A stretch of 53,200 bases of DNA, filler included, from Corallochytrium limacisporum Hawaii (taxonomy: Eukaryota; Protista; Pluriformea), in the NCBI GenBank assembly GCA_002811645.1. It is 3 parts of 3 records of this genome, joined end to end, with 100 filler letters (N's around TTAATTAATTAA, not from the genome) between each part and the next. Parts side by side here need not be neighbours in the genome. Positions count along the whole stretch, not along the records: positions 42,283 to 53,200 come from PDIP01000093.1; 2 more parts are not named here. One strand, written 5' to 3'. Both the position numbers and the translations under genes were made by a program. Under the pieces are notes generated by a model. That model saw only the letters and a list, made by a program, of their open reading frames with translations. It ran no database searches and was not told where the DNA came from. Shown here in pieces: positions 1-53,200 of the stretch (position 1 is the stretch's first letter; each line of letters opens with the position of its first letter).

Positions 1-2227
1 AACGCCCCGCCCCGCGGGGACCGGCGGGGGTCCTTTCCCGTTGTTATAGTCTTCAGTGCGGTTCTGCTTTCTCGCCATTGTCTTGTGCATGGGGGCGTTA
101 GTGTCCCTGCTTGCACCACCGCCCACGTACATGCCCAAATCAATCTGCGAGCACGCGTACTATTAGTACCACCGGAGCCGTGCCTGCAGGACTGGGCATG
201 TGGGAGGAAGAAGAACCACACACAGTAGCAGCGGACGGCAACGCAAGCAGCTCTCCATAAGGTTGAAATCGTTTGCCAGCGGGCAGGAAGGGGCGTGGAA
301 CGGAACACACCTGCACATCAAATCCATGGCAAAGGCTTCTACATGCAGGCAATGGAAGGGGACACAAACAGATTTGGTTGCAAGACCACTAATATGGTAT
401 CCATCATGGTCGAAACAGTGCCAAAGTAGTGTCAAACAACCCACGGTAGTCCCGGACACGACCACTGCAACGGTTCGGATACAGACAAATGCAACTGAAG
501 CCGATAGCAACAAGTCCTCAAAGTAGACTCCCCACAACCCGAAAGGAGGAAGTCCACCGCGTACATTGCCCCAACACGCAATTTCTGTGTGTATTAGTAA
601 GCCCCCGCACAGTGTATTCGACTCGGACGCAAAACCTTGCCAAAAGCTGCCGGGCAAGATGGAAGGCAGCTGTTGGACAACAAAACAAAAGCAATTTCTT
701 GGCGAGTCACTGGAAATTTTTATGCCAATGCACAGCAACCGCCCGTAACAAACTTCAATCTCCGAAGTACCACTGCTTGGCTGTACCGAAATCGCGTACA
801 AAGTCACGAAGAAATGGTGCTCTGAGGAGCGCAATGTCGCGGCTACCAGCCGGCCTACCCGTACGGATCGGGGAAACAACAGTCACGGACTGCCCCACGG
901 TTTCTCTAGTGTTCACTTTCAGCGGTGAAGAATAAAAGCAGTCTTTGTCTATTGTGGCGGTTAGCATGCATTGCGCAAGACCCTGTTAGTGTCCACTGGA
1001 GCAGCCGGCGACAGCATAGTACTTCTCAGTGCGCCCTCAATGGGCTTAGTTGCATACATACCTTCCTATCAATTGTATTGGAATTCCTCCAGCATTTATC
1101 TTCGCCTCACATCGAACACCGCCCCCCCCCCACGCTTTCTCTCCACTCTTCTTTCCCTTCTTTTTCCTTCGCTTCATGACCGGCCGAAACGAAAGAATGC
1201 GGTCTAAGCAACACCACAGCGCTGCAGAACTCCCTCGCTCTGGTTTTTCTCTATTAACCTACACAGCCCCTCCCCCCTTCCCCCCCCCAAAAAATACAGC
1301 GCTCTCCCATTCCTGCCTCACTATGTATTGTATCTGGTCTCGCTTTCCTGCTGACGTCTCTCCCTCCGTGTGCGGGGTGTATATCCAGCAACAAAGCGGC
1401 AGCGTTGGTACCCGCGCTGCGATCTTTGTCTCTGGAATGGTTTCAATCTCGCCAGTGTTCTCTCGTCTCAACCAATGGTAGGATATGTCAGGCCAGGGGG
1501 TGTCTCACTCAGCAAAGCTCGTAATCCTCTCGTGGGGCTTGGTCGGGCAGGTCGACCTCTGTTCCTTTGAGTCGGTTCCACACCGTCTGGTAATTAAGGG
1601 GAATTCATTGGTTGCGACCCAATGGTCAATCAATAGAACTGGTTATACAGAACCAGTACTAGGGCGAATTTCGCCTGATCTTCGAAATTTCATCCCTACT
1701 CAATGAGAGAGTGCGTATGGATGAAGAAATTAAGTGAGGGCCACGGGTTCGTTCCAAAATTGTTTCCTTTTCATCACAGGTTAGTTAGAGCGTCGGGTGA
1801 TATTTTTTTCTCTCACCAATTTGTTTCTCAGCGCATATCTCCGTGGCACATGTCGGAGATCTTCTTCACCTTCGGTTTATTTCCTCCTCCCTCTCTCTCT
1901 CTCTGTCTCCCTCACAATTTCTTTCTGACTTCCCCTTTCTCTCCCTTCTTTCGACCCCGTTGCCGGTCCCAGTTGGTATGTCGTCGGTAGGCGCAGAGCT
2001 TCGGAGCCCTGGAGAACACTCCAACACGCCGCTGAACAGTTGGGGCTGAAATTTTATTGAGGGGGGGGGGATTAGGTTGGGTTTGGGCCAGTGGAGTGAG
2101 TACGGACGCGAAAACAGTGGGAGATCAGAAGCCTGTCCGAGGGGAAGGCGTTGGCTCTGCAGTGTGTGCGGACGGCAACAATGCACCGTGACCGGCAACA
2201 CACACACACACACACCCCCGGGGGGGG

Positions 2228-2320
2228 NNNNNNNNNNNNNNNNNNNNNNNNNNNNNNNNNNNNNNNNNNNNNNNNNNNNNNNNNNNNNNNNNNNNNNNNN
2301 NNNNNNNNNNNNNNNNNNNN
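2228..2320. other. Assembly gap (N run)
   Basis: N run flanked on both sides by poly-G, next to a (CA)n tract. Confidence 0.99.
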
Positions 2321-3069
2321 GGGGGGGGGGGGAGGCCGAGAGTTTAATTTTTGAAGTGTGAAAGTTAAAAAGGGGAGACAGGAACGAGATGGAAACCTAG
2401 GATTGGACAAAAAGGAATGATAAGCGAGATCTCGGAAACCATTTCTCTTCCCTCTCCCTGTTCCTTGCTGGGTAGGGGTCTAAGACTGCTGCCGCTCTGC
2501 GTTAAGCGCGTACCAGTAGCTTTGACTTTCAATTAACGGGGAGGGAGAGGAAGAGGCGAAGTGAAAGAGCTTCTAGAGAAAATGGAGATGCTATGCGGGG
2601 GAGTTGGGGGCTGCGGGATTGTCGCAAGCAACCGGACAGGAGAGAGGCTGCAAGGAGGATTTCTCATACGCTTCGCCTCTTCCTTTTCAACCTTTCATTT
2701 CCGTAATTGTGTTCATGTCGCTCTTTGCAACTTTCCCCGGCAAGGAGCTACTTCCTTCTGGTTCATAATGTTTCGATTTGGTGTCAACCCCGAGAAAATT
2801 CTTTACAGGAGGCTCCTATGATCAACTTGCTGGTACAAAAGAAAACAGTGAAAACTACTATATTGTAGTTGTTGAACTTTACGCTTGCAGCGACTGCCAA
2901 ACGATCTTTCTTTCGGTCTCTTGTACAGGATCGATATATGCAAGTGTCAGTGTGTTTCTTATTCTGGAACCTACTCTTCTTTGAACAAAACACAAGGTAG
3001 TGCACATACACCGGCTTGCAGAGTATATAGTTAAGCAAAAATACGGCATTTGAAGTACCAATTGCCACC

Positions 3070-4269
3070 ATGTCGGACGAAATTGATAAAACAATTCTGC
3101 GCAAATATGACATCAAACAGAAGCTTGGCAAGGGTGCATACGGAATTGTGTGGAAGGCAACGGACCGCCGCACAGGAGAGACGGTTGCTGTGAAGAAGAT
3201 CTTTGACGCCTTTCAGAATGCAACGGATTCGCAGCGAACTTTCCGCGAGATTATGTTCCTTTGGGAGTTCAATGACCACGAGAACATTATCAAGCTTCTG
3301 AACGTCATTCGGGCCGAAAATGACCGCGACATCTATTTGGTTTTTGAGTATATGGATACAGATTTGCACGCAGTCATTCGTGCTAACATTCTTGAAGACG
3401 TTCACAAGCGGTACATTGTCTACCAAATGCTCAAGTGTCTGAAGTACATGCACAGTGGCAACGTTGTTCACCGTGATATGAAGCCTTCCAACATCCTGTT
3501 GAACGGTGATTGCTTAGTGAAGGCCGCTGACTTTGGCCTGGCACGGAGTCTGCGTGATACCAACATCACGAACGGCAACCCTGCTCTGACCGACTACGTT
3601 GCCACCCGCTGGTACAGGGCTCCCGAAATTCTTTTGGGTTCCACACGTTACACAAAGGGCGTGGACATCTGGTCTGTCGGGTGTATCTTGGGAGAGATTC
3701 TGGGAGGTAAACCGACGTTTCCTGGACAGAGCACCTTGAATCAGGTCGACAAAATTATCGAAACCATTGGCCCGCCTACGAAAGAGGACATTGATGCTAT
3801 TCAGAGCCCACTGGCTGCTACTATGATGCAGAAAATGAACATGCGCCAGAAGACAGACTTCAGTCAGTTGTATCCTCATGCTCCTCCGGATGCCATCGAT
3901 CTGCTCCGGAGACTCCTCCACTTCAACCCAGACAAGCGTATCACCGCTGAGCAGGCCTTGCAGCATCCATACCTTTCTCGGTTCCATAACCCCGCAGACG
4001 AGCCGGTCATGAACCATGAAGTCGTCATCAGCTTAGACGACAATGTGAAGCTTAGCATCCAGGAATACCGCAACAAACTCTATGAAGACATCATGCGGCG
4101 CAAGGCCGAAATGCGGAACAAGTTCAAGGCAGCATTGCAGCAACGGAATCCCGTGCACCAACAGATTCCTCAACAAATGCCGGCTGCTGGAATGGAATAC
4201 GATGACGACGCCATGGATACTGAACGCCCTGAGCGGCCGGTACAAGGTGTGCCTCGTCGCGTGTACTAG
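3070..4269 (+). CDS. MAPK15: Atypical MAP kinase ERK7/ERK8 (MAPK15 family)
   Basis: 399 aa. GKGAYGIVWKA, VAVKKIFDAFQNATDSQRTFREI (ERK7/8 signature), HRDMKPSN, DFG and activation loop TDYVATRWYRAPE. Start context GCCACCATG. Confidence 0.95.
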   Translation: MSDEIDKTILRKYDIKQKLGKGAYGIVWKATDRRTGETVAVKKIFDAFQNATDSQRTFREIMFLWEFNDHENIIKLLNVIRAENDRDIYLVFEYMDTDLHAVIRANILEDVHKRYIVYQMLKCLKYMHSGNVVHRDMKPSNILLNGDCLVKAADFGLARSLRDTNITNGNPALTDYVATRWYRAPEILLGSTRYTKGVDIWSVGCILGEILGGKPTFPGQSTLNQVDKIIETIGPPTKEDIDAIQSPLAATMMQKMNMRQKTDFSQLYPHAPPDAIDLLRRLLHFNPDKRITAEQALQHPYLSRFHNPADEPVMNHEVVISLDDNVKLSIQEYRNKLYEDIMRRKAEMRNKFKAALQQRNPVHQQIPQQMPAAGMEYDDDAMDTERPERPVQGVPRRVY

Positions 4270-6457
4270 AGTACAAGACATGAACTGTATCTAAACACAA
4301 CACACATCAAGTGCATTTCTCCGGACATGACAAACACATCATAATTCTGTAACATGATTAGTTGACGTTAGCATTGTACAAAAACAACTAACAAGCATGA
4401 TTCATCGTGGAGGAAGTGAGTTGGGCGAATAGGAAGGAATCGCAGCGGAAAACACATATCATACTCCGCTCTTGATGCATAGAACTAAGTGCAGACAAAA
4501 GCTCCATCATTATTCTATTCTAATCAGTCACATATACGATATACTAATAATCGCACTAATCATATCAATGGGTCACAATTCGTCACTGGGCTTATACCGA
4601 CCTACCCACCCAGTCGCCCATGGTGGTCTTTCAAGGTCCCACAGTGCTGCCATTTGTGTCCCGTGTGCTGACTTCGTGTCTGATGCATTTCCATGTAACC
4701 CCTTCTGTCCGTCCCTTGCCCGAGTTTTGCTGGCGATAGTAAGCACCGACCACCAGCCGGCCGCCCCGACTAGCCAAAACACCCCACCCGCTCTTGATTT
4801 CGAAGCGCATTATTGATAGGAAACCGATTTTGCCGTCCCCTTCTTCCCTCTCCTGTTGCTTTTCACGCAGTATTGGGCGACGAGGAAAGGTCGTCGGCAC
4901 AACAAGGAGCCACAGATTTTTTACGGGACGCGCAGGGCAAAGGCGGCATTGCCGCAGTTTGACTCAAATCCGTCCGTTCGCAGAGCGCACAAAAGGAAAA
5001 CGCGTCAACGCTACCACTTTGCGTCCAAAACCATTCCTTCTTTCAGTACTGAGAGTCCTTGCCGTGCTCGGCCTCCCCTACATTTTCCTGCCAAAGTCCC
5101 TGTGGGCACGGTGTAGGGGGCAGGAGGAGGTTCGGGGTACTCTCTATACTCTCTGATCAATATAATGGAACAAGCACTCGAAGGAGGAGGTCTTTGCCAC
5201 TGCTCCACTATGAGAACTCGAGTTCACTGCTGGTGCTCTCAACACGCAGTGCCTGTCGTCGTCCATACCTTGTTCGGACGAGGAGTCGATTTTGTTGATT
5301 CTTAGCCCGTAATTATATATACGGACATTTGGACGACGAACATAGATTGCTGCACCACTCCTTTCTTCATATTCTCATTTGGGGGGCGAATACATTCACT
5401 ACCGGACTCCAAAGCCAGGTTCTCTTGCCTGATTGGTCTGCTGACTGACATTGAGTTGGGTACATTCTCTACTGAGGGGTATAAACCCTTGACGGACAAG
5501 AACATAGTTGAGCCCTACTTGATTTGTTCGAATCGCTAGCAGCGAGTAAGTGTGAGTTGACACGGCGGCGAACAGAATCGCACAGGGCCTGAGATCAAGC
5601 ATTAGCCTCACGCACCATTGGTGCGTGGTGTTGCATCGGACCTGCAATATACATCCACCTCTCTGTCTCTCCCTGTGATCCATGGTAAGATGGCAATAGA
5701 TCACGCCCTTGCCGACCCCTGCATGAAGTTTTCTGAGCAGCTATGCCATGGCAAGCAATATTTGGCGATGGTCCCTCAAGAACTACTGGTACGGTCTGGC
5801 ACACTCAAAGAACGGAACTCAAGTTACCTACCAATGGATTCAGCTCCCCATTGGAATTTGGCCTGGGCGTGAAGACCACTCCCGAACGGTTTCTCTTCCG
5901 CAGGCCGGCCTCATCCACCGAGCGCGGACTTAGGTTTTGGGCCCGACTGTGTAAAAGCGAAGGGACGGAGGAGTGGTATCCACCGACACCAATTCCCGTG
6001 ATTTTCTGCCACGGTTTTCCGATGGCTGCTGTGAGGGAAGTGGGGCTTCTTTCTATCACTTGAATCTACGGGCCTGCACTGCTGCCTTCGCAGATCTGTC
6101 TCTTTGTTTGGGTAGCGAAGTATTGCGAAAACGATTTGGAGTTGCAGTTGTGTGGGGAAAACTTGTCGGAAGGACGAAGAAGAAATGCGGGGAGGGAAGG
6201 GAAGGAGGGGGACGTGTCATCTCATTGCACTGCTGCTGACTGGCAGGGTGGGGAGGGTTCGGTGTGTAAACAGATCGACTGGAGATGAGATTTGGGGTGC
6301 CACAGGGTCTCCGCTTGACGATAGTGTATCGTACGCCTAGGTATATGTGATGCATATCTGGAGGATATTTGAGGAAACCGACCGGAGAAAGAAGATTACA
6401 CACACTAAGGCAATTTACAGCAAATTGGCTCTCGTACAACGGAATAGAAATAGGAAA

Positions 6458-7729
6458 ATGGATAAGCGTCGCTACGACATCGTAATCTTTGGTGCCACCG
6501 GTACCACCGGCCGTCAAGCTGCGAAATACATGGCACGCTATGCACCTGAGAATCTTAAATGGGCTATTGCTGGCCGTAGTTTTGATAAACTGAAAAAGAT
6601 CGCAACTGAGGTGCAGGGACATATGGAGTCTAACCGTGTTGATATCATTGTCGCCAGCGTTGATGATGTTTACAGTGTGCAAGATATGGTCTCTAAGGCC
6701 AAAGTTATTGCTACTACTGTGGGCCCGTATGCCAAATATGGTGAGGTTATTGTGAAGACCTGCATTGAATTTGGTCGGGACTATCTGGACCTGACCGGTG
6801 AGGGCTACTGGGTACGAGAGATGATCCGCAAGTATGGAGACCACGCAAAGTCTAAGGGCTGCCGTATCATTCCCTTCAGTGGCTTTGACAGTGTGCCTAG
6901 CGATCTAGGAGTGTGGTCCCTCTATAGCTTTGCTCAGAAGAATTTTGGAGACGACCTCAAGGCCGTGGAAAGTCGACTAGCGGGTGCCGGCGGTGTTAAC
7001 GGTGGCACCATCCAATCCGCTCTGGGGATGTTCGACCACGATCCGGCTATGAAGACGACTTTCGACACCTACGCGCTGGTTAAGGGCATCGAGGGTCGCA
7101 GTGACACTAAACAGTACGGGTCAGAGGCCAGCCGGAAGGATGCCCTATTGCCCACCTACAACGACGTGACCAAGTCCTGGTCTCCTCTCTTCTTCATGGC
7201 ATTGATAAATGTGCGTGTAGTGAACCGCTCCAACATCCTGCTGTTGGAATCCGCAGGAAAGGGTTACGGAAAAACTTTTGTGTACACAGAACGCATGTGG
7301 GTGCCTGGTTTCCTGAGTATCATCTTTGCCTGGATTGTGACTCTTGTGCTGGCGATCTCAGCTCTGCTTATGCGCATCCCATTGACCCGCTCTGTGATCA
7401 AGATGGTGGCACCTGGCGGTGGCACGGCCCCTCCGGAGTGGGCAATGGAAAAGGGCTTCTTCACAGGCGATTTCACTGCCAAGACCGAGAGTGGTCGCGT
7501 GCTCAAACTGACCATGAAGGACAAAGGTGATCCAGGTAACAAGGTCACTGTCAAGTGTATGTGTGAGTGCGCCATGGCTCTAGTCCTGAATCGGGAAGAA
7601 CTACCCCACCGCTCAGGCTTCCTTACCCCAGCCGCTGCCTTTGAGGATGTCCTCGTCAACCGCCTTCGCAAGGCTGGTATGACTTGGGAAATTGAAGAGT
7701 ACAGCACTGGCCGCGTCAAAGCTGAGTAA
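6458..7729 (+). CDS. SCCPDH: Saccharopine dehydrogenase-like oxidoreductase
   Basis: Rossmann motif YDIVIFGATGTTG, then WAIAGRS, TTVGPYAKYGE, YLDLTGE, GFDSVPSDLG and GFLTPAAAF. Start moved from the track's GTG 6347 to ATG 6458. Confidence 0.9.
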   Translation: MDKRRYDIVIFGATGTTGRQAAKYMARYAPENLKWAIAGRSFDKLKKIATEVQGHMESNRVDIIVASVDDVYSVQDMVSKAKVIATTVGPYAKYGEVIVKTCIEFGRDYLDLTGEGYWVREMIRKYGDHAKSKGCRIIPFSGFDSVPSDLGVWSLYSFAQKNFGDDLKAVESRLAGAGGVNGGTIQSALGMFDHDPAMKTTFDTYALVKGIEGRSDTKQYGSEASRKDALLPTYNDVTKSWSPLFFMALINVRVVNRSNILLLESAGKGYGKTFVYTERMWVPGFLSIIFAWIVTLVLAISALLMRIPLTRSVIKMVAPGGGTAPPEWAMEKGFFTGDFTAKTESGRVLKLTMKDKGDPGNKVTVKCMCECAMALVLNREELPHRSGFLTPAAAFEDVLVNRLRKAGMTWEIEEYSTGRVKAE

Positions 7730-8184
7730 ACCGGAATAAGAAGAATCACAATGCACCGACAGTAACAGGTACACAAACATGCCTAATATTCAAATTCATA
7801 AGCATTCACAATTTCTGAAATGGTAGTCTTAGTCAGAGTCAAGATACAGCAGTTGAGGTTCCTCCCGGTATTGATCTGCTAAGACTTGTAGTGAGATTCT
7901 TAGAAAGAAAGGAAAACCTGCTGGGCGAAGGAGCAATCCAGAAAAATAAAAAGGTTCATGTTCTGAATGAAGTGCTGTGTGCAAGGATGAACACAAGCGA
8001 AGTCAATGTCATGGGTTAAAGTGGAACGAGTACTCCTATTTTCTTTTTGCACGAGCGGCCCAAAAGAATGGATCGACACAAGTATGGATTGAATTCAATT
8101 CACTGCACGGGAGAAACACAAAATTCAATTGTATTCGGATTAAGAAATGGATACATTGAATTTCAGGTGATGTTTACTGCTATA

Positions 8185-9447
8185 TTAGCCCATCAATTCG
8201 GTGGCAATTTCCTGAATTTTCTCGTTGAGGAATTCCTTTTCATCTGATAAATCGATATTAGGGTATTTAGCCTCTACCAATTTGCGTGCGCTCTTCCGAC
8301 CAAGGGACTTTAGGTCGGCGCCTCTCAGGATCTTTCGAACAGTCTCTTCTAGCTCATCGCGACTAGGTTTCGACGGTTTTGCTTTGAAAAGGGGCTCATC
8401 ATCGCTGCTATCGGATTCATCGTCAGAGGATTCCGCTGCTGCATCAGAATCTTCAATGATACTGTCATCTTGCTTTGCTTTGGGCTTCGAGGCTTTTTTC
8501 GCTTTCTTTTTTGGTTTTTCGCCTGGGCTCTTCGCCGAGCGCTTTTTCTTTGACTTGCTCTTGCTCTTTTTGGACCCCTTCTTCTTAGTCTTTCCCCTTT
8601 TCTTTGGCTTCACAATGCTGCGAGAACCGTGTTCGGCTTGTGGCTTCTCGAGGAAGACCATAATACGCTTGATCACTTCCTCTTTACCACCCGTGGACTT
8701 CAAGTCAAAGAGCCTGGTCAATTCAGAGAGCCCCTTCATGGTGTAGAACATCAGCTTCTTCTCAATGCGTTCAACTTCCTTTTCGTGCTTTTCATCGTGT
8801 GGGATGCCAGAGAACGCGCGAATGTGCTTTTTTCTTTCAAGTTGCTTTCCAGGAACCTTAAAAAGCAATCTGTGAACCTCAGTCAGCTCGTCAGCCTTTG
8901 TGCGATCAATTTGCATTTCGATGTTTTCTATCTCCCGAAGAGCCAGACCACTACCTTCTGCGATCTCTAATTTTGTCTCGACCTTTTGCGGTGTTGCCGG
9001 TGCAAAATGTTGAACGGTCTTGCGCACTCGCCCACTCATGGAGCGACGCGGAGGAAGTTTTTCCTCCTGTTCTTCGCTTTCTTCCTTTTCCTCCTCATCT
9101 CTTGCGCCTGAGGACACGCCTTTGTTTTCATTTTTCTGTTCTACTTCTTCCTTTGATTCTAGGGCAGATTCATGCTTCATCGTCGCCGAGGGCTTGTCTG
9201 CTTTTGTTATTGTTGACGGTTTCTCTGCTTCATTGACTGCCTCGGTGGTCTTCGTTTCGGCACTTTCCTCCGCAACCGCATCAGGTTTCCCTGCATCTGC
9301 TGCATTGGATGCTTCAGATGCCGGTTCTACAGTCTTTGCTGATGAACTTGCTTCTGCCGTTGCTTCCGTAGCAGGCGCAGCGGGTTTAGTAGCCTCGTTT
9401 TCTCTTTCTGTGGCTGCCGGAGGCACTGCAGTCTCTTCAGCTGTCAT
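8185..9447 (-). CDS. DEK: DEK-family chromatin protein (pseudo-SAP/SAP plus DEK-C domain)
   Basis: Core GSGLALREIENIEMQI...VHRLLF...KKHIRAFSG, SAP-like LFDLKSTGGKEEVIKRIMVFLEKP, Lys-rich linker and DEK-C (PSRDELEETVRKILRGADL...YPNIDL). Start set to GCCATG at 9447. Confidence 0.9.
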   Translation of the reverse strand: MTAEETAVPPAATERENEATKPAAPATEATAEASSSAKTVEPASEASNAADAGKPDAVAEESAETKTTEAVNEAEKPSTITKADKPSATMKHESALESKEEVEQKNENKGVSSGARDEEEKEESEEQEEKLPPRRSMSGRVRKTVQHFAPATPQKVETKLEIAEGSGLALREIENIEMQIDRTKADELTEVHRLLFKVPGKQLERKKHIRAFSGIPHDEKHEKEVERIEKKLMFYTMKGLSELTRLFDLKSTGGKEEVIKRIMVFLEKPQAEHGSRSIVKPKKRGKTKKKGSKKSKSKSKKKRSAKSPGEKPKKKAKKASKPKAKQDDSIIEDSDAAAESSDDESDSSDDEPLFKAKPSKPSRDELEETVRKILRGADLKSLGRKSARKLVEAKYPNIDLSDEKEFLNEKIQEIATELMG

Positions 9448-10312
9448 GGCTATTGAATAATATTCCTTGCTGTGACCTGAGACCATCCACTGCAACATCT
9501 CAAGAAAGACTCCATATGATCCAATAAATAGTCGTGTACCTATGCAAGGCGGGGCCATAGCAAGGTTTCGGTAACCAATACAGCAATTTTTGACGGTACC
9601 AGCTCTAACAATTATCACTGCGCAATCGATCTAAGGTAGAAAGCCTTTGAAAGTATTTAGGAATTGCCCGCCTTTTTCCTGGTCTGTTGAGCAGTTGGAG
9701 CTGAAGTGGCGCTTCGAACAGGGAGTCCAGATGGTCACCACCCCCAACAGGGGCTAACTCCCCCCCTGTTTCTCTTCAATAGCGATGTAAAGTGGACAAT
9801 AGCATCTTTCTCTCCTGTATTCTACACCTACACCTCGGCGGGCCGTTGGAGATCAGTCCGAACCGGCAACGGCAAGGCGTTGAATTCGCGCGCGATTTCA
9901 CGAAACTGAGAAGCACCTCCCGCTGCAGCCCGTGTGTCGTTTCATTTCACATCCTCACCTTTTCGCGAATCAGGGCAACCGTAAAACCGGCAAGCACTTC
10001 ATAAACTTAAGAATATATTCACCTTTAACTACAATCAGATCATCCTGGATTCATTCACCGCTGGGCAAAATTCATTGTCTCTTTGCGCTCTTTCAGAACA
10101 ATTCGGTGAAATTCTCGGGACAGACAGAGAAGAGTGGGTAAGGTGTGGAACACCTCAGAAAGCCAACGCGGGTGTCGCGGTACCCATTCCTTCATCCAGG
10201 ATGTAGTATAGCGGTTCACGGGGGCCTGACGCAACAGAATTATGCGGGGGCCACAGTAGTCCATATCATATTTCGGCTGTTATGTTCATGTTATTGAAAT
10301 TGATGAATATTG

Positions 10313-11398
10313 TCAATTCTGCCCTCTGCCAGCAGGGGCACTATGTGCAACTTGTGTACTTGTTCCGGCCCCGGGGTCGTTACGGTTTGGGATGCAGATG
10401 CCTTGCGACGGCCCTGGAGAGTTTGAAGCGTTCGAAGCCTGCCGTGATATGTTTCGCGATAGACCCAAGAGGGGACTGAACTCAGTTGGAATCTGTTGCC
10501 AGCACATGGGACATGTTTTGTCCGATCCCAATCGCTTCCCTTTAAGCCAACCCGAAAGGCACTCTCCGTGAAAGCAATGGCAGCAGGGAAGCATGTACAT
10601 GTGCTCACTGATAACAAACTCCTCGAGACAAATGCAGCAGTGTGATAACCCTTCGGGCTGCATCTCTGGGTGTGGATATGGTACCACATTGATGAGAAGT
10701 TCACGACGGTCAAAGAAGTCAATTATACACCCAAGGGGACCTCTTGCAATCCACCGCAAGAAGACATCAATGAGTGGCCAGCTGAGCACACATAGCCAGA
10801 TGAACCAGAAAGACCATCCCAAAAAAGGCAGCCAGCTCTCAATCCAGGGATTATACTTCTCAAGGATGTCTAGTGATACCGTGATGGCATTATCAGACTT
10901 CGACAACAGCTGATCAATGACCAAACTGTCTTGGTACGCCGCCACAAGAATGAGAAGACCGGGTTCTGGTCCGGGCATGATCGGAAATTGAGTGTCTTCA
11001 TCTGCTTTTCCTTTCATTGCAGAATGGCTTGACTCATCAAGGAGCAGCATTATCCGAAACCCAGCGTCAATTGCTGCCTTTGCTTTCTTCTCTACGCTGC
11101 ACCCTCCCAACCGAACCGCCGGCATTGTGTTCGGAACAGCATCATACATAGCGCGACAACCAGTCAAGGTTGGGTCCCGGAAGAGTAGAATATCATGATA
11201 ATCAGATATCGCAAACGTGCCTTGCACCGGACTCACTGCTTCCAAAGCTATGTATACGTCTTTCTCAATATTTCCACTATGATGGACAGTCAGAAGAAAG
11301 GTTGTTACATCAGAGGACGTGTTGATCAGTCCACCTTCTACTCCGAGGAACCATGTGAGGCACCAAGTGAGTACCAGAACCAGTGTGGTTTGCTTCAT
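10313..11398 (-). CDS. PA-domain transmembrane RING-H2 E3 ligase (RNF13/RNF167/GRAIL-like)
   Basis: Signal peptide, PA-like VRLGGCSVEKKAKAAIDAGF, Trp-rich TM helix and RING-H2 CCICLEEF...LPCCHCFHGECLSGWL...CPMC. Confidence 0.85.
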   Translation of the reverse strand: MKQTTLVLVLTWCLTWFLGVEGGLINTSSDVTTFLLTVHHSGNIEKDVYIALEAVSPVQGTFAISDYHDILLFRDPTLTGCRAMYDAVPNTMPAVRLGGCSVEKKAKAAIDAGFRIMLLLDESSHSAMKGKADEDTQFPIMPGPEPGLLILVAAYQDSLVIDQLLSKSDNAITVSLDILEKYNPWIESWLPFLGWSFWFIWLCVLSWPLIDVFLRWIARGPLGCIIDFFDRRELLINVVPYPHPEMQPEGLSHCCICLEEFVISEHMYMLPCCHCFHGECLSGWLKGKRLGSDKTCPMCWQQIPTEFSPLLGLSRNISRQASNASNSPGPSQGICIPNRNDPGAGTSTQVAHSAPAGRGQN

Positions 11399-12872
11399 GC
11401 TTTCTCAAGTTGACCTACGTACTGAGTAGGCTCGAGATCTTATCCCATGCTCACCAATGTCGACGCTTCACACTTACTACAACGTCTGCTTCTTTAGTTC
11501 GTAGTCAGCGTTGCCAAGTAGGCATCCGAACATTAAAGTACCTTCGTCGCAGTCGACCCCACTATATGTAATTCTCAGCCTCTACGCCGCTGCGCATCAT
11601 ACTAGGCCGCTGGCGATGGAGCTGCCTCAAGGCCGGCCAATATCACGACATGAAATTTTGAGCAAGCGGGTCGCTCCTTTTGCGTCTCAATGAATACATC
11701 GATGTTCTATTACTACTCGCTGGCGTTTTGTTCCTTGTCACCGGCGCCCTTGCCCAGCTAACTATTCAGTATTAACTACGGGTTCGATTCTTCCCTTCAA
11801 ATCCGGCTGCCTGAATAGTGGCCCAACTTCCGTTTTCAGCAATCCCGTTCAATCCCGCAGCGAAGGACGTGGAACTTGAGAAATAGAGTGGGATCAGCCA
11901 CAGTTCGATCAAGGGGTTACAATCCTAGCTCACTTCGTGGACTGCGTTTTTCGGGAACGGAAAGAATCAACGAAGCAGCAGTAATCACACACTCGCTATC
12001 CCGCAATAACCGTTTCCGATCACTTTCCATAGAGTCTGGAACGGCATTTCATTTGTAGGGCTCGAGCTGACCCACTGTGAGGTTACCAGCTGACTGTCTA
12101 GAAATTCCAACGCGATTATTGGATAAATGAACTGCTCGGCAACGAAGCGGAAGCATGAATTGGAGAGCTAAGGCAGCCAACCAAGCGCAGAATGGACCAT
12201 ATCTTAGGCCCACACTTTAGCTGGACAAACGGTACTTTACGGAGGGGCCGCGTCTGGACTGCTAGATGGCGAAGCATATAGCAGATGACCTTATCGTGGA
12301 CCACAAGCTGTTCCAGGCGCGTCCCCTGTGGTTGAATACCGCAGGACTAGATCACACCCGTCTGGCCTTCACCCAGTCACTATATATATTCTAAACAAAA
12401 TGTCAGTGTGCTCGCAGAAAGAAGTATTGGCTATAGCCTTTGCACGTGACCTACTCTGAGCCCACCGCACACAATGTAGCAGCCCAAGCGGCTTCGGCGC
12501 CGTGAGCAAGCACGAGAGCTGGGGTGGATTCGTAGTCTGAGCCTCATATATTTTGAAAAGAAATCGAATCATAAATCTACTATCACTTATTTTCGTTCAA
12601 ACGGGAGTCTATTTTATACACCTTGCTTCATTTAAAGTAGAAATCAATGTGCCTGCCGAAACAGACTCCCTTCGCTTTCATACTGTGAATCTCTAATCGT
12701 TTGCTTTGTCGATCTTCACAGGCCTTATTGGTTGCCTTCAATAGAAAAGTTCCCGCTTTCCTTTCAGCTCTTTATGAGACTGAAGGATCCTGTTTTCGAA
12801 GACCTGCCTGATTGGACGTAAGTAAAGGGCTGCAGTGAATTCGAGAGGAATGTAAAAGGCGAATCCTTAGTC

Positions 12873-14222
12873 ATGTCTGAGAGCCGCGCGGATTTCATCC
12901 GCAGCACCGCTCCTCCGGAGTTCTTTGCAAGCACACCAAGCCAGTTAGAATGCAGGTTTGCTATTCCTGATGTTTATTTTACATGTATGAAGATAGACCA
13001 TGTGGAAGGAGTGCTACTTGCATCGGGTACCGTGGACGGACTTGTTGTACTATGGAACCTTGTATCCAGGACACTCGCATGTCCTCCACTGTACGGCCAT
13101 GTGCAGCCCGTTACGAATCTTTGCTGGTCGAAGACTTTACAGTATCTAGCTAGTTGTTCCGCAGACGGGCATATTTTGATCTGGGATCTTAAACAGGTGG
13201 ACTTGGCACTCAACTACGAAGTTGGCGAGCCGCTCATAGACGTTATTTTGCTCGGAGCTGGCGAGGGGAAAGATATTGGCGTCGTCTGTTTAACTGCCAT
13301 GGGCGACCTACAATTCCTGACTATGAAGACAGACACAACAGGCTCCATCGTTCAGAAGGGAGACTGCAGCACAGTCGCTGACATGGGTAAATTGCTGCGG
13401 GATGCCTTGTTCGATGGCAATGGCGAGGAGGTGACTGTGACTGCAGTGTGCTCTCCCGAGGATCGTACACTGCTAGTCGGCCTCAGCAATGGTATCATCG
13501 CCCAAGCACGGTGGTCTGACGATGACAGTAATTGGATGTTTGATGATTTTGCAGAGGCACTGGGTTCCTACTACCCCCGACAGCTGCACAGCTCATCGGA
13601 CGGATCCAAAATCCTTGCAGTGTGCAGCGACCTCGTTTTGCGCCTATATCGCACGGGTGAACTAATTGGCACCATTTCCTTGACAAGGAAGGCACAAAAG
13701 TACGTACCACGGGCCATTGGCATTTCGGGTAGTGGCGATTTCATAGCCGTGAGCAGCCTCTACGCCACGGAGCACGAAATCAGTTTCTACGAGACAACGC
13801 CAGGGGATATCTCCATGCCAATCTACACACTCAAGGGCAGTGACAATGAGCGCGAAGGCGCACTAACGTTGGCATGGCACTTTGAACGGCCGATGATCGC
13901 AACGGTGGGAGCCATGTCTGGCAACATCATGGTCTGGACTGCGAGTGTACCTCAGCACTGGAGCTCATTTGCTCCCAAGTTCAAGGAGATTATGGCCAAT
14001 GTGCTCTACCGAGAGCGAGAGGATGAGTTTGATCTTCCGGGGGAAGCTGATGATCTTCTCACTGAAGAAGAGCGGGCGGAAACGATTCGCAAAAAACAAG
14101 CGGAGTCGCCGGAAGAGGACGAGGAACTCAAGAACGATATCGACGCGCTAGGGGATCCACTCCGGGAGTCGTCGTACCCTGTGCCTCCACAGCCAGTGAA
14201 CAAATATTTCGAATTCCACTAG
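12873..14222 (+). CDS. RBBP5: COMPASS WD40 subunit RBBP5/SWD1 (divergent)
   Basis: WD40 repeats (LYGHVQPVTNLCWS...ILIWDL) and the family motif WSSFAPKFKEIMANVLYREREDEFD followed by an acidic tail. Confidence 0.85.
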   Translation: MSESRADFIRSTAPPEFFASTPSQLECRFAIPDVYFTCMKIDHVEGVLLASGTVDGLVVLWNLVSRTLACPPLYGHVQPVTNLCWSKTLQYLASCSADGHILIWDLKQVDLALNYEVGEPLIDVILLGAGEGKDIGVVCLTAMGDLQFLTMKTDTTGSIVQKGDCSTVADMGKLLRDALFDGNGEEVTVTAVCSPEDRTLLVGLSNGIIAQARWSDDDSNWMFDDFAEALGSYYPRQLHSSSDGSKILAVCSDLVLRLYRTGELIGTISLTRKAQKYVPRAIGISGSGDFIAVSSLYATEHEISFYETTPGDISMPIYTLKGSDNEREGALTLAWHFERPMIATVGAMSGNIMVWTASVPQHWSSFAPKFKEIMANVLYREREDEFDLPGEADDLLTEEERAETIRKKQAESPEEDEELKNDIDALGDPLRESSYPVPPQPVNKYFEFH

Positions 14223-14346
14223 ACCTTTACCTCAGTTAACACACAAAGAGACTCGGGAGCATCATGTTTATAGAGTTTTGGGTTTACCACGGTGCAGGAA
14301 GACCCATTGAGCGGAATATAAGAAAGAACCGCTGTTTCCCGCTGTA

Positions 14347-15750
14347 TTATTTCTTCTTCTCGTCCTCCTTACCGATCAAAGCCAGGTCTTTCTCAGCGTA
14401 GAGCAAAATGTAGGCTGTGTGCCAGTCACCGCCACCGCTCAGTTTCAGAATCTCCTCATCGTTGACAAAACTGACCTTGTCGTCGTCAAACTTGGCCCAT
14501 TTGTTCGGGCCTTGCTTGCACCACGCGACATAGTGACCAGAGTCCGCGGTACGACCCTGATGGGTTACTACTCCGATAAGATCGTACATACCGCTCTGAT
14601 TGCTACCTGGATCGGTGTTTTCCGGGAGTACAAGGTCCATGGCGTCGTCCTTGTCGTCCTTTGGTCCGTTAGCTTTCTCGATAAAGTCACGGCCGGCTTT
14701 AAGCTGCTCCTTGAGTTCGGGACTGCACAGCTCATGCGCATCGTAGGACAGAGGGAACTTGACATTCTTCAGCACCTTGGCCCGTACGTTAGCCCCAGAT
14801 TTCCAGGCAAATCGCACAAAGTTAACGGTCAGGAATTTAGGCAGGCGTGTGATCTCGCTCGTCTTCTCCCATTCAGCATCCCGGTCGAGTTTCTCACTGC
14901 GCTTGGTAATGTGCTCAGTCATGCGCTCCTTCAAACCACCCTGCATGAAGCTAATTTCCTTCGAAATATGACATGGTAGCATGGAGAATTTCTCCACTGA
15001 AGTCTGCTCCTCTCCCTCACTCTCCACGCACTTGAGCACCTGTTTCATGTTCCCCTCAAAGTTCCGTTGGATAAAACTGTCGCTGGCTCCCTTTTCAGCA
15101 CGCACGGTCTGGTTCATGAACGTTAAAAAGGCGCTCCAGCACTCCTGTGCGTCCTGTTGCATGGGCATACCTTGCTGGGTCTCCGCAAATTGAGGCACCG
15201 CTTGTTTCAGAATGGTCCAGAACATAATCGGTTGCACATCAGCCTTCCCATCCAGCTGACGGAAGACATCGGCTAATCCGTCAGTCATGGCCTTACCAGC
15301 CGGCGTCGAAGATGGAATACGGGCATCAGTCTGCTTGAGAATGTCACGAAGTTCTGGGACATTGTGCAACACCTGCACGGTTGAGTTCATGTAGCACGTG
15401 TTGCCAAGGTTCACCATGCCCGCAGGAGTATCGCGCATCATGGCGTCTGCCTGATTCTCCGCGAGATCTTCATCAAACTTGGGACGAGCGGTACCAGTGG
15501 GAACCTCTGTCATAACTTCACCCGCGGTGCCCATCATCATGAAAGTTTGGCCCTCCTTGGGTCCAATCTTTGACCAGTCTCCGTCATCCTTCAAGATGCC
15601 TCCCTTGACCATAATCTTTTGTCGCTCTGGAGGAACACCAGTTAAACTGTACAATTGATACTTGAATTCCAAGGGTTCAGACTCAGTATTAAGTTCAATC
15701 CCTTCAAATTTTTGCTTCGCCCATTTGATGTTTACTTTAACCACTGTCAT
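14347..15750 (-). CDS. USP14: Proteasome-associated deubiquitinase USP14/UBP6
   Basis: N-terminal UBL (LYSLTGVPPERQKIMVKGG), Cys box GMVNLGNTCYMNS, QQDAQECW and His box THQGRTADSGHYVAW...LSGGGDWH. Confidence 0.96.
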   Translation of the reverse strand: MTVVKVNIKWAKQKFEGIELNTESEPLEFKYQLYSLTGVPPERQKIMVKGGILKDDGDWSKIGPKEGQTFMMMGTAGEVMTEVPTGTARPKFDEDLAENQADAMMRDTPAGMVNLGNTCYMNSTVQVLHNVPELRDILKQTDARIPSSTPAGKAMTDGLADVFRQLDGKADVQPIMFWTILKQAVPQFAETQQGMPMQQDAQECWSAFLTFMNQTVRAEKGASDSFIQRNFEGNMKQVLKCVESEGEEQTSVEKFSMLPCHISKEISFMQGGLKERMTEHITKRSEKLDRDAEWEKTSEITRLPKFLTVNFVRFAWKSGANVRAKVLKNVKFPLSYDAHELCSPELKEQLKAGRDFIEKANGPKDDKDDAMDLVLPENTDPGSNQSGMYDLIGVVTHQGRTADSGHYVAWCKQGPNKWAKFDDDKVSFVNDEEILKLSGGGDWHTAYILLYAEKDLALIGKEDEKKK

Positions 15751-16387
15751 GATTGCCTTTGGGTGTTTTCTACTTCTATTCTATGTCACAGTACACACGG
15801 CGTCTACGAATGGCAGCGTTTAGCTGGTCACAGCCTCTTCTGGAATATGTTTTCGTTTGAAATAGCATCTTATGGATCCTACGTACCGTCCAAAGTACAA
15901 GTTTTGCAATTAGGGCAGTGTCCAATTACTCGTAATGCGAGCCAGAGCGCGCATCTGGTTGCCCAGCCACTGAGCGGGGTCAGTCCTTTCGTCTCCCGCG
16001 CAGTGAAGCCCCCTCGAGAAAGTATTCCGAATCAGAGAGAGAGCAAAAAGGAAAGAACGCGAACAATGGAAAACAGACACTGGGGACCGCAGAGGGCAAA
16101 AGTGACTTCGACGAACGAAAACGAGCAGGCACCGTCCGAACAAGGCCAGTCAGGGGCCGTCCGTCCGCCCAGGAACAATTCGCTCTTGAATTCTGGTAAT
16201 TATAACATAGCCGTATATAAAATAATGGGTGGCCAAAAATACGCCCAGGGCCGGAACTCCTATATTGATATGTTTACTATCGACGATCCTGGACCGTGCA
16301 AATCGCAGCGAAAGGGTTCATGTAGATTTCAATACAAAATACGTGTTCAACAAGGTCTCCCAACAAGCATGCAGCACAACAACAGCC

Positions 16388-17722
16388 CTAGAATATCTCG
16401 GAATGCCACGGTGTCGGCCCAGTGAACATCGCATGTAGCAACGGCACCGAGGCAAACTGTGCGCCGAGGCCCATCTGTTCTGGAGAGTCGTGGCCATTGT
16501 AAAGACGGGTGAATTCGAAGAGAGATAAGGAGATGGTAGGAAGGCCTTTGCTGTCATCTTTCTCATCGTCGTTCGCCAGACTATCATCAATACGTTCCCA
16601 CTCTCCGTTGTCCCACAATGCCCAGCTGCCATTGTTCGCAAAGAATATTTCATCGCCGTAGACCTTCAACAAGGCCAGCCGTTCTGATCTAGAGAACTTG
16701 TTCTCCAGGGCCGCCTTCACGAATTTTCCTTTGCTAAGAGCTTTGAGGGCTTCACTCACGTCCAGAATGCGCAGCATACTCTCTGAACTGAATTCCATTG
16801 AATACACAGCCTCGTCCAGGATAGTAAGCAACGGGTGGCAGGCATGGACTGGAAGCCTGGCCTTTTCCGCTGTAGATCGCATTGTGAACATCATGAGCAG
16901 CAATTGCGCCCAGGCCTCCGTATTTTCTGCCCCAATGTCCAGGATGTCCATGTTAAAGTTAAATCGATCTGCTGGTTCACGGTAATGCTTCCAAATGATA
17001 TATCCCCGGATTTCGTTGGTTTCTGTGTGAACGAGGACGTACCTGCGGCCAACCTCCGGGTCCTGGGTATGGCGATATACCCGGAGCCAATTGTAAGCCC
17101 CGCGGACGATGTTGCCATGCTCTACACACTTTGAATGGACCCGGGAGACCGCCTGGTGGTCCTCAGCGGTGAGAATCTCACGTAGGCTCAGGCCCATGCC
17201 GAACTCCCGAATGGAGTACTGACCTTTCACAGCACGTGCTTGTTCCGCCATGTCTGGGCGGAGTCGGAATTCTTTGAGGTTGATCACCGCAAACGTGCGC
17301 GGTGCAAAGGATTCGAAGCCGACACTCCGGTATAGGGTCTTTGCTGAGGGGAAGAGGGATGCCAGCGTGTACTCTGAGCTCAGAAGTCTGCGCAAGAGCA
17401 TGGTCATCATAACTTGAGCCACGCCCTTACCCCGGGCTTCGATTGGTACATTCACGCCGGTTACCCCTACTGTCTTCACATTCACTCCCCGAACATCGGT
17501 GCCCATGTCAATCGTTGAACAAATTGCCACTACTTTGTCACTGTCGTCTTCATCGATCACTACATAGGACATGTTGTCCCCCAGTAGCTCCAGCCATTCG
17601 ACTACCCACTCTCGTGGAATACTGAAGCCAGAGGATGTAGTGCGGTACCACGCATCCTTCACAGCTTCCCTTTTGTCTGCTTCGACCTCTCGAATGGAGA
17701 TCAATTTGTATCGTTCGTGCAT
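16388..17722 (-). CDS. Eis-like tandem GNAT N-acetyltransferase with SCP2-like C-terminal domain
   Basis: AcCoA motif VPIEARGKGVA, LFPSAKTLYRSVGFE, MLRILDVSEAL and a C-terminus PTPWHSEIF typical of the Eis family. Confidence 0.85.
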   Translation of the reverse strand: MHERYKLISIREVEADKREAVKDAWYRTTSSGFSIPREWVVEWLELLGDNMSYVVIDEDDSDKVVAICSTIDMGTDVRGVNVKTVGVTGVNVPIEARGKGVAQVMMTMLLRRLLSSEYTLASLFPSAKTLYRSVGFESFAPRTFAVINLKEFRLRPDMAEQARAVKGQYSIREFGMGLSLREILTAEDHQAVSRVHSKCVEHGNIVRGAYNWLRVYRHTQDPEVGRRYVLVHTETNEIRGYIIWKHYREPADRFNFNMDILDIGAENTEAWAQLLLMMFTMRSTAEKARLPVHACHPLLTILDEAVYSMEFSSESMLRILDVSEALKALSKGKFVKAALENKFSRSERLALLKVYGDEIFFANNGSWALWDNGEWERIDDSLANDDEKDDSKGLPTISLSLFEFTRLYNGHDSPEQMGLGAQFASVPLLHAMFTGPTPWHSEIF

Positions 17723-18324
17723 GGCTAACTCAGTCTGGTTAATCGACGAGACATTTGCCTACTTTTCAGTGGGAAGCTGTACACGTCAGTGCTCACATCG
17801 ACAAACTCTGCAGCCCCTCCCTTCAAACACCTCAACAAGGGTCAAATGCTGGGACTGCTTCTGAGGACTAGGACTCTCGTAGGAAAACAAGTCCTGCAAG
17901 GGTGAGCACAGCCTGTGACCAAACTGATCGCGAGAGAAAACTGGTGCAGCGGCAGAGTTGGCCGATGGGGGGTGTTGCCACCACTTCGGAGCTCTTGGCA
18001 TTGCTTTGCCGGGTCTCGGCCCTAGATTGGATTCCATATTGAATATACTGCACATATCAGCGACCCATCGCAAAAGCTACTCTCGCTACCCATGTCTCCG
18101 AGCAGACTGCCGGTGCCAGGAGCCAGGGAGGCGCGAGCAATTCAAAATGAAAGAGTAGCGGTGGGTCTCACGGGCCTCCGCCGGCACGCAACCCCACGGA
18201 AACGAAGAACCCGAAGTAGGTCTCATCGCGAACGTATGGGGTATTTCGTAGATGCTTGCGCGTGGACATACCGATTTTCAGATTTTCAGCCCATTTAACA
18301 CGATTTAGGGTCACTCTAACAATC

Positions 18325-19455
18325 ATGTTGGAATATCTAGAGGTAAGTTTGAAAAAGCAATCATAACATTGGGGAGTTTTGGTGACGTACGCAGAGTTTG
18401 ACTGACACGATAGACGACAGATACTGAAAGGTCTGCGAAAGCGTAGACACCGAATCAATGTTTCTGCATGTAGCGTCTTGGAGGACATGCCAAGTGTTGA
18501 CAGACTTAAACCAATAGATCGCGATAAGTTGAAAGAACTAGAGAATGAGCTGAACGTCACACGAGAAGAACTCGCAAACACCAGGAACCAACTTCGCATC
18601 CTCACACGGGATCTCGATACAGCCCAGTGCGCTATCAGAGAATACGAAGCACAGCAGGATAGTCATATGCAGGAGAAAAACAAATTTAGCTTTAATTGCC
18701 AGGACTGGCTTCTGGAGCTGCGCTCGATAGAGGAACCCCTACTGGGCTTCTGTACGAGGGCAGAATCTGTTTACAAGAGGGAAATGGACTCAATGAAGGC
18801 CGTGGTTGCGGACATGTCGGAGAGGCACGGTTCGTTCTCAAAGGAAATGGATCAATTGCTGCTATTTTGTGAGGATCTCAATGAAACCATTGCTAAAATT
18901 CATGATGAGCAAAAGCAAGGGTTGGAACGCATGCACCAGATCGAGCAAGCACAGAAACAGCTCCAGCACGCATCTGAAGCCTCCCCTGCTGTGCACAATG
19001 GGCAAGGCTGTGATCTCCGCAGTGAAGTAGCCACAATCAGACTTGAGAAAGCTTGGTGTCAAGCGCAACAGAAACAGATGGCAGCAAATGTGGATGGCCT
19101 ACAAGAACGAGTGTCCCTGGCCGATGCCTACGCGGAGACTTTAGAGCAGTACGTTGTTCAAATGAACCAACAGTTGGTCCGCCGATCCACGATCGTGAAA
19201 GAACTACAAGGAGAAAATGAGAGATTGAAAACTGCCAAGTTGCAAATGGAGGATGTGCTATCTGATAGTAACCAGAAGATACAGGAGCTTTCTGCCGACA
19301 ATGAGAGGCTCCACGAAGAGCAACGTTCGGATCAAGTTGAGCTCCAGAAACTTCGACTGGCGAGAAAGAAGTGTGATCTAGTCCTGAATGGAGAAAGTGA
19401 GACGAAAACAGTTGGGGAGGAGACACTTCACGATGACGATGTAGAAGAAGGATGA
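18325..19455 (+). CDS. Unknown coiled-coil protein; join(18325..18342,18421..19455)
   Basis: Long Glu/Gln/Leu heptad-rich ORF. The upstream ATG (CAATCATG, same context as USP14) joins in frame across a canonical intron. Confidence 0.75.
18343..18420 (+). other. Spliceosomal intron (78 nt, phase 0)
   Basis: AG|GTAAGT donor, GACTGAC branch-like site at 18400-18406, CAG acceptor at 18418-18420. Splicing gives MLEYLE|ILKGLRK in frame and removes in-frame stops such as TGA 18403. Confidence 0.7.
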
Positions 19456-19618
19456 TTGAGCGACTTGATTAGGGAAGAGGTCTCCATGATCATATTGCAG
19501 GTTCTACTGGTTGTGCTCTTCCGAGATCACTGATAGGAAAGAATCGGTGTTTCTACCTAGTAATACATATTCGGTATTGATAATAGAAGGATGGGGTTTT
19601 ATATACAGTGCGACTTCC

Positions 19619-21451
19619 TCAAATACCGGCTACTGCGGGTATGCGGTACGGTGCCTCGCCAGAGTGGATCACAGACCCAAACGTATCCAAACGGTGATGC
19701 AAATCTTTGATCTTGCGGCGTGCGGACTGTAGTTCTAGCTCCATTGTGTGTCGGACATGTTCTCGCTTTTGTTCACCGCCATCGACCTCCCGCTGAAGTC
19801 GCGCATTCTCAACAGTCAGTTCGTTCAAGCGAGAAGTAAATTGCCTCTTCATACGCTGTGCCAACTGTTTCATGGTTTCGACCTTCTCTTCCAGGAAGGT
19901 TGCATTGTGCTGTAGAAAGTTGATCTGCTCACGGTAGCTCAGACTATCGCTGTCCCTGCCCTTTTGCTGCTCCGCCAGCTCGGATTGCAGCTCAGCAGCC
20001 CGTGCCTGATGCTGTTTGTTGTCCTCGCGCAGCGTCTCCAGGGCCCGGCGTTCGCTCCTTAGTTCAGCGGTGCACTGCACGTGCTGAGAGCGCATGCCCA
20101 AGAGCTGCTCTTCGAACGTCTTCAGTTGGGAGATTTTACTCTCTGCGGCCTCACGTTCATCTTCACTCTTGCGCAACTGCGCCTGCACATCCTCGAGCTC
20201 GTTGTTGACGGAGTGCAGCTTCTGTCGCTGGAATGCAAGGTCCTCTTCGTAGTTCTTAAGCTCGCTTTCGTAGGCGCTACGCTGGGTCTTCAGGTTGTTC
20301 TCAAATTCACTGCGACTCTGCTCAAGCTGTGCAATCTGCCGTTCCAGGGCTACCAACTTGTCTCTGTGTGCATTGTCCTTGCGAGCGAGGGCACTGCGAT
20401 AGTTCTTCTCATCCTCGACACCCTGTGCCTTCAGATCGCTGACCACTGATTCGAGGTCATCGATCTTCCTTTCAAGAACGTCCTTGTCTGCGCGCAGCTG
20501 CTCTGGTAAGCGCTCGAGGCGCCGGGCCTGCTCACTCAGCCGAACCTCAGCGTCTGCCTTCACACCGTTTACGGCGGCTTGCAGGGTCCGCACTTCCATC
20601 TCCAGCTTGATTTTCTCCTTTCGCAGGCCAGATTGCACATCCAGGGCCTCCTCATAGAGCCGTCTGCTCTCAACATTGAGCTGCTCGGAGAGCTGCGCTC
20701 GGCGTAAGGCCGCCTCCAAGTCACCCTGCAACAGCGCATGGTCCTCCTTGGCCAATTTCAGAGCGTCCTGCAATCCCCGAGAGCGATCGAGGTTTTCGCT
20801 CTCTTTCTTTTCGCTCAGGCTACGCACGTCCCTAACCTCGATTGCCATGGACCGTAACTGGGCCTGAAGGGCAAGATTCTGCTGCCAACAGTCTTTGAGT
20901 TCCTTCTCTCTGAGTTCTAATTTGCTTGAGGCCATCCGTCCCGCTGTCTTTAGCTCCGCTTCGTAGTAGTCCCGGTCCGCAATCAGTTTTTCTCGAAGTT
21001 CGTCGTTCGCTGCTCGCAAGCTAGCGAGGGAGTCCTTTGTTTGGTTCTCGCCAACCTCCAGTTCCTTGCGCAGTTGGAAAGCAGTGGTCTTCTCTTTGGC
21101 CAGAGCATCCTCTAGGCATTGCAGCTTGCGCAGGAACCGACCCTGCACCTCATCAACGATTGTCTGCCTCAAGATCTCGCGTTCTGCGGGGTCCTCTAAC
21201 TGCGCCTGCAATTGATCAAGTTCTGCAGTGCGGGCTTCAACGGTACGCTGGAAGCTTTCTAGTGCACGTTCTGCCTTCTCCCGTCTACTCCGTTCGGATA
21301 TATACCGAGTTTCGGTTCTGTCATGATCTGCCAAAAGCTTGACATGGGCCTCCTGCAAAGCGTCAAAGTCTGCCTTGAACGCATCTTTATCTGCTCGAAC
21401 AGTGGCTAGGATGTTCAGGGCCGAATCAAGATCCTGTGGTTGTCCTTCCAT
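19619..21451 (-). CDS. CEP83: Centriole distal appendage coiled-coil protein, CEP83/CCDC41-like
   Basis: 610 aa coiled coil. QLEDPAEREILRQTIVDEVQGRFLRKLQCLEDALAK resembles recalled CEP83 [36 protein letters not shown] at the same N-terminal position. Confidence 0.7.
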   Translation of the reverse strand: MEGQPQDLDSALNILATVRADKDAFKADFDALQEAHVKLLADHDRTETRYISERSRREKAERALESFQRTVEARTAELDQLQAQLEDPAEREILRQTIVDEVQGRFLRKLQCLEDALAKEKTTAFQLRKELEVGENQTKDSLASLRAANDELREKLIADRDYYEAELKTAGRMASSKLELREKELKDCWQQNLALQAQLRSMAIEVRDVRSLSEKKESENLDRSRGLQDALKLAKEDHALLQGDLEAALRRAQLSEQLNVESRRLYEEALDVQSGLRKEKIKLEMEVRTLQAAVNGVKADAEVRLSEQARRLERLPEQLRADKDVLERKIDDLESVVSDLKAQGVEDEKNYRSALARKDNAHRDKLVALERQIAQLEQSRSEFENNLKTQRSAYESELKNYEEDLAFQRQKLHSVNNELEDVQAQLRKSEDEREAAESKISQLKTFEEQLLGMRSQHVQCTAELRSERRALETLREDNKQHQARAAELQSELAEQQKGRDSDSLSYREQINFLQHNATFLEEKVETMKQLAQRMKRQFTSRLNELTVENARLQREVDGGEQKREHVRHTMELELQSARRKIKDLHHRLDTFGSVIHSGEAPYRIPAVAGI

Positions 21452-21704
21452 GGTGATTTCGCCATTGAAATTTCAGTTGATACCAGGGAGTGTGATGGGT
21501 TCGTTGGAGTTCAAGAGGCCGGCGTCGCCTTTACTGGAAGTACCCGCCCTCCGTGTCTCCAAACGGGGCACCTTTTTTCTTCTCTTTTTGTCGGCTCCCT
21601 GATTTCCGATTTTTCCCGCCCTTCGGCGAAATGGGGACCAGTTTTCCTGTTGGAGGGAGATCTCGCCGTCCCCGAATATTCTTCTAACAGAAGCGCCCCC
21701 CCCC

Positions 21705-21804
21705 NNNNNNNNNNNNNNNNNNNNNNNNNNNNNNNNNNNNNNNNNNNNTTAATTAATTAANNNNNNNNNNNNNNNNNNNNNNNNNNNNNNNNNNNNNNNN
21801 NNNN
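21705..21804. other. Artificial scaffold spacer N44-TTAATTAATTAA-N44
   Basis: Exactly 100 bp. The palindromic 12-mer gives stops in all six frames. An identical structure lies at 42183-42282. Confidence 0.97.
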
Positions 21805-24800
21805 TGTAAATGATTGTTAAAAATAGCAAAATATAATGAAATAGAATACAATCAATATAAATTATTATACAATCAAGATTAAAAAAGATCCTCGGGAGTC
21901 AAGTTTTTCGGAGTTTTGACCCTGACATACCAGACAGAGGGTGGTACCACTACCACGGTACCCCGGGTTATATCCCCCCCCCGTCACCACCACTCGACTA
22001 ATTCATATTCTATGCATGCGCATGCGCACACTGTCTTTCTATACTCAGGGAACTGGAGGGGTGTCAGGCTGTCCGCGCGGTCGTGGCACTCGCGAACCTC
22101 GGTATGCAAATCCCTCCGTCTCCCGATCCCTTTGCATGGGAAAGTTGCAAGTTCGAACAGGCAATGTAATCTTACCGTTCCGTGCCGGTTCGTTGAGGCC
22201 ATGGATATCCTCGGAAAGAAGCCTGAGAGTGTCCCACTCACCGATCGCTGAAGGCATCGGACATGGTCTGCATCACAACTGTGACCCCAGTGTTCTGCTC
22301 TACGGAGCATGTAGAGGGCTTATGTAGATGCACGCTACTACCACATTATCCCAAAAGGTAGCAATTCACATGTCGCTTCTACGAAAGGAGAACCCGTCAG
22401 AAACTCGATTCTGGGACATGAGCAAACGAGCCGACTATTCCTACTAACACCATGCTATTTTCAAAGGATTACTGGGTACGAGACTACGAGAACCATCAAC
22501 AGGGCAGCAAATGCCAGAAACGCGAGCCTCGCGGCAGAAAGCCAGATTGGCGCCCAGAACAAGGGGCTTGGTGTGCTTGGGCCTATCTTCGTGTGCCAGT
22601 TTGCTGAGGATACCTTAGTGAGCCGTACATTGTTGAAGACGCACTTGAACATGTATCGGATATGCGCACTTGCATGTGCATGGAGCCACGCCCGTACGAC
22701 AGTGATGTTACAGTTGCGAAATACAACTAACGCTTCCTGTTATTGCTCCACACCCCCGTACCCAACCGTGCCCCATGTGTGACCACAGTGTGCGATTTGT
22801 ATCGAGCATGGAAGGAGCGAGCCATTCGGGTTGACCCAGAGTCGCTATTAACTGAACCCCTTTCCCCAAGAGAATATTATTTATATGAATTATCACCGTT
22901 TCCAAAACGGGGGCCAAGAGGAAATTAGACTCCCAATGGTAAACCTCGGCAGAGCGCACTGAACCTCTCTTCCCTCTCGGTCAGGGTTGACCGGTGCCCT
23001 CTACCGCCCTAGGAACGCATAGTCAATAGCGGTCGCTTGAAACCAGTGAGAATACCGGGCCCCACCACCCGGCCGAGGGGGGGGACCCTGAAGAAGTGCG
23101 CTGGTCCCAACGCCTCGGCAAAGTGGAAATGAGAAGAAATGAAAAGGAGAGAACTCAGTCCAGCTTACTCGGGCCCCTCCCCTTCCCAACCAGCTAAATT
23201 GCCGCGGCATGGGTTGTTGCAAGAGATGCGCGCGTTCGCCCGGTATCGGGAAGGTGAGTGGCAGCCTCAAACATGCCGTCGCTGGGGCTCTCTGACATGT
23301 CTGTAGCTCTTTGTATGTTCGCTCCCGTGCCGAGGCCCGGGTACAAAAAAAAGAAGAGACACCAGTCGATTTACGGGTGTTGTTCGGTCGGGTGATAATT
23401 CCGGCTCTGCGCACCCCGATGCTTTCCCTGTGTTGGTGTGACCCTGGGGCTCTGGGAACCCCGTCAGTGCCCCTCGTCTACCACTCTTTCGGGGGACAGG
23501 TGCGCGATGCATCCCTTTGCCAGCTGCGATAGATCGGAGTGGATCTCAATGTTGTCCGCACAACTAAAAGCAAAGTATAGAAAACCACGAGGATGTCTTT
23601 CGCAAAATGAAATGGTGCACATTAAAGAAGTGCTGGTATTAAACATTCATTCTGACGAAACCCAATATGAAAAGCAGCACACTAGCGCCGACCGATTTGA
23701 CGATGTGGCCCTCGAATGCTGCGCAGCAGATTTGGTCCGGGCACCACAACGGGCTCAGTTGCTATTACGGATGATGACCGGTTTCAGAGCGCCAGCTTCC
23801 TTCTCTGCAGGAGCGGAACCTCGCGGTAGGTTGGAAGGAGGGGTCACCCTCCCAGCCCCTCCTTTGGTCCGTACCGACCAGAGACCCCCGTGCCCGTTGT
23901 TTTGGAGTGGGGGAGAGGGCGTATGATAGCCTGGTGATGTTATGCACATTGCGACTGGTACTGGGGTAACGAGAAAAGTGATGAAATGACAGGTAACGCG
24001 GGAAGGATGAGTTCTGCTTGGAGAAATTGGCCATCGACTTGCCGTTTCGAGACGAGTTGCTGCTAGTAATCGATGGTGGTGGTGATGATGTTGCTCACTA
24101 TGTGCAAGACAAGGGAATGCGAGATAAGCTGGCGAGATTACCACAACTCAGCGCGAAATCAGTACCAAAGCCTGAACCTCACCGCGGCCGGGCTTGGTGT
24201 TGGACAGCAAACAAAAGGAACACCGTACCAGTACAAGCACGCATCATCAAAAGAACCAAACAGATCGGGACCACCTTGTTTTACGCGCAATACTCTGCGC
24301 AGTCCCAACACAGATTGACACATTTTGGTAAGTTCTCCTAGATTGCGCAAAATCGGAAGGAACAAATCGGATCACTCGTACGAGTGAAAATGCCGACGGC
24401 TCCGTCCCTCCCCGAGAGAGCGCGGGTCAGGGGGTCAGTTCCTTTTCTTTTTTTTTTGCTTCAGCACCTACCCCCAAGCCTGCCCTTTCTTTTTTTACGG
24501 CACCGGTGTGTGTGCCTCCGAATAAGAATGGGGGTCCAGTCTACGACACGTAGGCCGCGCTACAAAAACGGGGTGACGAACGTCCCCCCTCCCGAGGGGG
24601 GGAGGGGCTCTCCTTCCTCTCCGCCGCACACACACCAGCCATTCGTCTTCGGTGAAGGGGAGAAAGGGGGAAAGCCACGGTGGGGCTGGGGAGGGAAGGA
24701 GGGTGAGCCATTGATCCGTAGCGGATTCTGCTTCATCAGGCTCTCATACAAATGCGATCTCGCCTGACGTACACCAGCATTGCGTATAGGCAACTAACCG

Positions 24801-24965
24801 GACACTTTATTCTGCGGTTTTGGACAAATCAGAACGATTGTAGGTTTGCCTCGGGATACTACAAGGGTATTTAATTTTTAATACGGAAGATCATAGGAGT
24901 CGCGTCTATCGAATCTGTTCAACAGTTGTTTGAGTCAGGGTGAAAATCGCACGCATAAAACAACC

Positions 24966-26525
24966 ATGAAGACATTGTTTCTCGCGGGTCTGCTTCTGGT
25001 CTTGGCTGCTGTAGCTATCCGCCGCCTATGGGCTAAGTTCTTCCCGGAACGAATCTATAATGCTGCACTGAAGATACCCGGCTACAAGCCAACAAACTAT
25101 TGGATCGGCAACACAGACATCATCCCCAAAGAGGGTTATAAAATGTATGACTGGGAGACTCATATGCAAGAAAAGTTTGGCGATGTCACAGTTCAGTTCC
25201 TGGGCCCGCTTCCAATGTTCCAGATCCATTCTGCTAAGGCCGCAGAGACCGTTTTCAAGAGCTACCAGTTCTTAGAGAAGAACTTCATATACAAAGTGAT
25301 CAAGCCGTGGTTAGGACCTGGCCTGCTGATTGCTGGCGGTAGTAAATGGCACGGACGGCGTCGTCAGCTCACTCCTGCATTTCATTTCGATATTCTCAAG
25401 GAATACTTCCCCATATTCCAGGAGCAGGCAATGATATTCCGCAACAAACTAGCGAAACGGGGCTGTGTAGAAGGAAAAGTGATTGATATTTTCCACGAAG
25501 GCACGCTCGCGACATTGGACATTATCAATGAAGCGGCCATGGGAACGAAGATTGAAGCACAGTCTTTCCCGGACTCAGAGTATGTCCAAGCGGTTCTCCG
25601 CATGAGTGAGATTGCTACCGATCGGATCGTCTCCCCGCTGAGTTTGGTATCTGATGCCTACTATTACAACTGCACTTCTCTGGGCCAGGAAGAATTGAGA
25701 ACACTCAAGATGTTGCACGACTTTACGGACAAAACCATCAACACCCGGAGGGCTATCTTCCATGATATGGACCCAGAAGAATACAAGAACAGAAAGCGCA
25801 TGGTGTTCCTTGATTTACTTCTGAAGCTGCAGCAGGACTGTCCGGAGGGCATGACGGATGTTGACATGCGCAATGAAGTCGACACATTCATGTTCGAAGG
25901 CCATGACACTACTGCAGCGGGCATTGGCTGGACCTTCTACGAACTTGGACGACACCCTGAGATCCAGCAGAAACTGCAGCAGGAACTGGATGCTGTTTTG
26001 GGTGATAAGGACGTGCCAGACTTTGATGACATCAAGAAGCTTGAGTACCTGAATATGGTCGTGAAAGAAGCCTTGCGAGTGCATCCATCCGTCTCAGCGA
26101 TTGGACGTGAGGCTGGTGAGGATCTCATGGTAGAGGGTCACTTGATTCCTAAGGGGGCAACCATCCAACTGATCTTGCACAATATGTGCGTTCATAAGGA
26201 CGACTTTGTGGACCCGTTGACCTTCGACCCGGAACGTTGGGCAGCCCATCCTCCTAAGAAATACCTCGAGAAGAAACCACATCCGATGGCTGCCATTGCC
26301 TTCAGTGCCGGGCCACGGAACTGTATTGGGCAGAAGTTTGCCACCTACGAAGAGAAGGTACTAATTGCTACTGTCCTGAAGTCGCTCAATCTTGAGACTG
26401 TTAAGGACACCACCCCACGGGCGGAGCTCATCACCCGTCCCTTCGACGGCGTCTTGGTCAAGCTCACACCACGCGTGCACGAGGGTGCCATCAATGAGAT
26501 GGCTGACAGTTTCGCAGCCGCGTAG
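24966..26525 (+). CDS. Cytochrome P450, CYP4 clan
   Basis: N-terminal anchor, PWLGPGLL, LTPAFHF, I-helix EVDTFMFEGHDTT, EALR, DPERW and heme motif FSAGPRNCIG. Start set to ACCATG at 24966. Confidence 0.95.
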   Translation: MKTLFLAGLLLVLAAVAIRRLWAKFFPERIYNAALKIPGYKPTNYWIGNTDIIPKEGYKMYDWETHMQEKFGDVTVQFLGPLPMFQIHSAKAAETVFKSYQFLEKNFIYKVIKPWLGPGLLIAGGSKWHGRRRQLTPAFHFDILKEYFPIFQEQAMIFRNKLAKRGCVEGKVIDIFHEGTLATLDIINEAAMGTKIEAQSFPDSEYVQAVLRMSEIATDRIVSPLSLVSDAYYYNCTSLGQEELRTLKMLHDFTDKTINTRRAIFHDMDPEEYKNRKRMVFLDLLLKLQQDCPEGMTDVDMRNEVDTFMFEGHDTTAAGIGWTFYELGRHPEIQQKLQQELDAVLGDKDVPDFDDIKKLEYLNMVVKEALRVHPSVSAIGREAGEDLMVEGHLIPKGATIQLILHNMCVHKDDFVDPLTFDPERWAAHPPKKYLEKKPHPMAAIAFSAGPRNCIGQKFATYEEKVLIATVLKSLNLETVKDTTPRAELITRPFDGVLVKLTPRVHEGAINEMADSFAAA

Positions 26526-26623
26526 ATCAGTCACAAACGTTTAACATAATGCTCTATCATCATAAAATGTATCATGGTCTATTACTAAGATTAAAATTCA
26601 GGGGAACCACAATGCACACTGTT

Positions 26624-28690
26624 TCATGCTGTAACCTGATGTAAGCGCATATGTTCACGCTCTGCATTGTGCTCTCTGCGAAGGAGTGCCACCTCCACCT
26701 CTTCCGGGTTATCCGGAATTGTGAAAGCGAGGGCCGCAGCTACCACGATCAGTGTGTGCTCTACAAAGAACACTACCGTCGTTGCGAGTTTTATGTCCTT
26801 CTCCGCGTCATCTGTTCCCTCGATGTAGGCATACAAGCTCTCGTACCAGTCATCCACGTATTTGTTACCGAAAGCAAAGATGTAGGAGTTCGTAAATTGC
26901 GCCAGGGCAGCCGTGATGCTCAACAAGGGCATCCAGCTACCAATGTCAGGCACCAGATTCGGGCGTGGCCGTCTCACGGCGTAGAGCAACTTGGTCATGT
27001 CCTGTCTGACCTCAATCAAATTGGCCAACAGAGCAGCAAGGCCGCCGAACGGGAAAGCAGCCGCAAACAGAGTGACATAGCCAAATTGAATAACCATTTC
27101 AAGGTAGTCGTCGAAGGCCTCATATTCATCTGCCAGTAGGTTACGGTACACACGCTGTCGCAAGTCATCAGCATCCGTTCTGTTAATCTCCTTGGCTACG
27201 TCGTCATCCTTCTTGTGATCTCCGGCCGCAAATTCCTTCCTCAACTCTCTTTCTCCGAGTTTCCGTGCCGTTCTCTCCATTATCAAAGGTAGAACTAGTT
27301 CAGTAACGAATCGCCGTCCCTGGTCGGTGATGAATAGAGAGACTAACTCTGTACGCAGCCGAACAATGTTAACCTGGTAAAAGGCTATGTAGAGCAAAGG
27401 CAAATAACAGTCCATGGCCTCAAAAAGGAACCGTTTGATCAGTACCGCATTCATAAACTGCTCCTCAGTACGGTAATTCTCCCATTCGGTCAATTTCACA
27501 CTAAACTTACGGTAGGTGATGTTCAGAATCTGGATGAAGATGGCATGGCCAATGGGTGGCACGAAAGCCATGAGGTCACTGTCGGGGTCAAATATGGCGC
27601 CCTTCTGTGCCAGAGCTGCAAGTTTCGGGAAATAGAATGGCGAAGTTGGTGAAGTGATGTAGCCTTGAAGGTTCAAGGACATCACCATGATCACCCCGAC
27701 CGCAGAGATGAACGGAAGGGTGGCTAACAGACTTGCAAACTGCCGGAGAGCCCGCTTCCAAGAAGGATAGACAAGCACCGCTTCACCGGTTACTGCACTT
27801 GTGCCTTTCTCTCCAAAGTATGAGGGACGGACGCGTTCCCGACGGTAGACGTTCAATGATCCCCACTCTAGAGACGCCCGACGACTCTCCCGGTTCCAGA
27901 ACTTGAGAAATATTACACCGTACAGGGCCATGCCCGCACTAAAGAGCGGTAGAAAGACGTTGTCCGCCGGTGCACCCCCGAGAAAGGAGACTACAGGTCC
28001 AACCAGGGCAGGAAGCATCAGCCAGCGACAATAGCTTTGCATGAACGCAAAATAAATCGCAACTTCATCCCCAAAGTAGTCACGAATCTCGTCCAAGTGC
28101 ATGGAAAAGCGGGAGGTCATAATATGCTTTGCTAGTTTGCCCCGGTGGACCTTGGTGTGCAATGGGAACACCGATTCGACCAATCCAAGGGATTGCAGAT
28201 TCAGCAACACCAAGTCATTAGTAACCTTAGCTCGAGGGTAGAGTGCGTCGCCCATTTCTTCACAGAAAGTGTCATCATGCCGGAGATTATCGAGGACACT
28301 GAAGATGATGTACGCCTGCTCCCCAGTGGAGAACAGTCCGTATGGTCCTTTCTCGTAGCCTTCGAATAGATCGGCTGCTTCAAGTGCGAAGTTTATCGGA
28401 TATGGCTCTAGCGACTTATCCTTCAGGCGCTTCGGAATGCGATGCTTGCGCGCGAGCTGGAAGACCTGATCCTCCGGCAAAGTGATCACGCAGGCCCTGC
28501 GCAGGAGATTGGCTGGACCACTGGAGGTACCCGTCTTAGAGTTCAGGGTACATTCGACCACGTCCAAATGATGCCTTCGCATGATGCCTGTGAGGCTGGA
28601 CTGGATCTTTTCTGCTGAGGCATGGTCTGCGATCTCGACACAGACCTCAGCCTTCTTCGCAGGATAGTCTGGTTTCTTTAATTCCACCAT
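26624..28690 (-). CDS. Anoctamin/TMEM16 (ANO10/ANO8-like) channel-scramblase
   Basis: EIRDYFGDEVAIYFAF, LTEWENYRT and DDYLEMVIQFGYVTLFAAAFP...NLIEVRQD...DIGSW, with multiple TM helices. First ATG at 28690. Confidence 0.93.
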   Translation of the reverse strand: MVELKKPDYPAKKAEVCVEIADHASAEKIQSSLTGIMRRHHLDVVECTLNSKTGTSSGPANLLRRACVITLPEDQVFQLARKHRIPKRLKDKSLEPYPINFALEAADLFEGYEKGPYGLFSTGEQAYIIFSVLDNLRHDDTFCEEMGDALYPRAKVTNDLVLLNLQSLGLVESVFPLHTKVHRGKLAKHIMTSRFSMHLDEIRDYFGDEVAIYFAFMQSYCRWLMLPALVGPVVSFLGGAPADNVFLPLFSAGMALYGVIFLKFWNRESRRASLEWGSLNVYRRERVRPSYFGEKGTSAVTGEAVLVYPSWKRALRQFASLLATLPFISAVGVIMVMSLNLQGYITSPTSPFYFPKLAALAQKGAIFDPDSDLMAFVPPIGHAIFIQILNITYRKFSVKLTEWENYRTEEQFMNAVLIKRFLFEAMDCYLPLLYIAFYQVNIVRLRTELVSLFITDQGRRFVTELVLPLIMERTARKLGERELRKEFAAGDHKKDDDVAKEINRTDADDLRQRVYRNLLADEYEAFDDYLEMVIQFGYVTLFAAAFPFGGLAALLANLIEVRQDMTKLLYAVRRPRPNLVPDIGSWMPLLSITAALAQFTNSYIFAFGNKYVDDWYESLYAYIEGTDDAEKDIKLATTVVFFVEHTLIVVAAALAFTIPDNPEEVEVALLRREHNAEREHMRLHQVTA

Positions 28691-29445
28691 CGCTTGAGCA
28701 CCAACCGGTCGGGCGCTAAGGAAAGCACTGGCCCACACAAGGCACAACTAATACACTGCCTGGGGTGATTCGATGTCTCTAATAAAACTCACGTGGTGTT
28801 CTATTCCTTTGTTACGTACCTTTTCGAAGCAGACAGACACCATCACGCTCACTACAAGCAACAATGATGAGCACGGGGTCTCACCTTACGTCCATCGGTG
28901 GAAGTATTCTGCAGAATCTCTTGCCCAATTTTTCACTCCACTTCGTCTTTGTACGGAAAAGAAAGCGGGGAAAATTGGGCACTTCGGAAGCGGTGCACGA
29001 ATGGCAGGGGGGGGGTTAAGGGAGAGGGGGCACAACCAATAAGAATTGGACGAGATCCAGGGAACGAATCGGCATGACTCTCATCTTCAACATCATCTCT
29101 TGTCAACGGTACGCGTCATGATCGTCATTATCCAAGTCTGTGCACTGCCATCAATTAACTCATAGCAGCACGTTAACTCTGTGGTCACAGCACCGATGAG
29201 TCTTTACAACCGCAGCCAAGGATCACTAACATACAACAGCCGAACACACAACTTGCTCAAACATCACAAACAGGTAATAGGCCGATTCTTTTTGCTTTCA
29301 TTTTTTGAGATTTTAGTCATATTAAGACTTCAACAGGCGTACACAAAAGTTCAAATTGTGACCGCTACGGATAGGAATCACCCAGCATCCAGCGGGCCAA
29401 AACCAACCGATTCACTGTTGACTTTTACGATGAGCTCACATAACC

Positions 29446-29802
29446 TCAGACATAGCCAAAGGTGTTCTCTCCACTGTATGTGATGTACAGGAAGCCATCT
29501 TCGTCCTTGTGACTATCGTATACTGTGGCAATCGTCGCGCAGGGCGGGGGAAGAATAGTATTGACATAAATGAAAATGGCCTTCTCCGGACTTAGGCTAA
29601 TGCGCTTACGAATGAAGTGCATAAACTCACCCACTGTCAGGTCCACGGGAACCAAATACTTCCGCTTGTCAATGTCCGGAATGTCCGACTTCTCTGCCTT
29701 CTCCACAATGACGGGGATGCGGTCCTCATACTTCTCGCGGATGCGCTGCGCCTCCCGCTTGCGCTTTTCCAGCGAGTGCTCTTCCTTGAATGCAAATCCC
29801 AT
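29446..29802 (-). CDS. ATG8: Autophagy ubiquitin-like protein ATG8/GABARAP
   Basis: [13 protein letters not shown] and [19 protein letters not shown] plus YV, i.e. an ATG4-cleavable Gly with a 2-residue tail. Confidence 0.97.
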
Positions 29803-29824
29803 GGTTGTTTGTTATAGATTACTT

Positions 29825-29879
29825 CTAAGATAAACAGTTATTGTATCTTCCAGAAAATGGCGTGGCCCCAGCTACGTAC
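29825..29879 (-). other. Candidate 5'UTR intron of ATG8 (55 nt)
   Basis: On the minus strand: TAG|GTACGT donor, AATAAC branch-like site and TTTATCTTAG acceptor 22 nt upstream of the ATG. Confidence 0.5.
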
Positions 29880-30313
29880 CTAAAAATTTCGTCGGAAGGT
29901 GAGTAGAGAATGATTGGACCAAGTCGGAGCCCTGGTCACAGTACTTCTATTACAAAAGGTTTGTCTCGCGTCGCCCACAATCGTCTCTCCCGCAGTACCA
30001 GCACAGGAGTTTCTCTCACTAAAGTGATCTGGTAAGAGGCACTGTATTTCTAGGCTCTCGTTTCCGGCTGCCCCTGGATATAGTGGTCTTTCAACCGCAC
30101 TTACTGACTATTGCCGTCCGCTCTATCGGTGCAGCAGCCTTTCGTACCGATCAGGGTCCCAAATACCAGCGACATTTGACACCGAGACCCTGCTCAAAAC
30201 GATTTGGTACACATGCATACACGCAAAAACTAAAACATGATTACGAGCCACAAAACGCCACTGTACACTACCGCATAAAGGAATAATTATCAAAGCTTCG
30301 GGAACCACTCTCG

Positions 30314-30316
<3 letters not shown>

Positions 30317-30356
<40 letters not shown>
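30317..30356. repeat. (CT)20 microsatellite
   Basis: Perfect dinucleotide run read directly from the sequence. Confidence 0.95.
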
Positions 30357-30360
<4 letters not shown>

Positions 30361-30621
30361 CAGTCTATCAGCCCGCCGAGCCCGGTGAAGACCCATCGAC
30401 GACCTTTCAAAACTGTGCCCAAAACCCGCCGCCAGCCAGCGCAGCCTTTCGGGCCCTGCTTGATGGGGCCAATACTTCCCCTTCCCCCGGGGCACCGACA
30501 CCCCAACCCCCAACCCCAACCCCCCCCCTTTCTCTTCGTCGTACCGGGATAAATACTCATCTCGCCCCTTTATTTTCTCTTCTTCTTCTTTTTTTTTTTC
30601 GTTTCTTCTCTCCCTCTCGCT

Positions 30622-30942
30622 NNNNNNNNNNNNNNNNNNNNNNNNNNNNNNNNNNNNNNNNNNNNNNNNNNNNNNNNNNNNNNNNNNNNNNNNNNNNNNN
30701 NNNNNNNNNNNNNNNNNNNNNNNNNNNNNNNNNNNNNNNNNNNNNNNNNNNNNNNNNNNNNNNNNNNNNNNNNNNNNNNNNNNNNNNNNNNNNNNNNNNN
30801 NNNNNNNNNNNNNNNNNNNNNNNNNNNNNNNNNNNNNNNNNNNNNNNNNNNNNNNNNNNNNNNNNNNNNNNNNNNNNNNNNNNNNNNNNNNNNNNNNNNN
30901 NNNNNNNNNNNNNNNNNNNNNNNNNNNNNNNNNNNNNNNNNN
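30622..30942. other. Assembly gap (N run)
   Basis: N run within a polypyrimidine low-complexity region. Confidence 0.99.
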
Positions 30943-32617
30943 CCCCCTTCACTCTCTCTCTTGGCCCTTTGGCCCCCCCCCCCCTCCCCTTTCTTTGCCC
31001 TTTGCCTCGCCTCGGGTCTCTCGGCACCGGTGCCAAGAGAGAGAGAGAGAGAGACAGAGAAAAATCGACAAAGGACCCAATCCGCGATCACCGCGCCTTT
31101 TTACCGGCTGCTGACGCACTCATAGGTCTTGGTTCCTCTATCATACGTTTATTATATACAGTATGTACTGCATTTCCATGTGACTTTTGGGCTTTATGTT
31201 TTTGAATTTGCCAGGTGTTCGCAACCTACAGTTCCCCCCGCTACTCTCTCTCTCTGGCCCCCGGGGCCCGGGGGAGTCGCTGATGTGGCACACTCGTGAA
31301 GCACAGCGGGCGCCTACCGTTTGGCCACGTCATCTTACACTACCTCTATTTTACACATTCAAATGTGTATAACGGAATATTTTATAGTAAGTATATGAGG
31401 AAATGGTTGTTATTTGTATCACTATACAGTAGTTTTTGATTCTCGGCTTCCCAGTCGTCAGGAACCAGTACGGAACGGGTCCAGGCAAACCCCCCCCCCG
31501 GGGTTATTGGCATGGAAAAGGCCCCTCCCCCGGGGGGAGGGGAGAGAAAAATGTATACTGAGTGTACTACGCAAAAGAAGAAAGGACGGTGTGCGTGTGT
31601 GTGTGTGTGTATTATTCGCGAATTTTTTTCTTTGGTGCTAACTTCCCTGGCCCAAAACAAAAAAGCACCGGAGGGGTGGGGGGTGGGGGTTGGGAGTGGG
31701 TTCTCCCCCTTTCTTCGACCGCGAAAAACACACGCACTCTCTCTCTCTGTCTCGCCCGGGCCGGGCCGGTCAAACCAACCCCCGCGGGGCGGCACGGCGC
31801 GCCGTTTGCTTACGCTTCGGTACAAAGAATTCGCTGCTTCGCGGGGTTGAACTCTGAACAATGACGTGACCCTCCCTTCCGCCCGCACTTCGAAGCCCCG
31901 GAAAAAAAAGGGGGGGAAGGGAGGAGGTGCAGAGAGCGAAGTTTCGCTCAAGACCCCTCCCCCGTCTCTCCTTTTCCCTTTTCTTTTTTTTTTTCTTTTC
32001 CTTTTTCTTTTCCGCTTTCTTAACAGCTGCCGGAATTTGGGTTGGTTTTTCCCTTGTTCGTGGCGGACGTAGAATTACTATTCAGTCTCCCAGCACGCAA
32101 GACAAGAAGTTGAACCGGCGGTGGGCGTCCCGGGAAGAACCAGCGAGCACGGCCATGAGCAAGTTCGGACGCCGATTCGCATAGGCCCGGAGACTACGGA
32201 AAGTATGTCCTCAATAATAATCATATGGACATTCTGGGTGTAACAAGGACAATTCACTAGAAGAATGTTGCATGAGAGGCACGAAACTAGCCAAGAGCGG
32301 GCGCGGAGTTTTTGAAGACGCTGACAATGTCTTGGTGGCCACCAGCGGCGGGTCTCTGTGATTCACAGTGAGTCGGCTGTAAATTGTAATCGAACTTCCA
32401 TAATATTGTTTCACTGCAATAAGCAGAATCAAATGTTCACAAATTCCAATCAATCTTCCCAAGGCAGCCGGTACCCCTCCGGCTGTAGTAGCAAAATAAA
32501 CACTGGTGCCAAATTTGGCAAGATCATTGGAAATAATCCATGTAAAATCTGTCACATCTATTCTAATCTAATCTTCCCCTCTTTCTAGGGGTGCCCAGAC
32601 ATGCCAACGTCCCATCA

Positions 32618-33952
32618 TCAACAGAACAGGATGTTACCATTCTCACCACTGACCATCCAGAGAGGTTGGGTGGACTTGACCTTGGCAACCACCTCGGCAC
32701 TCAGACCCGCCACAGTGTCGGCCTTGAGTGTGCGGAGCGAGAGGATCGGTGGACCATTCGGTAGGATGTTTTGTGCTTCCCGCACTGTGCTCATGGGAGT
32801 TGTGGGATCCCAATCCAAGTCACCAAGCAGTTTGCGTCCGTTCAAGTCGCCCTTGAGTATAACCAGTAACGATCGTTCTTTGAATAAATCTGCCACATCC
32901 GGAGCGACAATGTGCAGATCCTGGAAAGGGTACGGCGAAGTGAAGAACGGATGTACTGCAATCTCCAGCGAACCGTCCTTCAGGAATGTCTGTAGTTCCT
33001 GCCCAATCTTGATGGTGTCTGGATGGCTTTGTGCATCCATGCTTGCCATTCGATCAATGAAATTGACTATATCGTACTCAGTGGCATCGCTGACAAAGTA
33101 CGGGAATACCTTGGCCCAGAGCACGACCCGCTTGCACTTACGCTCCGAGATGAGCCAGTGTGTTAGCAGCAGATCCGCAGCCAATTCAATCCCAACATTA
33201 TCTAGGCTTATTTCCACGACTTTTTCCGCACTGCCCGCCATCTGCAGCACCTTGTGCGCCTCGGCAAGGTCATCTTGTAGTAGATGCTCCTCGTTCTTGT
33301 TCAGAAACTTGTGCAGATCCATTCCGTCCCCACTGCTGTACAAATCTGGCAGCAGGCTAAGGTCCAAGCCGTTGCCCCATAGACAAAGGTGAGCTCGAGC
33401 CTTGAAGCCGTCCATTTCCGTTTCGTCCTTGAGTCCTGCAATGAGTACTTCAAGGTGTTCTAGTGCACTGTCCTTGGCCTGGTTCTTCGACAGTGCAAAC
33501 ACGTCCGGACCGGTACCAACGGGCCAATCGGACATGGCTTGCTGCACGCGAAGATAGAGCACGCACTCAGCCAAGAGCCAAGGTGCGTCTAACCAGCCCT
33601 GAATCGAGCCGTCCTCGTTAGATCCGTACTTGGTGATGGCTTCGTTGGATATTACCCTTAGTTTGTCCATGCAAGCAACAGTGCCTTTGTGTTTATCCAA
33701 ATTGCCAGATTCGGGATGGAATTTTTCTATTGGTAGGATGGCTTTGTTAGTCTGAAGTTGGTACTTAAGTTCTGAGAGTCGGCCCGTGGCTGCCTTGGCC
33801 CGGTCCTTTTCCTGCTGGTCTGTCTGCTGGTGCGCCCACCGAGTCATGCCATCCAGTGCCTTGGTGAGGATGACAGGTACCCTGTCCCTCAGGGTTTCAT
33901 AAGCGAAACAATCCTTGTTCGAGCCCCGCAGGGGAGGTGGTAGCGTGGACAT
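32618..33952 (-). CDS. ARMT1: DUF89 damage-control phosphatase ARMT1-like
   Basis: FAYETLRDRVPVILTK, WLLAECVLY, LWGNGLDLS, LDNVGIEL, PYFVSD, KGDLNGRKL and LRTLKAD. ATG at 33952. Confidence 0.92.
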   Translation of the reverse strand: MSTLPPPLRGSNKDCFAYETLRDRVPVILTKALDGMTRWAHQQTDQQEKDRAKAATGRLSELKYQLQTNKAILPIEKFHPESGNLDKHKGTVACMDKLRVISNEAITKYGSNEDGSIQGWLDAPWLLAECVLYLRVQQAMSDWPVGTGPDVFALSKNQAKDSALEHLEVLIAGLKDETEMDGFKARAHLCLWGNGLDLSLLPDLYSSGDGMDLHKFLNKNEEHLLQDDLAEAHKVLQMAGSAEKVVEISLDNVGIELAADLLLTHWLISERKCKRVVLWAKVFPYFVSDATEYDIVNFIDRMASMDAQSHPDTIKIGQELQTFLKDGSLEIAVHPFFTSPYPFQDLHIVAPDVADLFKERSLLVILKGDLNGRKLLGDLDWDPTTPMSTVREAQNILPNGPPILSLRTLKADTVAGLSAEVVAKVKSTQPLWMVSGENGNILFC

Positions 33953-36930
33953 ACTGTGGTCAAAACGTATCTTAGTCAATTTGGTTCAGGGTCGCAAGAT
34001 TGGTATACACGTGTTCCAATGTGATCCAAACATCCACGATATACCCAACCCGAGGAGCACACTGTTGTTTCCTATGACGTGTTTGCTACTTTCTCAAATG
34101 TCAATTCAAACACTTGCCCCAGATTCTCTTACAGACAGCCTGTAGTGGCTTATGATGTAAGCGAACTTGGTGTCACAGACCCCAATGCGCAAGGAAAACA
34201 TTCAAGCTATCGACCATTGACGCCCCCAATAGTTGTAAAGCTATCAGGGCACACAGTATTTCATCTTGATTCCGATATGTGATAATCAAATATCTGCGTA
34301 TTTATACCTATGATAACTGATATATTTCAATCATTTCCCTTTTCTTGTTTGCATTTCATTTTGGTTAATATATTTTCATAGAATCTGGATTTTGATTATC
34401 ACATGGAACTTCCCCAAGTCCCCCCGGCGGGAGGGCTTCGTCGAATTAGGGGCCTAATTTCTCCAACTGACACTCACCGCCTCTCGGTTCTGCGCAGTTT
34501 TGTCCCGTGTTTTTTGCCCAGTCGGGGGCTTCTTCGGGAGAGAGGGCGGGGGGAGAGGGGGCCCGGTTGAGCACTTAGGCCTTTCGGCCTTTGGTGGCGC
34601 CACCTCCAGGGTCAGCATCAGTTGCCGGGCTTTGCTTTGAAGCTTCACATGGGAGACCACTGTGACTGTAGTTACCATGCTCGCCTAAGATGCGTGTATA
34701 CAACATTAACAGCCCAAGGGAGAAGGAAAATTCTTTTTTTTACAACTATCTGTGCGCCATGGCGTGTCTGCGTTAATCTCCACGCACGGACCCACATCCG
34801 ACGGGAAGGGTTTGTCGTGGTACCCTTTTCCATCACTGGCTGATGTACCTGTAAATTCAATATTAAATTATCGCCGGAACGAGGGGGAGCGGCAGTTTTC
34901 TGCAAAGCACCTCTGGGCTTTCCACTGGCTTGCTTTTCCACGCCTCGCATTAATCGTCTTGCATGCTAGTTTTGTGCCCACGAACAACAACCATACACCC
35001 AGTAGCAGGGGGAATGAAATTGAAATCTCAACGGTAAGAACACATCACTGCGAGAGTATTTGTCCAAGGTCGCATTTGCGAGGACATCATCATCATAAGC
35101 GGATGGTCACCGGATTGAAGAGAACGATCATGGCAGACTATCATACGACGGGTAATGGTGCTCACTTGTTCCTCTCAAATAAAGAATCTACAGATTTCGG
35201 TTGGTCGGTTCAATCCACACGCAAAAGAAGTATCGGCTTTGAGGAACTCTATGGTGCTAGTCCAAAGGAGACACGAGGCGGTTTTACGACAGTGACCATA
35301 TCCACACTATTCACGGCACGTTGTGTGGGTGTAAACCATTACTACTGGCTCCAATTTAACCCTGCGAGGGCGGTGTTGGCGGGAACGGGTTCTGATGCTA
35401 TTTTTGGTTTGCGCAGAAGAAAACAGCTCCGGTGTGCCTAAGGAGGCATTTGGTTGGCAGCTGACAATTGCTTCGTCGCTGTGGCTGTGTGTCTTTATAG
35501 TGTTTTCAGTTTCCGTTTACGTTGCTCTGCATAATCACGAGTGTCCTAAGAAGGCAAGTGCGTAAGAGGGTGCGTGACTTCAAATTGTTGACATACTACT
35601 CAGCAGAAGCATTGTGCACCTCCCTGTCCTCCTTCAAAACAAACACCACTGGTCCCACTATGGCTTCAAAACAAGATGAGAAATGCGACGGACAACGGCA
35701 TGATGAAAGATGAAGAGGAATCAGTTTGCGTGTGCAGTTTGTTGACATTCCCCCGGCTGTATGCATGACCCCTGGTGTTTAAGTAAAAGGTTGCACGGAG
35801 AACCTGTACACAGTCTGGGTCACATGGAATGCGCAAAGCGGGGATGCAGCGGTGGTATCCGTTTTCCTCCTTGTTGTGTAGTCACACACACTTGGTAAGT
35901 CCGGACCACGATCCGTTTGAAAGGGTTTGGTGAGCAGAACCCACTCTTGCGCACAGTTTCGATTTTTTTCTTCGCTCCTTATTTCTCGGGATCTGATCCC
36001 ACTTTCCCTCACTCATTCTCTACCGTGCCGTTGGAACGGGAAGACTGGTTGGTTGTCTGCAAGCACAAAGCACACGGAAAAGGAAAGGAAGAGAGAGAGA
36101 GAGAGGGGGGGGGGAGGGGGGTTTTATGGTGGTTGGTGCAGCCGTAAGGATTCGAAGCTGTTGCTGCGGAGAAAGCCAACAACTCTCGTTCACGGGCACT
36201 CCCGTCCGGGACCCCTTAGTCTTTGAACCGGACAGCCGCGTTTTGCGAGTGAAATCTTTCGAAGTGTCAGTCACGGGGCCTTTGTGGTTTCGTAGTATAT
36301 CCCGAACAAATGTTTACCCCAAGCGCCAAGCGCGCCGTCTAAGCAAAGCAAATGAAATCTACATCTCGGACAACCACCAGCTCCTGTTATCGATCAACTG
36401 CACTCTTGCTCCCCTGCGACCATGTTCTTGTTGCTCGGCCCACTTCCGCTGGGAGCGAGACGGTGGGATGTCCCGCTGAGTTTTTTTTTTTTTCTGTTTC
36501 TTTTATTTGCACACGAGAAAGACCCGTTGCCGGACGCGCCCCGCTCTGCAGTGCGATTTGAGTGCGAAAAATTGACAAAGGCCGAGGCAGATGGGGGGAG
36601 GGGGGGGCAAGGGAGCAAAAGGGAAAGAGCGGGTGAGGGTGGGGAGGGGGGGAGGAGAGGAGAGAGAGAGATCAGACAAAAGTCCCTGCTTTAGAAGCAC
36701 ATGAAATACGATCGCAACCGGTGGAGCCAAGCAATGGAAAGGAAAGGAAATGCAAAATCTTTTGACTGTCCAGTGGTGTGTAGACGTGTGCACTAGTGGA
36801 TGGGTCAGACGTTGCAGATCAGACAAAGCTATGTAAGTGATCGAAGAGTTCCACCAGAAAACGAGTGAGTTCTATGCTATAGTGGTTCGCTTGTTTGTAG
36901 CAAACGACTGTAATCCTTACTCACTGAACC

Positions 36931-38817
36931 ATGCCACACCTGGGTTCGTACCTCCTCACGGCTGCGGCTGGTGTGGTCGCCTACCTGGCGTACAAATCTT
37001 ATACCAACCCCTACTTCTTTACTGGTCTCAGCTTTGTTGGTAAGCTGGTCGGCGCCAGCGCCAAGTTGAACAAGCTCCTGCTTTCCAAGAATGAAGACGA
37101 CTGGGTCGCCGACAAGTTTGAGGCCATGGCCGATGCCAAGCCCAGCAAGGTCGCAATTCTCTTTGATGACGAAAAGCTTACTCTCCGTGATATCGACAAC
37201 CGTGCCAACCAGTGGGCCAACTGGGCCATTTCCAAGGGACTCAAGAAGGGTGATGTCGTAGCCCTGAACATGGAAAACTGCCCGGACTACTTCTGCTTCT
37301 ATATGGGTATGGCTAAGATTGGTGTTATTAGCGCTCTGATCAACTGTAATTTGATTGGTGAATCCCTCAAGCACTGTATTGACATTGCCGGGGCCAAGTT
37401 CTGCGTGGCTGCCCCTGTCCAGGCCGCGGCCTGTGTCGAGGCTGGTGCCGACACCAAGGTTGTGTGTATCACCAAGGGCCATCCCGCCAACCATGTGCCT
37501 AAGTCCGTGCCCATGATCGACGCTGAGATCGACAAGACTTCCAAGGCTCGTCCGGACAAGAAATTGCGCGCTGGTTGCAATCTCCGCTCGGCCATGTGCT
37601 ACATCTACACTTCCGGCACAACGGGTTTCCCCAAGGCTTCCTTGATTCGCGGTGTCCGCTACCTGGCCGGTGCCTTCACCTTCCACCAGATGTTTGGCAC
37701 CTCCGACAAGGACGTCGTCTACGTCTGCATGCCTCTCTACCACTCTGCCGGTAACATCATTGGCGTCGGTTCCATGATCACCCACGGCACCACCATTGCC
37801 ATCTCCCGCAAGTTCTCTGCCCGCCGCTACTGGGATGACTGCCGTAAGTACAATGCTACCATCATCCAGTACATCGGCGAACTGGCCCGCTATCTTTTGG
37901 CACAGCCCCCTCAGGCTAATGACAAGGATAACAAGGTCCGCCTGGCTATCGGAAATGGTATGCGCCCTGACGTCTGGGAAGAATTCCAGAGTCGCTTTGG
38001 TATTGACAAGATCGGAGAGTTCTACGCTGCCACTGAGGGTGCCATGGCAATCTTCAACGAGCCGGGCAAGACTGGTGCCGTCGGCTTCGTACCTGGCCTG
38101 ATCAAACCCCTCTACCCAGTACGCATTTGCAAGTTCAACGTTGAAGAGGAGGAGCTGATCCGCGACCCGAAGACCGGACTGTGCATCGAATGCGGTGACA
38201 ACGAGGTTGGTCAGCTCATGTGCCAGATTTCCACCTATCCCGTTAACAACTACGATGGTTACGTCAACAACAAGAAGGCTTCCGACAAGAAGGTTGCCTC
38301 CGATGTCTTCAAGAAGGGCGACAAGTGGTTTGCAACCGGTGATCTGTTGGTCCGGGACCAGTACGGCTTTGTGTACTTTAGCGATCGTATCGGAGACACG
38401 TTCCGTTGGAAGGGTGAAAACGTGAGCACGAACGAGGTGGCCGAGATCACCAACAAGTGGCCCCAGCTGCAAGAGACGAACGTTTTTGGTGTGGAGGTCC
38501 CCGGTGCCGACGGTCGTGCGGGTATGGCTTCGGTTGTGCTGAGCGACGGAGAGACTGATTTGGATGTGCAGGGACTCTACGCCCATGTAGCGAAGAACAT
38601 GCCGCCCTACCAGCGCCCGCAGTTCATTCGTCTCATGCCACAAATGGAGATCACGGGTACCTTCAAGCACCGCAAGGTTGATCTTCAGAAGCAGGGCTTC
38701 AATCCCGAGCTGTGCGAGGGTAACAAGCTCTGGTACGCTGACCACCGCAAGGGTGCCTACATCCCAATCACCAAGGAGGTCTTCAACAAGATCAAGAACC
38801 ACGAGATCCGCGTTTAA
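36931..38817 (+). CDS. Fatty-acid transport protein / very-long-chain acyl-CoA synthetase (SLC27/FAT1 family)
   Basis: AMP-binding YIYTSGTTGFPKA, EFYAATEG, TGDLL, FSDRIGDTFRWKGENVSTNEV, GRAGMA and TGTFKHRK. Strong C/T-ending codon bias. Confidence 0.96.
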   Translation: MPHLGSYLLTAAAGVVAYLAYKSYTNPYFFTGLSFVGKLVGASAKLNKLLLSKNEDDWVADKFEAMADAKPSKVAILFDDEKLTLRDIDNRANQWANWAISKGLKKGDVVALNMENCPDYFCFYMGMAKIGVISALINCNLIGESLKHCIDIAGAKFCVAAPVQAAACVEAGADTKVVCITKGHPANHVPKSVPMIDAEIDKTSKARPDKKLRAGCNLRSAMCYIYTSGTTGFPKASLIRGVRYLAGAFTFHQMFGTSDKDVVYVCMPLYHSAGNIIGVGSMITHGTTIAISRKFSARRYWDDCRKYNATIIQYIGELARYLLAQPPQANDKDNKVRLAIGNGMRPDVWEEFQSRFGIDKIGEFYAATEGAMAIFNEPGKTGAVGFVPGLIKPLYPVRICKFNVEEEELIRDPKTGLCIECGDNEVGQLMCQISTYPVNNYDGYVNNKKASDKKVASDVFKKGDKWFATGDLLVRDQYGFVYFSDRIGDTFRWKGENVSTNEVAEITNKWPQLQETNVFGVEVPGADGRAGMASVVLSDGETDLDVQGLYAHVAKNMPPYQRPQFIRLMPQMEITGTFKHRKVDLQKQGFNPELCEGNKLWYADHRKGAYIPITKEVFNKIKNHEIRV

Positions 38818-38973
38818 AGAAACGATCAAACCTAGAGATAGCTACTTACAAGCACTAAATACATCTTCAAAATGGGTTTTGAAACACATGTTTTGAGTGT
38901 GTCGATTCCTTGTTTTACATGACGTTGATTACTGTGATGACATTTTCCCTTGCATATGGCACATTCACCCGCA

Positions 38974-40152
38974 TCAGCACGATTCGACCATGCCGGCCAC
39001 CAGGGCCAAGGGCTCAGTATCAAGGCGGTTGACGAATTCTTTCCAGTAGCCTGCGCGCAGGGTGTCCGTTTCCTGTAGAGCATTAGCCCACTCTCGAACT
39101 CTGATGACACCTTCTCGCTCCTCGACGTCCGCGTGGGCCAGGTTGCAGCGTCTAATCCAGGCAACCAGCAATCCCTGAGTGCGGATGAGGCCCAGGTGGC
39201 ACCATTTGGCTACAGCGGCCGCCTCTGCCTCCATGTTCAGAAGCTCCTGAATATGTGTGATCTCCTCCCTGAGCAATTTTTCGATGTCATGTCCATTTGT
39301 TGTCGCATCACTACCCAACACGGTGGTCTGCAGTAGCCATTGATGGTACAACCACGCGCTTGAATCATCAGGCTCGGTGTAGAACGCATTGCGGACGAGC
39401 TCTAGTTCGTCCTTGAGCGCTTGCAGCGGAAGACTATCGCTGGCTTGCTTTGCAGTCTTGGCCCCTTCCTTGAGCACTGCAGGAAGCAGATGACTCCGGT
39501 AGTGCCATGCCGAATAATTGGAAAAGTTCGCTGCCAGCAGCGTGCCCGTGACGCCGAGCTCGGAAACATCAGTACCACGGGGATCGTCACGCTCCTTCAT
39601 CTGTCGCGCGACCCAGCGGCGGTGGTCCCAGCAATGGAAGTTTCGACCATCCATTTTGAGGAAGTCATCGCAAAGGCCCATTTCAGTGTTTAACAGCTCT
39701 TTCACTGTGGACGTTCCCACCTCTCCAAGATGCCCGTCGGTGTCTTTGTTGTCCGCATCGATTACTTTGATCTTCTGTTCTATCGACCAGCGACGGTGAA
39801 ACCAGGAGCAGTAGCTCTTCGGATTGTGGCGGATGCCGTTCAACGCTACTTCTAGTTCGTCGTCGAGAACGCCATGACTCGTCTTCACTTTGCGCAGCAC
39901 AACCTCCCGACGAATGTTCCAGGCTGTTGCAAAGTCTGGATTGACTTGCAGTAGAGTCTGTGTGACTGTCAAAGCCCGAGTCAAATCCGCTTCCTCCAAG
40001 CCATCACCTGCGGACTCCTTCAGAGTCCTACGAATGTCGACGGTGGCTTTGCACAAAGCCTCAATCTGCTGGGCACGTGCCAACGACTTCTCCTTGCGTT
40101 GCTTCAGTACCTCTGGATCGGTGGGCGCGGGCACTTTCTTGCGACCGTGCAT
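38974..40152 (-). CDS. RABGGTA: Rab geranylgeranyltransferase alpha subunit
   Basis: Canonical start MHGRKK at 40152. PPTA repeats NPDFATAWNIRR, NPKSYCSWFHRRW, RNFHCWDHRR, NFSNYSAWHYRS and AFYTEPDDSSAWLYHQWL. Confidence 0.94.
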   Translation of the reverse strand: MHGRKKVPAPTDPEVLKQRKEKSLARAQQIEALCKATVDIRRTLKESAGDGLEEADLTRALTVTQTLLQVNPDFATAWNIRREVVLRKVKTSHGVLDDELEVALNGIRHNPKSYCSWFHRRWSIEQKIKVIDADNKDTDGHLGEVGTSTVKELLNTEMGLCDDFLKMDGRNFHCWDHRRWVARQMKERDDPRGTDVSELGVTGTLLAANFSNYSAWHYRSHLLPAVLKEGAKTAKQASDSLPLQALKDELELVRNAFYTEPDDSSAWLYHQWLLQTTVLGSDATTNGHDIEKLLREEITHIQELLNMEAEAAAVAKWCHLGLIRTQGLLVAWIRRCNLAHADVEEREGVIRVREWANALQETDTLRAGYWKEFVNRLDTEPLALVAGMVESC

Positions 40153-40798
40153 TATGTCTCTGGTTGTTTCTGATATGCCAGAAACTCCGGTTTCCAACGC
40201 CGCAATCTGTAGATCGAACGACTTGGGCACAAACAGATGAAAGTATTGCTTCCTTCACAGCAGTTCAGTTAGCCTAAGTTTCCTTCTTATCAGTAAATAT
40301 ATACCTGATCTCTCGCCTACAGAGTCCAGGATATGTCTGGAGTCAAATACCGTCACCAAACAGGGAGATTCAGCATGCGCCCGTGCTCCAGTTTCGTGGC
40401 GTGTATCACCACCAACAGCGCCACCGGCGCAGCCTGAGTGATTCCGGGAGGTGTCCCCCCTCCCTACCCACTTGTGTGTGTTGGCATATCAGGGACCCAT
40501 TTTTAACCCCCATAGGGGACTACCAACCGCAAGTTTCGTTGGGAGTCCATTTTGTTTCCACAGCGAAAAGTTCGTTTTCGGGTGGGGTACCACCCGTATC
40601 ACCCGTACAAATTTCCTGCCTTTCTTGAGCAAGCGAGGAAGTCAGGATGCTACGATACCCCAGAGATGTGATTTGAGATGGACCACTTCTGCAGGCCGAG
40701 TAGGCAAGTTTCAACAGGATGGTCGTCAAGTACAATAATGACGATACTTGTATTAGTACTAGGTTATTGCATGCGGAAATCGGAAAACGAATGCGAAA

Positions 40799-41647
40799 TC
40801 AATGGCTGATGACGTAGTGGTTGTAGAGTGCACCACAGAGGTACGTGATAATCATTGCGGCGGTACCACCAACCAGGACACGCATTGTGCCACTGACCTT
40901 GCAGCTGCCGCCGGTATGAGCGCCGACGTATCCACTAAGAGCCAGCAGGAACATGGTCGTGAGGAAGACAGCCAGGGGTCGATAGGTGCTATTCTGCACA
41001 AAGGCTCCGACAAGCAAAGGACCGATGCCTCCGACAAGGAAACTCAACATGGAAGTCACCGCAGCCTGCACCGGACTTGGGACATCATTAATGTCGATAC
41101 CGAGCTCTTCCCGAGCATGGGCACCTACAGCATCGTACTCGGTCATTTCCTCAGCAGCCTTGCGCGCTGTCTGGTAGGACAGGCCCCGGCCCTGCAGAAT
41201 CTGCGTCAGCTCTTCCAATTCATGCTCTCGCGCTTCCGGTCCGGCTTCCTGCATAGCACGCTCTTTACTGATTTCGGCAAATTGTTGGTCTTTCTGTCCG
41301 GCCACACTGACATACTCTCCAGTGCCCATTGAAAACATACCGGCAATTAGGGAGGCTAGACCAGCGGCAGCGACAATGTGCATGCGGCGGTCGTAGTCGT
41401 CTTCTTCACCAACATCGCCGCCATGGTCAACACCGAGCATCAGTGAAGCAACAGACACGAGACCGTCATTGCAACCGAGGAGGAACGCACGCAGATTGTT
41501 ACCCGCTGCGGTGCTCAAATGCTCGTGTTCGTCGATCTCAGGGGCCAGGGGTCGGTCACTCGCGCTGCTGCTGCGGTCGCCGTTTTCCAGCAAGCGCTCG
41601 CGCTCGCCGTTTTCTTCTACCTTCTGTGAGCTGAATGGGAATACCAT
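40799..41647 (-). CDS. Vacuolar iron transporter, VIT1/CCC1 family
   Basis: LRAFLLGCNDGLVSVASLMLGV, AGMFSMGTGEYVSV, HAREELGI and SPVQAA. Confidence 0.93.
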   Translation of the reverse strand: MVFPFSSQKVEENGERERLLENGDRSSSASDRPLAPEIDEHEHLSTAAGNNLRAFLLGCNDGLVSVASLMLGVDHGGDVGEEDDYDRRMHIVAAAGLASLIAGMFSMGTGEYVSVAGQKDQQFAEISKERAMQEAGPEAREHELEELTQILQGRGLSYQTARKAAEEMTEYDAVGAHAREELGIDINDVPSPVQAAVTSMLSFLVGGIGPLLVGAFVQNSTYRPLAVFLTTMFLLALSGYVGAHTGGSCKVSGTMRVLVGGTAAMIITYLCGALYNHYVISH

Positions 41648-42182
41648 GGTGGTGTGTTAGATTACTATGTACATTAATCTATCCCCTGTTAAACAGAATA
41701 GTCTATGAATACTGGAAGTGCGAAGGACACTAACCGATCACGACCCAAAACGAGTCAAATACCAGCTGCCGCGAACAATGGGCATATTGACATAAGAGCA
41801 CTAATTAATAACAACCACATGGCATTATTCCACCACACGCAAATTTATCTCAAAGCTTTGTATCTGGTGCATAGCCATTCGAGCACAATGTCAGGAAGTG
41901 AAGGACAGGACGAGTAGCCAATATCACCACCGTTTGCTAAAAGCCACAAAGTCTTCGTGTGTGTGGGTGTGGGTGTGTGTGTGGTGCTCCAGGTGGGCCG
42001 GGTGACCCGCCCTCCCTCCCCCTTTTTGTCACCCGGGCGCGGATCCCGAACCTGCCCTGTCCGGTTCCCCCCTCCCCCGATGACGCATTGACTTCCTTTC
42101 TTGCTCGGAAATCTTCAGTACTATCCTCTGAGTTGAATGTATACTCCGTATCCAACCAAAATTTTCGTTCGAAAATATATAC

Positions 42183-42282
42183 NNNNNNNNNNNNNNNNNN
42201 NNNNNNNNNNNNNNNNNNNNNNNNNNTTAATTAATTAANNNNNNNNNNNNNNNNNNNNNNNNNNNNNNNNNNNNNNNNNNNN
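42183..42282. other. Artificial scaffold spacer N44-TTAATTAATTAA-N44
   Basis: Same 100-bp layout as 21705-21804. Confidence 0.97.
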
Positions 42283-42540
42283 CAGGCATCCCGATGAAAA
42301 AATGGCAAAAGTGGAGGGCGATAATTGAAACTAAGGCAAGTCTGAGATCCGGTATATCGAAACATTGCGGCGCCTGGGGGATCAGTCTTACACATGATAG
42401 CCATAACGCTGCCACAGCATGGAGCAGCTGAAAATCGTCCAAGGACTTAATGAATATCTAGTGTATTGGCAAAGCAATAGAATCAGATGCAAATTAGACG
42501 CATTTGGTCACCAACTGCCATCGCAGTGAGACGGAGAAAT

Positions 42541-43431
42541 TCACTTCAATGGCGAAAAGTCTAGCGGCTCCAAGATGGTAGATTGCATGCCCTCGATCAA
42601 TGGTACGGTGCGGTACACGACCTGGGGCCATGTCTCAAACTCCCACATCGCATCACGCAGTTGCTTTCGTTTCTCCAGATCTGGGTAACCCCACATATGA
42701 TAGACGTGGTTCATGGTACCCAGTTGGCTGAACCACGCTCCAACTGCTGTGCCGAGCTCTCTGCGGATATCAATGCCCTTTCGCCAGTGGTGCTCCCAGT
42801 CTAGTATCTTGCCGGACTGTACGTGGTAATCTCGCAATTCATAGACACCATTCGAACCACTCTGCAGAACAGGGAGGAAGTTGAAGGCTAGCAGAATCGT
42901 TCTCTCTCGCTTGTTCAAACGTTTCATGACATCTTTGCGGAATTTCCTGTATAGATCACTTTTAGTGGTAACTTGAAGATGATGATCTAAAGTTTTGTAA
43001 GCACCATCATGCTGGATCAAATAAATCACCCGGTCGAGGTCTCCTGTGGCACTCGTGAATGCTCCCAACAACTTGCTCCGTGACTCTTGCGGATACAAGC
43101 CTGGTACATAATCACCAACAATATCCATGTACTCGTCATACTCACTGGGTTTGACGTAGTGTTCAATATATTCCCACACTGCGCCTTCATATGAAACCAT
43201 TTTTGAGTGGCTCACGTGTACAGCCTGTGTCCTGCTCACCTTTTGCCTTTCATCCGTACGGGGATGGTCTTCCCGGTCTTTTCGCAGTCTCTCTAGAATC
43301 GCAGATTTTGTGTCTGTAGATTCGCCTTGTGAAAGCTTCAAGTTTGTATGGAAGTTTACAGAAAGCCGTGGCAACACCACCAGCCGAGAACTGCAAGTCC
43401 TCACGGGTAAAGAGGTAGCGTGCCTGAGCAT
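42541..43431 (-). CDS. NIPSNAP: NIPSNAP-family mitochondrial protein
   Basis: Two NIPSNAP domains (HYVKP; VYELRDY...GAWFSQLGTMNHVYHMWGYPDL...LEPLDFSPLK). ATG 43431 gives an Arg/Ser/Leu-rich transit peptide; ATG 43530 is the alternative start. Confidence 0.92.
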   Translation of the reverse strand: MLRHATSLPVRTCSSRLVVLPRLSVNFHTNLKLSQGESTDTKSAILERLRKDREDHPRTDERQKVSRTQAVHVSHSKMVSYEGAVWEYIEHYVKPSEYDEYMDIVGDYVPGLYPQESRSKLLGAFTSATGDLDRVIYLIQHDGAYKTLDHHLQVTTKSDLYRKFRKDVMKRLNKRERTILLAFNFLPVLQSGSNGVYELRDYHVQSGKILDWEHHWRKGIDIRRELGTAVGAWFSQLGTMNHVYHMWGYPDLEKRKQLRDAMWEFETWPQVVYRTVPLIEGMQSTILEPLDFSPLK

Positions 43432-43855
43432 GACTAGTATATGTTTAATTGGCTCAGAAATGGCTTGCTGATCATATTTGAAGATTTGATGGTTGAGACA
43501 GGAAGTTGAAATAGTATCAGAGGAGCTCATTGACTAAAGTGATGGAAAGAACCTTGATGCTAAATCACGACACGCACAGGTAAAGACGCGGAATTTGTCA
43601 AATGGTGTAACTACAAAGAATTCAGTGTCAGCCATCTGTTTCGGTCAGGACGCAGGCAGCGTAGGGCCCACACAGCGGACGGAAGGGCTTTACCTGAAAG
43701 TGCCAGGCGGGGAGGGGGTTCCATGTAGTAACCCGCATGCCTCTTGATAAATGTATAAGGAAGCACCCAGACTCGAGCTTCACTTGACAGCCATTAAACA
43801 ATGGAAGACAGACACATATTAGAACTCTCAAATCGTGCTTATGGTTTTCTTACCT

Positions 43856-45112
43856 TCATTGCAAACTCATTTCATGCAGATATCGCTCCCAAACAGTCAG
43901 GGATGGCACAAGAGCACTGATATCCCCAACTTGAGAGACTATGGAGGCCTCAAATGCGGCATTCCTTACGGAGGCCATGGCATGATGAACGACTAGTGTC
44001 ACGACCATCGGATTGGCGATCAATAAGGGCGTGCCTTCATTGGACAGAGCAGCCGCCTGCAAGGTCCTTTGCGCCTCTCTCTTCGAATTGTGATACCAGC
44101 CCCAAACAAGATTGAAGCCGTCCTCGTCTACGCTGTTGTCCCTTTCGACGGTAAGGAAGGGAGTGTGTATCCACTTTGCATAGTCCAGTGCAACATCGCC
44201 ATCAACACCCCGACAGTACAAGATGATCAAATTGGATTGGGCGAGACTGTCAGTGAGCTCTGTCGATATCGAGAATGTACACACCGCCACCAACACCAGG
44301 AGGTCTCGCTCACTGTCCAAAAACAGATCCATGGCATGTTGTACAGTTCTAAGCAGGCTCTCTGGAGTGTCGACCTGATCTACGAAGACTGTGGAAATTA
44401 CACCACTGTCTTGGTCACCATCACAGTCTACGCCTTGACACAGGAGGAAAGCCGTCAGAGAAGGGAATCCGACACACAGTTTCTTTGAGTCGGTTTCAAA
44501 TGCAAATCCTGTCCGCAAGAAGCTCAAACTTGCCGAGCTCTGATGTAGTAACGGTCTGTCAACAGCTGCCTGGCTTATCACAGCGAATATGTATGTTGAC
44601 ATATTCCGTTTGACATTGTGCAGTTCCCAGAATCGAGTACAGCCTCGGTTACAGGGGCTCAGGCTCTTAATTTTGGCTTTACCGCAGGCGCTGCTCGTAA
44701 TTTCGCGACAAAGAAGAAATCTTGTCAGTACCAGCCTCTTATAGTTCCGTTCAATTTGTGACTTTGCCGCTTGCGTCCTGTAGTATTTCCTCGTCTCGAT
44801 GGCTTCATAGAACGATAGAGCTCGTTCGAGATGAACACGGTCTCCAGTACTGAGTGCATAGTGTTGGTAGATCTGCCCAATTCTTGACGCAATGGCCCCA
44901 ATCTCGGCCCTTGTCAAACCATACCCTGCTGCCGACAATAGGTTGTTCCTATGCTTCTGTTGGTACTTCCACACGTCGCCGTATAGCCTGAATGCCGTGG
45001 CATATCCTGAAGCACCACGTTGATTTGCATCCCGAAGACTTTCGAAGACAGTATCAGCCGCAACGAGGAGATCATAAAACTCCTTCGCCACGGTTTCTAC
45101 CGCCTTTGTCAT
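43856..45112 (-). CDS. SCAI: SCAI-family protein (divergent)
   Basis: FESLRD...VWKYQQKHR...YGLTRAEIGAIASRIGQIYQHY...ALSFYEAIETRKYY matches the recalled SCAI N-terminal block. Start is ATG 45112 or 45154. Confidence 0.82.
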   Translation of the reverse strand: MTKAVETVAKEFYDLLVAADTVFESLRDANQRGASGYATAFRLYGDVWKYQQKHRNNLLSAAGYGLTRAEIGAIASRIGQIYQHYALSTGDRVHLERALSFYEAIETRKYYRTQAAKSQIERNYKRLVLTRFLLCREITSSACGKAKIKSLSPCNRGCTRFWELHNVKRNMSTYIFAVISQAAVDRPLLHQSSASLSFLRTGFAFETDSKKLCVGFPSLTAFLLCQGVDCDGDQDSGVISTVFVDQVDTPESLLRTVQHAMDLFLDSERDLLVLVAVCTFSISTELTDSLAQSNLIILYCRGVDGDVALDYAKWIHTPFLTVERDNSVDEDGFNLVWGWYHNSKREAQRTLQAAALSNEGTPLLIANPMVVTLVVHHAMASVRNAAFEASIVSQVGDISALVPSLTVWERYLHEMSLQ

Positions 45113-46108
45113 GACTTCCCCACCATCGTTGGATCGTTGGCAATGCCTATACATCGGCAATAACTACAGTGCAGCCGTAGTCTTGAATACCTAGCATATT
45201 AGGAATGCTTTCGGTGTCGGCGACCAGGAGACCGTACTCGGCAATTCCCGTGAACACCCAGTGAGGGAGAAAGAAGGTAAGGGGTGCCCTTCGACTCAAC
45301 CCATGGGAAGGGCTGCGATCGGGAACTCACAAATTGAGTCCGATTCCCCCTTACGTCGCTCCTTCTGCCGTCGTTTGTACGAGTTCGTGTGCGCGCTTAC
45401 TGCAACAATATGCCTGGTGGATTTTCGGCTGGCATAGTTTCCACCCTCGCTTCGTCTCATATCGCCGGCCCACAGAGAATATGTGTTTCAGACGAAAAGG
45501 ATTGGCGCCCCCGTTTTCTTGGTAGAAGCGGCTTTTTGCGTACTGCGAGATAGAGGGACGGAAGCGCTCAAAGCACCGTCAGAATTCATCGGTTCCGGCG
45601 TTCTCATATAATTGGCCGGACATTCCGCCGCTATAAAGTTGCCTGGTTAGACCACAGTCACCAAAAACAGGCCCCCCCCCCTTGCGGAGGAAGAGGGGAG
45701 GGGCGCCGGGCGCACAAACCACAGGTTGGTTAGCCTGCTGTTCTCTATTGTGCGGCTCCAACTATGGCATACCTGTGCGGGTTGCAAGGCAATCGAAATG
45801 TCAATAACGTCTGCCCAAGATGAAACTCTGACCACCCACGGCACCAAGAGGAGCAAATCACCAACGCAGACCTTTGCTGGAAATAAGCGACAAAGTGCAA
45901 AACTGCAACTGTTCTACAGCGAACGTTATGACTTCAACTGGATCAGGTATTGAGCATGCGACGTCATGCATACTAGTCGACTACGGCTGGGAGTAAACGT
46001 AGGAAAGTGATGCCAGCGACGGGGATAAGTAACAAGTAACGGAAACGACACGAAAGGGACACAGCCATGAATAGCCACAACTTAAGTCCGTAAACATTTT
46101 ACTCGCCG

Positions 46109-48040
46109 ATGAATGCGGCATCAGACGTGGAACCTGGCCTACGGATCTACTGTAGTTCGATCCAGTCAGTGCCATGGCGGCGGGAGGCTTCTTCGTCTAT
46201 AGTGGAGGTTAAGACTCTGACTAGTACTAGTCAGTCATTGCCTAATTTGCGACACTCTGCTGACGATGAGGATACTCGACAAATATCTGGATCGCCTGGT
46301 ACACAAAGGTCAGACCCAGAGCATAAATATTTGCATTCAAGAAGCGCTCGTAGGCTGACACGACTGCTGTCCAAAGTAGACAGTACGGAAAGCACTATAG
46401 ATCTAGATCTGTGCCGCAAAAGTCTCACAGACATACCGTTCAACACGATTAGCAATGATGACTGTGTTACCTTACGACTTCAGGGCAACTTCATTAGTCA
46501 ACTATCCCCGGAGGTGACTCGCCTCGGTCAGTTGAAAGTACTGCGGCTGGACAATAATCTTCTAACAGCCTTGCCGAAGGAGATTGGCCATTTGACGAAT
46601 CTGCGTCAACTGAGCATAATGGGTAATAGAATTCGGGCCTTGCCAGAGACAATGGCGAAGTTGATTTACTTGGAAATACTTGACATTAGCCACAATCAGA
46701 TTGCAACACTCGGTGAAACCATTGGTCAGCTAAGACAACTGCGGATTTTGAATGCTGAAGACAATTGCATTGATCATATCATGGAGACTGCCTTTGAGGA
46801 CTGTCATTGGCACCGCCCACTTGAACGCTTAGAAGAACTTTATCTTGGTATTAACGCATTGAATGACCTGCCCTCAAGTCTTTTCAAACTTGGGAACTTG
46901 CGAATTTTGGACGTGCATTCCAATCGTCTAGAACCCATGACGCCGTATCCGTTTGCCCAACTGACAAATTTAGTGCACCTGGATCTCTGGAGCAATCCCC
47001 AGCTAGAAATGCAGTGGCAAGAACTTCAGACCCTGTCCCTGTTACAGAAATTGAACTTAGGAAAGACAAGGACGAATGAACCGGCCGGGCTCGCGCACTT
47101 GGCCCACCTCTCGGAACTACGACTTACCTATCTGGCCATGTCTACTGTACCCGCGGCGCTGGGTGACTACCTTCCATGTATCCGCACCCTCGACCTTTCT
47201 TTCAACAAGTTGACTGAGATACCGACTGCTGTGTGTGCATTACACCACTTGGAGCGTCTGAACCTTGACAACAACATGATTCATAGGATAACCGATAGCG
47301 TGGCTTCTCTCCGCACACTACAGGTCCTGTCCTTGAGTGGCAATTGCCTAGAGTTCTTGCCTGGCACACTGTTCCAACTGTCTCAGCTTCGGGAGCTACA
47401 CATTGCCAATAACTGTCTCATGGTTATTCCTGAAGAAATTAATCGGCTGACCAACCTCAGAGCCCTGGACGTCTCTGGGAATCCCGAGCTGCGGATGCTC
47501 CCCGTTTCAGTGTGTGACCTTGAAGAATTGAGTACCGTGAATATCAATTCCTTCAGTTTCCCGGAGGGCGAAAACGGTTCCAACGGCACTGAGGTCCAGC
47601 CGTCACTGGAAGATGGCTTCAGAGTATTTTTTGGCCGAAAGGGGCTTTTTCCCAGGGTAGCTTCGGCGACAAAGTCGCCTCCGACCCTATACAATCTTTG
47701 TAAGGTAAAGGTGCATGATAGCCTGCTGCATATAGATGAAGCAGATTCTCAATCCACCGACAACAATACCAATTTCGCACTGCACGATATTCCCATTGCA
47801 GTTGCAGTGGATATACTTAGTGCCAAAGCATGTTTGCATTGCAAGAAGTGCCTCCACGCGGAAAATTGTCATCAGTTTGTCACCACAGCACACACAATGC
47901 TCTCCCGTAGGCGACATGAAGAGCGTCAAGCATATCCGTGGTTTTACTACATCTATGTGGAAAGTCACGCCTGTTCCAATTCATGCGCTAAGGCGTTAAG
48001 CCCGATCAGCGCTATATACTGCAGGTTGCAGACTGACTAA
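46109..48040 (+). CDS. Leucine-rich repeat protein with C-terminal BC-box and Cys cluster (LRR1/LRRC58-like)
   Basis: About 15 LxxLxLxxN repeats, then PPTLYNLC...DIPIAVAVDILSAKACLHC...HACSNSC. Confidence 0.85.
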   Translation: MNAASDVEPGLRIYCSSIQSVPWRREASSSIVEVKTLTSTSQSLPNLRHSADDEDTRQISGSPGTQRSDPEHKYLHSRSARRLTRLLSKVDSTESTIDLDLCRKSLTDIPFNTISNDDCVTLRLQGNFISQLSPEVTRLGQLKVLRLDNNLLTALPKEIGHLTNLRQLSIMGNRIRALPETMAKLIYLEILDISHNQIATLGETIGQLRQLRILNAEDNCIDHIMETAFEDCHWHRPLERLEELYLGINALNDLPSSLFKLGNLRILDVHSNRLEPMTPYPFAQLTNLVHLDLWSNPQLEMQWQELQTLSLLQKLNLGKTRTNEPAGLAHLAHLSELRLTYLAMSTVPAALGDYLPCIRTLDLSFNKLTEIPTAVCALHHLERLNLDNNMIHRITDSVASLRTLQVLSLSGNCLEFLPGTLFQLSQLRELHIANNCLMVIPEEINRLTNLRALDVSGNPELRMLPVSVCDLEELSTVNINSFSFPEGENGSNGTEVQPSLEDGFRVFFGRKGLFPRVASATKSPPTLYNLCKVKVHDSLLHIDEADSQSTDNNTNFALHDIPIAVAVDILSAKACLHCKKCLHAENCHQFVTTAHTMLSRRRHEERQAYPWFYYIYVESHACSNSCAKALSPISAIYCRLQTD

Positions 48041-48311
48041 TTTCCCAAATTTGTTGAAAGGGGGAAGGATTTGAATTGAATACAATTTATAGACTCCCTG
48101 TTGATTGAATTGTTGTTATATTCATGAACAATAATATTCTAGGCCATTCTTATTTGAAGTTATTTGTTTACATCCCGGGGCAATTTGCATATATACCTAG
48201 GATACGCTCCATTCAAGAATAACGAAGGAAATTAATTGGCTAATGTGCGAAGCACCATGTATTCTTTATTTTCCGAAAAGCATCGATCCCTACGCGTGAG
48301 CATGGGTCCTT

Positions 48312-50033
48312 TCACGTCGTTGAAGCCGTCTGAACAAGGGCCTTTGATGCAGGATATTGCCGTTGAGCGCTCCATACTGGTGCCGCGTGTTCGTGAATGT
48401 AGCGTTTGATGACCCAGAAATTAGGGCGAGCATCGGGATTGAACTTGCGACAACGTCGAACCAATTCGCAATAGAATTCATCTGCGCAAGTATCGGGCAT
48501 AGGATCAACTTGTCCCTTCTGAATTCTTGCGATGACTTCTTTTGTGTCTGCAATGGTATCGTAGGGGATTCGCCGGGTCATAATTTGCCATAAAATGACT
48601 CCAAAGGCGTACACATCCGATTTCGATGTACAAGGGAAGAAGTTCATGACCTCCGGGCTCCGCCATCGAGTGGACCCAAGTTTGGAGTAGTCACCAGAGT
48701 GTTCCACGTGCAACACATCTTTCATCTTTGCAATGCCAAAATCGGCAAGTTTTGGGGCCATGTTCTCGTCCAACAAAATATTTGCCGGCTTCAGGTCCCG
48801 ATGGATTACATCATAAGCATGGAGGAAACTCAAACCGCAGGCGATGTCATGTGCAAAGCTCCACATTTCTGCTGAGGTAAAGGGTTCATCCCGACGCCTG
48901 CGCAACAGAACCTCAAGGGAACCGTTCGGCATGTACTCCATGACAATATTGAGCTCTCCCTTTGGCCCAACCATCGCCCCGTACAGACTAACAATTTGGC
49001 GGTGGCGACCCATCACGTTCATTACCTTCAACTCATGCTCGAATGAACGCTTCAGGGCTGCCTGACTAGGTGCTTTTGAATCCATAAACTTTTTGACAGC
49101 GCATGGCTTGCCTCCCCATACTCCCTTGAAGACCTGTGCAAACCCACCGCGGCCGATCATCTGTTCCATCTTAATTTCATCATTCTGAATATAACGTACA
49201 TCGATGGCATCCAGTGCATCTTGCAGATTATCTTTCGCAGTGGAAGACACCTGACGCTTCTTTAGAACCTTCATGTGAAAACCATCTAGAGCCTCACGGT
49301 ATGCCAGCCAGTCCTTTTGCATCTGCTTCAATCCAGAAGTAGTGGCCATGCGAGCACTGACGTACTTCGGTAACTTGTAGCGCGGTGTGACCCTCAGTTT
49401 GATCCACGCCTCACGTACCCTGTCCAAGCTGTGGGCAAACCTCACGCTGGTGGCCCTAAGCGGAGCCTGGTTCACAAGAAGAGGATTGCTTCCCAAAATG
49501 CGCAGGATGTAACTCATACTGACTAGAGACTCTGCGATCTTGAGACGCAGTTGAGCGTCTGACCGGTCCACATCTTTTCCTGATTCTTTGTATACTTGAA
49601 TGGCCTTAAGGTCAATAGGAGTGGCGTCGACGGTGTTCTCCAATAACACATCATTGTGCTTGTCTGTCCCATACAGGGCAGCAAACAATGCCTGCATCGA
49701 ACGTGAGACTTTGTTGTATACTTGTTCTGAAGGAGCTGGCTCAATATTCGCACAGGAGCTCTGTACGTGTTCAAAGATTTCGTCCGCCCGCGCAGCAGTG
49801 GCCGTAGAATTCGTAGAATCCGCGATCAGGCTCAAGCCCGACTTTCGTGTCTCCTTGATGTTCGCGCTCGCGCCCTCATTCTGGTTACTTGTTGCATGTC
49901 GGTGACAATTTTCATCATCATTCCTATTCTGCTGACAGTCAGCGTCAACTTCTTTGTCTAATGTGACATCTTCGTCATCATTGTGAAGTTTATCCTGCAA
50001 TATTGCCTTCGGCTCTGCTACAGCTGCTGCCAT
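48312..50033 (-). CDS. TKL-group Ser/Thr kinase with N-terminal helical bundle
   Basis: GRGGFAQV, AVKK, IHRDLKPANILL, DFG, RWRSPE and KSDVYAFGVILWQI. First ATG at 50033. Confidence 0.92.
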   Translation of the reverse strand: MAAAVAEPKAILQDKLHNDDEDVTLDKEVDADCQQNRNDDENCHRHATSNQNEGASANIKETRKSGLSLIADSTNSTATAARADEIFEHVQSSCANIEPAPSEQVYNKVSRSMQALFAALYGTDKHNDVLLENTVDATPIDLKAIQVYKESGKDVDRSDAQLRLKIAESLVSMSYILRILGSNPLLVNQAPLRATSVRFAHSLDRVREAWIKLRVTPRYKLPKYVSARMATTSGLKQMQKDWLAYREALDGFHMKVLKKRQVSSTAKDNLQDALDAIDVRYIQNDEIKMEQMIGRGGFAQVFKGVWGGKPCAVKKFMDSKAPSQAALKRSFEHELKVMNVMGRHRQIVSLYGAMVGPKGELNIVMEYMPNGSLEVLLRRRRDEPFTSAEMWSFAHDIACGLSFLHAYDVIHRDLKPANILLDENMAPKLADFGIAKMKDVLHVEHSGDYSKLGSTRWRSPEVMNFFPCTSKSDVYAFGVILWQIMTRRIPYDTIADTKEVIARIQKGQVDPMPDTCADEFYCELVRRCRKFNPDARPNFWVIKRYIHEHAAPVWSAQRQYPASKALVQTASTT

Positions 50034-52045
50034 TGTAGCGATCACGCACAACAGGTCTACAATGTCTGTCAAAAATTCTCGAACTTGATTTCCTTGTGCA
50101 GATCTGGTCCCGGCTGAAAGGTTATGGCTTCAGTCCCATTTTGGCCATATTGCGGTGTTGATAACATGCATAGGGAACGCTTACGTTCTGGTAATGCGTA
50201 ACCCGCCGCGCCGATTCTGAAACACCATGCACCCCATTCAGAAAGTGTAAAGAAAACTATCCGAAACAACTGCACTAATAAATTTGTGTAGGGATCTGTT
50301 AGGGTGTACTAGCACTGTGTTGGTGTGGTTGTTCGATATGCAGCAAAGTCGTACAGGAGGGACCCTAGATGTGAATCATGAGGGGAACGCGGTCAGAGTG
50401 TCATCAACCACCATTTCAGTGCGTGCGTACACGCCACCTTGCCCACCAGGGAAACGCTACCAAACTCTTACTCATAAGCACATCACAAGTAGTGTGCGAG
50501 GACACACCATATACTGCATACCGCAATCTCTGAGTCCGTCGCCGTTTTTGCGGAACACACGTTTTTGTTTCCTCTCCCAGTTTCTGCGCTCTCCATTCCA
50601 GTTCCATTGAAAGAGGGTTCGATTTCAACATCTCCCTTTCCCCCTGCTTCGTTCTGCATGGATCTTCCTGATAAGTAAGGAAACGACGGGCTCTGGGTTG
50701 GGTTTGAGGTCTACAGCGTATACTTCTGGGATTCGAACGAGGGCCTGTGCAATTGGTCTGTCTGGTTATGGTGTCGATTCGGTTCTTGATCTCCTTGACG
50801 GTTACACAGTTGCACACATCAGATGTAAAGGCGGTGGACCTCGTTTGACGTCGAACTGAACGGAGCCTGAAAACAAGAATTACAACGGCCAGATGTACGT
50901 CCCGTCAGCGGAGTTTCCTCCTGTCGAGTATTTGTTTTATTTGTCACATGGCTGGTTGTTCAAGCGCTAAAGGAGTCGCCTGACGAAGTGAGGTGCGAGG
51001 GTAGCAACTTAGAGCATTCGTACTCTCCAACGAGTTGACTGGAGAGCTTGGGTTGGGTGTCTCTCCACTGGCTCCACCCCACCCACTCTCTCGCGCTTTC
51101 AATCTATAGTCGATTAGCCAGAGGGCACACAGCACGGGGGGTGGGAACAATTCGTAGAGAGACTATGTGACAATTGATTGCTTCAGGTGGTTTGGCTATC
51201 CCCGGCGTGAAAGGTGAAATTGTTTGTCGCCGTGTCCCCCACCTCCCCTTCGTCCTTTGGCTGGATATCTCTATAGTGGCTGGACGTGAAAGCTGTTTCA
51301 TCCGCTGCCCACAACGTTTCACAAGGGGAACCATCGTGGGGACATATTCTCGTGCAAAAGCCCAACTGCTTCGAAATCATGTGCACTTAGATAATATGGT
51401 ACCCGGTTTAATATGTGGCCGGGTCACCTTGAGATAAGAATATGCGGGAAGGCGGACGAGGGATCGAGCCGGGAGAACACCCACGGCCGTCGAAAATGGA
51501 ACCCGCTGCACTGGTCGATGATACTCAACCCACAGGAGTGGCGGTTTCTTGTGCTTAGGCAGGGTTGTGTCAAATTGGCGAACTCGAATGCCGTGTACAA
51601 TAGTTTACACAGAGAATGGAGGCATGTCCAGTCTAGCTTTCGCCAACGTTCACCCTGCAAGCAATTGATGATGGTCGGCGCAGGGCGATTACTGTCTGGA
51701 GATGCAAATCTAGTTGAATTCCTTTATGTATCAAGTGCAATCCACAAAACCATAGTCCTGGTGATTGATGACATGTTGTGAGTGCGTGTATACATGAATG
51801 GATGCTGTGCATTGTGTGGATGTTTGATGAACGGCGCTGTGATCGGCTTGTGCCTGTCTGTCGTTCTCTCACTTGAAGCCTTTCTTGTCCACGGGCAAAT
51901 AATCCACGTATTGATTAGAAATTCAGGCGCGAAATTTTCGGCTTACTCCCCCACCATCGGGGTGATTCTGGTCACTCTGTCGAGGATGCAGACGCAACGC
52001 CCCGAGCTTGGGAGGCAAGTTGACTTGTTTAAATGCTCTGAAATA

Positions 52046-52522
52046 CTAATGAGTATTCCCTTGCTCGAGTAGAGGAGAAATTGCGTGATGAAGAACCAGC
52101 ATCATCTGTTGCAATTTTGCAACATCCTCCTTCACAGTGGCTAGATCTGTGTTGTCAACATTTCTCTTCCTCGTCAAGGGCACTGAATAATCTTGCTGCC
52201 GGCCCAATTTGTAGTTCTTCACCGCAGTGTTACTCAAATAGAAAGCATGCTTTCCGTTTTCACCAAGTTGAGGTGCATATAATCCAAGTTCGGCGTTGCA
52301 GATAGCACAATTGAGGGGAATACATAACTGTCCCTCCAAATATGCATCGCGATCACTGGGGCACCGAATTTGGCCCCCCCGGCATTCAGTTGCTTCAGTA
52401 ACGGTATTGAGGATCACCCACTCCTCTCCGGAAGCAGCGATGGGCTGCAATTTTGCCGTAGAATCGCCAATAAGTGCACCGCACTGGCTACAAAGATAGA
52501 CGCCCGCCTCGATGGTCATCAT
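52046..52522 (-). CDS. MIS18: MIS18-family centromere licensing protein (Yippee-like Zn domain plus C-terminal helix)
   Basis: VYLCSQCGALIGDS...LNCAICNAELG...FYLSNTAVKNYKLG followed by the amphipathic helix VKEDVAKLQQMMLVLH. Confidence 0.78.
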   Translation of the reverse strand: MMTIEAGVYLCSQCGALIGDSTAKLQPIAASGEEWVILNTVTEATECRGGQIRCPSDRDAYLEGQLCIPLNCAICNAELGLYAPQLGENGKHAFYLSNTAVKNYKLGRQQDYSVPLTRKRNVDNTDLATVKEDVAKLQQMMLVLHHAISPLLEQGNTH

Positions 52523-53200
52523 TGGTCCGTCTGCATTCGCGGCCGATAATTCTCGTGCTATTCTTCAAATTGATCGTTTGGATCTTTTTATAACAATTTG
52601 GTTAAACTTATCATCAATTACTGTACTTCCTTACTGAAATCAAAATATTGCTTGTGTCGTAGAGGCTAACCCATTTTCCTAACAGCAGGCTTGAGCTGAA
52701 CTGGAGGCTGGACCAGAAGGGGATCCGAAGAGAGGGGCAGGTGACCTCACGCCCCAGCAAGGGAGTGAAGCGTAGGTCTGCGGGTAAGGGGGTAGCGGAA
52801 TTGCCAGCAGCCCGCCCCACCATCCTCCCCAACCACCTAGGCCTCTTCCAGGTACCTTTCGTCACTGCCAGCCACTTGGACTTCGCTGGTAGCGAAAGTA
52901 CCGAAAACGCCACGAGCAGCGGTTAGCCGGTCCGGAGCCACCTTCTGCCTCCTCCCTGCTCCCCCCCCTTCTAGCTCAATGGCATATGGTAGTGGTAGTA
53001 TGGGTACTGTTGACATTCGTCGTCTCGGGCGGAATGGCTGGCACAGTAGTGAAAGTGCTGATGCGCAGGAAATTTAGCGAAACGGGGCCCACTCCCCTTC
53101 TTGATCCCTCCGAGGTGGTCGTGCCATTACCACCCTCTGTCTGGGAATATTGTATCAAATCTACTCTTTTTGATTTAGCTCTGCCGTCGCTTGGGAGAGC

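Follow-up and report, generated by a model that had tools for sequence, protein, structure and literature searches.

Positions 48312..50033 (-) of the window, the whole stretch of 53,200 nucleotides analysed here, carry a gene predicted to encode an active TKL-group Ser/Thr kinase. Directly upstream of the kinase domain lies a helical module, residues ~104-277, which has in our judgement close to an even chance of being a highly diverged four-helix bundle of the MLKL_N/HeLo type together with a brace; its fold class is weakly indicated by modelling. If the module is of this type, the protein would be built like the MLKL_NTD-kinase fusions of plants, for example wheat Pm13, and not like the vertebrate MLKL pseudokinase. 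The likelihoods attached here to the different readings are judgements, not computed figures, and start from a modest prior for a ~180-aa helical module directly upstream of a TKL kinase. Two weak positive lines, fold alignment and language-model features, raised the likelihood of an MLKL_N domain; the absence of an HMM match, the placement of the bundle inside the protein and the instability of the model lowered it.

The locus belongs to the part of the window at 42283-53200, which comes from PDIP01000093.1 of Corallochytrium limacisporum Hawaii. Residue numbers follow the database protein P0001 throughout, and the features of the gene are these:

48312..50033 (-), whole coding sequence of P0001, a single exon, with the stop codon (48312-48314) included
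49797..50033 (-), acidic N-terminal tail rich in D, N, E and A, residues 1-79 (composition, codon log-likelihood)
49749..49802 (-), predicted helix alpha0, residues 78-95, outside the MLKL-aligned stretch (AF2 model helix 2-19)
49671..49724 (-), amphipathic helix, residues 104-121, candidate alpha1 of the bundle (AF2 model helix 28-45)
49566..49670 (-), acidic insert, residues 122-156, with two short helices and pLDDT <50 (AF2 model)
49260..49565 (-), three long basic helices, residues 157-182, 190-215 and 221-258 (AF2 model, composition)
49203..49244 (-), short amphipathic linker helix, residues 264-277, in a brace-like position (AF2 model helix 188-201)
48402..49175 (-), TKL-type protein kinase domain, residues 287-544 (Pfam, PDB matches, motifs)
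48315..48401 (-), short C-terminal tail without a match, residues 545-573

The open frame (48312..50072, -) runs uninterrupted for 586 codons, and its first ATG, at 50033, gives a 573-aa product (50033..48315, -) identical to P0001. The codons for residues 1-286 have GC1/GC2/GC3 values of 0.57/0.38/0.52, the same pattern as in the kinase domain and in four neighbouring genes. Using a codon-usage log-likelihood trained on those four genes, frame 0 scores +16.2 for residues 1-79 and +25.5 for residues 80-286, and the annotated frame alone is positive, with the other frames of the region between -8 and -42. The probability of 286 stop-free codons arising by chance, given the base composition, is 9.5e-7. 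Because of this codon bias in the right frame and the improbability of so long an open frame, we conclude that the N-terminal 286 residues are coding sequence.

The kinase domain was recognised by the Pfam models PK_Tyr_Ser-Thr (PF07714, 9.1e-57, 192.7 bits against a cut-off of 23.1) and Pkinase (PF00069, 8.9e-48, 163.4 bits against 31.7), and it matches PDB kinases with E values down to 6e-51. All the expected motifs were located: the G-loop GRGGFA (residues 294-299), the VAIK-type lysine (Lys314, within CAVK), HRD (411-413, within HRDLKPAN, 411-418, with the catalytic-loop Asn present), DFG (431-433) and, as the APE-type motif, SPE (459-461). The HRDLKxxN loop is of the Ser/Thr type, and the activation loop (434-458) contains Ser, Thr and Tyr candidates. 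At the level of sequence, then, this is a TKL-type domain with every catalytic motif intact, as the original prediction had it, and its activity is predicted. Searches with the full-length protein gave matches confined to the kinase domain, at ~30-38% identity to many TKL, RLK and Raf-like kinases, those with names including RLK-Pelle-DLSV, G-lectin and cysteine-rich receptor kinases; the two best score high because they contain several kinase domains each. No orthologue above ~35% identity appeared in this search, and MLKL_N was absent from ten matches of similar length. P0001 thus resembles generic protist and plant TKL kinases in its catalytic domain, but differs from them in the orphan accessory region.

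The peptides on which the MLKL proposal was built do occur, at residues 138-257 (nt ~49263-49622), and the ~135 residues said to precede them amount to about 137. The tail formed by residues 1-79 (net charge -8, pI 4.55, GRAVY -1.02) has pLDDT values mostly <50 in the whole-protein AF2 run and is probably disordered. Helix 104-121 is strongly amphipathic (hydrophobic moment 0.48, shuffle P=0.009), as is the linker helix 264-277, which joins the predicted bundle to the kinase N-lobe (0.47, P=0.018); taken over their full length, the long helices lack this amphipathic character. The three long helices carry net charges of +2, +4 and +5, respectively, and the predicted bundle is basic (net +10), with a pI of 10.2 for residues 138-257. 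The best-modelled part, and the predicted core of the bundle, is residues 157-258 (pLDDT 61-80 per 10-residue block, and >70 across residues 187-256). No TM-like segment was found in the N-terminal half, where KD19 reaches a maximum of 1.25.

These structural features come from AF2 runs on a single sequence, of residues 77-292 and of the whole protein, since the N-terminal half has no homologues from which to build an alignment for AF2 or for profile-profile comparison. The model of residues 77-292 has a pLDDT of 60.4 and a pTM of 0.64, and is not robust, the other four models having pLDDT values of 52, 41, 36 and 34. The whole-protein run is of very low confidence (pLDDT 35) and missed even the fold of the kinase. 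A four-helix bundle had been placed entirely within the quoted 120 residues; three long helices are indeed predicted there, but the fourth, 104-121, lies upstream of that segment. In addition, ~103 residues, comprising the acidic tail and helix 78-95, precede the candidate alpha1, which places the bundle away from the extreme N-terminus.

The resemblance to MLKL that had been perceived by eye, helix by helix, did not stand up at the sequence level. Three fragments quoted for the MLKL N-domain aligned locally to residues 77-287 with scores of 18, 19 and 14, at chance level, the mean scores for shuffled sequences being 18.0, 19.9 and 15.3 and the fractions of shuffles reaching the observed score 0.51, 0.63 and 0.73. 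Likewise, a membership of the MLKL_NTD/HeLo/RPW8 families was not borne out by Pfam: MLKL_N (PF22215), HeLo, Helo_like_N, RPW8 and DUF1221 gave no match at E<=10 in nine segments covering residues 1-300, a negative whose weight is limited by the HMMER filters, which discard most matches above E ~0.1. A missed HMM match is in any case a weak negative, because only 10-62% of the members in MLKL_N-carrying ESM Atlas clusters reach the Pfam model. We discarded the single match obtained with these segments, to LprI (PF07007, residues ~204-249, E 0.012-0.04, 15-16 bits), which is below the cut-off of 22 and is a match between helical segments.

Searches for relatives were equally negative. With phmmer, the N-terminal half retrieved nothing at E<=10 among all PDB chains, and an exhaustive comparison of residues 77-287 with 1.84e9 representatives retrieved the protein itself besides one chance match, the bacterial TPR-repeat protein P0002 (39 residues, E 1.6e-4), which is repeat-driven. 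A word-index search with residues 125-290 and a metagenome tblastn scan with the N-terminal half found only self. In sequence terms the N-terminal half is a complete orphan, which is probably due in part to poor sampling of the organism: the neighbouring NIPSNAP gene, used as a query, likewise retrieves itself alone, with no other relative sharing 5-residue words, and the organism is hence very poorly sampled.

Foldseek searches with the N-terminal model retrieved nothing from the PDB at E<=1e-3; the top rows, none of them significant, were Borrelia BBH37, THATCH, talin rods and a chemoreceptor four-helix bundle. The Atlas fold search with the same model gave no TM >=0.5. Fold alignment ranked the following structures:

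Rank 1, score 11.7, gamma-tubulin complex protein, unrelated
Rank 2, score 9.9, HIP1R THATCH, unrelated
Rank 3, score 9.9, a de novo design, unrelated
Rank 4, score 9.9, CAMP factor, unrelated
Rank 5, score 9.7, human MLKL N-domain (6ux8_A), rmsd 3.3 A, 135 residues aligned of a 152-residue chain
Rank 11, score 9.0, AtMLKL3 (6ka4_A), 150 residues aligned, chain 1-184

The MLKL matches tie with many unrelated or designed bundles and fall inside the stated noise range for helical proteins. They extend from model residue 26-27 to 208-216, that is, protein residues ~103-292, and take in everything from the candidate alpha1 through the linker helix, over ~88-92% of the crystal-structure chains. For reference, the HeLo domains of AtMLKL3 and mammalian MLKL superpose at 3.7-4.0 A (10.1101/681015).

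Language-model features of residues 100-282, compared with named ESM Atlas clusters, had MLKL_N, MCAfunc or RPW8 in nearly all the matches listed, the exceptions being one unnamed Basidiomycota cluster and one TNFAIP8 cluster. Oomycota MLKL_N clusters scored 0.82 and 0.80, a Mucoromycota MLKL_N cluster 0.79, and plant clusters with MLKL_N, MCAfunc or RPW8 0.75-0.78; by the calibration of the tool, scores <0.9 with 150-155 shared features are a "lead only", as 1/3 of shuffled proteins reach 0.8 and 1/3 also get a coherent top ten. The search without the filter gave no usable match. This lead carries some weight because the same family had already been singled out by fold alignment, and because MLKL_N naturally precedes a TKL-type kinase fold, as here. 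In all, the structural and language-model matches to the MLKL bundle are weak but convergent, and they weakly indicate, on modelled structure, a bundle of this class.

It is also a real possibility, short of an even chance, that the N-terminal helices form an orphan module specific to this lineage, for regulation, oligomerisation or targeting, unconnected with MLKL/HeLo bundles in either evolution or function, in an ordinary signalling TKL kinase; the MLKL matches would then reflect generic up-down helical bundle geometry. This would agree with the lack of any sequence or profile relative, the chance-level resemblance to the quoted MLKL fragments and the negative Foldseek and Atlas fold searches, as well as with Atlas feature scores that fall in the chance-or-distant range. 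The ties of the MLKL matches with unrelated and designed bundles, within the noise for helical proteins, point the same way: AF2 on a single sequence tends to idealised bundles, and the many de novo designs among the matches fit this. So does the internal bundle, with ~100 residues ahead of it. However, two methods different in kind, fold alignment and language-model features, pick the same family, the helical region is placed relative to the TKL kinase as in the MLKL family, and the MLKL alignments cover almost the entire crystal-structure chains.

That the module belongs to another known bundle class and serves as a protein-protein docking domain we regard as improbable. Candidates, from classes represented among the matches, would be a FAT/talin-rod/THATCH-like adaptor, a BAR-like membrane-curvature module or a pore-former-like bundle (CAMP factor, ClyA), but none of them stands above the rest, no candidate family gives a Pfam match, and the Atlas feature neighbours are others, save for the one TNFAIP8 row. 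Less probable still is that the mature protein has no folded domain encoded by the first 286 codons, through an internal Met start (e.g. Met113, Met229 or Met289) or extensive disorder. In favour of this, the annotated start lacks homologue support, confidence in the whole-protein AF2 run is very low and a neighbouring gene has a database protein shorter than its ORF; against it, the frame-0 codon bias and GC1/2/3 pattern run through residues 1-286, so long an open frame has P ~1e-6 by chance, the database protein begins at the same ATG and the isolated region (77-292) folds with the pTM given above.

Returning to the MLKL_N/HeLo-type bundle, the premise that such bundles are paired only with pseudokinases is outdated. 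Vertebrate MLKL and AtMLKL pseudokinase domains are without phosphoryl-transfer residues (10.1101/681015), but in wheat Pm13 an MLKL_NTD and a brace go with a kinase that keeps every key catalytic residue, and hundreds of MLKL_NTD-kinase proteins were collected by its authors from Poaceae and Arabidopsis (PMC10951266; see also PMC11297308); in fungi, too, part of the HELL domains are joined to a kinase or pseudokinase domain (PMC12881547). Domain order and spacing in P0001 fit a Pm13-type fusion with a predicted N-domain: helices at 104-258, the linker helix at 264-277 and the kinase from 287. Pm13/AelMLKL of wheat and Aegilops shares with it an N-terminal helical bundle and a brace (both predicted here) and a C-terminal kinase with its catalytic residues, TKL/RLK-Pelle-like in both. 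Unlike that of P0001, which Pfam does not recognise, the N-domain of Pm13 is recognised by the CDD/Pfam MLKL_NTD models; P0001 moreover carries ~100 aa of acidic N-terminal extension and, behind its first predicted bundle helix, an insert of 35 aa, and comes from an unsampled unicellular lineage.

In contrast, vertebrate MLKL (6zvo, 6ux8, 2msv) and AtMLKL1-3 (6ka4) are pseudokinases, whereas the G-loop, Lys, HRD and DFG of P0001 are intact; there is no detectable sequence similarity to them, and the bundle predicted here is not at the extreme N-terminus. Judged by its motifs, all of them intact, P0001 cannot be filed as an MLKL pseudokinase, and would at most have a Pm13-like MLKL_NTD-kinase architecture. 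It resembles the fungal HeLo/HELL proteins in a helical membrane-targeting bundle (predicted here) that can be fused to a kinase or pseudokinase; that family is notoriously divergent and often recognised by modelling alone. P0001 differs from it in having no Pfam HeLo or Helo_like_N match and no evident amyloid- or prion-forming motif, and in that its N-terminal helix is not terminal.

If the MLKL_N interpretation is right, the bundle may, as in MLKL and AtMLKL, be kept inactive by the brace and kinase domain until phosphorylation of the activation loop (434-458), possibly autophosphorylation, or oligomerisation releases it; since the kinase is intact, phosphorylation could be in cis or in trans. 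The freed basic bundle might then engage acidic membrane lipids, for signalling or permeabilisation, and the acidic N-tail could be an extra electrostatic mask of the bundle. We consider it unlikely that P0001 is a deeply divergent MLKL-type executioner of an unsampled unicellular eukaryote, in which a membrane-permeabilising four-helix bundle, an active kinase of its own and an acidic pro-segment at the N-terminus would make up a one-protein, self-licensing switch of regulated necrosis whose sequence has drifted past profile detection.

The gene has several neighbours on the same piece. At 46109-48040 (+) there is a 643-aa leucine-rich-repeat protein (LRR_8, 2.3e-39, repeats about 110-480), with ~100 aa ahead of the repeats and a ~150-aa Cys/His-rich C-terminal region without a Pfam match; this gene is convergent with the kinase gene, the stop codons being 271 bp apart. 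An LRR gene beside a possible cell-death-type kinase is suggestive, although gene adjacency in eukaryotes is weak evidence. A 434-aa ORF at 43856-45160 (-), TTG-initiated in the mechanical ORF list, matches the SCAI profile over its first ~150 residues (6.2e-27, positions 2-124 of 529), the remainder being without a match, and is either a very divergent SCAI-like protein or an incomplete gene model. Between the divergent SCAI-like and LRR genes, 45283-45782 is a local GC maximum (0.556, against ~0.49 elsewhere) that may be a shared promoter region. The NIPSNAP-domain ORF (42541-43530, -) is of 329 aa and the database protein of 219 aa (67% of the ORF), so that the annotated start is an internal Met. 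Upstream of the kinase gene, ~2 kb (50073-52045) separate its start from a Yippee/Mis18-like gene (52046-52522, -), far more than lies between the other genes of the piece, where the gaps measure about 270-950 bp; no ORF >133 aa on either strand, tRNA, Rfam match or tandem repeat was found there, and it could hold an intron-containing or non-coding gene. The tRNA, Rfam and tandem-repeat scans of the whole piece (42283-53200) likewise gave nothing.

Pm13 and the fungal HELL-kinases are documented cases in which an MLKL-type bundle goes with an intact kinase, and P0001 is thus at best an extremely divergent addition to a known architecture, set apart by its unusual extension at the N-terminus. 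Because the evidence for the MLKL-type interpretation is suggestive, we present it as a lead and not as a discovery. If the N-domain is truly of the MLKL_N/HeLo type, the bundle-brace-kinase architecture would extend to a very poorly sampled protist lineage, in which no protein used as a query here found a close relative. This would bear on the debate on whether the MLKL-like architectures of animals, plants and fungi are ancient or convergent, those of plants and animals having been argued to be convergent (10.1101/681015), and would add an example with an active kinase from a unicellular organism, a setting in which little is understood of regulated cell death.
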